Shown in pieces: positions 1 to 64,000 of a DNA stretch of 64,000 nucleotides. How positions within the stretch are numbered: position 1 is the stretch's first letter; every line of letters begins with the position of its first letter. This stretch comes from an uncultured Porphyrobacter sp. GTDB taxonomy: Bacteria; Pseudomonadota; Alphaproteobacteria; Sphingomonadales; Sphingomonadaceae. The notes beneath the pieces are model-generated. The model was not told the DNA's origin. It saw only the letters and a list, made by a program, of their open reading frames with translations, and searched no databases. The translations under genes and the position numbers were made by a program. The stretch lies in NCBI GenBank assembly GCA_964352245.1, contig CAYGQX010000006.1:7396-71395 (forward strand), given 5' to 3'.

Positions 1-1054
1 CGCCAACGATCCAATGCACCCGGGGCGCACCGTCATTGATTGCCGGGTCAGGTGGGAACGCTGCCAATGCAGGCGCGCTTGATGCCGTGTTGGTTGCTTT
101 GGAATCGTTGATGAATGTGACACCATCGTCTTCGCAAACCAATTCCATGCGATGCGGCAGACTTTGAAACCGCGGGAGCGCGTGTTGCCATTGCGCAGGC
201 TTCACGCCCAGCTCCCCTGCAATAGCAATCGCGATGGCCGCATTTTCAAGATTGTGCGGTCCCTGCAGGGTTGGCCATTTCGATTGCATCGGCGCAAGAT
301 CATTCAGGCTAACGGCAAAAGCGCGCCCATCGCCGCGGCGAGATTTCTCACTTTCATAGATTGCACCAGCAGGCCCTTCGAGCGCACCAAACACCGCCAG
401 ATTATCTGTTGATTGCATCTGGAAAAGACGCTCTTTCGCAGCCGCATAGGCGGCATAATCAGTGTAGCGATCGAGATGATCGGGAGTGATATTAGTGAGC
501 GCTGCCACATCGCAATCAAGCTCAACTGTCAGATCAATCTGATAACTCGACAGCTCCAGCACATAGACGCCCACGCCATTTTCATTGGGGGCAAGCGGCT
601 TTTGGCCCAAAATCGGATCGCCAATATTGCCGCCAAGCACGCTGGGGATGCCTGCCATCTGAAGGATATGATGGAGCAGCGCCACCGTGGTCGATTTGCC
701 ATTGGTGCCGGTAACGCCAACAACCTTGTGCGGCGGCAATTGTGGGAGTGCCTGCGCAAAAAGCTCAATATCGCCGATCACTGGCACGCCGTAATTGGCC
801 GCATGTTCTGCGATTGGGTGCGTATTCAGAGGGACGCCGGGAGAAACAATAACCCCTGCATACCCTCTTAAATCCGCTTGCAACGGATCAACCAATTCGC
901 AGCGTCCCTCAAACGGGTCACGCGCAACATCCTGTCTGTCCCAGGCGATGACTTGCGCACCGCTTGCAAGAAGTGTTTCGACCACAGCCGCGCCCGAACG
1001 CGCCAGGCCGAGAACGGCATAGCGTTTGTTCGCAAAGGCTTGTGATGTGATCAA
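1..1054 (-). CDS. murD: UDP-N-acetylmuramoyl-L-alanine--D-glutamate ligase (partial; 3' end runs off the window)
   Basis: Manually translated (absent from ORF track): TTG start at 1054, MITSQAFANKRYAVLGLARSG; P-loop VGVTGTNGKSTT; GLPHRMELV and FINDSKATN motifs; directly follows mraY. Confidence 0.95.
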   Translation of the reverse strand, partial: MITSQAFANKRYAVLGLARSGAAVVETLLASGAQVIAWDRQDVARDPFEGRCELVDPLQADLRGYAGVIVSPGVPLNTHPIAEHAANYGVPVIGDIELFAQALPQLPPHKVVGVTGTNGKSTTVALLHHILQMAGIPSVLGGNIGDPILGQKPLAPNENGVGVYVLELSSYQIDLTVELDCDVAALTNITPDHLDRYTDYAAYAAAKERLFQMQSTDNLAVFGALEGPAGAIYESEKSRRGDGRAFAVSLNDLAPMQSKWPTLQGPHNLENAAIAIAIAGELGVKPAQWQHALPRFQSLPHRMELVCEDDGVTFINDSKATNTASSAPALAAFPPDPAINDGAPRVHWIVG

Positions 1055-1064
1055 TCGAAGTACC

Positions 1065-2135
1065 TTATCTTAGCTTCAAAGTGGCAAGGCCAATCAGCGC
1101 AAGGATGATCGCGACAATCCAGAAACGGATCACAACCTTGCTTTCGCTCCAGCCCAATTGTTCAAAGTGATGGTGAATTGGCGCCATGCGGAACACACGT
1201 TTGCCTGTCCGTTTGAACCAGAACACCTGAATGATAACGCTCAAAGCTTCAAAGACGAACAGACCGCCAACAATCGCCAGCACAACCTCGTGATGCGCGG
1301 CAACCGCGATGGCGCCCAAAGCACCTCCCAATGCGAGCGATCCGGTATCACCCATAAAAACCGCAGCTGGCGGCGCGTTGAACCACAAAAAGGCAAGCCC
1401 GCCGCCCATAATAGCCGCGCAGAATATCGCCAGTTCGCCGGCGCCCGGAACATGCGGAATTCCAAGATATTCGGAGAAATCCGCGCGTCCGACCAGATAG
1501 GAGATAATTGCAAAAGTGCCTGCCGCGATGATAACCGGCATAATGGCAAGGCCATCAAGCCCATCTGTCAGGTTCACCGCATTGCCCGCGCCAACCATGA
1601 CAAAGGCAGCAAACAGGTAATATGCAGGGCCAAGCGGTATCTCCACGTCGGAGAAGAACGGGATGTAAAGGTTGGTGTTGATCTGGCTGACGATAATATA
1701 GCTCGCCACGCCAGCAACCGCGAATTCCATCAACAATCGAACCTTGCCCGACAGCCCGGCATGGCTGTTCTTTGTGACTTTGTCGTAATCATCGAGAAAC
1801 CCGATAATCCCAAAGCCCAATGTGACCGCCAGACACGCCCACACAAACGGGCTGCGCAAATCCATCCAAAGCGTCAGCGAGAATGTGAGCGCCACAAGGA
1901 TCATCAATCCGCCCATGGTTGGCGTGCCGCGTTTTGCGAGGTGTGATTGCGGGCCGTCTTCGCGGATTGGCTGGCCCTTGCCTTGCCTTACGCGCAGCAT
2001 ATTGATGAATTTTGGACCGATAATCAGGCCAAAAATCAGCGCCGTCATAAGCGTCGCACCAGTGCGAAACGTCTGATACCGCACCAGATTGAAGATGCCT
2101 TCAAAGCCCATCCATTCAGCAAGGAGGTAAAGCAT
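1065..2135 (-). CDS. mraY: Phospho-N-acetylmuramoyl-pentapeptide transferase
   Basis: [33 protein letters not shown] and MAPIHHHFE motifs; dcw context. Confidence 0.98.
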
Positions 2136-2155
2136 TTATATCCCTTGGACCGCGC

Positions 2156-3640
2156 TCATTGCGGCGCGCTCGTAAAATGTGAAACCAGCTTGGAGAGGCC
2201 AACCGAATTGGATCCCTTGACCAGCACGGCATCGCCGTTTGATAGGCCAAATTGTTCCAGCGCCTCGATTGCATCCCCAACGCTTTCGCAATGCTGAAAG
2301 CTGGGCGTGTTGCCAACCGAGCCTGCACTCGCTTTCCCCAATTGGTCGGATAGCTGTGATGCAAGGTCGCGCATCTCTTCACCCAATAAAATAGCAAAGT
2401 CGATGCGCGCATCCGCCATTGGTCCTGCCAGTTGGCGATGGAATTTAGGGCCAAAATCCCCCAATTCTTTCATGCTGCCCAATACAGCGATACGGCGCGT
2501 CGCTGGCGTTTGGCCAAGGCTTGCCAATGTGGCGCGCATCGATGCGGGATTGGCGTTGTAACTTTCATCCACCAGCAAGGCTTTGCCGCCAGCCGCGCCG
2601 ATCTGGAAGCGCGCGCCGCGACCTTTAAGGCCTCCCATTTCCGCCATGGCAAGACCAGCACTGGCAAGATCGCCGCCGCTTGCGCGAATGGCAGCCATCA
2701 CGCCAAGCGAATTGTTGATCCAGTGTTCGCCCGGCTCTGAGATGGTGTAGCACAATCGCGTATCGCCAAGATCAGCCGTGACAAGCGATCCGCCATTGTC
2801 CTGTGGGATCGCATCAAGCAGGCGCACATCGGCGTTTTCGCTGCGCCCAAAAGTGACGATCTTCACGCCCAGCGCGCGGGCATGGCCGATCAGCCGATCG
2901 GCCATATCGGTATCGGCGGGAATGATCGCGGTGCCGCCTTCTACAAGACCAGTGAAAATCTGTGCTTTTTCATCGGCAATGGCTTCAATCGAGCCCAAAT
3001 TTTCTATGTGTGCAGGCGCGATAGTGGTGACCATGGCGACATGGGGGCGGACGTGATCGGCCAATGGCGCGATTTCGCCTGCGTGGTTCATACCCATTTC
3101 AAACACGCCAAAGCGCGCGCGCGCTGGCATTCGTGCAAGGCTGAGCGGGACGCCCACGTGATTGTTATAACTGCGCACTGAGCGATGCGAGGCACCGCGG
3201 CTGGCGCAGTCAAGGCTGTTAAAGATCGCCTCTTTTACGCCTGTCTTACCGACCGAACCTGTCACAGCTATTCGAACTGCTTCGCTGCGGTCGCGCGCGG
3301 CATGAGCCAGATCGTGAAGCGCCTTTGTGGTGTCTTTTACAAGCACGTGGGGGAAATCAACGGGGCGATCGACAATCGCGGCAACTGCGCCTTTGGCAAA
3401 AGCTGTGGGGATGAATTTGTGCCCATCCATCGCTTCGCCTTTAAGCGCGACAAACACATCGCCAGGGCGCACATCGCGGCTGTCCATTTCGACACCGGCT
3501 GCTTGAAACTGATGGCTCGCAGTGCCGCCTGTCGCTGACGCGATCGCAGCCGCATCCCAAAGCGCCATGGGCAATGCATCGCGGGCATCGATTGGCCAGG
3601 CGTGGAGCAATTTGTGGATCGAGTGATTGACAGCGTTCAC
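2156..3640 (-). CDS. murF: UDP-N-acetylmuramoyl-tripeptide--D-alanyl-D-alanine ligase
   Basis: AVTGSVGKT, SYNNHVGVPLSL, DESYNANPASM, VLVKGSNSVGL; GTG start overlaps murE stop. Confidence 0.97.
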   Translation of the reverse strand: MNAVNHSIHKLLHAWPIDARDALPMALWDAAAIASATGGTASHQFQAAGVEMDSRDVRPGDVFVALKGEAMDGHKFIPTAFAKGAVAAIVDRPVDFPHVLVKDTTKALHDLAHAARDRSEAVRIAVTGSVGKTGVKEAIFNSLDCASRGASHRSVRSYNNHVGVPLSLARMPARARFGVFEMGMNHAGEIAPLADHVRPHVAMVTTIAPAHIENLGSIEAIADEKAQIFTGLVEGGTAIIPADTDMADRLIGHARALGVKIVTFGRSENADVRLLDAIPQDNGGSLVTADLGDTRLCYTISEPGEHWINNSLGVMAAIRASGGDLASAGLAMAEMGGLKGRGARFQIGAAGGKALLVDESYNANPASMRATLASLGQTPATRRIAVLGSMKELGDFGPKFHRQLAGPMADARIDFAILLGEEMRDLASQLSDQLGKASAGSVGNTPSFQHCESVGDAIEALEQFGLSNGDAVLVKGSNSVGLSKLVSHFTSAPQ

Positions 3641-5148
3641 GTGGATTCACTCCCGATTTCAGCCGCGCATTCGCGTGCGACTGTTACGTCATCAAAGGCA
3701 AGCACTCGCATATTGTCTCCTGACCCGATTATCTGCCCTTGTTCATGACCTTTGCCAGCCACGAGGATAATATCATGTGCGCCAGCATCAGCGATGGCAG
3801 CGGCAATCGCCTTGCGGCGATCGGCTATATCACGCGCTTCGCCCGTAGTGACGCCGCGCATAATCTCGCTGCGAATGGTAGATGGGTCTTCGCCGCGCGG
3901 ATTATCATCCGTAACAATCACGAGGTCAGCCATGCGAGCCGCCACATCGCCCATTGGTGCGCGCTTGCCAGTATCGCGGTCCCCGCCTGCACCAAAGACG
4001 ACGATCAGCCGTCCGCCTTTGCCCGCATCCACATGCGGACGCAGCGCTGCAATCGCTGCTTCCAAAGCATCAGGCGTATGTGCGTAATCGATGTAAACAG
4101 GGGCGCCTTGCTGAGTGATGACCGCGCGCTCTAACCTGCCACGGACAGGCTGAAGGCGCGACACGGCATCAAAGACCTGGCTTGCGCGCGATCCTGTTGC
4201 CAAAGCCAAACTCGCAGCACACAGCGCGTTGGCCGCCTGATAGGCGCCGATCAAGGGAAGTTTTACAGAACGCTCCTCTCCCTCAAACTCAACGCGAAGG
4301 ACTTGCCCCAATTGCGTGGGTTCGCGGTGGACGAGACGGAGGAAAGTGTCACGCTTTTGACCCTCCGCCTCGCCGACAACAAGCACGCGCCTGTCACGAG
4401 CGCGCGCATGCTCAATCGCTTTTCCCGTCCATTCATTGCTGTCGTCCGCGCGCCAGATTACAACCGGCGCATCAGGTTCAATCACGTCATCAAACAACCG
4501 CATCTTGGCCTCGAAATAGGCCTCCATCGTGCCGTGATAATCCAGGTGATCGCGGCTGAAATTCGTAAACGCACATGCCGATACAGCGACACCTTCATTG
4601 CGGTATTGCGACAGCCCATGGCTGGATGCTTCATAAGCGACATGGCTGACACCTTCACGCGCCAAACCGCTGATATTACTTAGAAATGTGACGATATCGG
4701 GCGTCGTCAATCCGGTCGAAACGCTGCCATCCGGGGTTGTCACACCCAAAGTCCCAATGCTGGCTGCGCGCTCCCCGCACATGCGCCAGATCTGCCGCGT
4801 CATCTCGGCCGTGGAAGTCTTTCCATTCGTGCCGGTGATCGCAACAATCATTTGCGGGAACGGAGCAAAGAAACCACTCGCAAGCTTCGCAAAAGTCTGT
4901 CGCGGTTCACCGCTTGCAACATGCAGCGCGCCATCCACGTCCGCCTCTGGGCGAGCCACCACCGCCACTGCGCCCGCTTCCACTGCATCCTTAATCACAT
5001 CTTCAGCGTTAAACTGCGCGCCGCGAAACGCACCGAACACTGTGCCGGGGGCTACCTTGCGATGGTCAATAGCAAAGCCGGTGACGTTCGCATCACCGGC
5101 TTTGCCCCTCTCCAACTGTGCTCGCTCCATCAGCGCTGAAAGCTTCAT
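3637..5148 (-). CDS. murE: UDP-N-acetylmuramoyl-L-alanyl-D-glutamate--2,6-diaminopimelate ligase
   Basis: ITGTNGKTST, LTTPD, EASSHGL, DYAHTPDAL and the DAP-specific DDNPR motif. Confidence 0.97.
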   Translation of the reverse strand: MKLSALMERAQLERGKAGDANVTGFAIDHRKVAPGTVFGAFRGAQFNAEDVIKDAVEAGAVAVVARPEADVDGALHVASGEPRQTFAKLASGFFAPFPQMIVAITGTNGKTSTAEMTRQIWRMCGERAASIGTLGVTTPDGSVSTGLTTPDIVTFLSNISGLAREGVSHVAYEASSHGLSQYRNEGVAVSACAFTNFSRDHLDYHGTMEAYFEAKMRLFDDVIEPDAPVVIWRADDSNEWTGKAIEHARARDRRVLVVGEAEGQKRDTFLRLVHREPTQLGQVLRVEFEGEERSVKLPLIGAYQAANALCAASLALATGSRASQVFDAVSRLQPVRGRLERAVITQQGAPVYIDYAHTPDALEAAIAALRPHVDAGKGGRLIVVFGAGGDRDTGKRAPMGDVAARMADLVIVTDDNPRGEDPSTIRSEIMRGVTTGEARDIADRRKAIAAAIADAGAHDIILVAGKGHEQGQIIGSGDNMRVLAFDDVTVARECAAEIGSEST

Positions 5149-6866
5149 TTGCGCCCCTCCACCAAATAGCGAAGGTCCGAGATATCAACGTCGCGCCGGT
5201 TATCGGGCCGCACACCCAGAATTGGCGCGATGCGCGGCACCAGCCGTCCGACAATCGGCGCAGCGTTAAAAGCTGCCGTGCGCTGGAATGAACTGGCTGC
5301 TGTCCCGCGCGGTTCATCAAGCACAATAACAATCACATAACGTGGTGCATCCATGGGAAAAGCAGCCGCAAACGAAGCGATCAAAGAGGTCTTGCGATAT
5401 CCGCCACCGCTCGCTTTTTCAGCAGAGCCGGTTTTCCCGCCCACCCGGTAACCCGGCGCATCGGCATTGCGGCCTGTTCCGTACATCGAAATCATCCGCA
5501 AAAGCTGGCGCATACGCGATGAGGTTGAAGTTTTGAACACGCGGCGCCCACGCGGCACATCTACGGGTTCAAGCTTGTGCAAAGTTGCCGGCCGCCAAAT
5601 CCCGCCATTCACCATGGCCGCATAAGCATTCGCCAAATGCAGCGGCGTCACAGCCAGACCGTGGCCATAGCTGACCGTCATATTGGTAAGCCTGCTCCAG
5701 CGTCCCCGCGGCCAAAGCGGCTGCCCCTTGGCAGGCAATTCGATATGCGGGCGCTCATTCATACCCAACTCAATCATGGATTTGCGCAGTTTTTCCGCAC
5801 CCAGTTCATTGGCAACGCGCGCCGTCACCGTATTCGATGAATAAACAAGCGCTTGCGGCACATTCAGCGATGCACCCTTGGGTTTGAGATCGCGGATTTT
5901 GCGGCCCGACATTTCAACCGTTGCTGCATTCCACGGCTTGCTCATGTCGCGCACAACGCCGGCATCGATCGCTGCGGCAATGCTGATCGGTTTGAATGTC
6001 GAACCCAGCTCGTACACCTGATTGGTGACGCGGTTCATCATGTTTGCCTGACCTTCGGCGTCAATCGCGTTGGGATCAAAATCGGGCAAAGATGCAAGCG
6101 CCATCACTTCGCCCGTATCGACATCCAGAACAATGCCAGCTGCACCCAGGGCATTGGTCGCAAGCATTCCGCGCCGCAATTCATCTTCCAACGCACCCTG
6201 GGCACGCGCATCAATGGAAAGCGCGACCGGATTGTTGCGCAGCTCAGGATCAGCCAATTGATCGTTGAGCACCTGTTCCATGCCCAAACGCCCCGTTTCA
6301 TCAGAGGCCACATAGCCCAGCACATGCGATGCAAGAGTGCCTTGCGGATAGTGGCGGTCGGTCTCGCGCGGGATCTGGAGCGCGATTTCTCCCAAGCGGT
6401 AAACCTTGTTGGCATCTTCGGGCAGGACCCGGCGGCGTAGATAGCCAGCTTTGCCCGCTTCAAGGCGGCGTATCGTGCGGCGTTCATTGATTGTCGGGAA
6501 AATCTCTTTGAGCGATGCTGCGACTTTGGCAGGTTCATTCACCAATGGCGAACCACCATCGCCCATCGCCTTTGGATCAAACCACAACGCGTAGGCGGGG
6601 AATGCCCGCGCAAGAGGCTTGCCATTGCGATCGGTAATCTCGCCGCGCGGGGGCAACAATTGTTCTGCGAGGCTGGAATGCGCCTGTGTGCTGCCACCCA
6701 ATCCAAGATAAGCAATCCGGACCAGCGCCGCGACCGCAATAAACGTGAACAAAATAGCAATCCACAATACGCGCCAACGCGCGGTCAACAGCGATTGATA
6801 CCGAAGCTGGACCAGTTGAATGCGCCCTGCCTCAATCGCTGGCCGAGGCGCGGCAAAAACGCTCAT
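5145..6866 (-). CDS. ftsI: Peptidoglycan D,D-transpeptidase FtsI (PBP3)
   Basis: N-terminal TM helix, RGEITDRNG, SxxK (STFK), SxN (SSN), KTG motif (GKTGSAEK); dcw position. Confidence 0.95.
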   Translation of the reverse strand: MSVFAAPRPAIEAGRIQLVQLRYQSLLTARWRVLWIAILFTFIAVAALVRIAYLGLGGSTQAHSSLAEQLLPPRGEITDRNGKPLARAFPAYALWFDPKAMGDGGSPLVNEPAKVAASLKEIFPTINERRTIRRLEAGKAGYLRRRVLPEDANKVYRLGEIALQIPRETDRHYPQGTLASHVLGYVASDETGRLGMEQVLNDQLADPELRNNPVALSIDARAQGALEDELRRGMLATNALGAAGIVLDVDTGEVMALASLPDFDPNAIDAEGQANMMNRVTNQVYELGSTFKPISIAAAIDAGVVRDMSKPWNAATVEMSGRKIRDLKPKGASLNVPQALVYSSNTVTARVANELGAEKLRKSMIELGMNERPHIELPAKGQPLWPRGRWSRLTNMTVSYGHGLAVTPLHLANAYAAMVNGGIWRPATLHKLEPVDVPRGRRVFKTSTSSRMRQLLRMISMYGTGRNADAPGYRVGGKTGSAEKASGGGYRKTSLIASFAAAFPMDAPRYVIVIVLDEPRGTAASSFQRTAAFNAAPIVGRLVPRIAPILGVRPDNRRDVDISDLRYLVEGRK

Positions 6867-7450
6867 TCACCTGCCTCGACGGTTTGACCAGACGATCCTT
6901 GATCTGAATTGAAAGGCATCACCATGGGCGTTTGCGCCTTGGCCGCACGAATGGGTGAGGCCTCAATCAGGAAATTGCCAAAGGCTTCTGTAAAGGCTGC
7001 GCCGGGGTCATTAACCTCCACACTAGCCGATGCGAGCGTGATCGGCTGACCGGTAATGGGCGACACCATCGGGCCTGTTTCCATCGGCTGTGCACCGGCG
7101 CCTTGTGTATCAGCGCGCGCAACCCGGATCGGGTTTGGCGCATCGGGTCCAAGCGGCTGGCCAAGGCTGGCAAGCTGGCGTTCATTGTCGAAATACTGAT
7201 CGGCACGCGGGGCTTCGTATCCGAATTCAACACGGTTCCAATTGGCAAGCTGGCGCTGACTGGCGCGCGCCTGAAATTCGGTTTCCAGCATGACGGTTTG
7301 GCGCTCAAGCTGCACAATCTGACGTTCAGCCAAAAGCACTTCGCTTTTCACGGCAAGCGTGCTGAGGCTGAGAAGCGCAAACAGGCCAAGACACATCGCT
7401 AGCGCTGCAACCCACCCGATTTGGCGTTTTCTTGCATCAGTGACGATCAT
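6863..7450 (-). CDS. ftsL: Cell division protein FtsL-like (TM plus coiled coil, long C-terminal extension)
   Basis: Located between rsmH and ftsI with overlapping stop/start codons; single TM followed by a heptad-like region. Confidence 0.75.
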
Positions 7451-8397
7451 TGGGACGCTCCTTCGGTTGGATTTGCGGTACGAATGGCAGTGCGCAGGAT
7501 GGATGAGCGTGCGCGTGGATTGCGCGCGATTTCGACTTCGCTGGGGCGGATCGCCTTGGAAACCCTGGTGAAAGTGGGCGGGGGGCCAGGAGTTTCGCCG
7601 GGCAGGTGACGCGACACCGCGCGGCCAGCGCCCGATGCTTCGCGCAGGAACCGTTTGACAATGCGGTCTTCAAGACTGTGAAAGCTCACAACCGCCAAAA
7701 CGCCGCCTTCTTTAAGCAAAGCCTGAGCTGCCAAAAGACCTGCGCGCAATTCGCCAAGCTCATCATTCACATGAATGCGAACCGCCTGAAAACTGCGTGT
7801 TGCAGGGTCTTTTTTATCATGCGGCTTATGCCCAAGCGCGCGGCGTACCACACGAGCAAAATCGCCGGTCGTCTCAAGCGGACGCGCCGCAACGATCGCA
7901 CGTGCAACCCGGCGCGACTGACGCTCTTCGCCATATTGATACAGAACATCGGCAATCGCCGCTTCATCTGCATCGTTGAGGAAATCGGCAGCGCTCTGGC
8001 CCTCTTGGCTCATCCGCATATCAAGCGGACCATCCGACTGGAATGAAAAGCCGCGCGCCTCTTGATCGAGCTGCATCGAGGATACACCGATATCCATCAC
8101 AACCGCATCAACCTCAGGCACACCAATTTCGCCAAGAGCTTCGCGCATTTCGGAAAAACGATAGGGGTGCAGCGACAATTGCCCATCAAACCGGGCAACC
8201 ATATCGGCTCCATCGCGGATCGCGGCAGGATCGCGGTCAAACGCATAAACGCGCGCGCCGTGTTCAAGCAGAGCTGCGGAATATCCTCCTGCACCAAAAG
8301 TGGCGTCAACCACGGCCATACCGGGCGCAGGCGCGATGCCAGCGATAACTTCGTCAATCAGAACGGGAACATGAGGCTGGGTTTGGGCTGCGATCAT
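7447..8397 (-). CDS. rsmH: 16S rRNA m4C1402 methyltransferase
   Basis: [53 protein letters not shown]. Confidence 0.98.
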
Positions 8398-8906
8398 TGC
8401 TTGCCCCCCTTGGCCTTTGCCTTGGCTTCAGCTTCCGCAAGCTTTTTTGCGCAAGCTGCCTTTGCCGCTCTGTAAGCGGGGCCCATTTTGGCAAGCTCTT
8501 CAGGGTTCCAGATCAGGAAGAAATCGCCTGCACCCTGGAAAAACAGGCCATCCCCCACATTGGCGAGATCGCGAATGTAATCGGGCATGGTGAAACGGCC
8601 GCTATCGTCAAACGGGACAGGTTCATATCCAAAAAGCTGTTGGGCGCGCGTGTCGTAATCGAACTGCGTATCATTCATGCGGATGGCACGCTCTTGTTCG
8701 TCTTCGAGTTTTTTCTGAAGCTTCTCAATGCGCGAGAGGCCGAAACCGATCAGGCAATCGAATTTTTCATGGCCTGCCAGGCAAAGGGTTTTTACCCCGC
8801 CCGAACTGTCCTTGATTTCCTTGCGAAGCGCAGGAGGCAGCGCAAAACGGCCCTTATCGCCAACCGGCGAATAGGCAAAGCCGCTATATGCTCCTGTCCC
8901 CGACAC
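8394..8906 (-). CDS. mraZ: Division/cell wall cluster transcriptional repressor MraZ
   Basis: Two AbrB-like repeats (DKGRFALP; DDSGRFTMP); first gene of dcw; GTG start at 8906 chosen because of a GGGGA RBS (ORF track extends to 9047). Confidence 0.88.
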
Positions 8907-9061
8907 CTGAACCAATCCCCGCATTCGCTTTTGCGGGTGCACTCCCTGCTGCCCGCTTCTTGCCAAGACATGCCTTCCCCGTAGCCACCCCCGCGCGAAC
9001 GAGAGCAGCGCGCAAACCCTTTTGGGGCGCGCACGGCAAACAAACATGTTTGATGGAAGCC

Positions 9062-9291
9062 GGTAATATCCGGGAACCAGGCGGGTGAAAAGGGTTTTTC
9101 GCGGGAAATCACGGGATTAAATGGTAAATACTTGATTTACCGAGATTTCGTTTTGTGAATTTCTCTCCAACAATCCCTGATCGTCACCAAAATTTCCGTA
9201 ATTCCCCCAATCAAAACGCTGAAATCCCGCTCAAAACCCGTCGAGTCCCGATCTCAGGGATGTACTTAGCCAACTTTCCCGCGATTTCCCC
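9062..9291. promoter_or_regulatory. Helically phased GGG/CCC repeat array upstream of mraZ; candidate MraZ operator around palindrome GGTAAAT-N5-ATTTACC (9123-9141)
   Basis: GG(G) at about 10-bp period from 9062 to 9123; CC(C) at about 10-bp period from 9167 to 9289; MraZ is known to bind 10-bp-spaced TGGGN-type repeats. Confidence 0.6.
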
Positions 9292-9307
9292 AATGTTCAA
9301 AACCACT

Positions 9308-10123
9308 TCACCGCGCGAATGCAAAATCAATCAAGGCTGCCATAGCTTCAAAGTTCTCACCAGCCATTTCGCGATGCTCAAACACAGCCGCATCGCCGAA
9401 CAAGGTCGCGTGCCCATCCCCAATCGCGCACCGAACACCATAACCATCACCGAAAGAAACGCACGAAGCTGCCTCAGGATCAATTACATTCCACCGCGAT
9501 CCGACTTCGACAGAAACTTGAGCCTCGCCAAGCGCGATTTTGGCCCTGCCCTGCTCAATCCTCGCAGGTTCATCAAATTCCACCTCAAGCCCCCAACGCG
9601 TTACAACCGGCGGAATGGAAAAGAGCGAGGTATCCAGAGGCCTTCGTGGGTCACCCAGCGGCAAATCATAATGCCCCGTCAGCAGAGGATCGAGTACAAT
9701 TAGCGCTTCTCCCCCGTCGCGCACCCACTTATCAAGTGAGACATTATCCATAGGCGTCAACACGCGCGGCTGGATGATTGCTAGATGGCGGAGCCCGCTA
9801 AGAGGAGCATCCATTGCCTCCTCATCGATTGGTGACAGCGTGTCGAGCGGCATGACTGTATAGCAATTGCTCAGCGCTCTGGCTTGCCATGGACGCTGGG
9901 TTTTTCCTTGAGCAAAATCTGCGATCTCTGTCCCCAGCTCCCAATTCAGTGGCAAACTGGTCATTAGCCCCAAGACAGGAGGAGGTTCGCCCGCATTGCA
10001 TGGCATGTGCGAGGCTTCATCGCTTCCAGGCCCGGGATCATGATGGCTGTGTTCGGAAGTGTTTGAGCAAGCCGCAAGCCATGCCGTCAGGACTAAACCA
10101 ACCGCCTTACGGCTCGGACTCAT
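9308..10123 (-). CDS. Exported/lipoprotein-like protein, possibly GldG/ABC-auxiliary-like
   Basis: ATG at 10123 (MSPSRKAVGLVLTAWLAACS, lipobox-like LAAC) overlapping the upstream stop; LGLMTSLPL, LAIIQPR, WVRDGG and DP(L)L motifs. Confidence 0.6.
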   Translation of the reverse strand: MSPSRKAVGLVLTAWLAACSNTSEHSHHDPGPGSDEASHMPCNAGEPPPVLGLMTSLPLNWELGTEIADFAQGKTQRPWQARALSNCYTVMPLDTLSPIDEEAMDAPLSGLRHLAIIQPRVLTPMDNVSLDKWVRDGGEALIVLDPLLTGHYDLPLGDPRRPLDTSLFSIPPVVTRWGLEVEFDEPARIEQGRAKIALGEAQVSVEVGSRWNVIDPEAASCVSFGDGYGVRCAIGDGHATLFGDAAVFEHREMAGENFEAMAALIDFAFAR

Positions 10124-10541
10124 TGGCCGCTTCAGTATCGGGAGTATCGGGAACTTTGCCATCTTCAGCAAAGATTGGGTCTTGCAGGGCTTTGGCCTCG
10201 ATGGGCTCTTCGGGCTCTGCGGGGATATCGGGCACAATTCCGGCGTCAGCGAGAGGATCGACTTGCGATGGAGCCTCAGTCGGCTCAGTCGTCGGAGCCG
10301 CATCGGGAACCGCCGCTTGTTCTGCCAGCTCGACCTGAGTTCCAATAATGCTCGCAAGACCAACGAGCAGGATCATCGAGCAAATTCCCAATAGCCCTGC
10401 CTGCAAACGCTGGACAGCCTCAGTGCGAGTTCCGCCTAACGGCATCGAACTAGGCGCGGTATTTTGCATGCCCGCACCGTTTCGACCGTCCTCCTCAATG
10501 GCGGCTAAATCGCCGTCAAATAACTTTCTCCCTGCCATCAT
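10107..10541 (-). CDS. Hypothetical single-TM protein with Pro/Ala/acidic tail
   Basis: TM segment GLLGICSMILLVGLASIIG; DPLADAGIVPDIP; stop overlaps the start of the next gene. Confidence 0.7.
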   Translation of the reverse strand: MMAGRKLFDGDLAAIEEDGRNGAGMQNTAPSSMPLGGTRTEAVQRLQAGLLGICSMILLVGLASIIGTQVELAEQAAVPDAAPTTEPTEAPSQVDPLADAGIVPDIPAEPEEPIEAKALQDPIFAEDGKVPDTPDTEAANESEP

Positions 10542-10586
10542 TGATGCGTAACGTGCTGTGAGCTGATTGTCGATGCTGCTGATACG

Positions 10587-11600
10587 TCAAGTATCGGCCA
10601 GCCATTCAAAAACCGGCAATCCCTTGGAAGCCAACCATTCAGCATTATAGAGTGTCGAGAGATAGCGAAAGCCAGTGTCACAAAGGATTGTCGCAATTTG
10701 CGGATTGTCGACGCCCTCGCTTACCATTTGTTTGCCCAGCTCAATAGCGCCAGCGACATTAATTCCGCTGGAGAGCCCGAGGCACAGTCCTTCTGCGCGC
10801 AATAGTTTCTCGACCCAAACCAGGCCTTCCTCATCGGAAATTCGGAATTGAGTATCTATCGGCGCATCTTCCAAATTTGCCGTAATGCGGCCCTGCCCAA
10901 TGCCCTCTGCCACTGAGGAACCTTCGCCTTTCAGCTCGCCATACGCAAAGTAATTGTAGAGCGCGGCGCCATGCGGATCGGTCAGCGCAATACGGATGTC
11001 GGGGTTCTTTTCTTTCAACCCCATGCCAACGCCTGCAATCGTGCCGCCTGTGCCAGCCGCACAGGTAAAACCGTGCAACTTGCCGCCCGTTTGCTCCCAC
11101 AATTCCTGCGAAGTCCCTTCAATATGCGCGCGCCTGTTGGCCACATTGTCGAACTGACCAGCCCACACGGCCCCTTTCGTTTCCTCAGCCATGCGGCGTG
11201 AGACATGCTGGAAGTGTGCGGGGTCTGCATATTTGGTGGGAGGAACAAGCACCAGTTTCGCGCCAAGTGCCCGCAGCGTGTCCATTTTTTCTTTGGACTG
11301 GTTGTCCGGCATGACGATAATCGTCTTATAGCCAAGCGCATTGGCGACCAGCGCAACACCAATGCCGGTGTTCCCTGCGGTTCCTTCGATCACGGTGCCG
11401 CCGGGCTTCAATTCTCCGCGCGTCTCTGCATCACGGATCATGTAAAGCGCAGCGCGATCCTTCACGCTGGAACCAGGGTTTGCGAATTCGCACTTACCCC
11501 AGATATCGCAGCCTGCCTCATCGCTTGGCCCGGCTAACCAAACGAGCGGGGTCTTGCCAATCAAAGAGAGCGTGTCGCCAAAAGGTTTTGTAATGTTCAT
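10587..11600 (-). CDS. cysK: Cysteine synthase A-family PLP enzyme
   Basis: GKTPLV, NPGSSVKDR (PLP lysine), EGTAGNTG, GTGGT, GLSSGIN. Confidence 0.92.
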   Translation of the reverse strand: MNITKPFGDTLSLIGKTPLVWLAGPSDEAGCDIWGKCEFANPGSSVKDRAALYMIRDAETRGELKPGGTVIEGTAGNTGIGVALVANALGYKTIIVMPDNQSKEKMDTLRALGAKLVLVPPTKYADPAHFQHVSRRMAEETKGAVWAGQFDNVANRRAHIEGTSQELWEQTGGKLHGFTCAAGTGGTIAGVGMGLKEKNPDIRIALTDPHGAALYNYFAYGELKGEGSSVAEGIGQGRITANLEDAPIDTQFRISDEEGLVWVEKLLRAEGLCLGLSSGINVAGAIELGKQMVSEGVDNPQIATILCDTGFRYLSTLYNAEWLASKGLPVFEWLADT

Positions 11601-11641
11601 GGGGGCGAATTACGCGTTCAATCCCGCCCCCGCAAACAAGA

Positions 11642-11959
11642 TTAATCTTCAGGCGAGATAGTCACCTTCATACCCGACAACTCAGCGGTAAACGGGATCT
11701 GGCATGACAGACGCGATGTTTCGTTGCGGTGATCTGAAGATTCAAGCAAGTCGTCTTCATCTTCGCTCATTTCGGGCAGTTTGTCTTGGAACGCAGGGTC
11801 AACATACACGTGACATGTAGCGCAGGAGCAGCAACCGCCACACAATGCGAGCAATTCATCAAAGCCATTATCGCGAACCGCTTCCATTACGGTAAGGCCA
11901 TCCTCGACCTCAATTTCGCTTGTTTCCCCTTCGCGATTGGTGACGACCAGCTTGGGCAT
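11642..11959 (-). CDS. fdx: 2Fe-2S ferredoxin (adrenodoxin/putidaredoxin type)
   Basis: [11 protein letters not shown] and SRLSCQI. Confidence 0.95.
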
Positions 11960-12069
11960 GTGTGTTCGTATCCTTCTTGAAAAACATTGAACGCAAGGTA
12001 GCGCGCTTGGAATAATGCGCTGCTCAGCTAGGGAGTTCCCTTAAGGTTGGCAAGCTAGAGGAATTGTGA

Positions 12070-12687
12070 GTGGGACTGACAGCCGAGACAATCCGCGCAG
12101 AAATGGATGCGTTGGCCGACAAGGATAAGCGCGTTGACAAACAACTGTCCCGCATAGGCTACCCCGAACCACGCATAAGAGATCGTGGTTATAAAACGCT
12201 CCTACGCACGATTGTGGGCCAGCAAGTATCCGTCGCAGCGGCAAATTCTATGTGGAACAAACTTGAAGCGGAACTGGGAGAAGGCTTTACCCCCAATTGC
12301 CTTTTAAAACGCGACTTTGACACACTTCGCGCTTGCGGACTTTCGCGTCAAAAACAGGGATATGCACGCAGCCTTTGTGAATTGGTTCAAAGCGGAGAAC
12401 TCGATTTCAATGCTCTTCCTGAAAGCGATGAGGGTGCCATAGAAGAGCTGACCCGCATCAAAGGTATTGGTCGCTGGTCGGCTGAGATTTATCTCCTTTT
12501 TGCTGAAGGGCGGACCGATATTTGGCCCGCCGGAGATCTCGCGGTGCAGGAGGGGGTAAAGCGCCTGCTTGAGCTTGAAGAGCGCCCTAAAGAAAACGAA
12601 ACTCGAAACCTGGGAGCACAATGGCAACCTCACCGAGGCGCGATGGCCATTTTCACATGGCACTTTTATGCCAATCCTGCCATCTAA
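12070..12687 (+). CDS. alkA: DNA-3-methyladenine glycosylase II family (HhH-GPD)
   Basis: IVGQQVS; HhH motif LTRIKGIGRWSAE; WPAGDLAV. Confidence 0.9.
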   Translation: MGLTAETIRAEMDALADKDKRVDKQLSRIGYPEPRIRDRGYKTLLRTIVGQQVSVAAANSMWNKLEAELGEGFTPNCLLKRDFDTLRACGLSRQKQGYARSLCELVQSGELDFNALPESDEGAIEELTRIKGIGRWSAEIYLLFAEGRTDIWPAGDLAVQEGVKRLLELEERPKENETRNLGAQWQPHRGAMAIFTWHFYANPAI

Positions 12688-12824
12688 CCAGATCCGATAA
12701 ACATCATATTCCTTCGACTAAGAGCGCTTGCGAAGCGCGCCCAACACCGTATCACTGACAGCATGCTGGCATCGCTTGATCGCGGTAACAATGCAGCACC
12801 TTGAATTGGAGAGGACACCTGCCA

Positions 12825-14903
12825 ATGTTTGGATTTTCGAAAACCGCTCGGCTTCTCGTTACAACAACAGCAGCATGCGCACTAACTCTGCCCAGTATCG
12901 TTTCGGCAGACAATCACGCTCAAGCAAACACCGGAGCATCGATGACAACCACTTCAGAAGCCGCCCCCTTGATCCCGCGCGATGCGCTCTTCGGCAATCC
13001 AACGAAATCGCAAGGCCGTTTGAGCCCTGATGGCACAATGCTGAGCTGGCTCGCTCCGCACAACGGCGTGCTCAACATATGGGTCGCTCCGCGCAATGAC
13101 ATGACGGCGGCCAAGGTAATCACAAATTCCGAAGACCGCCCGATCCGCGATCACTTCTGGGCTCCCGATGGAAAAAGCGTTGGCTACATTCAGGACAAGG
13201 GCGGAGATGAGAACTTTCTGCTCTACAAAATCGACATTGCTAGCAGCGAAGAAACGCTGATGACCCCGTTCGAAAACACGCGGGTATTAATAGTCGGTGC
13301 GTCGGAGACGATAAAGGACAAGATTCTAATCGGCGTCAATAATCGCAACCCGCAATTTCATGATGTGCATATGCTCGATATCAACACGGGCGACCTTGAG
13401 CTCGTGTATGAAAACGAGGGGTATGCCAGTTTTATGGCGGATGATACGCTGACCTTGCGCATGGCGTTTCGCCAAAACGAAGAAGGCGGCACGGACTATT
13501 TCAATGTGGTCGATGGGGTCGTTGAAGAAACGCCATTTGAAACCACAGCGATGGAAGATTCGCTGACGACCTCTCCCGCAGGCTACACCACCGATGGCTC
13601 GATCCTCTATTGGCTCGACAGCCGCGGCCGCAACACCGCTGCCCTATTTGCACAGGACACCGCGACGGGCGAAAAAACGCTGATCGCTGAGGACGCGAAA
13701 GCCGATTTGGGTGGAACGATGCGCGACACAAAGACGGGCGAAGTTCAGGCCTTTTCAGTCAATTACCTCCAGAACACCTGGACCGCGATCGATGATGATA
13801 TCGGCGCATCGCTCACATTTCTCGATGACAAGCTCGAAGGTGATTTCGGTGTCTCGAGCCGCACCGATGACGACAGCACGTGGATCGTCTGGAACGACCC
13901 TCTTATCGCTCCATCTCAGACCTTTATCTACGATCGCGAAGCTGAAACGCTGACCCCGTTCTACACCGCCCGTCCAGACCTCGAAGGCGCCCCTCTCCAG
14001 CCGATGCATCCGGTTGAAATCGCCAGCCGCGATGGCTTGACATTGCCTTCGTACCTCACTCTGCCGCCGGGCAGTGACAGCGATGGTGATGGTCGTCCTG
14101 ATGAGGCCGTTCCGATGATCTTGCTCGTCCATGGTGGTCCGTGGGCGCGCGATGATTACGGTTTTTCAAGTAGCGTCCAATGGCTCGCGAACAGAGGCTA
14201 TGCCGTATTGCAAACGAACTTTCGCGGTTCGACTGGCTTTGGCAAAAACTTCCTCAATGCAGGCAACAAGGAATGGGGCCTCAAGATGCACGATGACCTG
14301 ATCGATGCAACCGATTGGGCCATCGCCGAAGGCATTACCAGCGCAGATCAAGTGGCGATCATGGGCGGTTCTTATGGCGGCTATGCAACTTTGGCTGGCC
14401 TCACCTTTACGCCAGAAAAATTCGCTTGCGGTGTCGATATTGTCGGCCCGTCGAACCTTGAAACGCTGCTCGGCACGATCCCACCCTATTGGGCTCCGCT
14501 GGTGAAGATTTTCCACGAACGCATGGGCGACCCGAATACCGAGGAAGGCCTTGCTTTGCTTAAAGCTGCGAGCCCGCTCTACAAAGCGAACGACATCACT
14601 AAGCCGCTTCTGATCCTGCAAGGTGCCAACGATCCGCGCGTCAAGCAATCGGAAAGCGATCAAATCGTGGGCGCGATGAAAGAGGCAGGTATTCCGGTGA
14701 CTTATGTGCTGTATCCGGATGAAGGCCATGGCTTTGCAAAGCCCGTCAACAACATTGCTTACACCGCGATCACGGAAAACTTCCTTGCAACCTGCCTTGG
14801 CGGTCGCAGCGAACCCATTGGCGATACTGTCGCGGAATCCACAGCCGAAATCCTCGAAGGTGCTGAGCACGTTCAAGGGCTGGAAGAGGCGCTGGGCGGG
14901 TAA
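12825..14903 (+). CDS. Secreted S9 family peptidase (dipeptidyl aminopeptidase/acylaminoacyl peptidase)
   Basis: Signal peptide; VHGGPW; nucleophile GGSYGG; QGANDPRV; DEGHG; RBS GGAGAGG before ATG 12825. Confidence 0.93.
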   Translation: MFGFSKTARLLVTTTAACALTLPSIVSADNHAQANTGASMTTTSEAAPLIPRDALFGNPTKSQGRLSPDGTMLSWLAPHNGVLNIWVAPRNDMTAAKVITNSEDRPIRDHFWAPDGKSVGYIQDKGGDENFLLYKIDIASSEETLMTPFENTRVLIVGASETIKDKILIGVNNRNPQFHDVHMLDINTGDLELVYENEGYASFMADDTLTLRMAFRQNEEGGTDYFNVVDGVVEETPFETTAMEDSLTTSPAGYTTDGSILYWLDSRGRNTAALFAQDTATGEKTLIAEDAKADLGGTMRDTKTGEVQAFSVNYLQNTWTAIDDDIGASLTFLDDKLEGDFGVSSRTDDDSTWIVWNDPLIAPSQTFIYDREAETLTPFYTARPDLEGAPLQPMHPVEIASRDGLTLPSYLTLPPGSDSDGDGRPDEAVPMILLVHGGPWARDDYGFSSSVQWLANRGYAVLQTNFRGSTGFGKNFLNAGNKEWGLKMHDDLIDATDWAIAEGITSADQVAIMGGSYGGYATLAGLTFTPEKFACGVDIVGPSNLETLLGTIPPYWAPLVKIFHERMGDPNTEEGLALLKAASPLYKANDITKPLLILQGANDPRVKQSESDQIVGAMKEAGIPVTYVLYPDEGHGFAKPVNNIAYTAITENFLATCLGGRSEPIGDTVAESTAEILEGAEHVQGLEEALGG

Positions 14904-15005
14904 CCTGGCCCACAACAAATCTCACTGACATGGGTGTCAGTGGCTGACAATTTGCGCGCGCAGGTCTATTGGTCTGCGCGCGTATTGTTATCGGAGAGGG
15001 ATCGT

Positions 15006-15821
15006 ATGAGCGCACAACAACAGCGCCGCGCTATTTTCATTTCGGGCGGAGCATCCGGCATTGGCCGCGCCATCGCGCGCCATTTTGGCGAGCGCGGTTG
15101 GTTTGTCGGGATCGGGGACGTTAACGAACAAGGCATGGAAGATACGCTGGCTCTTATAGATAGCGACTTCAAATATGCACAAAAACTGGACGTGCGTGAT
15201 CGTGATGAATGGGAAAATACTCTCCAGGCTTTCAGCGTTGCTGCGGGTGGGAGAGTTGATGTTGTGGTGAACAATGCCGGGATTGGCACAGGTGGCCCGA
15301 TCCACGAGCTGGGCGTCGATGAGATTGATCGCTGCGTCGATATAAACATTCGAGGCGTCCTTTACGGCGCGCAGGCGGCTTACCAACATTTACTTAAAAC
15401 CGCCCCAGGCTCATGCCTCGTCAACATCGCCAGCGCTGCCGGGATCGTGGGCGGTTCAGGCATGAGCGTTTACAGCGCAAGCAAATTTGCGGTGCGCGGC
15501 ATTGCAGAAAGCCTTGATGCTGAATGGGCACCCGATGGCATCAAATCATGTTCGATCTGCCCCAGCTTTATCGAAACCCCGCTACTCGAAGGGACTGGGC
15601 ACAGGAAATCAAACGAATCCGTGCGCACTCGCGTTCAAGCAGCTGGCCTCGAGATTACGCCGGTAGAAGAAGTGGCCGAAACAGTTTGGGAAGCCGTCCA
15701 TGGTGACGGCTTGCATTACCTCGTTGGCAAAACAGCAAAGAGTATTAACTTCGCCAAGAAATGGATGCCCGGCCGAGTGCGCAAGCAACAGCGATCATCG
15801 GCATCCTTGCTGGGGCGGTGA
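15006..15821 (+). CDS. SDR family oxidoreductase
   Basis: GGASGIG, NNAG, YSASK; RBS GGAGAGGG before ATG 15006. Confidence 0.92.
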   Translation: MSAQQQRRAIFISGGASGIGRAIARHFGERGWFVGIGDVNEQGMEDTLALIDSDFKYAQKLDVRDRDEWENTLQAFSVAAGGRVDVVVNNAGIGTGGPIHELGVDEIDRCVDINIRGVLYGAQAAYQHLLKTAPGSCLVNIASAAGIVGGSGMSVYSASKFAVRGIAESLDAEWAPDGIKSCSICPSFIETPLLEGTGHRKSNESVRTRVQAAGLEITPVEEVAETVWEAVHGDGLHYLVGKTAKSINFAKKWMPGRVRKQQRSSASLLGR

Positions 15822-15840
15822 CTGTGTTTATAGTTAACTG

Positions 15841-16137
15841 TTAGCCCAAAATATCTTCGATTGCCTTCACCATATTGATATCACGCTGAGACAATCCTCC
15901 CGCATCATGCGTGGTCAATGTGACCTCAACTTTGGCATAGACATTGAACCATTCAGGGTGGTGATCTTGGCTCTCAGCGATCAGGGCTACACGGCTCATA
16001 AAGCCCCACGCTTCTGAGAAGTTATCAAACTGGAACGTGCGTGTAATAGCTTTGCCATCGCGTGCTTCTTCCCATTTTGGATGCTCTGACAAAAGCCGAG
16101 CCTGCTCTTTATCATTCAGCTGAGAAACCGATACCAT
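15841..16137 (-). CDS. phhB: Pterin-4-alpha-carbinolamine dehydratase
   Basis: [14 protein letters not shown] and [10 protein letters not shown]; ATG at 16137. Confidence 0.93.
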
Positions 16138-16210
16138 TGACAAGCTCCTGAATCCACGCACTGATCGCTGTGGTTGTTTGACGCGAAGCTTTTGCCTAAC
16201 GCGCATCTTG

Positions 16211-16804
16211 ATGCAAGCGCCTTCGTCTCATTCTCTGACTGCAAGTGATCTCGCCTGCCGGCGCGGGGATCGCATTTTATTTCGTGGGCTTTCATTGAAG
16301 CTTGCCCCAGGCGATGCACTTCATGTGACCGGCGCCAATGGCATGGGTAAGACAACGCTCATCCGATCTCTTGCTGGACTGCACACGCCCTATTCGGGCG
16401 TTATTGAGACAAAAGGAGCGATTGGCCTTATCGATGATCGCTCGGCACTCGACCCCCACCTGCCGCTTGGCAAAGCAATTGATTTTTGGGCGCGGGTGGA
16501 TGGGACCAGCAGCGCGGCTCAGCCACTCAAGCAATTGGGCTTGGAGACGCTTTTGGACGTGCCAGTACAATACCTTTCAACGGGGCAAAAAAAACGATCA
16601 GCTCTGGCCACTCTGATTGGCCGCAAACCGCCGATTTGGTTGCTTGATGAACCTCTGAGCGGATTGGATTCAAATGCAATTGTGGAGACTTCCTCCATCA
16701 TTGAAGAACATTGCAAATCTGGCGGAATAGCTGTGATCGCCTCTCATCAAGCAATCACGATCGAGAACATGGAATTCCTCGCGATTGAGGATTACGCACC
16801 ATGA
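16211..16804 (+). CDS. ccmA: Heme ABC exporter ATP-binding protein CcmA
   Basis: LACRRGDR, Walker [24 protein letters not shown]; coupled to ccmB. Confidence 0.9.
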
Positions 16805-17451
16805 TGAGAGCGCTCCTACGACGCGATCTGGCGCAGTTTTTCCCTTTCACAGGAAGCGGCGCCGCACTGCCTCTAGTTTTCTTTCTAGCAATCGCGATGC
16901 TGTATCCCTTCGCGGTTGGGCCTGATGCCAATATACTAGCGCGAACAGGCGGCGGTGTTGTTTGGATAGCGGCGCTTTTGGCCGCGATCCTGCCTGTTGA
17001 AAGTCTGGTGCGCAACGACATGGAGCGCGGCGTTTTCGATCAGTTATCGCTGCGCGGAATAAGCGAAGAGGTAATGATGGCCTTGCGGCTTCTTGCGCAC
17101 TGGTTAAGCTTTGGTCCGCCTTTAATCCTCGCCACTTTTCCTGCAGCAGCGCTTTTAGGCCTCGATGGCAAGACACTGCATCTTATTCTATTGGGATTGC
17201 TCGCTGGCACTCCGGGCCTTGCCGCGATTGGAATTATGATCGCAGCGCTAACGGCTAGTCTTCGTGCCGGGGCGGCTCTCTCGGGCCTCCTGCTTATCCC
17301 ACTTGCACTGCCTGTCCTCATTTTTGGCGCAGGCGCCCTCGCCCGGCAGGACCCGGTCAGTCTGGCTTTCGTTGCAGCGATAAGTCTGGGCCTTGTCGCC
17401 CTCACTCCATTTGTTGCGGGAGCAGCGATCCGAGCTGCGAGAGATATTTGA
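16801..17451 (+). CDS. ccmB: Heme exporter protein CcmB
   Basis: Multi-TM protein; GGVVWIAALLA, D..RG, LLLIPLALPVLIFGA. Confidence 0.9.
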   Translation: MMRALLRRDLAQFFPFTGSGAALPLVFFLAIAMLYPFAVGPDANILARTGGGVVWIAALLAAILPVESLVRNDMERGVFDQLSLRGISEEVMMALRLLAHWLSFGPPLILATFPAAALLGLDGKTLHLILLGLLAGTPGLAAIGIMIAALTASLRAGAALSGLLLIPLALPVLIFGAGALARQDPVSLAFVAAISLGLVALTPFVAGAAIRAARDI

Positions 17452-17452
17452 T

Positions 17453-18115
17453 ATGAGAGCGCCAGAAAACCATCGCCGCGCCAATCTGCTCATGAGCCAG
17501 ATTGCGCTTGGACTTCTGGTCTTCACATTCATCGCGTTTGCTTTGAAGGCCTATGCCCATCCTGAAGTACGCCTGCGCTACATCCCCATCGTTATCTTGC
17601 ATGCAGGCTTGATGCTCAGTTGGCTGGCCCTGCTCGTGGTCCAGCCCATTCTTGTCGTGACCAAGCGAATGAAATGGCACCGCGCATTGGGAGCTGTTTC
17701 GCTAGGTCTGGTCGGAGCAATGACGGCATCAGGTGCGATCATCGCGGTCAATATTGGCCGAGAATTGGGCCGCCCCGAAGTGACCGTGGTGAACATCGCG
17801 GCATTCGTGACATTCATCCCGCTCTATTTTGCAGCAGTCAACTCCGCACGATCCAAACGCGTTCATGAACACAGGCAAGCCATGCTAATCGCAACGCTCG
17901 CGTTAATGACACCAGCCTATGCGCGCGTGGTGCAAGTGATGGGGTTGCCCGATCCAGTTGCAATCGGCGTTCAGGTGCCGATCACGGTTGCCACCGCTTG
18001 CGCTTATGATTGGGTGGTAAAAGGCCACATCACCCGAGAGGTCATCTGGATGCTGGCTTTTTCGGTGGCTGTAATCTTTGTAATGGTGGCAGTGTTGGCG
18101 ATCTGGTTTTTATGA
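17453..18115 (+). CDS. Multi-pass membrane protein with conserved-looking His residues (DUF2306/cytochrome-b-like)
   Basis: About 6 TM segments; ILH...W...Q, WHRALG, HEHRQAM; ATG 1 nt after the ccmB stop. Confidence 0.7.
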   Translation: MRAPENHRRANLLMSQIALGLLVFTFIAFALKAYAHPEVRLRYIPIVILHAGLMLSWLALLVVQPILVVTKRMKWHRALGAVSLGLVGAMTASGAIIAVNIGRELGRPEVTVVNIAAFVTFIPLYFAAVNSARSKRVHEHRQAMLIATLALMTPAYARVVQVMGLPDPVAIGVQVPITVATACAYDWVVKGHITREVIWMLAFSVAVIFVMVAVLAIWFL

Positions 18116-18151
18116 GGCGAGCGTGAGAAAAGAAGTGTTCAATTTCCTGTA

Positions 18152-18403
18152 CTACAAGCCAACTCCATCACCATCATCATACAAGAAAAGTGTAGTCGGC
18201 CCATCAAAATTGCTAGCCCACTGGAGGGCTTCGTGAACTGAAACACCAACAAGTTCTTCGTAAGTGACCGCTATGCCCTGTTCTTCTTCAGGAACCTGAT
18301 CGGAGTCTCCATTGGCATTATCATGCTCAGTCGCTTCGACGATCGCATTGACTTTGCGCCAACGATGCCGGCGCTTTCTTTTATCAACAATGTTGCAGAG
18401 CAA
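18152..18403 (-). CDS. Small acidic hypothetical protein
   Basis: TTG start with GGGGA/GGGAT RBS 18 nt downstream of the map stop; protein-like composition (EATEHDN, A..WA, TLFLYD). Confidence 0.6.
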   Translation of the reverse strand: MLCNIVDKRKRRHRWRKVNAIVEATEHDNANGDSDQVPEEEQGIAVTYEELVGVSVHEALQWASNFDGPTTLFLYDDGDGVGL

Positions 18404-18421
18404 ATCCCATCCCCCGAAGAG

Positions 18422-19246
18422 CTAGTAAGGCGGCTTATCGCGCCCCGTCGGGCTCTTCGTGAAAATCTCGTTCCCGTCTTCCGTGATGGCCAAGGAATGC
18501 TCAAACTGAGCCGAAAGGGATTTGTCACGCGTCACCGCAGTCCAGCCATCGTTTAACACTTTGGCCCACGGCTTGCCGAGATTAATCATCGGTTCAATGG
18601 TGAAGAACATGCCGGGTTTAAGTTCCGGCCCTGTGCCCGCTTTAGATGCGTGTACCACCTCTGGTGCATCGTGAAATAAGCGTCCCAGCCCGTGGCCGCA
18701 AAACTCCCGCACCACGCCGTAGCGGAACTGCTTTGCATGCGCCTCAATCGCAGCACCAATATCTCCAAGGCGTGCACCCGGCTTTGCCGCTTCGATACCC
18801 AGCATCATGCATTCGTAAGTCACATCAACAAGCCGCTTGGCCTTGATCGATGGTTCGCCTGCGAAGAACATCCGGCTGGTATCGCCGTGCCATCCATCGA
18901 GCAGGGAAGTGACATCAACATTTAGAATATCGCCCTCTTTAAGCACTTTATCTGACGGAATACCGTGGCAGATAACGTGATTGATTGAGATGCAACTTGA
19001 ATGAGTATAGCCACGATAACCAAGCGTGGCAGGCACAGCCCCCGCATCCATCATCATCTCGCGTACCCGCGTGTCGATGCTTTCGGTCGTCACTCCGGGC
19101 TGCACCCACTCGGCTACCTCATCAAGTATGCGCGCAGATAACTGCCCAGCGCGCCGCATACCTTCGAAGCCTTCTTTGGTGTGCAATTTGATCGTGCCGT
19201 CGCGATAGACGGTGTCGGTGCTGTCTACGATTTGGTATTCCTGCAT
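18422..19246 (-). CDS. map: Type I methionyl aminopeptidase
   Basis: CISINHVICHGIP, DGWHGDTSR, FCGHGLG, FTIEPMIN, SAQFEH; ATG at 19246. Confidence 0.96.
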   Translation of the reverse strand: MQEYQIVDSTDTVYRDGTIKLHTKEGFEGMRRAGQLSARILDEVAEWVQPGVTTESIDTRVREMMMDAGAVPATLGYRGYTHSSCISINHVICHGIPSDKVLKEGDILNVDVTSLLDGWHGDTSRMFFAGEPSIKAKRLVDVTYECMMLGIEAAKPGARLGDIGAAIEAHAKQFRYGVVREFCGHGLGRLFHDAPEVVHASKAGTGPELKPGMFFTIEPMINLGKPWAKVLNDGWTAVTRDKSLSAQFEHSLAITEDGNEIFTKSPTGRDKPPY

Positions 19247-19347
19247 GGCAGGCAAGATAGCGCCGGCAGTGGCAAATTGCGAGAGGGTTACTCGAATGAA
19301 GTGAATTCGCACGTGACATGGCGTCACGGCGCACTAATTACGGCTGT

Positions 19348-20730
19348 ATGACTGAAACAGCCGACCTTATCCAGCCCGACCGCGGGCAAACCGCCACCAC
19401 AATCTACCTTGTTACTACTGCAAGCTATGAGGAATTCACAAAATCGCTTTCCGCTGGGCAGCGTGCCCAGTTAGCAGCGCAAAAGTTTGAAGGGTTACCC
19501 GGTCAAGTCGCATTCATTGGCGATGGCGATGCGTTTTTGGTCGCAGGCGGCGTGGCGAATTTGGAGAGCCTTTCGTCCTATTGCCTTGCGGCCTTAGCGG
19601 ATCGGCTACCTGGAGGTTTTTATCGCCTCGCAGAAGGCGAACCGGGGCCAGCGATGTTCGGTTGGATGACTGCCCAATATCGCTTCACTCGCTACCGTGA
19701 GGATGAAAAGCCGACAGGCCCGCGTGTGTTGCTCACCAGCCAAGTGGGGCGGATTGAAGCGTATCGCGCCGAAGCCGAGGCTGACATGCTGGTGCGTGAT
19801 CTGGTCAACACGCCAGCAGAAGACATGGGGCCAGCCGCTTTGGAGGCCGAATGCGAAAAACTGGCCAAAGCTCATGGCGGCGAATTGAAGGTCACTAAGG
19901 GGGACTCACTAGAACAAGGCTACCCCATGGTTCATGCCGTCGGACGCGCTGCTGCGCGGCATCATGCACCGCGGATCATGCACCTGACTTGGGGGTCTGA
20001 GGACGATCCAGTGTTGGCACTTGTCGGCAAAGGAGTTTGCTTCGATTCAGGCGGACTCGATATCAAACCGGCCGCTGGTATGCGGTTGATGAAGAAGGAT
20101 ATGGGCGGCGCAGCACATGCCATCGCGCTTGCCGGTCTGGTGATGGCTGCGAGGCTTAAGGTGCGGCTTCACTTGCTAATCCCTGCTGTCGAAAACGCAA
20201 TATCTGGTCCGGCCTTTCGCCCTGGCGACGTGCTTTCCAGCCGCAAAGGCCTATCGATCGAGATCCACAACACAGATGCAGAAGGGAGGTTAATTCTCGG
20301 GGATGCTCTGACCCGCGCTAGCGAGGAAGAACCCGATCTGATTATTGACTTTGCCACTCTGACAGGGGCTGCCCGTATTGCTCTTGGCCCAGACTATGCC
20401 GCCATGATGGCACGCCGGGATGAGACTGCCGCTGCCTTGATCGAAACTGGCAAGGCCAATGAGGATGAACCTTGGCGTCTACCTTTGCCGGAAGCATATC
20501 GCGAATACTTGAAATCCGACATTGCCGACATGGTGAATGCGCAGTCCAACCCTTATGCAGGAGCGAGCGTCGCAGGACTTTTTCTGGACAAGTTCGTCTC
20601 CGAAGGCACAGACTGGGTTCACTTTGATACGTTCGCGTGGTGCCCTTTTCCCAAACCTGGGCGCACAAAAGGCGGAGCGGCTTACGGGCTGCGAGCCAGC
20701 TGGCACATGCTCCGGAATCGCTACGGCTAA
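19348..20730 (+). CDS. M17 leucyl aminopeptidase family protein
   Basis: GKGVCFDSGGL, MKKDMGGAA, NTDAEGRL, ATLTGA. Confidence 0.95.
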   Translation: MTETADLIQPDRGQTATTIYLVTTASYEEFTKSLSAGQRAQLAAQKFEGLPGQVAFIGDGDAFLVAGGVANLESLSSYCLAALADRLPGGFYRLAEGEPGPAMFGWMTAQYRFTRYREDEKPTGPRVLLTSQVGRIEAYRAEAEADMLVRDLVNTPAEDMGPAALEAECEKLAKAHGGELKVTKGDSLEQGYPMVHAVGRAAARHHAPRIMHLTWGSEDDPVLALVGKGVCFDSGGLDIKPAAGMRLMKKDMGGAAHAIALAGLVMAARLKVRLHLLIPAVENAISGPAFRPGDVLSSRKGLSIEIHNTDAEGRLILGDALTRASEEEPDLIIDFATLTGAARIALGPDYAAMMARRDETAAALIETGKANEDEPWRLPLPEAYREYLKSDIADMVNAQSNPYAGASVAGLFLDKFVSEGTDWVHFDTFAWCPFPKPGRTKGGAAYGLRASWHMLRNRYG

Positions 20731-20823
20731 TTTATTCTGACTGAGGAAAGACCTTGCCGCTTGCTTGCCCGCTTTGGGGCTAGCCGCTAAGCGGCAGAAA
20801 TCGGCAGCTAAGGTAGCAAGAGA

Positions 20824-21192
20824 ATGAGCGGCGCAAGCGGCCAAAATCAAACTTATGGCGTGCCTCGTGGCATCGTTGGCCTAATGGGACCGGTCGTAAA
20901 ACCGGATCCCGGCACTCTTCCCTTGCGCGGGGATCTTGCCCACATTGCTTTGGCAGGCAAACATTTGGCTGCACACTATGTAATCCCTCGAACGCGGTGC
21001 ATTGGAAATGCTGAGGCACATTTTCTTTTGGTACCGCGAGAGGGTGCTGAGATCGCATTTATTCAAGCACAGGGTAAAACGGTAGAAGTGCTTGACTACG
21101 AAGGTGAATGGGTTTGGGCCTGCAATGGTCCAGACGGGCCAAGCGGCTATTGCAAAATGAGCGCGCTTGCACCTGAGACCACAGGCGGCTAG
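20824..21192 (+). CDS. Stand-alone bacterial SH3-like domain protein (resembles the N-terminal module of alphaproteobacterial NlpC/P60 proteins)
   Basis: RGDLAHIALAG...HYV; EGEWVWAC.GPDGPSGY; no NlpC/P60 catalytic domain follows. Confidence 0.65.
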   Translation: MSGASGQNQTYGVPRGIVGLMGPVVKPDPGTLPLRGDLAHIALAGKHLAAHYVIPRTRCIGNAEAHFLLVPREGAEIAFIQAQGKTVEVLDYEGEWVWACNGPDGPSGYCKMSALAPETTGG

Positions 21193-21204
21193 CGCGCAGC
21201 CAAT

Positions 21205-22173
21205 ATGGCGACACGCATTTTTATCGATGGCGCGGCCGGAACAACTGGCTTGGAAATCCGTGAGCGGCTTAAGAGCCGAAGCGAATTCGACCTGATTTTG
21301 TTGGGCGATGACCAACGCAAGTCCGTTAGCGCACGCATGGAAGCCTTGCGAGAAGCTGACATCGCAATTCTTTGCCTGCCTGACGAAGCAGCACGAGAAG
21401 CTGTGAAGCTTGCCGAAGGTTTCGAGACGAGGATCATCGACGCATCCTCAGCGCATCGGGTGGCGGATGGGTGGACTTACGGGTTTCCTGAGATCATCGG
21501 GCATGAGGCAATTGCCAAGGCACAGTTCGTCAGCAATCCCGGGTGCTATCCGACCGGGTTTCTGGCCCTAGTCGCGCCGCTCATTCGGGCCGGGCTTCTA
21601 CCAGCCGACTGGCCGCTCACCGTCAATGCCGTGAGTGGATACTCAGGTGGCGGAAAAAGCATGATCGACCGGTTCGAAGGCAACGGCGATACCGCTTACG
21701 ACAGCGTCACAGCTTTTCACGCCTACGGATTGCAGCTCAACCACAAACATTTGCCTGAAATGCAAAAGTACTCAGGCCTAGCCCGCCCTCCTGTGTTCTC
21801 ACCCGGCGTCGTTCCTGCCTATCGTGGAATGCTGGTCGATGTCCCGATCCCATTTAGCCTTCTGGAGATACGGGAAGCGCACGATATTCGCGAAGCGTGG
21901 CAGCGCCAATACAGCGGATCGCGCATTCTCCATGTAGACGATCCTGTCGCGGGGAAAGCCGATCAGATTGCGGCCCTTAAACTTACCAAGAACGCAGAAC
22001 CATGGGACGGCATGGAGCTGTTCGCGTTTGGCGATCTCCGCTACCCTGACATCCGAACTCATATTCGCCTCATCGCCCGCCTCGACAACCTTGGCAAAGG
22101 CGCGAGCGGCGCTGCTATTCAGAACCTTAACATCATGTGCGGGCTTTCTGAGACTACTGGTTTGTGCATTTAG
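21205..22173 (+). CDS. argC: N-acetyl-gamma-glutamyl-phosphate reductase (type 2)
   Basis: IDGAAGTTG, DASSAHR, SNPGCYPTG, SGYSGGG, DNLGKGASGAA. Confidence 0.96.
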   Translation: MATRIFIDGAAGTTGLEIRERLKSRSEFDLILLGDDQRKSVSARMEALREADIAILCLPDEAAREAVKLAEGFETRIIDASSAHRVADGWTYGFPEIIGHEAIAKAQFVSNPGCYPTGFLALVAPLIRAGLLPADWPLTVNAVSGYSGGGKSMIDRFEGNGDTAYDSVTAFHAYGLQLNHKHLPEMQKYSGLARPPVFSPGVVPAYRGMLVDVPIPFSLLEIREAHDIREAWQRQYSGSRILHVDDPVAGKADQIAALKLTKNAEPWDGMELFAFGDLRYPDIRTHIRLIARLDNLGKGASGAAIQNLNIMCGLSETTGLCI

Positions 22174-22184
22174 CGGACTCGCAC

Positions 22185-22201
22185 TGCCTATTTTTTGAGC
22201 A
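22185..22201. promoter_or_regulatory. NtrC-like binding site upstream of glnB
   Basis: TGC-CTATTTTTTGA-GCA fits TGC-N11-GCA with an A/T-rich core; glnB-glnA is a canonical NtrC target. Confidence 0.6.
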
Positions 22202-22345
22202 TAACTAGCCCCTGAGATGAGCAGTATTGCAGTTCCCGTCATAATGTTGCTACTTCCCTAGGCACGCCGACCGATTCCTTCCGTGAAAGCGCGTAGGAGG
22301 CGTTGGGTGTAACAATCGAATATTACACCGTGACCCTTGCTGGTT

Positions 22346-22361
22346 TGGCATGATTCTTGGT
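22346..22361 (+). promoter_or_regulatory. Putative sigma54 (-24/-12) promoter for glnB
   Basis: TGGCAT-GATTC-TTGG(T): correct GG-N10 spacing, but GG replaces GC at -12. Confidence 0.45.
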
Positions 22362-22441
22362 TGGAATATCGCGAAAATCATCCGGTGGAACACCGGTCTA
22401 CCCGCGTAAGACGAGTGCGGGCAAAAACGGCGGGGACCTAA

Positions 22442-22780
<339 letters not shown>

Positions 22781-22851
22781 TATCCCTACTTAAACCGCTT
22801 GCCTTTTTCGGGTCAGCGGACCTCTCAAACCATCAGCTGGAGAATACAAGA

Positions 22852-24261
22852 ATGGCTAGCGCTAAAGATATTGTAAAACAGATCAAAGAAGAAGAAATAG
22901 AATGGGTTGATCTGCGCTTCACCGACCCCAAAGGCAAATGGCAGCACCTCTCCATGGCAGCTTCCGCAATGGACGAAGACGCTTTGGAAGACGGTTTGAT
23001 GTTCGACGGTTCGTCAATTGCAGGTTGGAAAGACATCAACGAGTCCGACATGATCCTGAAACCTGACCTGGATGCGGTATATGCCGACCCGTTCAGCGCA
23101 ACGCCGATGATCTCGATCTTTTGCAACATAATTGAACCTTCCGATGGCCAGCTTTATGGCCGCGATCCCCGTTCCACAGCAACTCGCGCTGAAGCTTACC
23201 TCAAGTCAACTGGCATTGGTGACACCGTGTTTGTTGGGCCAGAGCCCGAGTTCTTCATGTTCGATGATGTCCGTTTTGAAGACGGATATGCTGGAAGCGG
23301 TTTTGCAATCGACGATGTGGAATTGCCAACTAACACCGGCAAAGAGTATGAAATGGGCAATATGGGCCACCGCCCGCGTGCGACAGGTGGCTACTTCCCC
23401 GTCGCGCCCGTTGACAGCGCAATGGACATCCGCGGTGAAATGGTTTCCACAATGATGGAAATTGGTCTTGATATGGACAAGCACCACCACGAAGTGGCCG
23501 CTGCTCAGCACGAGCTTGGCATCACGTTCTCGACGCTCACAAAAACGGCTGACCAAGTTCAAATCTACAAATATGTCGTGCACCAGATTGCACATGCATA
23601 CGGCAAGACAGCGACATTCATGCCAAAGCCAATCAAGGACGATAACGGATCAGGCATGCACACCCACATGTCGATTTGGAAAGATGGCACACCGACATTT
23701 GCTGGCGATGAATATGCGGGCCTTTCAAAGAATTGCCTCTACTACATTGGCGGCGTTATCAAGCATGCCAAAGCATTGAACGCTTTCACTAACCCGACAA
23801 CCAACAGCTACAAGCGTCTGGTGCCTGGTTTTGAGGCACCTGTACTGCTGGCCTACTCTGCACGTAACCGATCGGCATCTTGCCGTATTCCTTATGGTGC
23901 AGGCGAAAAAGCGAAGCGCGTTGAATTCCGATTCCCAGATGCGCTTGCGAACCCGTACCTTTCGTTCGCTGCGTTGCTGATGGCTGGACTCGATGGGATC
24001 GAGAACAAGATCCACCCAGGCGATGCCATGGACAAGAACCTCTATGACTTGCCACCGGCCGAACTTTCTCAAGTTCCTACCGTTTGCGGTAGTCTACGCG
24101 AAGCCTTGGAAGCACTTGAGGCTGATCATGAGTTTTTGCTCAAAGGGGATGTGTTCTCGAAAGACCAGATCGACGCTTATGCAGAGCTCAAGTGGGAAGA
24201 AGTCATGCGCATGGAAACCACGCCGTGCCCTGTTGAATACGACATGTATTACAGCTCGTAA
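22852..24261 (+). CDS. glnA: Type I glutamine synthetase
   Basis: [48 protein letters not shown]. Confidence 0.99.
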
Positions 24262-24295
24262 TAGCGAGCTCTCAGATTGTAACTTTCGCTAGATC

Positions 24296-24329
24296 AGAGC
24301 GGCTGGCTTCGATGCCTGCCGCTCTTTTC
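24296..24329 (+). terminator. Intrinsic terminator after glnA
   Basis: AGAGCGGC...GCCGCTCT stem followed by TTTCT. Confidence 0.7.
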
Positions 24330-26276
24330 TTATGCTGTCCTCGCGACATTGTCTCTGGTCGTATCCTTGCTCACCAATTCCATAAGCTCACCGGCTTTCA
24401 TCGGCTTTCCTAAGAGATAGCCTTGCACGAATTGGGCGCCAGCACGTTTGGCCATAATCAGCGAAATCTCGTTTTCCACCCCTTCGAGAAGACAATTCAC
24501 CCCCAGAACTCGGGCCATTCCGACAAGCGATGTCAGAATTTTCTCCGCCATTGGATCACCAGGGTTCTCAACGAAAGATTTGTCCACTTTTAGGCGTTTT
24601 ATCGGCAACGAGCGCAGATAATTGAAGTTGGAATAGCCAGTCCCGAAATCATCAAGCGCAATCGAAAAGCCCAATCGGGACAAGCGCTCCAAATTGGCGG
24701 CAGCCTTTTGCATGTCTGCCATCATAGCTGTCTCTGTTACTTCAAACTCTACCAAAGCAGGATCAACATCATATTCGCGGATTATTTTAATAATCGCATC
24801 AATAACTGGGTCAGACAGCAAATCATGGCCTGAAAGATTGATCGAAATCGGGATCATGGTCTTCCAAGATGATAATTCGGCCATGGCTTTTCTTACCACG
24901 ACCAGAGTGATATTTGCTACCAAACCACTTTCTTCAGCAATTTGAATAAAGCGCTGCGGGGGTACGGGTCCGACGTCGGGATTGGTCCAGCGAGCAAGAG
25001 CTTCCGCGCCGATAATCTCGTTGGTTCCAAGCCTAAACTGCGGTTGAAAAACTAAATGAATTTCGTCTTCTAATTTTGCACCTCGCAAAGCGTTTTCGAT
25101 CCGGAAGCGAATGCTAGACTGCTTTGCATGGGATTTGTCGAAGACGACAATCCTGTTCTTGCCCTGCTTTTTTGCAACCATCAGCGCGTAATCTGCCTTG
25201 CTGATCTGGGCCTCTACTCCTTGACCCGCATCGCACCTGACACATCCAACAGAGCAGGAAATCAGGACCTGGCGACCATCGACGAGATATGGTGTTGCGA
25301 CATTATCTAGCAACCGTTTGCAACGCTCAACAATACTGCCCTGGGCCACGTCACCGGAAACAATCATATTGAACTCATCGCCGCCCATTCGACTGACATG
25401 AGTATCACCTTCAGAAAAAGATCCTAAGCGGTCCGCTACCGCCATAAGTAATTGATCACCAACCAAGTGGCCGTGAATATCGTTGACGGCTTTGAAACCA
25501 TCCAAGTCAATCAAGATGAGCCATCCCAACGCATGCTCGCCAGCTTCAGGTTCACTGCCAACGCTTGATTGGCCAATCAACCTGTTGAACTCACCGAAAA
25601 ACGCCCGTCTGTTTGGAAGCCCGGTCAGGCTATCCGATAGTGAGACTTCGCGCAGATCAGAACTCATCTGTTCGGCATTTGAAAGCTCGTCTCTTACTTT
25701 AAGGTTCGCAACTGCAATTCGCGATATTGCCTTTCGCAAATAAAATGCAATCGCGAGCGACGACATAGAAGTTGCAAAAGTAAGATACCCGTAGGCAGCC
25801 AATGTTGCGCTATCAAGCTGACTTGAAAAGCTCCCCATCGCTGCAAATGAGAGTGCGATCGCAAGAAATGATTGTCTAAAACTAGTACTTGCGAGAGCGA
25901 AAAGCATCGACATTATTATGAAATAAGTGAGCTTTTCGGATAAAAATCCTATGTTAAGCGCAACATAGACATTGAGGATAACGACCGTATTCATGGCAAG
26001 CAACATGCATTCTGTCATTAGTGCAGAGCTTGATGAGCGCATTCTCCACGCAAAATAGCTTGCTAAACCCGCAGCTATGATGGTCAATGACTGGAGTCTG
26101 ACAAAGTCGGAGCCATTTGACATACTAAGCCAGTTAAGCACCAGCATGATGGCGTAGTAGACAAAGTACACGACAAAATAACCGCGCAGAATTGGGAAGT
26201 ATATCTCCCGCACTGCCGATTCGACGATCCTGGAGTTCGGCTCCGGATCAACGTTTGTTCGTGTCCTCCAAAACAT
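24330..26276 (-). CDS. Membrane-bound diguanylate cyclase/phosphodiesterase (TM-GGDEF-EAL)
   Basis: About 5-6 TM segments; DSLTGLPNRR, DLDGFKAVND, intact GGDEF; AEALARW, DDFGTGYS, EGVE, QGY. Confidence 0.93.
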   Translation of the reverse strand: MFWRTRTNVDPEPNSRIVESAVREIYFPILRGYFVVYFVYYAIMLVLNWLSMSNGSDFVRLQSLTIIAAGLASYFAWRMRSSSSALMTECMLLAMNTVVILNVYVALNIGFLSEKLTYFIIMSMLFALASTSFRQSFLAIALSFAAMGSFSSQLDSATLAAYGYLTFATSMSSLAIAFYLRKAISRIAVANLKVRDELSNAEQMSSDLREVSLSDSLTGLPNRRAFFGEFNRLIGQSSVGSEPEAGEHALGWLILIDLDGFKAVNDIHGHLVGDQLLMAVADRLGSFSEGDTHVSRMGGDEFNMIVSGDVAQGSIVERCKRLLDNVATPYLVDGRQVLISCSVGCVRCDAGQGVEAQISKADYALMVAKKQGKNRIVVFDKSHAKQSSIRFRIENALRGAKLEDEIHLVFQPQFRLGTNEIIGAEALARWTNPDVGPVPPQRFIQIAEESGLVANITLVVVRKAMAELSSWKTMIPISINLSGHDLLSDPVIDAIIKIIREYDVDPALVEFEVTETAMMADMQKAAANLERLSRLGFSIALDDFGTGYSNFNYLRSLPIKRLKVDKSFVENPGDPMAEKILTSLVGMARVLGVNCLLEGVENEISLIMAKRAGAQFVQGYLLGKPMKAGELMELVSKDTTRDNVARTA

Positions 26277-26576
26277 TGAATCGGCGCTAACGAGCGCAAG
26301 TTAACATAATGTTCTTTACTGAGAAATTGCTTGGCATCTGCCAAACTGCACAGCCTTATTGGCGATTTCTCATTTTCCTACTCAGCCTTTTTGTGCCCAA
26401 TGCAAAAGCCTCTCTCCGCTTTGCCCATCCAAAAGCTGGGCATCGCATCTTGTTTGTTGCTTCTTCGCCAGGGGGTGCAGCCGTCGAACCCATGAGGCAG
26501 TCCAATGATTGCGGAATCAAAAACGCCCGAACCCTGCTCGGCCCTTTCATCACTTAGAATGAGAAAGGTATAAGAC

Positions 26577-27320
26577 ATGGCTAGCGCAGCGCCTTATCTC
26601 AGGCTCATAGATCGCATCGTCAGCATGATCGATAAGCATCCGCTCCGTGCGCTATTGATGCTGCCAGTTCTTACAGGTGCGGCCACAATCGCCCTTGCAT
26701 TCTGGCAAGCGCCTACGCTGATTGGCGCCCATGAGGCACGCAAAGACCGCGAATATCGGCAGACGATCCTGAGAGAAGAACGCGAGCGGCGCGCTCAGGC
26801 GCACGCCATTGAAGTGGACGAGCTTGTTCGTCGCCGACTGCTCGCGCTGCGAATTCGTTCCTCTTCCAGCCGAGCAGTGATCCGCGCTCTGGTGTTTGAC
26901 ATCGATCAGTCAGAACAGATTGTCGGAATTGTTGATGTCTTTGAAAGCATGGATATTCGAACCGAGAAAACAGGGCTGCGCACGCGCCCTCTCCCGCTGA
27001 GCGCAATACGGCGCTCGCTCAATTACATGCTAGCCAGCGATGTCCCCCGATGCATTGCCCGTAATGTAGAGGATCACGAAGATGCGGAGCTGAGGGATTT
27101 TATGCATGCCGGTCATCTAAAGGCCTCTGTCGCTTGTCCTCTGAGGACGCTGGATGGCCGACCAATTGGACTATTGGCAGTCAGCATCCGAACGCCGATC
27201 GAGGAGAATGACCTGGTCCAACCTATGACCCGCGATGCAGCGCTAGAACTCGGCGCCGTGCTCACTGAAGCAGCTTCCTTCAAAGCGGTTATTACTCAAA
27301 AGCAAGAGGTCTTCCAATGA
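26577..27320 (+). CDS. Single-TM protein with GAF-like C-terminal domain; candidate holin
   Basis: RBS GAAAGG; amphipathic N-terminus, TM about residues 25-43, GAF-like tail SVACPLRTLDGRPIGLLAVS; ATGA overlap with the lysozyme gene. Confidence 0.7.
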   Translation: MASAAPYLRLIDRIVSMIDKHPLRALLMLPVLTGAATIALAFWQAPTLIGAHEARKDREYRQTILREERERRAQAHAIEVDELVRRRLLALRIRSSSSRAVIRALVFDIDQSEQIVGIVDVFESMDIRTEKTGLRTRPLPLSAIRRSLNYMLASDVPRCIARNVEDHEDAELRDFMHAGHLKASVACPLRTLDGRPIGLLAVSIRTPIEENDLVQPMTRDAALELGAVLTEAASFKAVITQKQEVFQ

Positions 27321-27940
27321 ACTCGAGAACACAAGTCTTTGACACCGTGCGAAAATTGATGGGTCGTGGCTTTCGACAGAAAGAGGTAGTCTCTCTGGAC
27401 GCGGCACTCGACGACATCGGCGAAGCTTGTTGCCCAAAGCACATGACCGCAGATAATCAACTTACAATCGAGGTGGTGGGGAAAGCAGGTGTGGAGCTTA
27501 TCAAAAAGTTTGAAGGCTGCGCACGCAAGCGTTCAGACGGAATGATCGAGGCTTACCCTGACCCTGGTACAGGAGGAGAACCTTGGACAATCGGTTGGGG
27601 TGCAACGGGAATGGGTTTAAATGGACAAAGGATCGGCCCGGGTACTTTGTGGTCACAGGCAGAATGCGATGCGCGTCTGGAGAGCGATCTAATCCGATAC
27701 TCACAAGATGTTGCGCGCGCCATTGGTGAAGCGCCCACCACGCAGAGCCAATTCGATGCGATGGTGAGTTTTCATTATAATACCGGCGCTATTGCCCGCG
27801 CAACGCTGACAAAAAAGCATATTGCCGGCGATTATCCCGGCGCTGCTCGAGAATTCGACCGCTGGAACAAAGCAGGTGGCCGAGTCCTTAAAGGGTTGGT
27901 GCGTCGCCGTCGCTCTGAAAAAGCCCTTTACCAAACATAA
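27317..27940 (+). CDS. GH24 phage-type lysozyme (endolysin) with an N-terminal extension
   Basis: LIKKFEG (catalytic Glu), AYPDP, WTIGWG, QFDAMVSF.YNTG, W.KAGGRVLKGLVRRR..E..LY. Confidence 0.93.
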   Translation: MNSRTQVFDTVRKLMGRGFRQKEVVSLDAALDDIGEACCPKHMTADNQLTIEVVGKAGVELIKKFEGCARKRSDGMIEAYPDPGTGGEPWTIGWGATGMGLNGQRIGPGTLWSQAECDARLESDLIRYSQDVARAIGEAPTTQSQFDAMVSFHYNTGAIARATLTKKHIAGDYPGAAREFDRWNKAGGRVLKGLVRRRRSEKALYQT

Positions 27941-27962
27941 CGCGCCTGAGGGGCACACGAAT

Positions 27963-28817
27963 TCAGATTGTCTTGCTCGGTTTGAATGGCGTTGCCTGAC
28001 CATCCTTGCTCAGACCATCAGAGATCGTATCACGCTTCTGCTCGCGGGGGGCAGTTGCCTCAGCAATCAAGCGGGATTGCTCTTCACCGTCCATTCTCTG
28101 CCAACCATCGCGGCCCAGCTTTTCAAGCGGACGATATCGAACTTTGTATTGCATACGCGGCGAGCCATCGACCCAATAGCCGAGATACACATAAGGCAAT
28201 CGATCGGCCGCTGCACGGCGAACGTGATCGAGGATGATGTAGTTTCCGAGGCCCGCACGACCTTCATACGAAGGATCATAGAATGAATAAATCATCGACA
28301 GTCCATCGCCTTGCCGGTCGGTAAGGCATGCGCCCACGAGTTTACCGGGCTGACCGCCTTCGCCAGGCTCCCGGTATTCCACCAAAGTGCTTGTGACTGG
28401 CGTGTGTTCAACCATGTCAGCATAATCGAGCTCATCCATGGCCGACATTCCGCCATCAGGATGCCGGACGGCAAGATACCGAGAAAGCAGGTCAAATTGC
28501 TCTTCGGTCGCCCAGGGGCGGCACTCGGTCACAACCAAATCCGAATTGCGTTTGATGTCCCGCTTTTGAGTGCTGGAAGGCTTAAATTCGCTCGCAACGA
28601 CACGAACTGAAACGCAAGCCTGACAGTCAAGGCAGCTTGGGCGGTAGGCGACTGTCTGACTCCGACGAAACCCGATCCGGCCAAGAGCTTCATTAAGCTG
28701 GTCCGCATGAGCGCCTTTTAGCTCAGTGAAAACCTTACGTTCCTGCTTGCCAGGAAGATACGGGCACGGCGCAGGGCTTGTCACAAAGAAGCGGGGGAAG
28801 CGGATCGGGGCCGTCAC
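27963..28817 (-). CDS. bpt: Aminoacyl-tRNA--protein transferase (ATE-like; Asp/Glu leucyltransferase Bpt)
   Basis: [47 protein letters not shown]. Confidence 0.92.
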
Positions 28818-28863
28818 GAGTTTGCCGAGTTCCTAATATTGCGAAAGAATCGCGGGTTCGTTG

Positions 28864-28981
28864 TTAAGCTGATGTTATGCCTTTTCGTTTGCACGGGTAA
28901 AAGACCCTTAACCATGAAACAGGGTGAATATTGTCTTACTTTGCACAAGAGTGACCCATAGCTTGCACCATTACGGTGCAA
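28864..28981. promoter_or_regulatory. bpt upstream region with two CtrA-like boxes and an NtrC-like palindrome
   Basis: TTAA-N7-TTAT (28864-28878); GTAA-N7-TTAACCAT (28897-28915); TTGCACC-ATTAC-GGTGCAA (28963-28981). Confidence 0.5.
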
Positions 28982-29046
28982 ACCGGGACACTTGCTTGGT
29001 CATTCCTGAAAATCGGACTGGTACAATCCCGTAAGCGACAGCCGAA

Positions 29047-30312
29047 CTAGTTAAGCTCAACCAGCTCAACCGCATAATCCTTCGCCCGCAAAGCTTTGAC
29101 CAGTTGTTCGACCTGGCTTGCATCACGCGCTTCGCATTCGATATCAGTGATGAGCCCTTTTGCAGGCAGCGTCGTAAAAATGCGCTGATGATAGATCTCA
29201 ATGATATTGACGTTATGGTCGTCAAACAGCCTCATCACTTTAAACAAAGCGCCCGGGCGATCCTGAAGCGTTACACGCAGTCTTGCTAAGCGCCCTTGCC
29301 GCGCCAGATCGCGCAGCAAAACATTGGCAAGCAACCGCGTATCGATGTTTCCGCCGCACAAAACCAGGCCGATTGTCTTGCCCTTGAAGCGATCGGGATT
29401 GGATAAAACGGCAGCAAGTCCAGCAGCTCCCGCACCTTCGACAACAGTCTTTTCAATTTGAAGCAGCAGCGCAACTGCTTTTTCAAGGGCAGGTTCATCA
29501 ACAAGAAGGATTTCATCAACCCGTTCTGAAATCACTTTCGCAGTGAAGGCTCCGGGCCGCTTAACGGCGATCCCTTCGGCTAGCGTGTCACCGCCGCAAT
29601 CTCGGTCTTCTCCCTTAATACGGGAATACATGCTCGGGAAAAGCGCGGCTTGAACACCCACCATTTCGATATCTGGATTGATGGCACGAGCGACTGTCGC
29701 CATACCCGATATCAGCCCACCACCGCCAATCGGCGTTACCAGACAATCAAGATCTGGCTTCACATCTAACATCTCAAGAGCGACGGTCCCCTGACCCGCC
29801 GCAATCAGAGGGTCGTCAAAAGGATGGATGAAAGTTAACCCGCGCTCTTCCTCAAGTTGGCGAGCATGAGCATGTGCATCGTCGAATGTTTCGCCCTTGA
29901 GCACAACATTCCCACCCACACTCTCAGTTTGCATCACTTTTACTGTCGGAGTGGTGCTCGGCATGACTATCGTCACAGGCACACCTAAGCGAGTGCCGTG
30001 GTAAGACAGACCTTGCGAATGGTTTCCCGCTGATGCTGCGATCACACCGCGTTTTTTCTGCTCATCGGTCAGGAGCGACAACGCGTTCAATGCACCGCGC
30101 TCTTTGTAGGCGGCAGTGAACTGAAGGTTTTCAAACTTCAACCAAATATCCGCTCCTGTAATCTCTGACAAAGTGATCGACCGCATCATCGGAGTTTTGA
30201 CAACTGCGCCCTCAATCCGTTTAGCGGCTTGACGAACGTCTTCGATTGTCAGGTCAGATGGGGTCGCAGCGCTTTCACGCAGCGCATTATAAGAAGCATG
30301 CTTTGCAGTCAT
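29047..30312 (-). CDS. ilvA: Threonine ammonia-lyase with C-terminal ACT domain
   Basis: KFENLQFTAAYKERGA (PLP lysine), ASAGNHSQG, PIGGGGLISG, CGGNID, DRPGAL. Confidence 0.9.
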   Translation of the reverse strand: MTAKHASYNALRESAATPSDLTIEDVRQAAKRIEGAVVKTPMMRSITLSEITGADIWLKFENLQFTAAYKERGALNALSLLTDEQKKRGVIAASAGNHSQGLSYHGTRLGVPVTIVMPSTTPTVKVMQTESVGGNVVLKGETFDDAHAHARQLEEERGLTFIHPFDDPLIAAGQGTVALEMLDVKPDLDCLVTPIGGGGLISGMATVARAINPDIEMVGVQAALFPSMYSRIKGEDRDCGGDTLAEGIAVKRPGAFTAKVISERVDEILLVDEPALEKAVALLLQIEKTVVEGAGAAGLAAVLSNPDRFKGKTIGLVLCGGNIDTRLLANVLLRDLARQGRLARLRVTLQDRPGALFKVMRLFDDHNVNIIEIYHQRIFTTLPAKGLITDIECEARDASQVEQLVKALRAKDYAVELVELN

Positions 30313-30397
30313 AAGATCGCTCGATTAGGCGCTGAGCAGCGCAAGGGCAAACCCTATCCGTTGGCAAGCTCAATATAAGGCTTTAGGCACCGCACAT

Positions 30398-31303
30398 ATG
30401 AAAGAGAAACAAACAATCGCCTTTATTGGGCTTGGCGTGATGGGCGGACCAATGACCGGGCACTTAGCCCGCGCTGGTTATGACGTGCGAGCCTTTAATC
30501 GGTCCCCTGAACGAGTGGAGCATTGGCGCCAGGTTTGGGCAGCCCAGGATCTCGATATTGGCTTTTACAACACGCCTTCAAAAACCGCCCAAAGCGCGGA
30601 CATCGTATTCACTTGTGTTGGCAAAGACGAGGACGTTGTTGAGATAGTGCGTGGCCCCGATGGGGTGTTTAGCGGTATGGGAGAAGGCGCATTGTTGGTC
30701 GATCATACCACAACGTCCGCAGTTCTCGCCCGCGAACTGGCCGACGAATGTGCGGTCCGAAACCTTGACTGGCTCGATGCGCCCGTAAGTGGGGGACAGG
30801 CAGGAGCGGAAAACGGCCAACTCGCGATCATGTGTGGCGGCAGTGATGCCGCGATTGTCCGCGCACATCCCGTTATGAAGTGCTATGCCAAGGCAATCAC
30901 TCATGTCGGCGCGGCTGGCGCTGGCCAAACTGCCAAAATGGCCAACCAGATGTGCATTGCCGGGATCTTGGGCGGTTTGTCAGAAGCAGTGCGATTGGCA
31001 CAAGGCGCCGGACTTGATCTAGAAAGAACGTATCAGGCGATTTGCGGCGGAGCTGCACAAAGCTGGCAGATGGACAATCGCTGGGCAACGATGACAGCAG
31101 ATGAATTTGATTTTGGTTTTGCCATCGACTGGATGCGTAAGGATTTGGGATACGCGCTCGACGAGGCAAAACGATTGGGCTTGTCATCGCCAATCACGGC
31201 GCTAGTCGATCAATTTTATGCTGATGTCCAAGCATCAGGCGGCAACCGTTATGATACCAGTGCGCTTATAACGCGGCTTGCAAAATCGACCACACAGGAC
31301 TGA
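30398..31303 (+). CDS. NAD(P)-dependent oxidoreductase, 3-hydroxyisobutyrate dehydrogenase family
   Basis: FIGLGVMGGPM, LDAPVSGGQAGA, GQTAKMANQ. Confidence 0.9.
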   Translation: MKEKQTIAFIGLGVMGGPMTGHLARAGYDVRAFNRSPERVEHWRQVWAAQDLDIGFYNTPSKTAQSADIVFTCVGKDEDVVEIVRGPDGVFSGMGEGALLVDHTTTSAVLARELADECAVRNLDWLDAPVSGGQAGAENGQLAIMCGGSDAAIVRAHPVMKCYAKAITHVGAAGAGQTAKMANQMCIAGILGGLSEAVRLAQGAGLDLERTYQAICGGAAQSWQMDNRWATMTADEFDFGFAIDWMRKDLGYALDEAKRLGLSSPITALVDQFYADVQASGGNRYDTSALITRLAKSTTQD

Positions 31304-31309
31304 CAAAAC

Positions 31310-32953
31310 ATGCAATCATGGATCCGTGCATCAGCGACAGCGCTTGCGCTCGCAACTTCCGTTCCAGCTCTCGCCGACACCTTGGTCAACAATGTCAATG
31401 GTATCACTGTCGATGAAGAAGGTAAGATCAAGCGGTTCACAGGGATCGTGTTCGATGATGATGGAAAAATAAGACAAGTGCTTGAGCGCGATGCCGAACG
31501 CCCGCGCACTGAATTCAGCGTCGATGCCAAAGGTCAGGTCATGCTTCCGGGCATGATCGATGCGCACGTCCATGTGATGGATATAGGTTTTGCAGCTCTC
31601 ACTCTCGACTTGTCCGATACGACAAGCCTTGAAGGTGCACTCGCCAAAATCAAGCAATTTGCGCAAGACAATCCTGGCCGTCCGTGGATTTTGGGACGTG
31701 GCTGGAATCAGGAAAAGTGGGCATTGGGCCGCTTTCCAACCGCCGCTGAATTGGACGCAATTGTGCCTGATCGCCCGGTATGGCTTGAGCGGGCAGATAA
31801 TCACGCAAATTGGGCCAACAGTGTCGCTATGGAGCGGGCAGGCATCTCTGCCGATACCAAAGATCCTGAAGGCGGGCGAATAATTCGTGATGCTTCTGGC
31901 AATCCCAGCGGTGTTTTCGTGGATAATGCGATCGCACTTGTAAGCGAAAGCGTCCCCAAACCACGTCCTGCAGACCGCGATGCAGCCTTTGCCAAGGCTC
32001 AAGAAGTGCTTTTGTCCAATGGCGTAACAGCTGTCGCGGATATGGGCACGCCGATGGTAGACTGGCAAACGTTCAGACGTGCTGGAGACTTAGGCACGCT
32101 CAATATTCGAATTATGTCCTATGCAGATAGCATTGAGGCAATGGAACTCATCGGTGGCCCGGGGCCATCGCCTTGGCTTTATGAAGACAGACTAAAGCTA
32201 TTGGGCGTAAAACTCTATCTCGATGGAGCATTGGGGTCACGCGGCGCTGTTTTGAAAGAGCCTTATACCGACGCGCCCAATACGCGAGGCCTACCGCTTT
32301 TGACACCTGCACAATTGCGCAATCGTATGAGCCGGGCCGCGCTCGATAACTTTCAAACAGCAATTCACGCCATTGGCGATGCTGCCAATGGCGATGTTCT
32401 TCTGGCTATTGAGGAGCTTGCACAAACCTACGAGGGAGACCGCAGGTGGAGGGTCGAGCATGCTCAAATCGTTGATCCTTCTGACCTTACCAAATTCGGC
32501 CAGTACGGCATCATCGCATCAATGCAGCCTTTGCATCAAACATCCGACCGCGAGATGGCAGAAGCCCGCCTTGGACCTGACCGGTTGGGCGGCGCGTATG
32601 CCTGGCGTAGTGTACTCAAATCAGGTGCACCAATCGCGTTTGGGTCCGATGCTCCTGTAGAACCCGCAGACCCATTCGCTGGAATTGCCGTCGCGATAAG
32701 CCGTGTCGATGAAAACGGAGAACCTTTCGGTGGTTGGCGAGCCCAAGAAACAGTAAGCCGCGAAGATGCATTGCGCGGCTTTACTGCAGATGCGGCCTAT
32801 GCGGGTTTTGCAGAAGGGCGTTTTGGCAGGCTGGTCATTGGAGAACGAGCCGATTTTCTTCTCGTCGACAGAGACCCACTTCTGAGTTCCCCGCAAGAAA
32901 TTCGCAAAACTGAAATCAATCAGGTTTGGATCAATGGGAAGCGTGTGCGATGA
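31310..32953 (+). CDS. Secreted amidohydrolase 3 (YtcJ-like) family protein
   Basis: Signal peptide; PGMIDAHVH, KLYLDGALGSRGA, HAIGD, EHAQ, FGSDAP. Confidence 0.9.
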   Translation: MQSWIRASATALALATSVPALADTLVNNVNGITVDEEGKIKRFTGIVFDDDGKIRQVLERDAERPRTEFSVDAKGQVMLPGMIDAHVHVMDIGFAALTLDLSDTTSLEGALAKIKQFAQDNPGRPWILGRGWNQEKWALGRFPTAAELDAIVPDRPVWLERADNHANWANSVAMERAGISADTKDPEGGRIIRDASGNPSGVFVDNAIALVSESVPKPRPADRDAAFAKAQEVLLSNGVTAVADMGTPMVDWQTFRRAGDLGTLNIRIMSYADSIEAMELIGGPGPSPWLYEDRLKLLGVKLYLDGALGSRGAVLKEPYTDAPNTRGLPLLTPAQLRNRMSRAALDNFQTAIHAIGDAANGDVLLAIEELAQTYEGDRRWRVEHAQIVDPSDLTKFGQYGIIASMQPLHQTSDREMAEARLGPDRLGGAYAWRSVLKSGAPIAFGSDAPVEPADPFAGIAVAISRVDENGEPFGGWRAQETVSREDALRGFTADAAYAGFAEGRFGRLVIGERADFLLVDRDPLLSSPQEIRKTEINQVWINGKRVR

Positions 32954-33141
32954 AGAAGCAAGGATTTTAAAAAGGGCGTTATTCAAGCATACTTCATCTT
33001 CATCGATTGGGCAGAAATTCAGCTCATCTACGCAACACCACGCATGAAAGGGTTTTTGGTAGCCTTGTTCACCTTTTTGTCATACTTTTTGCTCAATGGG
33101 TCACAAACGCATGACTTGAGACACAAGCACAAAGTAGGTTC

Positions 33142-33167
33142 GTGCAATTGGTGCAATTGTGCAACTG
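33142..33167. repeat. Three tandem 9-bp repeats GTGCAA(T/C)TG
   Basis: GTGCAATTG GTGCAATTG (G)TGCAACTG, read directly, about 90 bp upstream of a sigma70-like promoter. Confidence 0.7.
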
Positions 33168-33252
33168 CACAACAAAAAGCTGCCGAACTTACATGTGAAT
33201 TGCTGTCACATCGAACGCGAAACGATTAAAGAATTGAAAACACACCGTCTTT

Positions 33253-33282
33253 TTGACAGCCCTTGAGATGGTGCGTTATAAA
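33253..33282 (+). promoter_or_regulatory. Near-consensus sigma70 promoter for the small gene at 33361
   Basis: TTGACA-N18-TATAAA. Confidence 0.65.
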
Positions 33283-33360
33283 AAAAAGGGTTGTCACAAA
33301 TGTCAGGCAAGTTTATTCGGGCATTGGCAACACAAGAACGATCTCATAGGAGACCACTAA

Positions 33361-33579
33361 ATGAAGATCCGCAATCTCGCTCTGGCGACTGCAGCAGTTT
33401 CACTTGCTGCTTCGCCGGCTATCGCAGAAGCCGCATTTGAGCGTTCGTCCGCACCGGTCGAAGGTGAAAGCGGTCTCGAAGGCTCTGGCATCATCATCGC
33501 TGTTCTCGCAGCTGCTGCTGTCATCGCTGGTATCGTAATCGTCGCTGACGACGATGACGATGAGGCTGTAAGCCCATAA
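33361..33579 (+). CDS. Small protein: signal peptide, TM helix and acidic tail ending in SP
   Basis: Strong RBS AGGAGA; MKIRNLALATAAVSLAASPAIA signal peptide; IIIAVLAAAAVIAGIVIVA TM; DDDDDEAVSP; own promoter and terminator. Confidence 0.85.
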   Translation: MKIRNLALATAAVSLAASPAIAEAAFERSSAPVEGESGLEGSGIIIAVLAAAAVIAGIVIVADDDDDEAVSP

Positions 33580-33600
33580 GGGTTGTCGAGAAATCGATTT

Positions 33601-33630
33601 AAAGAGGCTCCTTTTGGAGCCTCTTTTTTT
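33601..33630. terminator. Bidirectional intrinsic terminator (small gene / tatC)
   Basis: AAAGAGGCTCC-TTTT-GGAGCCTCTTT followed by a T run. Confidence 0.9.
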
Positions 33631-33748
33631 GCCTGCAATCCATTGGATGGCCGCATAGTCTTGGCAGCTATTCTAAGTTCCATATCATGACAATTTTTCC
33701 GGCCCGTCTTTTTCGTACCGATCGAAATTCCGAACCCGCATGACTGTG

Positions 33749-34582
33749 TCAGTCGGAAACAGCTTCTTCGCTCGCATCAGCTGCGCTGCCATTATCCTGC
33801 ATAGGCTCATCAGATTCCTCAACTTTTGGCATACCAGCCTCTTGAAACCGCATAAGGATCAAGGATCCTTCGAACAGCAATAGCAATGGTATTGCGAGGA
33901 TCACCTGACTACCCGGATCAGGCGGCGTCACAATAGCTGCTAGTGCGACCACACCAACGACGACATACCGCCGGGCACCAATCAACTGTTCGCGCGTCAC
34001 AATACCGGCGCGATTGAGCAGCATGAGCAGAACCGGCAATAGAAATGTAATTCCAAAGGCCAGAATAAACTGCATCACAAGATTGAGGTAGTTTCCTGTC
34101 CCCGGCAGCGCTTCGATATCTAGACCACCCACTTCGCCTTCAAAGCCCAAAAACCAACGAAACGCCGTCGGCATAACCACAAAATAGGCCAGTGCAGCCC
34201 CGCCCGTGAACAGCACCGGAGTTGCGATCAGGAATGGTAGGAACGCTTTCTTTTCTTTAGCATAAAGTCCTGGCGCAACAAATGCCCACAATTGGTTCGC
34301 AATGACCGGGAAACTGATGAAAAAGCCAGCGAACAATGCGACTTTAAGCTCCACAAAAAAGGCTTCATAAAGCTGAGTGTAGATCAGTTTGCCCTCGCCT
34401 TGAGGAAAGGCAGCAGTCAATGGCCGGACAAGAAATCCAAAAATCTCATCCGCAAAGTAGAGACATCCAGCGAACGCAATGCCGAGCGCGATTATGGAGC
34501 GCAATAGGCGAGTCCGCAGCTCTATGAGGTGATCTAGAAGCGGTGCACGAGTTTCATCAATGTCATCAACTTTAAGGACCAT
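33749..34582 (-). CDS. tatC: Twin-arginine translocase subunit TatC
   Basis: PLLDHLIELRTRL, QLWAFVAPGLY, TPPDP..Q, E near the C-terminus. Confidence 0.97.
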   Translation of the reverse strand: MVLKVDDIDETRAPLLDHLIELRTRLLRSIIALGIAFAGCLYFADEIFGFLVRPLTAAFPQGEGKLIYTQLYEAFFVELKVALFAGFFISFPVIANQLWAFVAPGLYAKEKKAFLPFLIATPVLFTGGAALAYFVVMPTAFRWFLGFEGEVGGLDIEALPGTGNYLNLVMQFILAFGITFLLPVLLMLLNRAGIVTREQLIGARRYVVVGVVALAAIVTPPDPGSQVILAIPLLLLFEGSLILMRFQEAGMPKVEESDEPMQDNGSAADASEEAVSD

Positions 34583-34590
34583 GGCCGTGC

Positions 34591-34989
34591 CTAATTTTTA
34601 CCTTCCGGCTTTTCAGCCGGGGTTTCGGCAGACTTTGGTCCGGTGTCATTGGTAACGGCATGATCTTGTGATGCGGCCGCACTCGGATCAACCGGCGGAG
34701 CTATTGGCGGTGGCCCCGTCATCACAGGCTCGCCAGCCTTAGCTTCGGCAGAGACGGATGTGCGCTTCATGATTTCCTCGTTTTGCGCCTTCCACTTCTT
34801 CTCCATATCTTCCAGCTCAGCTTCGCGCACCATCGCATCGACACCTGTGCGAAAGTGGGCAGAAACGCGCCGGACTTGGCCAATCCAACGGCCAACCGTG
34901 CGCATTGCAAGGGGCATATCTTTCGGGCCGATCACCAAGACGGCGACTATGATAATGACAAGAATTTCTGCAGCGCCGAGGTCAAACAT
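34591..34989 (-). CDS. tatB: Twin-arginine translocase subunit TatB
   Basis: MFDLGAAEILVIIIVAVLVIGPKDMP. Confidence 0.95.
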   Translation of the reverse strand: MFDLGAAEILVIIIVAVLVIGPKDMPLAMRTVGRWIGQVRRVSAHFRTGVDAMVREAELEDMEKKWKAQNEEIMKRTSVSAEAKAGEPVMTGPPPIAPPVDPSAAASQDHAVTNDTGPKSAETPAEKPEGKN

Positions 34990-35058
34990 GGGAAACGAAG
35001 GCTCTCGCCTTTCCTATCTTTGCAGCAATGCCGGGCAAACCAGCACGCTCGCTAGATG

Positions 35059-35307
35059 TCATTGCGAATTTGTGTTTTCGCCGGTTTTGCTAGGCTCGGA
35101 CGAATTCGCAGACGGGTCAGCAGGCTTCGCCTCTATCTGAGCATTGGAAGCGGGCGTATTCTCGCCTTCAACTTCTTCATTCATACCTTTTTTGAAGCTG
35201 GAGATACCCTTACCGAAATCGCCCATCATTTCAGAAATACGGCCGCGTCCAAACAGGACAAGGATCACCACCGCGATGATTGCGATTTGCCAAACACTAA
35301 GACCCAT
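35059..35307 (-). CDS. tatA: Twin-arginine translocase subunit TatA
   Basis: VILVLFGRGRISEMMGDFGKGISSFKKG. Confidence 0.95.
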   Translation of the reverse strand: MGLSVWQIAIIAVVILVLFGRGRISEMMGDFGKGISSFKKGMNEEVEGENTPASNAQIEAKPADPSANSSEPSKTGENTNSQ

Positions 35308-35382
35308 GGGGTTTCTCTCTCGTTGAAACGACTATTGCTAATATAGGGGCAAAACCCCGGCTATGCCAGTCGTGTTAGCCAA

Positions 35383-36066
35383 TCATGGTTCATTATCGGT
35401 TACTTCGCTTGCTTGATACTCGGATGAGTTGCTTTCACCTGGTCCATTTTCGGAGGGACGCGTGTTATCGCTCATAGCTTCTTCGAAGGCCTCATCAACC
35501 GGATCCAGCAGTCCTGCGGCCCGCAACTCCTCCATTCCAGGTAAGTCTTTGCGAGACGTGAGGCCGAATTGGTCGAGGAAACCCGGCGTTGTCGCATAAA
35601 TTACTGGTCGTCCGGGTACTTCCCGGCGCCCCGCTGGTTTGATCCAGCCGGACTCAAGCAGCACATCAAGCGTCCCCTTTGCGGTTTGCACACCGCGAAT
35701 GCTCTCGATTTCCGCGCGGCTGACAGGTTCGTGATAAGCAATTATCGCCAGCACTTCAGTGGCGGCCCTGCTCAAGCGGCGGACTTGTTCGCGTTCTCGC
35801 CGGAGGAGATGTGCCAAGTCAGGAGCTGTTTCAAAATGCCATCGTTTGCCACGTTCGACGAGGTGAATGCCGCGATCAGAATAATGCTCGGTCAGGCTGC
35901 GCAAACCGTCACGTACTGCGCTGCCTTCAAGCCCACCAAGATGGCTTGCCAAGGCATCAACGCTCAATGGTTCTTCTGCAGCAAACAAGGTGGCCTCAAT
36001 GGCGCGGACGACATCGTCAGCGGGCGCATCTGGCGACTCTTGCTCGATGCTCTGCTCCTCGCTCAC
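35383..36066 (-). CDS. scpB: SMC-Scp complex subunit ScpB
   Basis: AIEATLFAAEEP, LSRAATEVLAIIAYHEPVSRAEIE, GRPVIYATT. Confidence 0.96.
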   Translation of the reverse strand: MSEEQSIEQESPDAPADDVVRAIEATLFAAEEPLSVDALASHLGGLEGSAVRDGLRSLTEHYSDRGIHLVERGKRWHFETAPDLAHLLRREREQVRRLSRAATEVLAIIAYHEPVSRAEIESIRGVQTAKGTLDVLLESGWIKPAGRREVPGRPVIYATTPGFLDQFGLTSRKDLPGMEELRAAGLLDPVDEAFEEAMSDNTRPSENGPGESNSSEYQASEVTDNEP

Positions 36067-36953
36067 GCGGCGCCCCCCTGTTTCAGGCGGCGAATTCTCA
36101 TCGGAGCAAAAGCTGCTTCTTGAGCAATTTCTGCCCGGCCCAATCGCGCCAACTCCAAGGCAGCAACAAAACTGGATGCGAGCGCTGATTTTCGCAATTC
36201 AGGCTCCGCATGGGGTGGAAGAAAATCACGAATATCCATCCATTCAAGCGTCACGCCGAGCATAGCCGAAACGCGGTCCAAAGCGCTATCGAGCGTCATC
36301 ACGGGGCGATCTGCGACATGGTAGATTTTGGGTGCGGTGCGCGCCTTTACCTGACCATAGGCCTGAATGATTGAATACACATCGCTCGTCCAAACGGTCT
36401 TGCGATCTGTCCGAAGCCCTTCAGGAGATCCGCGTAGAAAAACATCGCGTCCTATCCGGTCACGTCCCAATAAACGCGCGGCAGCCTCCCGCATCGCTCC
36501 CAAACGCTGTAGCCGTAATTGAAGGCGCATAGCGAGTTCTTCAGGGCTTGGGTCTTCCTGCTCATCTTTGGGCAGCAGCAAGGCCGATTTTAGATAGGCC
36601 AGCCACGCAGCCATAACGAGATAATCGGCTGCGAGTTCAAGGCGCAGACTTTCAGCCTGCTCAATGTAGCCAAGATATTGATCGACAAGTGCGAGGATTG
36701 AAATTTGCCTGAGATCAACCTTTTGCCGCCGCGCAAGATCGAGCAGAAGGTCGAGCGGCCCTTCCCACCCGTCAAGCTCAAGATAAAGCTTTTCGTTCGG
36801 TTCATTCGCAGAATCTGACGCCGACTGGTCAACAAGGGCATCACCCTTTTCATCATCTGGCCACGCCATTACCGGCAACTTGGAGTCTGCCCCGGTATCA
36901 CGGTCGGCCTCGATCAGCTCTTCTTGAGCGCCCGTGCTATTTGCCGCGCTCAT
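36063..36953 (-). CDS. scpA: Segregation/condensation protein ScpA
   Basis: EGPLDLLLDLARRQKVD, AADYLVMAAWLAYLKS, SSFVAALEL. Confidence 0.96.
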   Translation of the reverse strand: MSAANSTGAQEELIEADRDTGADSKLPVMAWPDDEKGDALVDQSASDSANEPNEKLYLELDGWEGPLDLLLDLARRQKVDLRQISILALVDQYLGYIEQAESLRLELAADYLVMAAWLAYLKSALLLPKDEQEDPSPEELAMRLQLRLQRLGAMREAAARLLGRDRIGRDVFLRGSPEGLRTDRKTVWTSDVYSIIQAYGQVKARTAPKIYHVADRPVMTLDSALDRVSAMLGVTLEWMDIRDFLPPHAEPELRKSALASSFVAALELARLGRAEIAQEAAFAPMRIRRLKQGGAA

Positions 36954-37972
36954 GCTGCCTGTCCCACCAAGGCGAGCAGCGCATCGCGCTTGGCCAACAA
37001 TTCACCATGCTCATCGGGCATCGCATTCGCAACAATCGTGCCGTCTAGCGCGCGATCCAGCCGCGCTTTGGCTTTGTTACCTATCGTTGGCAACACTTCG
37101 CAAATGCCGATCATATCATCCATCTTCGCCCAACAATTCAGCACGATATCACAGCCTGCGGCATAAGCCCGGGCTGATCTTTCGGGGATTGTGTCGGTCA
37201 AAGCTTCCATATCGATATCGTCGGTTAAGAGCAGGCCATCGAAACCGATCTCACCGCGGATAATGTCGCGAATGACCGTTTCTGACAAAGTGGCGGGATT
37301 GTCGCTATCCCATACCGGAAACAACAAATGCCCTGTCATTCCGATCAACGCATGGTTGAGCGCACGAAAAGGCGCAATGTCGGCTTCCAGCTCTTGCGCG
37401 CTTTCATTGACGGTCGGCATTTCTTTATGAGTATCAACCATACTGCGACCGTGCCCCGGCATATGCTTTACGCAACCAGTGACACCGCCTTGCGCCAGTC
37501 CTTCAAGGATGACACGGCCCAATGCAGCGATTTGCATCGGATCAGAACCAAACGCGCGATCTCCTATAACATCATGCGTGCCCGGCTGGCGCAAGTCGAG
37601 CGGCGGATGGTAATCCACCGTGATGCCCATGGCGGACAATTCAAGCGCCATCGCATGGGCATTCACACGGGCCGCTTCCATAGCGCTAGCAGGTGCGAGG
37701 TTATACAGATCAGAAAATGCCTCGCCCGCCGGATAAGCAGACCAATGCGGTGGGCGAAGACGGGCCACTCGGCCGCCTTCCTGGTCAATTGAGATCAAAA
37801 GCCGGTCGCGCCCGTGAAGCGCGCGCAATTCATCTGTGAGGCTGCGCAATTGTTCGCGATTGCCGCAATTGCGCCCAAACAGGATGTAGCCCGCTGGATC
37901 AGCATCACGAAAGAAATCGCGCTCATCGGCCGTCAAAGTGTGGCCAGAACATCCAAAAATTGCCGGAACCAT
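36950..37972 (-). CDS. nagZ: Beta-N-acetylhexosaminidase (GH3)
   Basis: IDQEGGRVARL, KHMPGHG, TDDIDMEAL. Confidence 0.95.
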   Translation of the reverse strand: MVPAIFGCSGHTLTADERDFFRDADPAGYILFGRNCGNREQLRSLTDELRALHGRDRLLISIDQEGGRVARLRPPHWSAYPAGEAFSDLYNLAPASAMEAARVNAHAMALELSAMGITVDYHPPLDLRQPGTHDVIGDRAFGSDPMQIAALGRVILEGLAQGGVTGCVKHMPGHGRSMVDTHKEMPTVNESAQELEADIAPFRALNHALIGMTGHLLFPVWDSDNPATLSETVIRDIIRGEIGFDGLLLTDDIDMEALTDTIPERSARAYAAGCDIVLNCWAKMDDMIGICEVLPTIGNKAKARLDRALDGTIVANAMPDEHGELLAKRDALLALVGQAA

Positions 37973-38078
37973 TTGTGCAGCCTTGCAGCAAGGGGGCAGT
38001 CAGGCAAGCGGGCTAATGCTCCACTGTGGGGAAAAATCCATGCATTCTCGGTCAAGAGTGCGCTGAGGCGTTCTCACA

Positions 38079-38828
38079 TCACGGCTTTACAGCACACTCT
38101 AGGCCGTCAGCTTTGATAGCCTCGCACAGACTGGAAGCTTCCGCGCGGCTGGATGCAGGCACCTGTAGGCGAAAGACCTTGCCGATATCCACGTTGGCCT
38201 CGACAATGCGATACCTCTTCCCGCTCAGTGTCTCGCTGCTGCGGCTCAAATCCCGCCAGCCCTGCTCGGCTCTTGCGCGATTCCCATAAGCAGCCAGTTG
38301 GACAGCAAAACCGCCCCTGCTCGCTGAATCGGCGGCATTCGCCCCTTCAGCAGAGCCAGTCGAGGCGCTTTCAGTTGTTTGGGTGTTGATCGCAGGGCGT
38401 GATGCATCCGTTTTACCACTCTGAGCGCCGGCCCCATCGGAGCCATCGGCCATTTGACCATCGCGAACTTCACCTTCGCCCACCGCTGGAGCCAAATTAC
38501 CAGTTCCTTCAAACTCTTTGCCGCCAGGGTTTTCGGGTTTTTCTTTGATGGGACCAGAAGGCGCAGCAATTGTGCTGCCGTCTGCAACGGGTTCGCTCCC
38601 GCCATCACCCTTGGTGAAATACCAGACTGCCAAGATCAAAGCTGCCGCAATGGCAAGCAGCACCGCGAGAAATGTCATTACCTGAATGCTATCGATCCCG
38701 CCTGCTGCGGTATCTTCTTCGTCGGATTCGAGCCAAGGCAGGCTCTCATCAGCGGTTAAGTTCAGCTCTTGTTCGGTCACCACGATATCCTCACTTGGAA
38801 TCTCTTCAAATTCCGCATCCACTACCAT
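38079..38828 (-). CDS. SPOR domain-containing membrane protein (FtsN-like position)
   Basis: LPWLE motif, single TM, disordered linker, C-terminal VQLAAY...W..L...FRL...C...C SPOR fold; follows argS. Confidence 0.88.
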   Translation of the reverse strand: MVVDAEFEEIPSEDIVVTEQELNLTADESLPWLESDEEDTAAGGIDSIQVMTFLAVLLAIAAALILAVWYFTKGDGGSEPVADGSTIAAPSGPIKEKPENPGGKEFEGTGNLAPAVGEGEVRDGQMADGSDGAGAQSGKTDASRPAINTQTTESASTGSAEGANAADSASRGGFAVQLAAYGNRARAEQGWRDLSRSSETLSGKRYRIVEANVDIGKVFRLQVPASSRAEASSLCEAIKADGLECAVKP

Positions 38829-38891
38829 TGTCTTTGCGCCCTCCCCCGAACGGCACTCAGCACGGTCTAGACGGTTGAAGGCCCCAAGCGG

Positions 38892-40637
38892 CTACATCGC
38901 TTCTACGGCATCCACGCCTAACACAGCTAACCCATTACGGATCACTTGCCCTATCGCTTGGCCTAGGAAAAGCCTTGCGCCCGACAATCCCACATCCTGT
39001 TCCAGCTTGAACCGCTTTTCAGGTTGTTTGTTACCCATTGTATAAAATGAGTGGAGCTCAGATGCCAGATCATAGAGGTAAAAAGCGATTCTATGGGGCT
39101 CGCGCGCCTTGGCGGCGGCTTCTATTTCGCGCGGGAATTGAGCAGCGCGCTTGATAAGCGCCAGCTCTTCGGTGCCCAACCGCGAAATTTCGGCGGAATC
39201 AGGCAATATCTTCTCTTCTGCAGATTTGATCACCGTCCGATTTAGCCGAGCATGCGCATATTGGACGTAAAAGACGGGATTGTCCTTGGATTGCTCCACG
39301 ACTTTGGCGAAATCGAAATCCATTTGCGCCTCGGGCTTTCGTGTCAGCATAGTGAAGCGCACAACATCCTTGCCCACTTCCTGAATCATGTCAGCGATGG
39401 TGATGAAATTGCCTGAACGCTTGGACATTTTCACAGGTGCACCGCCGCGCATCAATTGCACCATCTGGACAAGCTTGACATCGAACGGGGTGGGTTTGCC
39501 CTTACCTTCAGACAAAGCGGCAACCGCGGCCTTGATCCGTTTTACAGTGCCCGCGTGATCCGCACCCCAAATGTCAATCAATTCATCTGCATTTTCAGCC
39601 TTTTGCATATGATAAGCGAGATCGGCTCCGAAGTAAGTCCATGCACCATCCGATTTCTTGATTGGCCGGTCTTGATCGTCTCCATACCTGGTAGAGCGGA
39701 ACAGAGGCAGCTCCACTGGCTCCCAGTCCTCTGGCGGAGCCTTGCCTTTTGGCGCTTCCAAGACGCCGTCGTAGACAAGGTCATGCTGGCGAAGCCAGAC
39801 TTCGGCCTCGTCCGGCTTACCGGCGGCATGAAGTGCGGCCTCTGACGAAAACACATCGTGATGAATGCCGAGCAGCGCGAGGTCTGACCGGATCAGTTCC
39901 ATCATCCGTGCAACTGCCTCTGTCCGAAAAATCGGGAGCCAATCTTGTTCTGAAGCATCCTGGTACCGGTCGCCCAGTTCTTTCGCCAATGCCTTACCAA
40001 CAGGAATTAGATAATCGCCCGGATACAGCCCTTCGGGAATTGCCCCCACGTCCTCGCCAAGCGCTTCACGATAACGGATATACGCGGACCGAGCGAGCAC
40101 ATCGACCTGTCCGCCTGCATCGTTGATATAGTATTCGCGAACCACATCATGGCCTGCAAATTCGAGAAGGCTCGACAAGGCATCTCCAACCACGGCGCCG
40201 CGGCAATGCCCCATGTGCATAGGCCCTGTAGGGTTCGCTGAGACATACTCAACGTTCACCCTGGTATCTGCGCCCATTGTGGAGCGGCCATAGGCATCAC
40301 CAAGAGCATGGATCAGCCTCAACTCTTCAAGCCACGCCGATGCATCAAGCCGCAAATTTATAAAGCCAGGCCCTGCGATTTCCGCACTGGTGATCGCCTG
40401 ATGATCGACAAGCTTTGCTGTAATCTTCTCTGCCAATGCCCGCGGATTTGTCTTTGCCTGCTTTGCAAGAACCATCGCGGCATTGGTCGCCAAATCACCA
40501 TGAGAAGGATCACGCGGCGGCTCCACCGCCACGTTCTTGAAAGATGTATTCGAAGGCAAGATGCCGTCATCAACAAGAGCGCTTAAAGCGTTTTCGACTG
40601 TGCCAGCAAAAGTGGCATATAGAGTTTGATTTGACAT
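38892..40637 (-). CDS. argS: Arginine--tRNA ligase
   Basis: VEYVSANPTGPMHMGH, WGADH.G, KMSKRSG, PVFYVQYAHAR; ATG at 40637. Confidence 0.98.
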   Translation of the reverse strand: MSNQTLYATFAGTVENALSALVDDGILPSNTSFKNVAVEPPRDPSHGDLATNAAMVLAKQAKTNPRALAEKITAKLVDHQAITSAEIAGPGFINLRLDASAWLEELRLIHALGDAYGRSTMGADTRVNVEYVSANPTGPMHMGHCRGAVVGDALSSLLEFAGHDVVREYYINDAGGQVDVLARSAYIRYREALGEDVGAIPEGLYPGDYLIPVGKALAKELGDRYQDASEQDWLPIFRTEAVARMMELIRSDLALLGIHHDVFSSEAALHAAGKPDEAEVWLRQHDLVYDGVLEAPKGKAPPEDWEPVELPLFRSTRYGDDQDRPIKKSDGAWTYFGADLAYHMQKAENADELIDIWGADHAGTVKRIKAAVAALSEGKGKPTPFDVKLVQMVQLMRGGAPVKMSKRSGNFITIADMIQEVGKDVVRFTMLTRKPEAQMDFDFAKVVEQSKDNPVFYVQYAHARLNRTVIKSAEEKILPDSAEISRLGTEELALIKRAAQFPREIEAAAKAREPHRIAFYLYDLASELHSFYTMGNKQPEKRFKLEQDVGLSGARLFLGQAIGQVIRNGLAVLGVDAVEAM

Positions 40638-40725
40638 AAATACCTGCGCGCTCCCGCCAAGACGGGAGCTTTTGAGAAGTAGCCCCCTGCCTTCGCGGGG
40701 ACTCACAAGTTTTTCAAGAGCGCTG

Positions 40726-41388
40726 TTAGCGCCGGACGTTGTAGGCGAGCTGATCTTCGGTCAGTTGAAACCCTATCAACATTTCAAAGCTGGTACGCTG
40801 GATTGCCGCTCTCACTTCGGGAGCGGTCAGAGGATCGAGGGCCGCTTCTGGATCGCCTGGTCGTCGTTTCTTGGTGATCTTCTCGCGAATATCGTCCGGC
40901 AAAGTCGCAGCCGATTTGTCCACAAACGAGCCCGCCTTTCCATTGGCGCTCGCGCGTTCTTCACCGTCCGCAAAACTAAGCGTCACTTGGCCCACGCGTT
41001 TCGTCACAACAGCGCTTCCGCCGCGCACCACGGTCACAAAGTAGGGAAGCGTAACAGTCCGAGCCCCGCGCGCATCTTTGCGCTGGGCGACGACTTCAAA
41101 TGTCGCTTCGCTGTAGATTTTCTCGGATGCGTCATCGCAAGTCGAACGCAAATTCGTAAGCGCAGCGCTGACATCGAGATTGTTGAAACTTGCGTCGCCT
41201 GAAGTGCGGAAAGTCGTGATGTCACCGGTATAATTTGGAATGCCGACCGAAGGACAATTGGACAGCACCGAGGTAATCCCCACACCTTGATTGACCACCA
41301 ATTCCCCTTCGCGTGCGCAGCCTGTCACTGTCGCCACAAGTCCAAGAGCAATACTAATACGAGCACCAGATTGTGCGAGCGAGACCAT
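40726..41388 (-). CDS. Conserved hypothetical lipoprotein
   Basis: Lipobox-like VTGC after a hydrophobic stretch; two further Cys; coherent ORF with RBS. Confidence 0.75.
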   Translation of the reverse strand: MVSLAQSGARISIALGLVATVTGCAREGELVVNQGVGITSVLSNCPSVGIPNYTGDITTFRTSGDASFNNLDVSAALTNLRSTCDDASEKIYSEATFEVVAQRKDARGARTVTLPYFVTVVRGGSAVVTKRVGQVTLSFADGEERASANGKAGSFVDKSAATLPDDIREKITKKRRPGDPEAALDPLTAPEVRAAIQRTSFEMLIGFQLTEDQLAYNVRR

Positions 41389-41486
41389 GTATCCGCCGTC
41401 CTTAAATTCGATCCAATTTGCCGATGATTACCGGCCATGCGACATGTCCCTAGCGGGGCAGGCCACAAAGCGCTAGAGGGGCACAC

Positions 41487-42455
41487 ATGAATGCGCCCTT
41501 TCAAGACTCGGCTTCTGAGCTGAAACCCCTAAATCTTTTGATCGCTGCTCCACGCGGATTTTGCGCCGGTGTAGACCGCGCGATTGAAATTGTCGAAAAA
41601 GCCCTCGAGCGATACGGTGCTCCGGTCTATGTGCGCCACGAAATCGTTCACAACAAATATGTCGTCGAAGGCCTGAAGGCTAAAGGTGCGATCTTCGTCA
41701 AGGAATTGGACGAAGTACCCACCGATGCGCCTGTGGTCTTCAGCGCGCATGGTGTGCCAAAAGCAGTGCCGGCAGAAGCAGAGCGCCGCAACATGGTCTA
41801 TGTCGATGCGACCTGCCCCCTAGTGTCCAAAGTTCACCGTCAGGCTGAGCGACAATTGGAAAAAGGGCGGCATATCATCTTTGTCGGACATGCAGGTCAT
41901 CCAGAAGTCATTGGCACCATGGGACAGGTTGAACCAGGGCAAATGACATTGGTGGAAGACCTTGAAGATGTTGATAAGCTTCCGTTCGAAAGTGATGAGC
42001 CGCTAGCTTATCTCACTCAGACCACGCTTTCAGTTGATGATACGCGTGAGGTCATCGAAGCGCTCGAATGGCGATACCCTAATATTCGCGGACCCAAGGC
42101 CGAGGATATCTGTTATGCGACGTCCAACCGGCAGGCAGCTGTTAAAGAACTGGCGCATGACTGCGAATTGGTTCTTGTCGTCGGCGCGCCCAATTCATCC
42201 AATTCTTTGCGCCTTGTCGAAGTAGCCGAGCGGCTGGGCACGCCGGGTAAATTGATTCAGCGCGCGGATGAAATCGATCCAACTTGGCTCGAGGGAATTG
42301 ATACAATAGGTCTCACCGCAGGCGCTTCGGCACCAGAGGTTCTAGTGCGCGAAGTGGTCGATGCGATAGCTGCAATTCGACCCATAAAGGAACGCACGAT
42401 CAAAACCGCTGAGGAAAAGATTGTGTTCAAGCTGCCGCGCCAGCTTACCGAATAA
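41487..42455 (+). CDS. ispH: 4-hydroxy-3-methylbut-2-enyl diphosphate reductase
   Basis: [43 protein letters not shown]. Confidence 0.98.
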
Positions 42456-42477
42456 GCAAGGCACATCGCGACGATCC

Positions 42478-43446
42478 ATGGCCGTTTATACGCATTTGAG
42501 CGCTGAAGATTTAAGCGAACTCATCAATCAATATGACGTGGGCCATCTGGTTTCTGCCAAAGGCATTGCCGAGGGGGTTTCAAACTCCAACTGGTTGATC
42601 GAAACTTGTAAAGATGGGAGCAATGCGCGCTACATCCTTACAATGTATGAAAGGCGGATCGAGCTTGATGATCTGCCCTATTTCCTCGGACTACTCGATC
42701 ATCTTTCCGCGAAGGGTTGCCCTGTCCCGCGCACAATTCACGATAAAGCTGGTGCGGAGTTTCGCATGGTGGATGGCAAAGCGGTCGCGCTGATTGAATT
42801 CCTGCCGGGCGTGTCCCCAACCCGGCCAACCCCTGCACAAACCCGCGCTGTGGGCGCGACCCTGGCGCAAATCCATCTGGCGAGCGCGGATTTTCCATTG
42901 ACCCGTCCCAATACAATGGGCTTTGCCGACAATCTCGCCGTGCTCGAAAGATGCGGTGAGGAAGGTCTCGGGTCCATACACCAGCAATTGCCAGCGATGC
43001 TACCTCCTGCAAGAGATGCCGCTGCACTCGACCTGTCAGCGTTACCAAAAGCGCAAGTCCATGCAGATCTATTCCCCGACAATGTGTTAATGCTGGACGA
43101 TCAAGTGACCGGTCTGATCGATTTTTACTTTGCTTGCACCGATTGTATGGCACTTGATATTGCGGTCACTCACGCGGCTTGGTGCTTCGATTCTGAAAGC
43201 GGTCACTATCTGTCCAATTGTGGGACAGAATTTCTTAATGCCTATGAAAATATAAGGAAAATCACACAGGTCGAGCGCGATTTGTTTGCGGAGATAGCAA
43301 AGGGGGCGTGCCTCCGGTTTGTCGCGAGCCGTGCAGAGGATTGGTTAGAGACGCCTAATGATGCGTTGGTTACGAGGAAAGACCCCGTCGATTTCGTCCG
43401 AAGATGGCGATTCTACGACGAACACGGTGCGTACCTCTTTGCGTGA
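42478..43446 (+). CDS. thrB: Homoserine kinase type II
   Basis: [31 protein letters not shown]; ATG at 42478. Confidence 0.95.
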
Positions 43447-43483
43447 GGCGCGCTCTCCGTTTGCGTTCGGCGACACAAAACCT

Positions 43484-43936
43484 ATGAAAAATGTTTCAAT
43501 CTACACAGACGGCGCTTGTAAAGGGAATCCTGGGCCTGGAGGATGGGGTGTCTTGCTCAAAATGGGCAAGCACGAAAAAGAACTTTCGGGCGGCGAAAAC
43601 GACACCACCAACAACCGAATGGAACTAACTGCTGTTATCAAAGGACTTTCAGCCTTGATCGAACCATGCGCCGTCGATCTATATTCCGACAGCAAATATG
43701 TGCTCGATGGGATCACCAAATGGGTCGATGGCTGGCAGCGCAATGGATGGAAGACGGCAAGCAAAAAGCCCGTTAGAAATTCCGATCTTTGGCATGATCT
43801 CATCGAAGTGAGTGGCCGCCATGAAATTGAATGGCACTGGGTAAAGGGTCATTCAGGCCATCCCGAAAACGATCGAGTAGACAAGCTTGCAAGCGATGAG
43901 GCCGCTAAGGTCGATATGAGCGAAGAAGGCGAATAG
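43484..43936 (+). CDS. rnhA: Ribonuclease HI
   Basis: [41 protein letters not shown]; ATG at 43484. Confidence 0.97.
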
Positions 43937-43954
43937 TAGCTATGCGACTCAAAA

Positions 43955-43980
43955 CGGGCGCACCTTAAATGGAGCGCCCG
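43955..43980. terminator. Hairpin between convergent rnhA and the YegP-family gene
   Basis: CGGGCGC...GCGCCCG stem. Confidence 0.55.
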
Positions 43981-44009
43981 CTTGCTGCTTGCGTTCTACG
44001 AAAAACTGA

Positions 44010-44186
44010 TCAGCTGTTGTCTTCGATCGGGGCGCCTGGGCCATTTTTCTTGATCGAATCAATCGCATTTTGCGCCGATGATTTGCTCGAATACCCTTGA
44101 GTCGAGAACATCACTTCAGAATTGTAGCTGAAGCGGACGCGGAATTCGCCGGACTTGTCTTTGTAGATTTCAAACTTGTGAGCCAT
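44010..44186 (-). CDS. YegP/UPF0339 (DUF1508) family small protein, 58 aa
   Basis: Manually translated: MAHKFEIYKDKSGEFRVRFSYNSEVMFSTQGYSSKSSAQNAIDSIKKNGPGAPIEDNS; RBS GAGGGA. Confidence 0.9.
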   Translation of the reverse strand: MAHKFEIYKDKSGEFRVRFSYNSEVMFSTQGYSSKSSAQNAIDSIKKNGPGAPIEDNS

Positions 44187-44250
44187 TTGAGTCCCTCTCT
44201 CATTCTAGTGTAAATGCCCGTCTCCACTTTACAGATTGAGACCCGTTTGG

Positions 44251-45387
44251 CTAGAGCGCCTGAGCTGCGAAATCGCTTTGATTTACAATCTGAAATCTTG
44301 TGGGAGAATATGAAGACGCATTGATAGCTGATGTCATTGGGTCTTGCTCTTGGCCCAGCATGATTTGTGCACCAAGACGTGCAGCAGCAGGAGCTGTTTG
44401 AATGCCAAATCCCCCCTGGCCCGCGAACCAGATGAAACTCTCAATTTCAACGTCAGATCCGTAAACAGGAAGGCGGTCCGGCGCGAAACTACGCAATCCC
44501 GCCCAACGTCGCTCCACAGCCTCGATACGCCAGTCAGTCACTGACTGAAAACGGTCAATCGCGAGCGCGACATCCAGCTCTTCTGGAGCTGCATCGCAAG
44601 GATCTGTGGGTATTTCATCGTGCGGACTTAGCCAAAGGCGGCCATTGTCCGACTTAAAATAGAAAGCGCCATTGATGTCGAGCACGAGAGGCAGGTCGTC
44701 AAGTGCTTCTGGTGCAACGCGCAGCTGGACAACTGTGCGTCTCTTGGGATCAATACCCAAAGGCCGTGCGCCTGCAAGCCGCGCCATATTATCTGCCCAA
44801 GCGCCCGCCGAATTGACGACGCGTGCTGCGTGATAGGATGCACCATCCTCCGCAGAAATATCCCAAACCCCATCTTTATGAGAAAGACAAATCACGCGGG
44901 AGCGGCATCGAAGATCGGCACCAGCATTCTTCAACGCTTTGAGATAATGCTGATGAAGTCCAGCTACATCAATATCCGCGCACGCTGGCTGCCAGATACA
45001 TTCGCACCATTCCTCATTTGCATGGGGAATGCGCGCTGCCAAAGCGTCGCGCCCGTGCCGTTCGATTGTAACACCTGTTCCGGCAAAGCGCGCCATAAAC
45101 GCGTCCAAATCGCCCTTATCCTGCTCGCGTCCGACATAAAGCGCCCCGCGCTCTTTCAAAAGGCCATGATCGCGCAAGAAACGCCCTGATGCCATGGTGA
45201 GCGGGACTATGCCGGGTCCTCCATAGCATTCCTCCCAGAAAGCCGCCGAACGACCTGTGGAGTGATAACCTGGCGCTTCTTCTGCCTCTAGAACAAGAAC
45301 ACTGGCATAAGGTGCAAGTTCCGCTGCGATGCTCGCACCTGCCATCCCAGCACCGATCACGGCAAAATCGTAAATCCTGCCAGTCAT
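44251..45387 (-). CDS. FAD-dependent oxidoreductase (DAO family)
   Basis: GAGMAG, HSTGRSAA, WAGLRSF.PD..PV.G, GQGGFGIQTAPA. Confidence 0.9.
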   Translation of the reverse strand: MTGRIYDFAVIGAGMAGASIAAELAPYASVLVLEAEEAPGYHSTGRSAAFWEECYGGPGIVPLTMASGRFLRDHGLLKERGALYVGREQDKGDLDAFMARFAGTGVTIERHGRDALAARIPHANEEWCECIWQPACADIDVAGLHQHYLKALKNAGADLRCRSRVICLSHKDGVWDISAEDGASYHAARVVNSAGAWADNMARLAGARPLGIDPKRRTVVQLRVAPEALDDLPLVLDINGAFYFKSDNGRLWLSPHDEIPTDPCDAAPEELDVALAIDRFQSVTDWRIEAVERRWAGLRSFAPDRLPVYGSDVEIESFIWFAGQGGFGIQTAPAAARLGAQIMLGQEQDPMTSAINASSYSPTRFQIVNQSDFAAQAL

Positions 45388-46409
45388 ATAGATGTTGAAT
45401 TTTGGCGAGGTGCAACACGGTCAAGGAATTCGGCAATGCCATGCAACATCCGCTCGCGGACCTCATCAACTTCACGCAGGATCTCATGGCGCGCTTCGTC
45501 CCCAAACGCGATCAATTCCCCGTTAGGCAAACGTTCAACCGCCCTGACATTTGCCGCATGACTTACCAATTTATCATTTTGCGTAGAGCATATCAGCACC
45601 GGGACTGTGACAGCTTCTAGGGCGCCTTCCTCTTCCAGGTGCCGCCAAGAATCATAAGCGCGTTCCAGCCATCCCCAGCTCGCAGGTCCCATCGCGATTT
45701 CAGGCCGATTAACTCGCCACCACAGCTCATCCGCATAGCGATCAGGGTCATGAGTAAGCAAGTTGATCCGGTCCTCCGGCACATCGCCGGGCTTCTCTCC
45801 GCCTTTCCATGCGGGACGACTGGGATCACCGATGCGGGTCATCAGCTTTGCGACATGATGAAGCACTGGCAGCGGCACAGGCGGTCCCGCCATTCCGGTC
45901 ATGGGGGCAGAAAACACAACAGCGTCAGGCAGCGGCGCAATAATATGATCGACAAGCGCGCGCAAAACGATGTGCCCGCCCATCGAATGCGCGACCAAAA
46001 CATGCGGTCCGGGAGTTTCGGCAACCCAATCGGCCCACAACGCAGCCAAGTCCGCTGTCCATGTCGTAAAATCATCAATATGCCCGGTCGTCGCGTCTTT
46101 GCCCAAACGACCGCTGCCCGTCTGACCACGCCAGTCGGCCGCGGTTACACGCCATCCAGCCAAATGCCATTCATGCAATGTCTCAAGATACTTTTCATAA
46201 AAGTCCCCACGCCCCGGCATATAAAGAAGGGAGCCGCGCGCATTAGGTTTATCGTCCTTGGCTTTGATGGGCCAATCAATCCGTCTTATGGAATGTCCAT
46301 CGCGCGCAATCCAAGCGCTTTCAGTCGCAATAGCGGGAATCACTCGACGGTCGATTGGCCTGCTTGCTTCTTTTTCAACTGCAAGCTTCGCACTTTCCTG
46401 CGCAGTCAC
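45384..46409 (-). CDS. Alpha/beta hydrolase (lysophospholipase PldB-like)
   Basis: PGRGDFYEKY, DWRGQ..SGR, nucleophile AHSMGG, ARHEIL.E. Confidence 0.88.
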   Translation of the reverse strand: MTAQESAKLAVEKEASRPIDRRVIPAIATESAWIARDGHSIRRIDWPIKAKDDKPNARGSLLYMPGRGDFYEKYLETLHEWHLAGWRVTAADWRGQTGSGRLGKDATTGHIDDFTTWTADLAALWADWVAETPGPHVLVAHSMGGHIVLRALVDHIIAPLPDAVVFSAPMTGMAGPPVPLPVLHHVAKLMTRIGDPSRPAWKGGEKPGDVPEDRINLLTHDPDRYADELWWRVNRPEIAMGPASWGWLERAYDSWRHLEEEGALEAVTVPVLICSTQNDKLVSHAANVRAVERLPNGELIAFGDEARHEILREVDEVRERMLHGIAEFLDRVAPRQNSTSI

Positions 46410-46523
46410 TTCGTGAACACCGTCCCTCTGGGTTTGGTTACTTTATAGTAAGCACTAATCTGTAGCACACCTTCATTCACAGTTCGCAACCTTGGAAAAC
46501 CAGCGAACTTTCATGAGGGCAAA

Positions 46524-47033
46524 ATGCACATGATGTATCTTCACTACGGATTGCTGATTGCATTGGCAATTGGACTCCTGATTGCAGCCTTCACCGACAT
46601 CAAAAGCCGTCGGATCGCCAATTGGCTGAACGGCGCAATCGCACTTGGTGCGCCATTGTACTGGTGGGCAAGCGGCATGTCGCTTTGGCCTGATGTTGCT
46701 TGGCAATTTGGTTTTGCACTTATCGTTACCGCAATCCTGTTGGGCATTGGTTTTATCGGATACCAGCTCGGCGTTGTTATTCTTGGTGGCGGCGACATCA
46801 AATTGCTGGCCGCCCTCGCGCTTTGGATTACACCTCTCAATTATATGACCCTGCTTATCATCATGGCGATGGTCGGCGGATTGCTTGCGGTCTTCTTTGT
46901 CGCCCGTCGAGTGATTTTCAAACCCAAGACACCGGGCCAGCTTCCCTATGGAGTCGCCATCGCGGCAGGAGCTCTCTGGGTCATCACAATCGACAATTAT
47001 GACACACTTTTTCTCGGCACGGTTTCGGGGTGA
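46524..47033 (+). CDS. cpaA: A24 family prepilin peptidase CpaA/TadV
   Basis: AAFTDIKSRRIAN, GGGDIKLLAALALW, LPYGVAI. Confidence 0.92.
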   Translation: MHMMYLHYGLLIALAIGLLIAAFTDIKSRRIANWLNGAIALGAPLYWWASGMSLWPDVAWQFGFALIVTAILLGIGFIGYQLGVVILGGGDIKLLAALALWITPLNYMTLLIIMAMVGGLLAVFFVARRVIFKPKTPGQLPYGVAIAAGALWVITIDNYDTLFLGTVSG

Positions 47034-47121
47034 ACCTGATTTTAACCGTTTCGGACTTAAGAATTGAAACCATACCGCCCACGGATTCACCAAGGGCATT
47101 TACGAAGGGGCTTGATTAGCC

Positions 47122-48246
47122 ATGGATAGGAAGAAGCTGGTATTGCTGCTCGGAGCACTGATCATCGCGATCGGTACAGCCTTTGCAGCGCGCACCATGT
47201 TCGCCGGGGGAACGGCTGCACCAGAGGCCGTTGCCGCTGAGCCGGTAGGCCCCAAAGTTCTAGTGGCAAAATTGCCATTGCCTGCAGGCACAATCATCAC
47301 AGCCGATGCACTGGAATTCCAGTCATGGCCTGAAGGTCTTGTGCAAAGCGCCTATTATCTTGAAGGCGAGGCTGATGTCTCCGGCCTTCTTGGCACAGTC
47401 GTGCGTGATCCGCTGACCGTGGGTGAGCCGGTGACACAAGGCACTTTGGTAAGCCCTGGTGATCGCGGCTTCCTTGCTGCGGCCCTTGGCGCTGGCATGC
47501 GCGCAGTTACTGTACCAGTGTCAGCCAAAACCGGTGTGGCTGGCTTTGTTTTCCCGGGTGACCGAGTTGACTTGGTGCTGACTCAAACGGTTGGTGGCGA
47601 AGGCCGTCCGCTAAACGCTGCTGAAACTGTTCTTCGTAATCTGCGTGTGCTGGCAACCGACCAGTCGACAGAGCAATTTGTCGACGAAAACGGCAAGACA
47701 CAGGTTCGCGCTTTCCGAACAGTGACAATCGAGGTGACGCCTAAACTCGCTGAGAAGGTGTCAGTCGCAATGACTATCGGGGAACTTACTTTGGTTCTGC
47801 GTTCAATCGCCGATAACCAGGCTGAGCTTGAACGTGCGATTGCATCTGGCGATATCGATATCCCAGAAAATGCGACACCCGAAGAAGAAGAACGCATTCT
47901 TCGCGCCGCAATGGCCCGCCCTGTCGACAAAGGCACAACCTATTCGACCGGTGGTGACGTTTCACGCTTCCAGCGCAAATCGATCCCACCCAGCCCCGAA
48001 GAAGTGGCAGCCCGTGAACGCGCTGCAGCCGCTGCAGCCGCTGCTGATGACCGCCGCGCCGCTGCGCTCAACGGAGTGATCGCGCCGACCGGACCTAAGG
48101 TTCGTGTGACACGCGGGCAGAATACGGCAGAAGTCATTGTCGATCCGCAAGCCGGTTCCACAGGCACGCTCATCCGCAGCCAATCACAAGGCCTGCGCAG
48201 CACCGGACAAACCGTTCCTGCTGTAACTGGCTCACTGGTCCGCTGA
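47122..48246 (+). CDS. cpaB: Flp pilus assembly protein CpaB
   Basis: SAF domain; GMRAVTVPV, GVAGFVFPGDRVD, LRVLATDQ. Confidence 0.94.
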   Translation: MDRKKLVLLLGALIIAIGTAFAARTMFAGGTAAPEAVAAEPVGPKVLVAKLPLPAGTIITADALEFQSWPEGLVQSAYYLEGEADVSGLLGTVVRDPLTVGEPVTQGTLVSPGDRGFLAAALGAGMRAVTVPVSAKTGVAGFVFPGDRVDLVLTQTVGGEGRPLNAAETVLRNLRVLATDQSTEQFVDENGKTQVRAFRTVTIEVTPKLAEKVSVAMTIGELTLVLRSIADNQAELERAIASGDIDIPENATPEEEERILRAAMARPVDKGTTYSTGGDVSRFQRKSIPPSPEEVAARERAAAAAAAADDRRAAALNGVIAPTGPKVRVTRGQNTAEVIVDPQAGSTGTLIRSQSQGLRSTGQTVPAVTGSLVR

Positions 48247-48250
48247 GTTC

Positions 48251-49918
48251 ATGACGATGTCAAAAATACAATCACGCATCAACGCCGCACGTGCGGCAAA
48301 CGGGAAACCCATTGGGGGGCGAAAAATGAAACGCCGACTTACTTCTAAAATGCTGATGGCCAGTCTGGCTGTCGCTCCGCTGGCAGCAATGCCGACAAGC
48401 ACTGCGACAGCACAACAGGTTGTTCGCCCTGCTCAAGACATCGTGCTTTCGATCGGCAAAGGTGAACTGGTCACAATCCCTGGCGCGATGGCCGATGTTT
48501 TCGTCGCCAATGACCAAGTCGCAGATGTTCAGATCAAGTCACAGCGTCAGCTTTATGTTTTCGGCCGCGCAGGTGGTGAAACCACAATCTATGCGAGCAA
48601 TGCCCGCGGGGATGTGATTTTTTCAGCCAATATCCGCGTTGGTTCGAACATTGACAGCATCGATCAGATGCTCGCTCTCGCCATGCCTGAAGCCAAAGTC
48701 AGCGTATCGACCATGGGCACCAACACAGTGCTTTTGACCGGTACGGTTGCAGCTCCTGAAGATGCTTCTGAAGCAGAACGTCTGGTTCAGGCATTCTTGG
48801 GTGATGAAGCCAATGTCATCACGCGTCTCAAAACTGCGACCCCGCTTCAGGTGAACCTCAGAGTCACATTTGCGGAAGTGAGCCGTTCTTTGGTTCGCGC
48901 GATTGGCGGCAACCTGACCATGGCTGACGCAACAAGCGGTCTGCGCATTGGTGTGGGTACCGGACGTCAAATTGGCGGCGCTGAGTTTAATTATGGTGGG
49001 CCATTGGGTGTGGGTAATGCTGCAGCGCAGACATCGCTCGTATTGCCTGACGGAAGCACGATTACTGGTCCTTCAGTGGATTCAAACGGCGGAACCTCAA
49101 TCGCGGGCTTGGGTGAATTGTTCGGGCTTAACATGCTGGGCGCACTCGATCTTTCAGAACAGATCGGCCTCGTGACCACAATTTCCGAACCAAATTTGAC
49201 CGCGCTTTCGGGTGAAACGGCAACGTTCCTTGCCGGCGGTGAATTCCCGATCCCGATTAGTCAGGGTCTCGGAAATGTCGCTGTAGAATTCAAGAACTTC
49301 GGGGTGGGCCTCGCCTTTACGCCAACTGTCCTTTCGAACGGCCGCATTTCTCTGCGTCTGCGTCCTGAGGTTTCAGAATTGTCGAGCCAGGGTTCGGTCA
49401 CTTTGAACGGCTTTGAGATTCCCAGCCTTACAACACGTCGTACTGAAACAACGGTCGAATTGGGTTCGGGTCAGAGCTTCATGATTGCCGGCCTGATGAG
49501 CAATAACTCACAGAACTCGCTTGAAAAAGCTCCTGGTCTTGGAGATGTTCCGATCCTGGGCAATCTGTTCCGCTCTCGCTCATACCGCAAAGGCGAAACC
49601 GAGCTGGTGATCATTGCGACGCCGTACCTCGTCAAACCCGTCAATGCGCGTGACATCAAGCTGCCAACAGATGGCTTCCATACCGCCAACGAAATTGAGC
49701 AGCTGCTGCTGTACAAGGACAATAAGGGCGTATCGGGCGAGCAACGCCCCATGCCGAGCGCTGCTGGCGAAGGTGCACCAGCGCCATCGACCACAGTCGG
49801 TCAAGCAAGCCCCGCGGCCATCGTTCCAAACAACGCGCCGAAACAGCCGCGCCGGAGCGAGAAGAAGCGCAAGAAAGACCGCCAAGCAGACGCCGCAACA
49901 CCCGGCTTTAGCCTCTAA
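48251..49918 (+). CDS. cpaC: Tad pilus secretin CpaC/RcpA
   Basis: QVNLRV.FAEV, EPNLTALSGE.A.FLAGGEFP, TTVELGSGQSF, PGLGD.PILG.LF, ELVII.TPYLV. Confidence 0.94.
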   Translation: MTMSKIQSRINAARAANGKPIGGRKMKRRLTSKMLMASLAVAPLAAMPTSTATAQQVVRPAQDIVLSIGKGELVTIPGAMADVFVANDQVADVQIKSQRQLYVFGRAGGETTIYASNARGDVIFSANIRVGSNIDSIDQMLALAMPEAKVSVSTMGTNTVLLTGTVAAPEDASEAERLVQAFLGDEANVITRLKTATPLQVNLRVTFAEVSRSLVRAIGGNLTMADATSGLRIGVGTGRQIGGAEFNYGGPLGVGNAAAQTSLVLPDGSTITGPSVDSNGGTSIAGLGELFGLNMLGALDLSEQIGLVTTISEPNLTALSGETATFLAGGEFPIPISQGLGNVAVEFKNFGVGLAFTPTVLSNGRISLRLRPEVSELSSQGSVTLNGFEIPSLTTRRTETTVELGSGQSFMIAGLMSNNSQNSLEKAPGLGDVPILGNLFRSRSYRKGETELVIIATPYLVKPVNARDIKLPTDGFHTANEIEQLLLYKDNKGVSGEQRPMPSAAGEGAPAPSTTVGQASPAAIVPNNAPKQPRRSEKKRKKDRQADAATPGFSL

Positions 49919-49935
49919 GGAAAAGGGAAAGTAAG

Positions 49936-50586
49936 ATGTCTCAAGCAAAGAGAAACAAATTTGCGGCAGCACCCGCACTCGCCCTGGCCCTTTCGGTAGG
50001 TCTTGCTGGGTGTGGCGGAGTTGCGACCAACAATACGGTATACAGCCAAAAGCAGCCTGTCGTTGAAAGAGCAAACTTTACGCTCGACGTGCAGACTTCA
50101 GCAGCCGGACTGGCAGTCACCGAACAACAACGCCTGAACGGTTGGTTCGAGGCAATGGATCTTCGTTATGGTGATCGGATCACAATCGAGGATCCGGGCC
50201 AAAACCCAGCAGTGACCAACGCCGTTAACGACCTGGCTGGTCGGTATGGCTTGATTGTGAACAAAACTGCGCCAACCACTTCAGGTTTCCTTGAGCCTGG
50301 TTCTGCGCGCGTGGTGATTACACGCTCTTCAGCATCCGTGCCTGGCTGCCCCGACTGGTCAGCCAAATCGGATATGAATTACGGCAATGCGACCAGTCCG
50401 GGTTATGGCTGTAGTGTAAATAGCAACATGGCAGCGATGGTCGCGAACCCGGAAGACCTTCTCGAAGGTCAAACAGGTTCAAGCGAAACGCTGATCGCCA
50501 CTTCAAACAAAGCAATTACCACATTTCGCGAAACCGCACCGACTGGCGCGGGCGGACTTGCAGACGCGACAGCTGGAGGAAACTAA
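49936..50586 (+). CDS. cpaD: Pilus assembly lipoprotein CpaD
   Basis: Lipobox LAGC; VPGCPDWS; GC..NSNMAAMVANPEDL. Confidence 0.9.
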   Translation: MSQAKRNKFAAAPALALALSVGLAGCGGVATNNTVYSQKQPVVERANFTLDVQTSAAGLAVTEQQRLNGWFEAMDLRYGDRITIEDPGQNPAVTNAVNDLAGRYGLIVNKTAPTTSGFLEPGSARVVITRSSASVPGCPDWSAKSDMNYGNATSPGYGCSVNSNMAAMVANPEDLLEGQTGSSETLIATSNKAITTFRETAPTGAGGLADATAGGN

Positions 50587-50589
50587 GTC

Positions 50590-51873
50590 ATGAATGCTCC
50601 ATGGAAATCAGGTCTTCCCGGCAATCGCGATCCATTCGCGGCCTACATTTGCGACGATGCGGCGCTCGACGTGTTGCGCCCTGTCGTTATCGAAATGGGC
50701 TGGCAACCAGAAAAGTGTAACAAAGGCGGCCTGCGCAATGCTGTGCAATCGCTTTCAGTAAGCGCGAGCCCGGCTATTTTGTTTGTTGATCTTTCGGAGA
50801 GCGGCGACCCGCTGAATGATATCAACGCTCTGGCAGAAGTTTGCGAACCTGGCACCGTTGTGATCGCAATTGGTCAGGTGAATGACGTTCGCCTTTATCG
50901 CGACCTGCTGTCCAGTGGCATTCACGATTACCTGCTGAAGCCTTTGTCAGCGCAGCAAGTGCACGATTCATTAAATCAAGCGCTTGCCGTCTTCAACTCG
51001 CCAAAAGCGGGCGAAGGTGAAGCGGTTAAGCGGCACATCTCCACAGCCATTGTGGGCACACGCGGCGGCGTTGGCGCTTCAACACTCGCGACATCGCTTG
51101 CGTGGTTGTTCAGCGACCATCATCAGTCACCCACTGCACTTCTGGATCTTGACGTGCACTTCGGTACGGGCGCACTTGCCCTGGACCTGGAGCCGGGCCG
51201 TGGTCTGACCGATGCGATAGACAATCCAAGCCGGATTGATGGTTTGTTCATTGAACGCGCCATGATCCGTGCGAACGACAACTTGTCGATCCTGTCGGCC
51301 GAAGCACCGATCAGCCAACCATTGATGACTGATGGATCAGCTTTCGTGCAGCTTGAGGAAGAATTCCGTCAGGCTTTCGAGATGACTGTGATCGATCTTC
51401 CGCGCAACATGCTGATCAACTTCCCGCATCTGCTGGCAGACGTGAACCTTGTGCTGCTCACATGCGAGCTTACCCTTGCATCAGCACGCGACACGATCCG
51501 CATCCTGTCATGGCTCAAAGCCAATGCAGCCCATGCGCATCCGATGATCGTTGCAAACAAGGTTCAATCCAGCGTTGCAGAAATCAGCAAAGCCGATTTC
51601 GAAGCTTCCATTGAGCGCAAGATCGACTTCGCCATACCTTATGATGTCAAAGCGGCATCAAATTCTGCCAAGCTGGGCCAGGTCTTTGTAGAAGCCAACC
51701 CATCGAGCAAAGCAACAGCATCCATCAAACAGCTGGCAGAGCGTGTGATGGGCGCAAGCGAAGAAGATATGGAATCGATCACCGAAGAGAAGAAATCTCT
51801 GCTCGGCAGCTTCGATTTCAAATCGCTGCTTGCGAAAAAAGACAAATCGAAAGCCGAAGCACCGGCTGAGTAA
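50590..51873 (+). CDS. cpaE: Pilus assembly protein CpaE/TadZ (degenerate receiver plus MinD-like domain)
   Basis: G..NDV.LYR.L...GI.DYL.KP; GTRGGVGAST; DLDVHFG. Confidence 0.92.
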   Translation: MNAPWKSGLPGNRDPFAAYICDDAALDVLRPVVIEMGWQPEKCNKGGLRNAVQSLSVSASPAILFVDLSESGDPLNDINALAEVCEPGTVVIAIGQVNDVRLYRDLLSSGIHDYLLKPLSAQQVHDSLNQALAVFNSPKAGEGEAVKRHISTAIVGTRGGVGASTLATSLAWLFSDHHQSPTALLDLDVHFGTGALALDLEPGRGLTDAIDNPSRIDGLFIERAMIRANDNLSILSAEAPISQPLMTDGSAFVQLEEEFRQAFEMTVIDLPRNMLINFPHLLADVNLVLLTCELTLASARDTIRILSWLKANAAHAHPMIVANKVQSSVAEISKADFEASIERKIDFAIPYDVKAASNSAKLGQVFVEANPSSKATASIKQLAERVMGASEEDMESITEEKKSLLGSFDFKSLLAKKDKSKAEAPAE

Positions 51874-51978
51874 GCAAATGAGCATGGGGCTGCGCAAATA
51901 GATTGTGCGGCCTCACGCTACCCGCGTGGGCCAAGCCCATGACAAACGAACACTAACGACCGGTCAGGACAACACATT

Positions 51979-52950
51979 ATGGACCTCTTTGAGACCCTGA
52001 TTATCACGCTTGTGATTTTTGCTGTGCTGGTCGTCGGCTATCTGCTTGCCAGCGGTTCTGGCGCGGGAAAGTCCCAGAAACGTCGTCTCCAGGCGATCAA
52101 TTATCGTCATTCCGATAGCACTGATACCAAAGTGGAATCGCAACTGAAGAAGGCGATCGCACAACGTAAACCCAAGGCCTATCAAATCGCCGGCGCCGGT
52201 TCACGAGGCGAAGCGCTCGCCATGAGGCTGGATCGGACCGGCAAGCCATGGACGGTTTCCCAATATATCTATGGATCGCTCGGTCTGGCTCTTGCGTTTG
52301 CGGTTGTGATCTACATCCAGTCAGGAGCAATGCTGTTGTCGTTTGGCATTGGCTTGGTGCTTGGTGCTGGCCTCCCGCATCTGATCATCGGTTTTCTGAT
52401 CAACAAGCGCACCAATGAATTCAACGCCAAATTTCCTGATGCGATTGAACTGCTTGTGCGCGGTCTTCGCTCTGGTTTGCCTGTCACTGAAACCTTGTCC
52501 GTCGTATCAGAAGAGGTCCCAGGCCCCGTTGGCATAGAATTTAAGGGGATCGTGGAACGCATCAAGATCGGTAAAACGATGGAAGATTCGCTCCAGGAAA
52601 CCGCTGATCGTCTTGGCATTCCTGAATTCAACTTCTTCTGCATCACTCTTGCGATCCAGCGCGAAACCGGTGGTAACTTGGCTGAGACTTTGTCTAACCT
52701 TGCAGACGTGTTGCGCAAGCGTTCGCAGATGAAATTGAAAATCAAAGCGATGAGTTCAGAATCCAAGGCATCTGCCTACATTGTGGGTTCACTTCCCTTC
52801 ATCGTTTTCGGCCTCATCTACTGGATCAATCCCGAGTACATCGGCGGATTTTTCTACGAAGATCGCCTCATCGTAGCCGGCCTTGGCGGCATGGTCTGGA
52901 TGAGCATCGGGGTCTTTATCATGGCCAAAATGGTCAGTTTCGAAATTTGA
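51979..52950 (+). CDS. tadB: Tad inner-membrane platform protein TadB
   Basis: FPDAIELLVRGLRSG, IQRETGGNLAE.L.NL, RKR, SESKASA. Confidence 0.93.
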   Translation: MDLFETLIITLVIFAVLVVGYLLASGSGAGKSQKRRLQAINYRHSDSTDTKVESQLKKAIAQRKPKAYQIAGAGSRGEALAMRLDRTGKPWTVSQYIYGSLGLALAFAVVIYIQSGAMLLSFGIGLVLGAGLPHLIIGFLINKRTNEFNAKFPDAIELLVRGLRSGLPVTETLSVVSEEVPGPVGIEFKGIVERIKIGKTMEDSLQETADRLGIPEFNFFCITLAIQRETGGNLAETLSNLADVLRKRSQMKLKIKAMSSESKASAYIVGSLPFIVFGLIYWINPEYIGGFFYEDRLIVAGLGGMVWMSIGVFIMAKMVSFEI

Positions 52951-52967
52951 GCCGGGGCTAAAATATC

Positions 52968-53963
52968 ATGCTTGAACAAACACCTGGCCCTACGCTCTTA
53001 GGCTTTGACGTAATCCTTGTCGGCACCATTCTTGCCGGCATGGCAGCCTTTGCTGTGATCATGGCAATCTATGCCGCTGTGACCATCAAAGACCCGATGG
53101 CAAAGCGGGTCAAATCCTTGAACGAACGCCGCGAACAATTGAAAGCTGGCATCGTCACAAGCTCAGCAAAGAAACGCGCGAGCCTAGTCCGCAAATCGGA
53201 CACGACCGACAGAGTTAAAGACAGCCTGGGGAAAATGAACATTCTCCAGCAGAGTCAGGTCGAAGAGGTTCAACAAAAGCTCGCGCACGCCGGATACCGC
53301 AACAAGGAATTGGCGGTCATCATCATCGGTCTTCGTGCGATTTTGCCAATCGTATTTGGACTTGTAGGCTTTCTGGCTCTCTACGTTTTCGAAGTGAAGC
53401 CAGACTGGGGTCCAATGACCCGGCTGGGCGCCACGGCGGCACTGCTGTTTCTTGGCTATAAGGGTCCAGAACTCTACCTTAGCAACAAAGCCAAAAAGCG
53501 CACACTCGAGATCCAAAAGGGTCTGCCTGATGCTCTCGATTTGCTCGTTATCTGCGCTGAGGCTGGTCTTACCGTCGATTCAGCGTTCAACCGAGTGGCA
53601 AAGGAATTGGGCCGCGCCTATCCGGAACTGGGCGATGAATTCGCTCTCACCGCGATTGAGCTGTCCTTTCTGTCCGAGCGGAAAATGGCGTTCGACAACC
53701 TCGCCTACCGAGTCGATCTTGAAGCGGTGAAAGGGGTTGTAACCACCATGGTTCAAACCGAACGTTATGGTACGCCGCTCGCGTCTGCGCTTCGCGTGCT
53801 TTCCGCAGAATTCCGGAACGAACGTATGATGCGCGCCGAAGAGAAGGCGGCGCGTTTGCCAGCGATCATGACCATTCCACTGATCCTGTTCATTCTGCCG
53901 GTGCTGTTCATCGTGATCCTTGGACCTGCAGCATGTGATATTTCAGATGCTCTGATCAAATAG
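52968..53963 (+). CDS. tadC: Tad inner-membrane platform protein TadC
   Basis: LPDALDLLVICAEAGL, TERYGTPLASALR, AEEKAARLP. Confidence 0.93.
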   Translation: MLEQTPGPTLLGFDVILVGTILAGMAAFAVIMAIYAAVTIKDPMAKRVKSLNERREQLKAGIVTSSAKKRASLVRKSDTTDRVKDSLGKMNILQQSQVEEVQQKLAHAGYRNKELAVIIIGLRAILPIVFGLVGFLALYVFEVKPDWGPMTRLGATAALLFLGYKGPELYLSNKAKKRTLEIQKGLPDALDLLVICAEAGLTVDSAFNRVAKELGRAYPELGDEFALTAIELSFLSERKMAFDNLAYRVDLEAVKGVVTTMVQTERYGTPLASALRVLSAEFRNERMMRAEEKAARLPAIMTIPLILFILPVLFIVILGPAACDISDALIK

Positions 53964-53986
53964 CGAGCACCCGACATTATCAAACA

Positions 53987-54018
53987 AAAAGGGCCAGCGT
54001 ATCAGCGCTGGCCCTTTT
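53987..54018. terminator. Bidirectional intrinsic terminator (tadC / MarR gene)
   Basis: AAAAGGGCCAGCG-N6-CGCTGGCCCTTTT. Confidence 0.9.
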
Positions 54019-54039
54019 CATTTACGATCACGACAGCGT

Positions 54040-54579
54040 TTAATCGGACGTCTTTTCCAGTATCTCGCTTACGCGTTCACGCATTCGCACCAGCATACTA
54101 CGCAAGGCCAGGCGTTCTTCAGGATCCAGCCCATCTAACAATTCACGTTCAGTCGCCAATGCAAGCGGCATAACTTCAAGATGGATCGCCCGCCCTTCCC
54201 CGGTCAAAGCGAGCAGATGTGACCGGCCATCCTCGACATTAGGCAGGCGCTCAATCAGCCCACGATCTTCCAAGACTTTGCAGGCCCGGTTGACCGCAAC
54301 CTTGTCCATCAATGTCACTTCTGTCAGCTCGCGTTGAGTGACTCCGATACGCGTTTCATGGCGATTGCCGAGCACTGCCATAATCCGCCATTCTGGAATT
54401 TTGAGAGCAAAGCGTTTGCGATATCGTTCAGCAATGAGCGCGCTAATGGCGTTTGACGTCACCGACAGCTGGTAAGGCAGAAAGTCTTCGAGCTGCCCGT
54501 TTTCGGGTTTGCTGGTCTCGGGAAGATTTGCAGCCTTGGTCAAAGCTCGCTCGCTTGCATCTTGCTCATTTGTATTCAA
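54040..54579 (-). CDS. MarR family transcriptional regulator (start uncertain: TTG at 54579 or 54543)
   Basis: DFLPYQLSV.SN, PEWRIMAVL, DKVAVNRA, DGRS..L.LT..G. Confidence 0.9.
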   Translation of the reverse strand: MNTNEQDASERALTKAANLPETSKPENGQLEDFLPYQLSVTSNAISALIAERYRKRFALKIPEWRIMAVLGNRHETRIGVTQRELTEVTLMDKVAVNRACKVLEDRGLIERLPNVEDGRSHLLALTGEGRAIHLEVMPLALATERELLDGLDPEERLALRSMLVRMRERVSEILEKTSD

Positions 54580-55438
54580 CCTCGTCCCACCATGGATAGA
54601 AATCGGGCATATCCTCGCTCACTTTGCCCGGATAGACGGGATTGCGCTTCTCGAGGAAACTCGCAATGCCTTCTTGTGCGTCTTTGCCGCGGGACAACCT
54701 GTAAATTGCCCGGCTGTCGATTTTATGCGCTTCCATGGGATGGTCTGTGTTCATCAGTCGCCACATCATAGCCCGTGTCATGGAAACAGAGATAGCAGAT
54801 GTGTTCTCCGCAATTTCTCGGGCGAGCGTTCGAGCAGCAAAGACCAATTCTTCTGGACTGTGGATCGATCGAACAAGTCCGCCCTCTTTTGCTTCTTCTG
54901 CTCCAAACACACGGCCCGAATAACACCATTCCAAAGCTTGGCTAATCCCGACTATTCGCGGAAGGAACCAGCTTGACGCAGCTTCGGGGACTATCCCGCG
55001 ACGCGCAAAGACAAAGCCATAGCGCGCATGGGATGCTGCAAGCCTGATATCCATAGCCAATTGCATTGTTGCGCCCACACCTACGGCAACGCCATTGCAG
55101 GCAGAGATCAGGGGCTTTTTGCTTTCGAACAAGCGCAACGTCAGCAAGCCCCCACCATCGCGAACGCGTTCATCAGATAAGTCATCGACCTGAGCGCCAT
55201 CAGCGAAGACTTGACCGCCATCCTCAGGCGTCAGATCTGCGCCTGCGCAAAACGCCTTTTCCCCAGCTCCTGTGAAAATCACCGCCCGAATTGCGTCATC
55301 TGCATCGATGTCGTCCATCGCCGCCATGATTTCTGCCCCCATAGTGCGGGTGTACGCGTTCATTTTATCCGGGCGGTTCAGTGTAATGGTCGCAATGCCA
55401 TCTGCCTTTTCGACTAGAATTTGGGTAAAGTCGCTCAT
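54566..55438 (-). CDS. Crotonase/enoyl-CoA hydratase family protein
   Basis: ITLNRPDKMNA, FCAGADL, NGVAVGVG, RRGIVPEA. Confidence 0.93.
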   Translation of the reverse strand: MSDFTQILVEKADGIATITLNRPDKMNAYTRTMGAEIMAAMDDIDADDAIRAVIFTGAGEKAFCAGADLTPEDGGQVFADGAQVDDLSDERVRDGGGLLTLRLFESKKPLISACNGVAVGVGATMQLAMDIRLAASHARYGFVFARRGIVPEAASSWFLPRIVGISQALEWCYSGRVFGAEEAKEGGLVRSIHSPEELVFAARTLAREIAENTSAISVSMTRAMMWRLMNTDHPMEAHKIDSRAIYRLSRGKDAQEGIASFLEKRNPVYPGKVSEDMPDFYPWWDEVEYK

Positions 55439-56031
55439 GCGTTTCCTCTCGTGCTTTGTTTGGCCAAGAATAAGCGCACAGACATGGACCGCTCAACCAC
55501 CCTTTTGCAAAAGTTATCCCAATGCACCGCCCGGCAGATTTCCGGGCCTTGCACCCCTATCGCCGCGTGCAGACTGTAACCTGTACGAGCCGCTCCGCAC
55601 ATCTGCCAACAGAGCGAGAAGAATGCAGGGGCTTATCGAGCATAAACGTCGCCCACATGGATAGGCGATTGGGGGCGATGTAGCAGGGAGTTATGCGTAC
55701 GCGCGGTGTTTTGAGGCCATCCATAATTGGCGGCTATTTGGGGAAGCGGACAGTCTGGTTTTAGAGCTGTCGGCGAAGAGAGCAGTCATAAATTTGCCGA
55801 AGGCGCGATGACGGCTCACGACCCCGTCGTTGTCGTGGCGGAGTTAGGGAAGTCATCCCGAAACAGGACATTTGCGTGAACAGCGGGTTCGGCAGATCTA
55901 TGCCTCAATGTCGATCGTTCATGTCGTCTATGCGGTCGCCCGGCAAGCGGACATCGCGCCGATTACCTTCGAAATGGCAGCTATGGTAAGCAGGAAAGGA
56001 CCGACACAGTTCCAAGTTTCTTCGATTGAGC

Positions 56032-56235
56032 AAGCCATCGCTAGGCATCCAGTCTGGTAACGAGCCGTTCCGGCTAGGCAACCCTGGTTGCGGCATCTGC
56101 GATGGCACGTGGAAGCACCGGCTGACCAAGCCCGATCCGGCCTTGCGCATCAGCCATCCGTAGTATAGCGGCGATGGAGCGGAAGAGATCAGGTATGCGA
56201 AGTCGGGCCAGTGGACCCTCCAAACCGCGCGGTGA
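56032..56235 (+). pseudogene. Possible degenerate C-terminal remnant of a toxin-like gene
   Basis: Frame KPSLGIQSGNEPFRLGNPGCGICDGTWKHRLTKPDPALRISHP*YSGDGAEEIRYAKSGQWTLQTAR* with in-frame TAG at 56161 and no start; ends 4 nt before the next ATG. Confidence 0.35.
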
Positions 56236-56239
56236 CGCA

Positions 56240-56914
56240 ATGAACAACGATCCTACGGACGACTACTTTTTTCTGGCCCTTGACATTCGCGAAGATGGGA
56301 GTGGCGGGGTGCGTTGGCCCTACATCCGCAAGGACGACAGCCAGAACCTCGATTGGTGGAGCCAAACTCCAGTGAGGGCGGGCAAGCCAATCGATTTCTC
56401 CGCCGATCCAGATTACCCGAACGACGTGGCGACATTCCAGGCCATGCAAGTGGCCGCCATCCAGGGGTTCCCGCTCGTCAGGCCCGGTCTTGGCGCGCGC
56501 CTGAGCGCCGTGGCGCCTCCATCCGCCCAATTGATCCCGTCCTACATCAAGACATCCCGTGGGCCTTATGACTGGGATGAAGACTGGTTGTTTCTGCATC
56601 TGTGGGACATGCGCGATATTGTGGATCGCGCGCGGTCCACCCAGACAATGGTCGATGGCCTTCCGTTCGGTACATTCGACAGCATTCGGCTCGACGCCCG
56701 CAAGATGGCCGAACTCGCGCCGGAAGAAAGAGGAATCGTCCGCCTGGCCTCCGAAGAGCAGAATTTTGCGATCTTTCACCGTCACGTCGCAGAGATAATG
56801 CTGGATTGCGGCCTTGCCGGGGCCGTTCTCGTGCCGCTAACGCTGTATGCGCCCGTGCGCCGATACATGACCACCCACCGTGCCCTGATCGACGAGATCA
56901 ACGGACTTGTCTGA
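56240..56914 (+). CDS. Imm11/DUF1629-like immunity protein (orphan)
   Basis: Pattern G.PLV...L...L.....QL.P, L.L....DIVDR.RS, .I.LD..., IVRL.E...FAIF...V...M...GL.G...VP; strongly GC-rich codons; ATG at 56240 (ORF track starts at 56174). Confidence 0.6.
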   Translation: MNNDPTDDYFFLALDIREDGSGGVRWPYIRKDDSQNLDWWSQTPVRAGKPIDFSADPDYPNDVATFQAMQVAAIQGFPLVRPGLGARLSAVAPPSAQLIPSYIKTSRGPYDWDEDWLFLHLWDMRDIVDRARSTQTMVDGLPFGTFDSIRLDARKMAELAPEERGIVRLASEEQNFAIFHRHVAEIMLDCGLAGAVLVPLTLYAPVRRYMTTHRALIDEINGLV

Positions 56915-57006
56915 GTCTGCCAGCGTGCGGGCTGCAAGTTGGACCGGTCCGACGCAGGTTCGTATTGCTCGCGAGGTGAGCCCGCCGATGTCAGTTATCC
57001 GCATCC

Positions 57007-57162
57007 ATGAGTGAGGTAACGCTGACTAGTCTAGCCAACGATCGACGTGCTGAAATCCTGCCAAGCTCTGTTTTCTATTTGGCGAACGTCATGGAGGGAC
57101 TCCCTATAGAGCTTCACGGTCGTGTAGTTATCGAAGCGGACGAAACAGGGCTCGCTAACTGA
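57007..57162 (+). CDS. 51-aa ORF enclosed by repeat half-sites (small protein or gene fragment)
   Basis: MSEVTLTSLANDRRAEILPSSVFYLANVMEGLPIELHGRVVIEADETGLAN*; the stop abuts AAGCAGACAG; below the ORF-track cutoff. Confidence 0.35.
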   Translation: MSEVTLTSLANDRRAEILPSSVFYLANVMEGLPIELHGRVVIEADETGLAN

Positions 57163-57376
57163 AAGCAGACAGCCAAGTTCCCACCCAATTGTCGACAAAA
57201 CGAGCAGATGCAAAGAACGCCCGCTTTTGGCGAACCAAGTGGTTCAAGCTTATGTCGGAAGCTGGCCGCAAAGCGTTTCTGATTTTTTAGCAGCGACCAA
57301 AGCCCCCAAAAAGAACACGCCGCCCGCACCAGTCAGCGCGAGCGGCGATCATTTTCGTAAGCTTGCAAACCAGCGC

Positions 57377-58162
57377 TTATCGCGGTGCCATCCGGATCGC
57401 GCCATCGAGCCGCACGTCTTCACCGTTGAAATAGCCGGTTTCGATCATGCACATCGCAAGCTTTGCGTATTCTTCAGGGTTCCCGAGCCGCTTGGGGAAC
57501 GGAACGCTGGCTGCGAGCGCTTCTTTGACTTGCGGCGGTGCAGCATTCATCAGCGGGGTGTTGAATATGCCGGGAAGGATCGTGTTCACTCGGATGCCCT
57601 CGCGCATCAGATCGCGCGCGATGGGCAAAGTCATACCAACAACGCCGCCTTTCGAAGCGGAATATGCTGCCTGACCCATTTGCCCGTCTTCAGCTGCAAC
57701 GCTTGCCGTGTTGACGATTGCGCCGCGAGCGCCTTCCTCGTTCATCGGATCAAGGCTCATCATGCCAGCAGCGGATTTGGCGATGCAGCGGAATGTGCCG
57801 ATAAGGTTCACTTGGATAACAAAGTCGAACGCAGACACGGGAAAGTGCTTGATCTCACCCGTTTGCTTGTCGCGGCTGGCGGTTTTGATCGCGTTACCGA
57901 TACCGGCGCAGTTTACCAGGATGCGTTCCTGGCCGTGCGCCTCGCGTGCTTTGGCAAAGCCTGCATCCACATCTTCATCGCTGGTTACATTCACTTTGCA
58001 GAACACGCCGCCAAGCTCAGCAGCCATAGCCTCGCCCTTTTCTTCATTCATATCGAAGATGGCGACTTTTGCGCCCTTGGCAGCGATAGCGCGTGCGGTG
58101 GCAGCGCCCAGTCCCGATGCACCGCCAGTGACGACAGCGGGGGTATTTGCAGATACTTCCAT
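57377..58162 (-). CDS. 3-hydroxyacyl-CoA dehydrogenase type II (HSD17B10-like SDR)
   Basis: TGGASGLG, VNCAGIG, NTASVAAEDGQMGQAAYSASKGG, PFPKRLG.PEEYA. Confidence 0.92.
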   Translation of the reverse strand: MEVSANTPAVVTGGASGLGAATARAIAAKGAKVAIFDMNEEKGEAMAAELGGVFCKVNVTSDEDVDAGFAKAREAHGQERILVNCAGIGNAIKTASRDKQTGEIKHFPVSAFDFVIQVNLIGTFRCIAKSAAGMMSLDPMNEEGARGAIVNTASVAAEDGQMGQAAYSASKGGVVGMTLPIARDLMREGIRVNTILPGIFNTPLMNAAPPQVKEALAASVPFPKRLGNPEEYAKLAMCMIETGYFNGEDVRLDGAIRMAPR

Positions 58163-58229
58163 TACAGTATTCCTCTTGGATCGTGAGTGTTCTTAAACGC
58201 TTTCAAGGGTGTTTCGATTTGAATACGGT

Positions 58230-59402
58230 TTAGAGCGATTCAACAATGGTGACATTGGCAACGCCGCCGCCTTCGCACATTGTTTGAAGGCCATATTTCT
58301 TGCCGTGCCGTTTAAGGGCATGGACAAGAGTTGCCATTAGCTTTGTACCCGATGCGCCCAGCGGGTGGCCCAACGCAATCGCTCCGCCATGTACGTTAAG
58401 CTTTTCAGGATCAGCGCCGGTGTGCTTAAGCCATGCCATAGGCACAGGAGCGAACGCCTCATTGACTTCGTAAAGATCGATATCGTCCATTTTCAGACCT
58501 GCGCGTTCGAGGGCTTTGTCTGTCGCAAACAGCGGCTCTTCCAGCATGATGACAGGATCGCCAGCGGTGACAGTCAAGTTATGAATGCGCGCCATGGGGG
58601 TGAGGTTATGGCGTTTCAAAGCTTCTTCGGACACGACAAGGACGGCAGATGATCCGTCACAAATCTGGCTAGCAGAGGCGGCTGTAATTTTGCCATCGGG
58701 CGCGAGCAGTTTGACACCCGCAATCCCTTCCAAAGTGGCATCAAAGCGGATGCCTTCGTCGACAATGTGCATTTCGGTGCCTTCGGGCGTTTCAATTTCG
58801 ATCGGCACGATCTCGTCTTTGAACGCGCCCGCTTCGGTCGCAGCAATTGCACGTTTGTGACTTTCGAGCGCAAAAAGATCGAGCTCGTCTTTTGAAAAGT
58901 CGTGCTTATCCGCGATCATTTGCGCGCCCATAAACTGGCTGAATTGCACGTTCGGATATTTTTCCATCACGCCGGGCGACATGTAATGGCCCAGCCCTTC
59001 TTTCATATGGAGCGTCATGTTGGAGCCCATCGGCACGCGCGTCATGCTTTCAACCCCGCTCGCGATCACGACGTCCTGTGTACCGCTCATAACGGCTTGA
59101 GCTGCGAACTGGATCGCTTGCTGCGACGACCCGCACTGCCGGTCAATCGAGACGGCCGGGGTGGATTGGGGGAGCAGCTTTGACGCGAGCACAGCCATGC
59201 GGCCAACCTGCCCGGCTTGCTCACCCGCTTGGCTGACGCAGCCGCTTACAACATCATCAATCGCCGTCGGATCAATTCCGCTGCGCTCAACAATCGCATC
59301 AAGCGAATGGGCCAGCAAATCGACCGGGTGAATGCCAGCAAGCCTGCCGCCGCGGCGCCCTCCAGCTGTGCGAACGGCGTCAACAATGTAGGCTGTTGTC
59401 AT
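58230..59402 (-). CDS. Acetyl-CoA C-acyltransferase (thiolase)
   Basis: IDRQCGSSQQA, NEAFA, GGAIALGHPLGASG, CEGGG. Confidence 0.96.
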   Translation of the reverse strand: MTTAYIVDAVRTAGGRRGGRLAGIHPVDLLAHSLDAIVERSGIDPTAIDDVVSGCVSQAGEQAGQVGRMAVLASKLLPQSTPAVSIDRQCGSSQQAIQFAAQAVMSGTQDVVIASGVESMTRVPMGSNMTLHMKEGLGHYMSPGVMEKYPNVQFSQFMGAQMIADKHDFSKDELDLFALESHKRAIAATEAGAFKDEIVPIEIETPEGTEMHIVDEGIRFDATLEGIAGVKLLAPDGKITAASASQICDGSSAVLVVSEEALKRHNLTPMARIHNLTVTAGDPVIMLEEPLFATDKALERAGLKMDDIDLYEVNEAFAPVPMAWLKHTGADPEKLNVHGGAIALGHPLGASGTKLMATLVHALKRHGKKYGLQTMCEGGGVANVTIVESL

Positions 59403-59560
59403 GGTGAGAATCCCTTCCCGTTTACGTAAACGTTTTGTTTCACCACTGACTATGGGACAGCGGGACGGGAATCAACCGCTCAAAATGAGGTTCTGGCCGC
59501 GCGGTGCGGGTCACGCTAGGGCATGCTGGTCTGATCCCGCGCCAAAGAAGTTCTCGAATA

Positions 59561-61012
59561 ATGCCCGAACAAACCGCCAACAATCAGAACACTGAATGGG
59601 ACGAAATGGTGCGCGGTGCCAATTCGGAGCGAAAGGCAGGCAATGTTGGCGAAGCTGCCCGTTTGTTCGATACGGTTTTGGCAGCCGCACCCGGTCACTC
59701 CAATGCATTGCACGGAAAGGCACGTCTGGCCTTGGCTTGTGGAGAATCTGATGCACTGAGCTGGTTCGAAAAAGCGCTCAAAGCAGATCCGGGCAATGCG
59801 GACCTATGGTTAGGCAAGGCCCAAGCTCTTGATGTCGCCGGAGATGCGAAGGGAGCCAGACTTATCGCAAAACAAATCTGCGATCAGGCCCCAAGCTTCA
59901 TCGCTGCTCTAGAATTTCTCGCCGGTCTGAGCTTAGCAGCGGGCGACGCCGACTTTGCCGAAGGTTTCCGAATAGCGGCAAGCAGCATTCCTCAAGACCC
60001 AAATATACCCGCAGCGCACACCGAGGTGTTGGCTGGCTTGGATTACGCCGGTGCCGCAGCAGATGTCGCCCGAGAGGCAAGAAAGCGTTTTCCAAATGAG
60101 CCGCATTTCGCTTTGCTGGAAGCAGCAAATGCAAGTGCAGACGGTCAATGGGACCGCGCCGAGGCTATTTTCTCAGCATTGAATTATGACGCTCCTTTCA
60201 GAAAGCTACACGAGGCACGTCACTGCATAAGAGCCGGTGATACGCGTAGCGCGGACGGCCATCTTCAAAGTGTCCTCGCCGTTGTCCCTTGGAACACAGC
60301 TGCTTGGGCTTTGCGGGCAATTGTATGGCGCATGGATGGCGATGCGCGAGCCGATTGGCTGCACGATCAGGATCGGATGATCCAATTACGTCCTGTCCAA
60401 TGCCGGTCCAACCTCATTGATGACGTAGTAAATGTGCTTCGAACACTGCATGAAACAAGCGCAATGCCTTTAAGCCAATCTCTTCGTGGCGGCACTCAGA
60501 CACGCGGTGTACTTTTTCATAGGCATGATGCCGTGCTGGATGAACTGCACCAAGCAATCCTTGCCACTCTTGAAGACTACCGGGCTGAATTGCCGAATAT
60601 AGACAAATTGCACCCTCTTCTTCGGCATAAAGACTCGCCTTGGAAATTGACCGGATCATGGTCTGTTCGGTTGCAAAGCGGGCAGCGCGGTAGAGCCAAG
60701 TCGGGCGATTATCACACATCTCATATCCACCCCGGTGGCATATTATCGAGCGCGCTCTATTGCCAAGTGCCAGAGATTGCGGGTGATGAAAATATCAAGC
60801 AAGGTTGGCTCGAACTTGGCCGTCCCCCTGCAGATCTCGGCCTCAAAATCGGCCCAATCTGCATGCTAAAACCCCTTAAAGGTCACCTCGCATTGTTCCC
60901 CTCAACGCTGTACCACGGCACCTCTGCGTTTGTCTCCAACCGTCAAGAAGAGCGCATTACGACGGCATTTGACGTGGCTCCTGAACATTTTTCACCGACA
61001 CACATCGGATGA
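59561..61012 (+). CDS. TPR-repeat protein with C-terminal putative 2OG-Fe(II) oxygenase domain
   Basis: Ala-rich TPR-like helices; QSLRGGTQT, W...L..., YHTSHIHPGGILSSALY, GWLELGRPP, FPSTLYHGT, RITTAFD. Confidence 0.85.
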   Translation: MPEQTANNQNTEWDEMVRGANSERKAGNVGEAARLFDTVLAAAPGHSNALHGKARLALACGESDALSWFEKALKADPGNADLWLGKAQALDVAGDAKGARLIAKQICDQAPSFIAALEFLAGLSLAAGDADFAEGFRIAASSIPQDPNIPAAHTEVLAGLDYAGAAADVAREARKRFPNEPHFALLEAANASADGQWDRAEAIFSALNYDAPFRKLHEARHCIRAGDTRSADGHLQSVLAVVPWNTAAWALRAIVWRMDGDARADWLHDQDRMIQLRPVQCRSNLIDDVVNVLRTLHETSAMPLSQSLRGGTQTRGVLFHRHDAVLDELHQAILATLEDYRAELPNIDKLHPLLRHKDSPWKLTGSWSVRLQSGQRGRAKSGDYHTSHIHPGGILSSALYCQVPEIAGDENIKQGWLELGRPPADLGLKIGPICMLKPLKGHLALFPSTLYHGTSAFVSNRQEERITTAFDVAPEHFSPTHIG

Positions 61013-61417
61013 AGGAGCCCGGTTCTACGTCTCGTTTAACCCAATTTGAGGTATCGATTTTTTTTAGCGTCATTTAACTAATCGGTAACTTTGCATCACC
61101 TGGAAGTTGGCAAACCCCAGCAAATCCGCGCTTTCCAAATTTGCCGATTTTACAGTGTTGCAAACGGGCTACATGGTAATCCGATTTTGGCGAAAATTGC
61201 GCCTCCCGACTTCCCTTGCCCCCTTAAAGTGTTCATTTCACCGTCAGAGACAAGCCTCTGTTGGGTGTTTTGAGCTGTAAAGCTATTTAAACTCGATGGA
61301 AATTGTCCCGAAGAAGGAGTGATTTTCAAGGTGAGCGAAAGTGTTCAGCTTCAAAATCGCACCAAATATGCGTCAGTCGGGCAACCGGCTGATCACCATA
61401 ACAAGGGTACATTACCA

Positions 61418-64000
61418 ATGAAAAAGACCACACAATTGCGACTGAGCGCCGGTTCGGTTGCTGTGGGCCTCGCGCTCGCAGCGTCACCGTCCTTTGCTCA
61501 GGAAGCCGATACGGAAGAAGAAACCGTAGTACGCGACGCCATCATCGTGACCGGTTCACGCGTCACTGACCCCAACCTGCTTTTGTCGAGCCCAGTTGCA
61601 GCGGTTGGCGAAGAAGAACTGACACTTCGCGCAACCAACGTCGCTGAACAGTTCCTTCGCGAACTTCCTGGCGCGATCCCAAGCATCGGTTCAGCCGTTA
61701 ACAACGGCAATGGCGGTGCATCTTTCGTCAACCTTCGCGGCGTGGGCTCGGTTCGTAACCTCGTCCTGCTCGACGGTCGTCGCTTCGTCCCAGCTGACGA
61801 AACTGGCCGTGTTGACTTGAACAACATCCCGCTCGCAGTGATTGAGCGTACCGACATCCTGACCGGTGGTGCTACAACCACGTACGGTGCGGACGCTGTG
61901 TCTGGTGTTGTCAACTTCATCACCAAGAAAGACTTCGCCGGTGTTCAGGCTGACATTACCAGCCAAATCACCGAAGAAGGCGATGGCGAGCTTTTCCGTG
62001 CGGAACTCACCATCGGTGCCAATTTCGACGATGGCCGTGGTAACGCAGTCCTCAGTGTTGGCTACCAGAACCAAGAAGCTGTGTTCCAGGGCGACCGCTC
62101 GTTCTCTGAATTCAACGTCAGCTCGTTCTCAGGCCAACCTGGTGGTTCTTCGAACGCAGTTCCTGCAAACATCGTGTTCACTTCGCCGGTTGATCCACTG
62201 ACAATCTGTGATGAAACCTTGTTCCCAGATCCTACGACCTGTCCTGTGTTTGCTGGGACGCTATTCCGTGACGGTTCACTTAACGCTGACGGCACGCTAG
62301 CGCGCACGACGTTCTCAGGGCTTGGCTTCACCAACGGTCTGGCTGCTCAGATTAATAATGACGGCACTGACATCATCTCGAATGATCCGACAAACCAGTT
62401 GGACAATGGTGAGTTCAACCCAACACCATTTAACTTCAACCCGTTCAACATTTTCCAGACACCGTTCGAGCGTTACAATATCTTCGGTCAGGCAAACTAC
62501 GAAGTTTCGCCCGGTTTCGAAGTGTATTCGCAAGCTACGTTCTCTAAGCAAACCGTTTCGACGATCATTGCTCCTGGTGGATCGTTCTTCAACACCTACA
62601 CGTTGAACCTCAACAACCCACTGATCCCTGAAGCGATTGCTCAGCGTTTTGGTGCGGGTCTTGGCCTGACTGGTGCAGCTTACACTGCTGCTCGTAATAC
62701 CCAGTTTGGCCCGACACTGGCTGACGGTTCGCAGAACCCTGATTACGTCGAATTCGACTCACAGGTTCGTCGTCGTACAGTTGAGATCGGCACACGTAAC
62801 TCCGACTTCACCACCACACTCTTCAACATTGTGGTTGGCGCACGCGGAAGCATCACCGACAACATCGAATATGACCTGTTCGCAACATACGGCGAATCAG
62901 AGCGTATCCAGCAACAGTCTGGCTTTGCTCGTTTGCCTCGACTGCAACAGGCTCTCCTCGCCATCCCTGATGGTGCTGGCGGCGCAGTTTGTGTTGATGC
63001 ATCAGGCGGCTGTGCTCCGGTGGATCTGTTCGGTCCGGCTGGCGACCTTGGTAGCCAAGCTTCACAGGACTTCGTGTTCAACCTGACACAGATGGTTGTC
63101 GACACCTCGTCGATCGCTACTGTTCAAGGTACGATCTTCGGCGATCTTCCGATCAACCTGTTCGCTGACACTCCGGTAAACTTCGCCGTTGGTGCGGAAT
63201 ATCGTGAGTTCACCACCAGCCAGTTCGCTGACGATGCGTCGCAAGCTGGTCAGGTTGTCGGCGGCGGTGCTGCTGATCCGAACTTTAGCGGTTCTTATGA
63301 CGTCTTTGACGTATACGGCGAGCTTATCGTTCCGGTTCTCGAAGGCGTGCCTTTCGCAGAGCAACTGACGATCGACCTTGGTGCCCGTTATTCGCAGTAC
63401 GAACTGTCGAGCAACGAGTTCACATGGAAAGTCGGCGCGACCTGGGCGCCAGTGGATGGCTTCTCAATCCGCGGTAACTTCCAGCGCGCTGCTCGTGCAC
63501 CGAACATTGGCGAGCTGTTCTTCCCGGTCATCACCGGCTTGAACAACCTTGCTATTGATCCTTGCGCTGGCGCGGCACCGACAACAGACGCAGCTCTTGC
63601 TGCAGTCTGTATCGCACAGGGTGCACCTGCTGCTCTCGTCAACGGCGGTCTGATCGGACAGCCTCCTGCTGGCCAGATCAACGTGACCACTGGTGGAAAC
63701 CTCAACCTCGACACTGAACAGGCTGAAACCTGGACACTTGGCTTCATTGCGCAGCCAGCAGCTGTCCCAGGCCTGACGCTTACTGTCGACTACTTCAATA
63801 TCAGCATTGAAGATGCCATTGGTTCACCAGCAATCGGTGACATCATCGGTGGTTGTTACAACAGCGGAAACCTTGATTTCGGAACCAACGAATTCTGTCA
63901 GCTGGTCTCGCGTAGCACGACCACTGGTGAAATCGCTGGTGCTGTGAACGAAGTTCAAGGCCTCATCCAGAACCTGACCAACCTCGGTCGCATCCAGACA
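61418..64000 (+). CDS. TonB-dependent outer membrane receptor (partial; 3' end runs off the window)
   Basis: Manually located ATG at 61418; signal peptide; TonB box IIVTGSR; plug motifs NLRGVGSVRNLVLLDGRR, DLNNIP, YGADAVSGVVNFI; frame open to the end of the window. Confidence 0.95.
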   Translation, partial: MKKTTQLRLSAGSVAVGLALAASPSFAQEADTEEETVVRDAIIVTGSRVTDPNLLLSSPVAAVGEEELTLRATNVAEQFLRELPGAIPSIGSAVNNGNGGASFVNLRGVGSVRNLVLLDGRRFVPADETGRVDLNNIPLAVIERTDILTGGATTTYGADAVSGVVNFITKKDFAGVQADITSQITEEGDGELFRAELTIGANFDDGRGNAVLSVGYQNQEAVFQGDRSFSEFNVSSFSGQPGGSSNAVPANIVFTSPVDPLTICDETLFPDPTTCPVFAGTLFRDGSLNADGTLARTTFSGLGFTNGLAAQINNDGTDIISNDPTNQLDNGEFNPTPFNFNPFNIFQTPFERYNIFGQANYEVSPGFEVYSQATFSKQTVSTIIAPGGSFFNTYTLNLNNPLIPEAIAQRFGAGLGLTGAAYTAARNTQFGPTLADGSQNPDYVEFDSQVRRRTVEIGTRNSDFTTTLFNIVVGARGSITDNIEYDLFATYGESERIQQQSGFARLPRLQQALLAIPDGAGGAVCVDASGGCAPVDLFGPAGDLGSQASQDFVFNLTQMVVDTSSIATVQGTIFGDLPINLFADTPVNFAVGAEYREFTTSQFADDASQAGQVVGGGAADPNFSGSYDVFDVYGELIVPVLEGVPFAEQLTIDLGARYSQYELSSNEFTWKVGATWAPVDGFSIRGNFQRAARAPNIGELFFPVITGLNNLAIDPCAGAAPTTDAALAAVCIAQGAPAALVNGGLIGQPPAGQINVTTGGNLNLDTEQAETWTLGFIAQPAAVPGLTLTVDYFNISIEDAIGSPAIGDIIGGCYNSGNLDFGTNEFCQLVSRSTTTGEIAGAVNEVQGLIQNLTNLGRIQT

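Follow-up and report, generated by a model that had tools for sequence, protein, structure and literature searches.

The window (the whole 64,000-nt stretch of DNA that was analysed) contains at 26577-27940 a pair of genes encoding a membrane protein, here named X, and a GH24 lysozyme. The pair, which belongs to one group of marine Erythrobacter, has the appearance of a lysis switch that the host has kept and controls tightly. X is a probable T-like (class III) holin, of predicted activity, which was added to an ancient lysozyme locus.

The X ORF (26577-27320, + strand) encodes a 247-aa candidate T-like (class III) holin or lysis regulator. X contains a single hydrophobic segment, the TM helix of residues 25-43 (26649..26705, + strand), with a Kyte-Doolittle value of 1.95; 24 aa precede it as the N-tail and 204 aa follow it. 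Residues 6-20 (26592..26636, + strand), predicted to be cytoplasmic, are strongly amphipathic (muH 0.76, a value equalled in 7 of 2000 shuffles). X has two cysteines only, C159 (27051-27053, + strand) and C187, the second within a C187-P188 pair (27135-27140, + strand). Both cysteines are invariant family-wide, and the further invariant residues of the X family are M151, P188 and G198. The length, the amphipathic N-terminus, the TM and the two Cys are thus as the initial annotation had described them.

The hydrophobic segment is kept in 34/34 X-family members, with a variable sequence. The strongest conservation of the family is found in the predicted periplasmic domain and not in the TM; the predicted cytoplasmic N-terminal segment is also conserved. 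A K/R cluster (PRR/PKR) lies directly before the TM family-wide. An argument from the positive-inside rule had been made for a C-out orientation of X. It holds across the family, where K/R are in excess N-terminally of the TM and acidic residues lie C-terminally of it, but not for the window protein alone, which shows a tie of 3 K/R on either side. The family charge bias, the two invariant Cys and paralogue P0034, which carries a signal/lipobox-like N-terminus in place of the N-tail and TM, point to C-out. The predicted topology of X is therefore N-in/C-out with a periplasmic GAF domain. The modelled strands 160-163 and 183-190 bear the two invariant Cys, and a C159-C187 disulfide probably staples the domain.

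An AF2 model of X was built from 32 diverse sequences and replaced an earlier model from 19 close sequences (pLDDT 72.6). The new model had a pLDDT of 91.2 and a pTM of 0.74, with a helix at residues 2-20 and a GAF fold. From the model secondary structure and Foldseek, the GAF-fold domain covers residues ~95-235 (26859..27281, + strand). The GAF-like C-terminal domain proposed at the outset is supported by this model, whereas the Pfam GAF match (PF01590) on residues 148-212 reached 21.4 bits (E 3.7e-4), under the gathering cut-off of 22.4. Weak matches to the same family were found in 8 of 24 X-family members, with a best E of 3e-5. A Foldseek search of the PDB with X gave 234 matches at E<=1e-3, the top ones being nearly all GAF domains with T4 holin T chains interspersed. 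The best matches were GAF domains (E 3e-6, TM (target) up to 0.74). The periplasmic domain of T4 T (PDB 6PSK/6PXE chain T) came at rank 13. The proposed AlphaFold and Foldseek comparison thus returned both the GAF fold and T, the T4 T chains superposing on X at E 1.1e-5 to 4.6e-5, TM (target) 0.60-0.66 and rmsd 4.1-4.4 Å over 150-167 columns. Since the X fold is a generic GAF fold, the match to T is not T-specific and is no better than the matches to ordinary GAF domains. The GAF sensor domains (PF01590) are the best structural matches of the X domain but differ from it, because the X domain is predicted to be extracytoplasmic, has a TM anchor but no output domain, and bears two invariant Cys. 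In BFVD, X matched phage proteins of 200-260 aa over their full length. Among them were 'T holin lysis mediator' (Serratia PS2), 'Holin' (Proteus phiP4-3) and 'Class III holin' (Proteus Stubb); phages of Tenacibaculum and Polaribacter, crAss-like phages and jumbo phages are represented as well.

Pfam Phage_holin_T had no match to X or 24 family members at E<=1, and when the X-family profile was aligned by hhalign with a profile of 11 T-family members, the probability was 4.8% (P 0.008). A PDB profile search with X, which compares sequences, did not recover the T chains. Sequence homology between X and the T family is not demonstrable by these comparisons. The T4-holin architecture assigned to X in the initial annotation consequently stands at the level of fold, in the superposition on the T periplasmic domain and the full-length BFVD matches, but not at that of sequence homology. 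X and T4 holin T are similar in size (247 aa and 218 aa) and share an amphipathic N-segment, cytoplasmic in T and predicted to be so in X, a single TM and a large C-terminal alpha/beta GAF-like domain. Cysteines are present in this domain of both proteins, and a Cys-Pro motif is common to both in the hhalign alignment of 4.8% probability, although the two invariant cysteines of T, C175 and C207, and the C159/C187 pair of X occupy other positions. The t gene follows the tail-fibre genes g37-g38, as the phage X-family genes follow theirs. The differences from T are that the charged helix joining TM and domain is much longer in X, that the X family occurs in alphaproteobacterial phages and in one bacterial chromosome setting, and that no RI/RIII-like antiholin was identified for X. 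In T5-like phages and Vibrio phage Luma, a T-like holin gene lies directly 5' of an endolysin or M15 peptidase gene, and it overlaps the endolysin gene in two T5-like records. According to a 2026 paper (PMC12894885), the only class III holins known to have a periplasmic domain were close gpt homologues of T4- and T5-like phages. The same paper describes phiKZ gp142, a class IIIb holin outside the T family, which is encoded in a cassette with endolysin and spanins and whose soluble domain is regulatory. gp142 is single-pass N-in/C-out, as predicted for X; however, its large soluble domain is cytoplasmic and its periplasmic part small, while the X arrangement is T4-like (IIIa).

The X family is very small, with 18 representatives among 1.84 billion proteins, and a second word-indexed profile search for X relatives gave zero new members. 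When 50,697 phage genomes were searched by tblastn, X and P0033 found nothing and P0035 found Arash gp232, a distant X homologue, only. The proposed synteny survey returned 10 chromosomal X loci without a prophage; all the other members lie in lysis or tail regions of phages. On its sequence relationships, X is phage-derived. The linkage of homologues to lysins, on which the initial annotation had made its reading depend, was found: a wall hydrolase gene lies directly 3' of the X-family gene in 8 of 13 distinct contexts. These hydrolases belong to four unrelated families, GH24, M23, the PF11860 muramidase and Amidase_2, and the lysozyme adjoining P0030 has a SAR-like N-terminus. The phage X-family genes usually come right after tail-fibre-like genes, with overlapping stop/start codons. 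A position directly before wall hydrolases and usually after tail-fibre genes is typical of a holin. The cassette of prophage L001 contains i-spanin-like and lipoprotein o-spanin-like genes further downstream, and X as a spanin was ruled out by these separate genes.

The lysozyme gene (27317-27940, + strand) encodes 207 aa and matched PF00959 at 117 bits (cut-off 22.3) and the PHROG 7 endolysin at 1.4e-47. It comprises an N-terminal module of residues 1-35 (27317-27421, + strand) with the motif FDxVRxxxGRGFxQxEVxxLD and a catalytic domain of residues 55-205 (27479-27931, + strand). E66 (FEG), D82 and T91 (WTIG) align with the catalytic Glu/Asp/Thr of solved GH24 endolysins. No signal, SAR or TM segment was found in the lysozyme, whose top 19-residue hydropathy is 0.57; in this it agrees with a canonical soluble, holin-needing endolysin. 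The ORF coordinates bear out the reported ATGA, in which the stop codon of X overlaps the lysozyme start codon (27317..27320, + strand), and the 4-bp overlap is conserved in 7 of 9 orthologous loci.

The pair is flanked by a GGDEF-EAL gene (24330-26276, - strand) and by bpt (ATE_N/ATE_C; 27963-28817, - strand), both assigned by Pfam. Between the lysozyme gene and bpt, which converge, lies a hairpin (27940..27958, given without strand) that is possibly a terminator, and a terminator-like site was called there on the - strand. The other flank genes, assigned by synteny with Pfam-annotated orthologous loci, encode glnB, glnA, a PALP-family (PF00291) enzyme (labelled ilvA), an NAD-binding dehydrogenase and an amidohydrolase. 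The order glnA-X-lysozyme-bpt is common to 10 Erythrobacter genomes, while the GGDEF-EAL neighbour occurs at 4 of these 10 loci only (the window, L005, L006 and L008, the last from the cultured Erythrobacter sp. YT30). The window contains no ORF >700 aa, no phage- or GTA-like cluster by gene layout, and no spanin genes, with no lipoprotein/TM spanin pair beside X-lysozyme. No tRNA was found within 20-34 kb of the pair, and GC across the pair is 0.53-0.55 against 0.45-0.58 nearby. A prophage or integrated element at the pair was ruled out by the syntenic housekeeping flanks in 10 genomes, the lack of a tRNA and the lack of a GC shift; the flanks glnA, GGDEF-EAL and bpt without prophage had been correctly read before. 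Both X and the lysozyme are under strong purifying selection (dN/dS 0.02-0.1, lysozyme about 0.1, with saturated dS). The sequence was matched only in DNA runs of biofilm metagenomes.

Upstream of the pair lies a promoter-like element, CATTTTCCTAC-N12-TGCCCAAT (26371..26401, + strand), with the family consensus aaacCATTTTCCTACtcg.c....tTgTGCCTAAT. It stands out as an invariant block when 10 orthologous upstream regions are compared, the rest of which do not align, and it is present in a single copy per locus and in a single copy in the window. Transcription would be expected to start some 5-8 nt past the TAAT at 26398-26401. The element is also found 5' of 49 metagenome lysozyme homologues, where conservation extends to positions outside the search pattern. 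The pattern search gave 120 metagenome loci in total, consisting of the 49 lysozyme loci, 2 truncated copies and a remainder without extra conservation. As this remainder can be taken for chance matches, the element looks private to the lysozyme locus. By eye, it did not fit the consensus sequences of CtrA, LexA, sigma-54, sigma-32, sigma-28 or EcfG.

Downstream of the element, GCCTC (26408..26412, + strand), the predicted anti-Shine-Dalgarno arm of a leader hairpin by conservation and MFE fold, pairs in the MFE fold with GAGGC (26494..26498, + strand), which is both the 3' arm of the hairpin and the Shine-Dalgarno sequence of a short uORF. GCCT is 98-100% conserved in 58 loci and is absent from the search pattern, and the GAGGCA column is conserved in the upstream alignment. 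In 19/19 leaders of loci without X, the same GCCTC-GAGGC pairing is predicted to hide the lysozyme SD. Rfam gave no match at the locus to a known RNA or riboswitch. The uORF has 22 codons, MIAESKTPEPCSALSSLRMRKV (26505..26573, + strand), and stops 3 nt before the X start codon. In 9 of the 10 loci that bear X, the uORF has 17-28 codons and either stops 3 nt 5' of the X ATG or overlaps it, with no conservation of the peptide; at the tenth, L010, X begins at the uORF-equivalent ATG itself. From this arrangement we infer that X is coupled to the uORF by termination-reinitiation.

At least 49 metagenome loci have the glnA-bpt synteny, the conserved promoter, the predicted RBS-hiding hairpin and the lysozyme, but no X. 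Their contigs have 55-73% GC and are of Sphingomonadales type by gene similarity. In the ten Erythrobacter genomes, X lies between the control region and the lysozyme. The older unit is thus probably the lysozyme alone, with X added in one Erythrobacter lineage. A crude NJ tree without support values places the X-linked lysozymes in the midst of chromosomal lysozymes from X-less loci, with the prophage lysozyme outside, so X was probably inserted and the lysozyme not replaced. Two X-less loci are nested among the X-linked lysozymes in this tree and may reflect loss of X. The fact that at least 49 loci keep a signal-less lysozyme without X indicates that the lysozyme can function without X. The domesticated lysis pair proposed in the initial annotation is upheld as chromosomal, syntenic and under purifying selection, but probably not as one orphan module, since the lysozyme is solitary elsewhere and X is an add-on.

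We propose that X is of the T4-holin-T type, with an amphipathic N-terminus in the cytoplasm, a single TM, and a GAF domain that a long helix connects to it on the periplasmic side. Upon a trigger, the private promoter would fire and the RBS-hiding 5' hairpin would open. Ribosomes would first translate the short uORF, re-initiate on X and then cross the ATGA overlap to the lysozyme gene. X would build up in the inner membrane until, on reaching a threshold, it opened holes or collapsed the membrane potential. The signal-less GH24 lysozyme would then get to the wall and the producing cell would lyse. The periplasmic GAF domain may time this lysis through self-association or a partner, as RI acts on T4 T. 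That the domain gates lysis by sensing a signal, as the initial annotation suggested, is a speculative idea. Candidate purposes of the lysis are release of gene-transfer-agent particles, eDNA or vesicles, and abortive infection. Taken as a whole, a phage-derived T-type X behind an ancient control region, with a uORF relay to the lysozyme and cell lysis as the outcome, is a tentative reading to which we give slightly less than an even chance. A wider reading, in which proteins with a TM and a periplasmic GAF domain would form a large superfamily of T-like (class III) holins or lysis timers across phages of many hosts, too diverged to be recognised by sequence, Erythrobacter would have captured one of them and joined it by a uORF relay to an ancient Sphingomonadales lysozyme gene under promoter and RNA-hairpin control, and the lysozyme could be the lineage's missing programmed-lysis (e.g. 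GTA-release) enzyme, is distinctly unlikely in our estimate.

X could instead regulate lysis, as an antiholin or periplasmic timing sensor whose GAF domain modulates either a holin encoded elsewhere or the lysozyme, in its access or its activity; we regard this as somewhat unlikely. In three phage relatives the endolysin gene is followed by canonical-looking, holin-like genes for small multi-TM proteins (L001, 125 aa; L035, 98 aa; L159, 62 and 66 aa), so X need not be the hole-former and could be a regulator. However, no other holin-like gene was found beside the cassette in L004, L018 and L161, and X is the sole membrane protein of the window operon. On the 164-kb phage contig L015, signal-anchored and TM-anchored X paralogues occur in tandem and resemble holin/antiholin pairs, but the architecture and fold of X fit holin T and not the antiholins of T. 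The peak of conservation in the periplasmic domain rather than in the TM is consistent with a regulator, as are the genomes that have the lysozyme behind the same promoter and no X, in which another release route must exist.

A role for X as part of the virion or tail, or in the assembly of tail fibres, with the chromosomal copy as a leftover, is very improbable. The phage genes do overlap tail-fibre-like genes at their start, and Arash gp232 lies amid structural genes and was found in purified particles with 9 unique peptides. T4 t is likewise 3' of tail-fibre genes, though, and the Arash particle proteome comprises 116 proteins with RNA polymerase beta the most abundant, so that carry-over of gp232 is likely. 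The chromosomal X is moreover under strong purifying selection and coupled to a lysozyme with no tail genes, and a TM anchor and a predicted periplasmic domain with invariant Cys are unlike a cytoplasmically assembled virion part. A membrane-anchored, predicted periplasmic protein beside a wall hydrolase might also be an immunity or inhibitor protein against it, in effector-immunity style. This we hold to be highly improbable, because a specific inhibitor would not cover four unrelated hydrolase families; in addition, the cytoplasmic segment of X is conserved, the hydrolase has no export signal, secretion-system genes are absent near the pair, and PADLOC gave no match for X or the lysozyme. 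Extremely unlikely, finally, is an ordinary C-in cytoplasmic GAF signalling protein, tied for instance to the divergently transcribed GGDEF-EAL gene next door, with an incidental lysozyme link. The weak Pfam GAF similarity and the charge tie around the TM of the window protein would suit it, but most orthologous loci do not have the GGDEF-EAL neighbour, the remaining family members are all in phage lysis or tail regions, and the family charge bias and the signal-anchored paralogue favour C-out.

Host-kept chromosomal holin-endolysin genes serve a cellular purpose in type 10 secretion and in explosive lysis by the pyocin Hol/Lys. The X-lysozyme pair differs from these systems in that no cargo gene (chitinase, toxin or pyocin) or spanin lies beside it. 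The neighbours being glnA, GGDEF-EAL, bpt and a PALP-family gene in place of an adjacent cargo and spanin, assignment to a type 10 secretion system was rejected. Explosive lysis is cited in PMC13236601. The RcGTA genes rcc00555-rcc00556 of Rhodobacter capsulatus and other Rhodobacterales form a two-gene endolysin-holin locus outside a prophage, between housekeeping genes, with conserved host synteny and vertical inheritance (PMC5026251), and large RcGTA-like clusters were reported in all analysed Sphingomonadales (PMC5721377). The window pair is likewise outside a prophage and between syntenic housekeeping genes, a likeness of locus pattern. Unlike the RcGTA lysis locus, it has no GTA cluster within the window, its lysozyme is usually solitary with X lineage-specific, and its promoter-like element was found solely at the lysozyme locus.

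[quoted passage not shown] The family would then offer a second, independent system in which to follow the timing of membrane rupture by a periplasmic GAF-like domain. With the chromosomal X, nature has run a domestication experiment: a phage lysis gene came under a host promoter and an RBS-hiding hairpin, and strong selection has preserved it. The trigger of the solitary lysozyme locus could reveal regulated lysis in marine and biofilm bacteria, for example for release of GTA particles, eDNA or vesicles or for abortive infection.

The initial annotation had placed two overlapping forward-strand ORFs in the window, and ORF calling agreed with it exactly: X (26577-27320), the gene of a 247-aa membrane protein, overlaps a 207-aa ORF (27317-27940) by ATGA. 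X contains only one hydrophobic segment, residues 25-43 (Kyte-Doolittle 1.95), a strongly amphipathic N-terminal helix at residues 6-20 (muH 0.76, equalled by 7 of 2000 shuffles) and exactly two cysteines, C159 and C187, all as annotated. Pfam GAF matched residues 148-212 at 21.4 bits, slightly below the 22.4-bit cut-off. The second ORF is clearly the GH24 lysozyme that had been proposed (Pfam 117 bits; PHROG endolysin 1.4e-47), and its catalytic Glu, Asp and Thr aligned with those of solved endolysins. Hydropathy revealed no signal or hydrophobic segment in the lysozyme. Roughly 35 residues at its N-terminus form a module (FDxVRxxxGRGFxQxEVxxLD) that was found at 27317-27421 in the window, at 8922-9030 in the prophage locus L001, at 2914-3020 in locus L035 and in many loci without X; it is common to the window lysozyme, the prophage GH24 enzyme and the PF11860 muramidase beside P0024, an X-family member. 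Pfam and PDB gave no match to this module. Some X-less lysozymes (L085, L147 and L154) have another N-terminus, with an amphipathic helix.

An initial model of X, for which 19 close sequences were used, was of middling quality (pLDDT 72.6); 32 diverse members gave a model with pLDDT 91.2 and pTM 0.74. In this second model, the TM helix spans residues 22-43, between a helix at 2-20 and a long one at 45-94, and an alpha/beta domain comes after. The domain matched GAF domains in PDB (best E 3.4e-6, TM-score up to 0.74); the periplasmic domain of the T4 holin T, present in complexes with the antiholin RI, stood at rank 13 (E 1.1e-5, TM-score 0.60-0.66, rmsd 4.1-4.4 Å). Among predicted viral structures, the top matches were uncharacterised phage proteins of 200-260 aa, aligned over their full length (E 2.9e-11) and in some cases named GAF-domain proteins, and lower-ranked matches were annotated 'T holin lysis mediator', 'Holin' or 'Class III holin'. 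The suggested T-holin architecture with a GAF fold was thus borne out as to the fold and the match to T, but the fold is generic, and sensor GAF domains matched at least as well as T. The X-family profile was compared with that of a T-family alignment, made from records of T4-like, T5-like and Vibrio phages. The two were collinear over 197 columns, with the TM segments matched to each other and likewise the invariant Cys-Pro of either family, at a probability of only 4.8% (P 0.008). Pfam and PDB sequence searches found nothing linking X to T. This does not establish X as a member of the T family; what it has in common with T is its architecture, its fold and the position of its gene.

The X family is tiny. 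A word-indexed search of 5.8 billion proteins returned 20 matches, every one of Erythrobacter type, and an HMM run exhaustively against 1.84 billion cluster representatives found only 18. All HMM-found members have 230-271 aa and the common layout, except a 62-aa fragment and the 193-aa P0034. Five positions are invariant: M151, C159, C187, P188 and G198. The charges flanking the TM segment tie in the window protein, which on its own does not give the C-out topology that the positive-inside rule had been said to suggest; across 34 members, K/R is richer on the N-side, often as PRR or PKR right ahead of the helix, with a neutral to acidic C-side. This bias, the signal/lipobox-like start of P0034 and the invariant Cys pair favour a periplasmic GAF domain. 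That X is instead a cytoplasmic GAF signalling protein is a minor alternative.

Beyond the clade of the window, all recoverable contexts of the family are viral. In a prophage of an Erythrobacter genome (L001/L014), which also holds a chromosomal X copy, a 50% identical homologue follows transglycosylase, tail-fibre and virion genes and precedes genes for a GH24 lysozyme, a 125-aa membrane protein, a Tad2-like protein, an i-spanin-like protein and a lipoprotein o-spanin-like protein. The Tad2-like gene (anti-Thoeris type; L001 9962-10378) lies within this lysis cassette, between the 125-aa membrane protein gene and the spanin-like genes. In an IMG/VR myovirus contig (L004), X stands between tail-fibre genes and an M23 peptidase gene. 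P0022 is preceded by a 950-aa ORF and followed by an M23 peptidase and an i-spanin-like protein; P0024 is preceded by a 716-aa ORF and followed by the PF11860 muramidase, a 98-aa protein with about three hydrophobic segments by sequence and a 140-aa TM protein. Downstream of P0021 come an endolysin with PG_binding_1 and Amidase_2 and then small two-TM proteins; its contig also has an integrase. P0029 and P0030 are each followed by a GH24 lysozyme; that beside P0030 (L161 968-1495) has a Gly/Ala-rich hydrophobic N-terminal segment immediately before the catalytic EWEG motif and is a putative SAR-type endolysin, so that X-family genes would pair with soluble and SAR endolysins alike.

A wall hydrolase of one of four unrelated families thus immediately follows the X-family gene in 8 of 13 distinct contexts. 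Four other contexts lack a following hydrolase, namely those of P0033, of P0036, of P0034 and its paralogue, and of gp232 of Salmonella phage Arash; the X-family genes there sit among late or structural genes, much as t of T4 follows g37-g38. The P0027 context was counted in neither group. On a 164-kb phage-like contig (L015 8001-9276), two X-family paralogues overlap in tandem: P0034, with the signal/lipobox-like N-terminus MRLILMMILPWLLVAC (LLVAC), and a TM-anchored protein of 236 aa. By analogy with a holin and its periplasmic antiholin, of which the tandem is reminiscent, they may form such a pair. Acb1- and Acb2/Tad1-like genes are also present on this contig.

The neighbours of the window pair are housekeeping genes, GGDEF-EAL and bpt by Pfam, and glnB, glnA, a PALP-family (PF00291) enzyme gene labelled ilvA and others by synteny with annotated orthologous loci. 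No tRNA was found near the pair, Rfam gave no match at the locus, and the gene layout of the 64 kb is nowhere phage- or GTA-like, which confirms the prophage-free flanks described initially. The order glnB-glnA ... X-lysozyme ... bpt-ilvA is kept in the window, in Erythrobacter sp. YT30 and in eight MAGs or uncultured isolates, ten genomes in all. The glnA-to-X and lysozyme-to-bpt segments vary, with GGDEF-EAL, other genes or TamA/TamB. The former is a hotspot, with GGDEF-EAL in the window, L005, L006 and L008 and other genes elsewhere; since the gene for this 648-aa protein with a multi-TM N-terminal region (24330-26276, reverse strand), divergent from the X operon, is there in only 4 of 10 orthologous loci, a functional link is unlikely. 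At L011 7311-7445, the last 45 glnA codons are duplicated (87% identical) 1.2 kb downstream of intact glnA, which looks like an insertion footprint at the glnA 3' end. About 6.5 kb separate the lysozyme gene from bpt in L010-L013, and L002, the same site as L013, shows TamA/TamB there. Synonymous sites are saturated in both genes among orthologous loci, and the low dN/dS (about 0.02-0.1 for X, about 0.1-0.16 for the lysozyme) indicates that selection maintains both.

Upstream, the ten loci share a single alignable block, CATTTTCCTAC-N12-TGCCTAAT, in one copy per locus. A scan of metagenome contigs with this pattern gave at least 120 loci, at least 49 of which (within L039-L158) have a lysozyme homologue, 50-76% identical, immediately downstream; no X gene was present on any of these lysozyme-bearing contigs. 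The consensus of the element at window 26371-26412 and these loci is aaacCATTTTCCTACtcg.c....tTgTGCCTAAT.....cGCCTc, and positions outside the search pattern are conserved, including GCCT at 98-100%. The remaining pattern loci were rejected as chance matches, their extra positions being unconserved, except two truncated copies of the locus; among the metagenome matches listed, no genuine site lay away from the lysozyme locus. The X-less contigs are Sphingomonadales-type (GC 55-73%) and show the same glnA/bpt synteny wherever they reach, many being too short to show it. In 19 loci with the GRGF module and an assignable start, the lysozyme ORF begins about 30-37 nt past the element. In 19 of 19 distinct X-less leaders (L039, L047, L060, L065 and 15 others), GCCUC base-pairs with the Shine-Dalgarno GAGGC/GAGGU in the minimum-energy fold, with covariation in the stem extensions, so this hairpin would likely sequester the RBS. 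The conserved element, the X-less loci and the leader pairing point to an ancestral, widespread unit of a private promoter, a predicted RBS-hiding hairpin and a solitary signal-less lysozyme.

In nine of the ten X-bearing loci, the hairpin-controlled SD-AUG starts a uORF of 17-28 codons, unconserved in peptide, whose stop codon either overlaps the X start or precedes it by 3 nt (L005-L013 at about 9890-9997); in the tenth, X begins at the hairpin-controlled AUG itself. In the window, the predicted arms GCCTC (26408-26412) and GAGGC (26494-26498) are separated by an insert of about 80 nt with internal structure, and the uORF (26505-26573) ends 3 nt before the X start codon at 26577, all on the forward strand. 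This arrangement points to coupling by termination and reinitiation, beginning at the lysozyme's ancestral start site, and, with the conserved ATGA overlap, to a relay from promoter through hairpin, uORF and X to lysozyme. In a rough, unsupported tree, X-linked lysozymes fall among X-less chromosomal ones and the prophage lysozyme lies outside, which suggests that X was inserted before a resident lysozyme gene and not imported with a new one. The shared FDxVRxxxGRGFxQxEVxxLD module could have supplied homology for such an exchange. Loss of X elsewhere may instead explain the distribution, the tree being without support. The domesticated holin-lysozyme module first envisaged is thus correct in that the pair is chromosomal, syntenic and selected, but the lysozyme unit appears older and X-less, with X added on the evidence of that tree.

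Stopping short of calling it probable, we tentatively favour X as a T-like class III holin. Build-up of X in the inner membrane would be followed by permeabilisation, through which the cytoplasmic lysozyme would gain access to the wall; assembly or timing would be under the control of the periplasmic GAF domain. A role for X as lysis regulator or antiholin is the main rival and seems less likely to us; it draws on an extra small multi-TM holin-like gene in three phage relatives, on the same lysozyme being kept in X-less genomes and on the signal-anchored X paralogue. Lysis cassettes show mix-and-match hydrolase partners, and pairing with four unrelated families argues against a specific enzyme inhibitor and hence against X as an immunity protein, a minor alternative. 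Also minor is a virion protein: Arash gp232 (L038 4923-5579), the sole member found in a cultured phage, owes its label 'structural protein' to a proteome of particles, but 116 proteins were listed there, RNA polymerase beta being the most abundant, and the label may reflect membrane carry-over.

As to the purpose that lysis might serve, the nearest parallel is offered by the endolysin-holin locus of RcGTA, likewise an orphan pair in conserved host synteny (PMC5026251). RcGTA-like clusters are reported for all analysed Sphingomonadales (PMC5721377); however, the promoter element turned up only at the lysozyme locus among the matches listed. Caulobacter, in contrast, has a route without holin (PMC13236601). 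The window sequence is present in biofilm metagenomes; this would fit a release of eDNA or vesicles as the purpose of lysis but proves nothing. By the account of a 2026 paper (PMC12894885), the only known class III holins with a periplasmic domain were close homologues of gpt from T4- and T5-like phages, and the X family would therefore be new as a structurally equivalent family, by its predicted model, without sequence relation, from alphaproteobacterial phages, with one member fixed in a bacterial chromosome downstream of a host control region. A separate feature, which merits its own study, is the solitary, hairpin-gated lysozyme locus that many Sphingomonadales-type contigs conserve.
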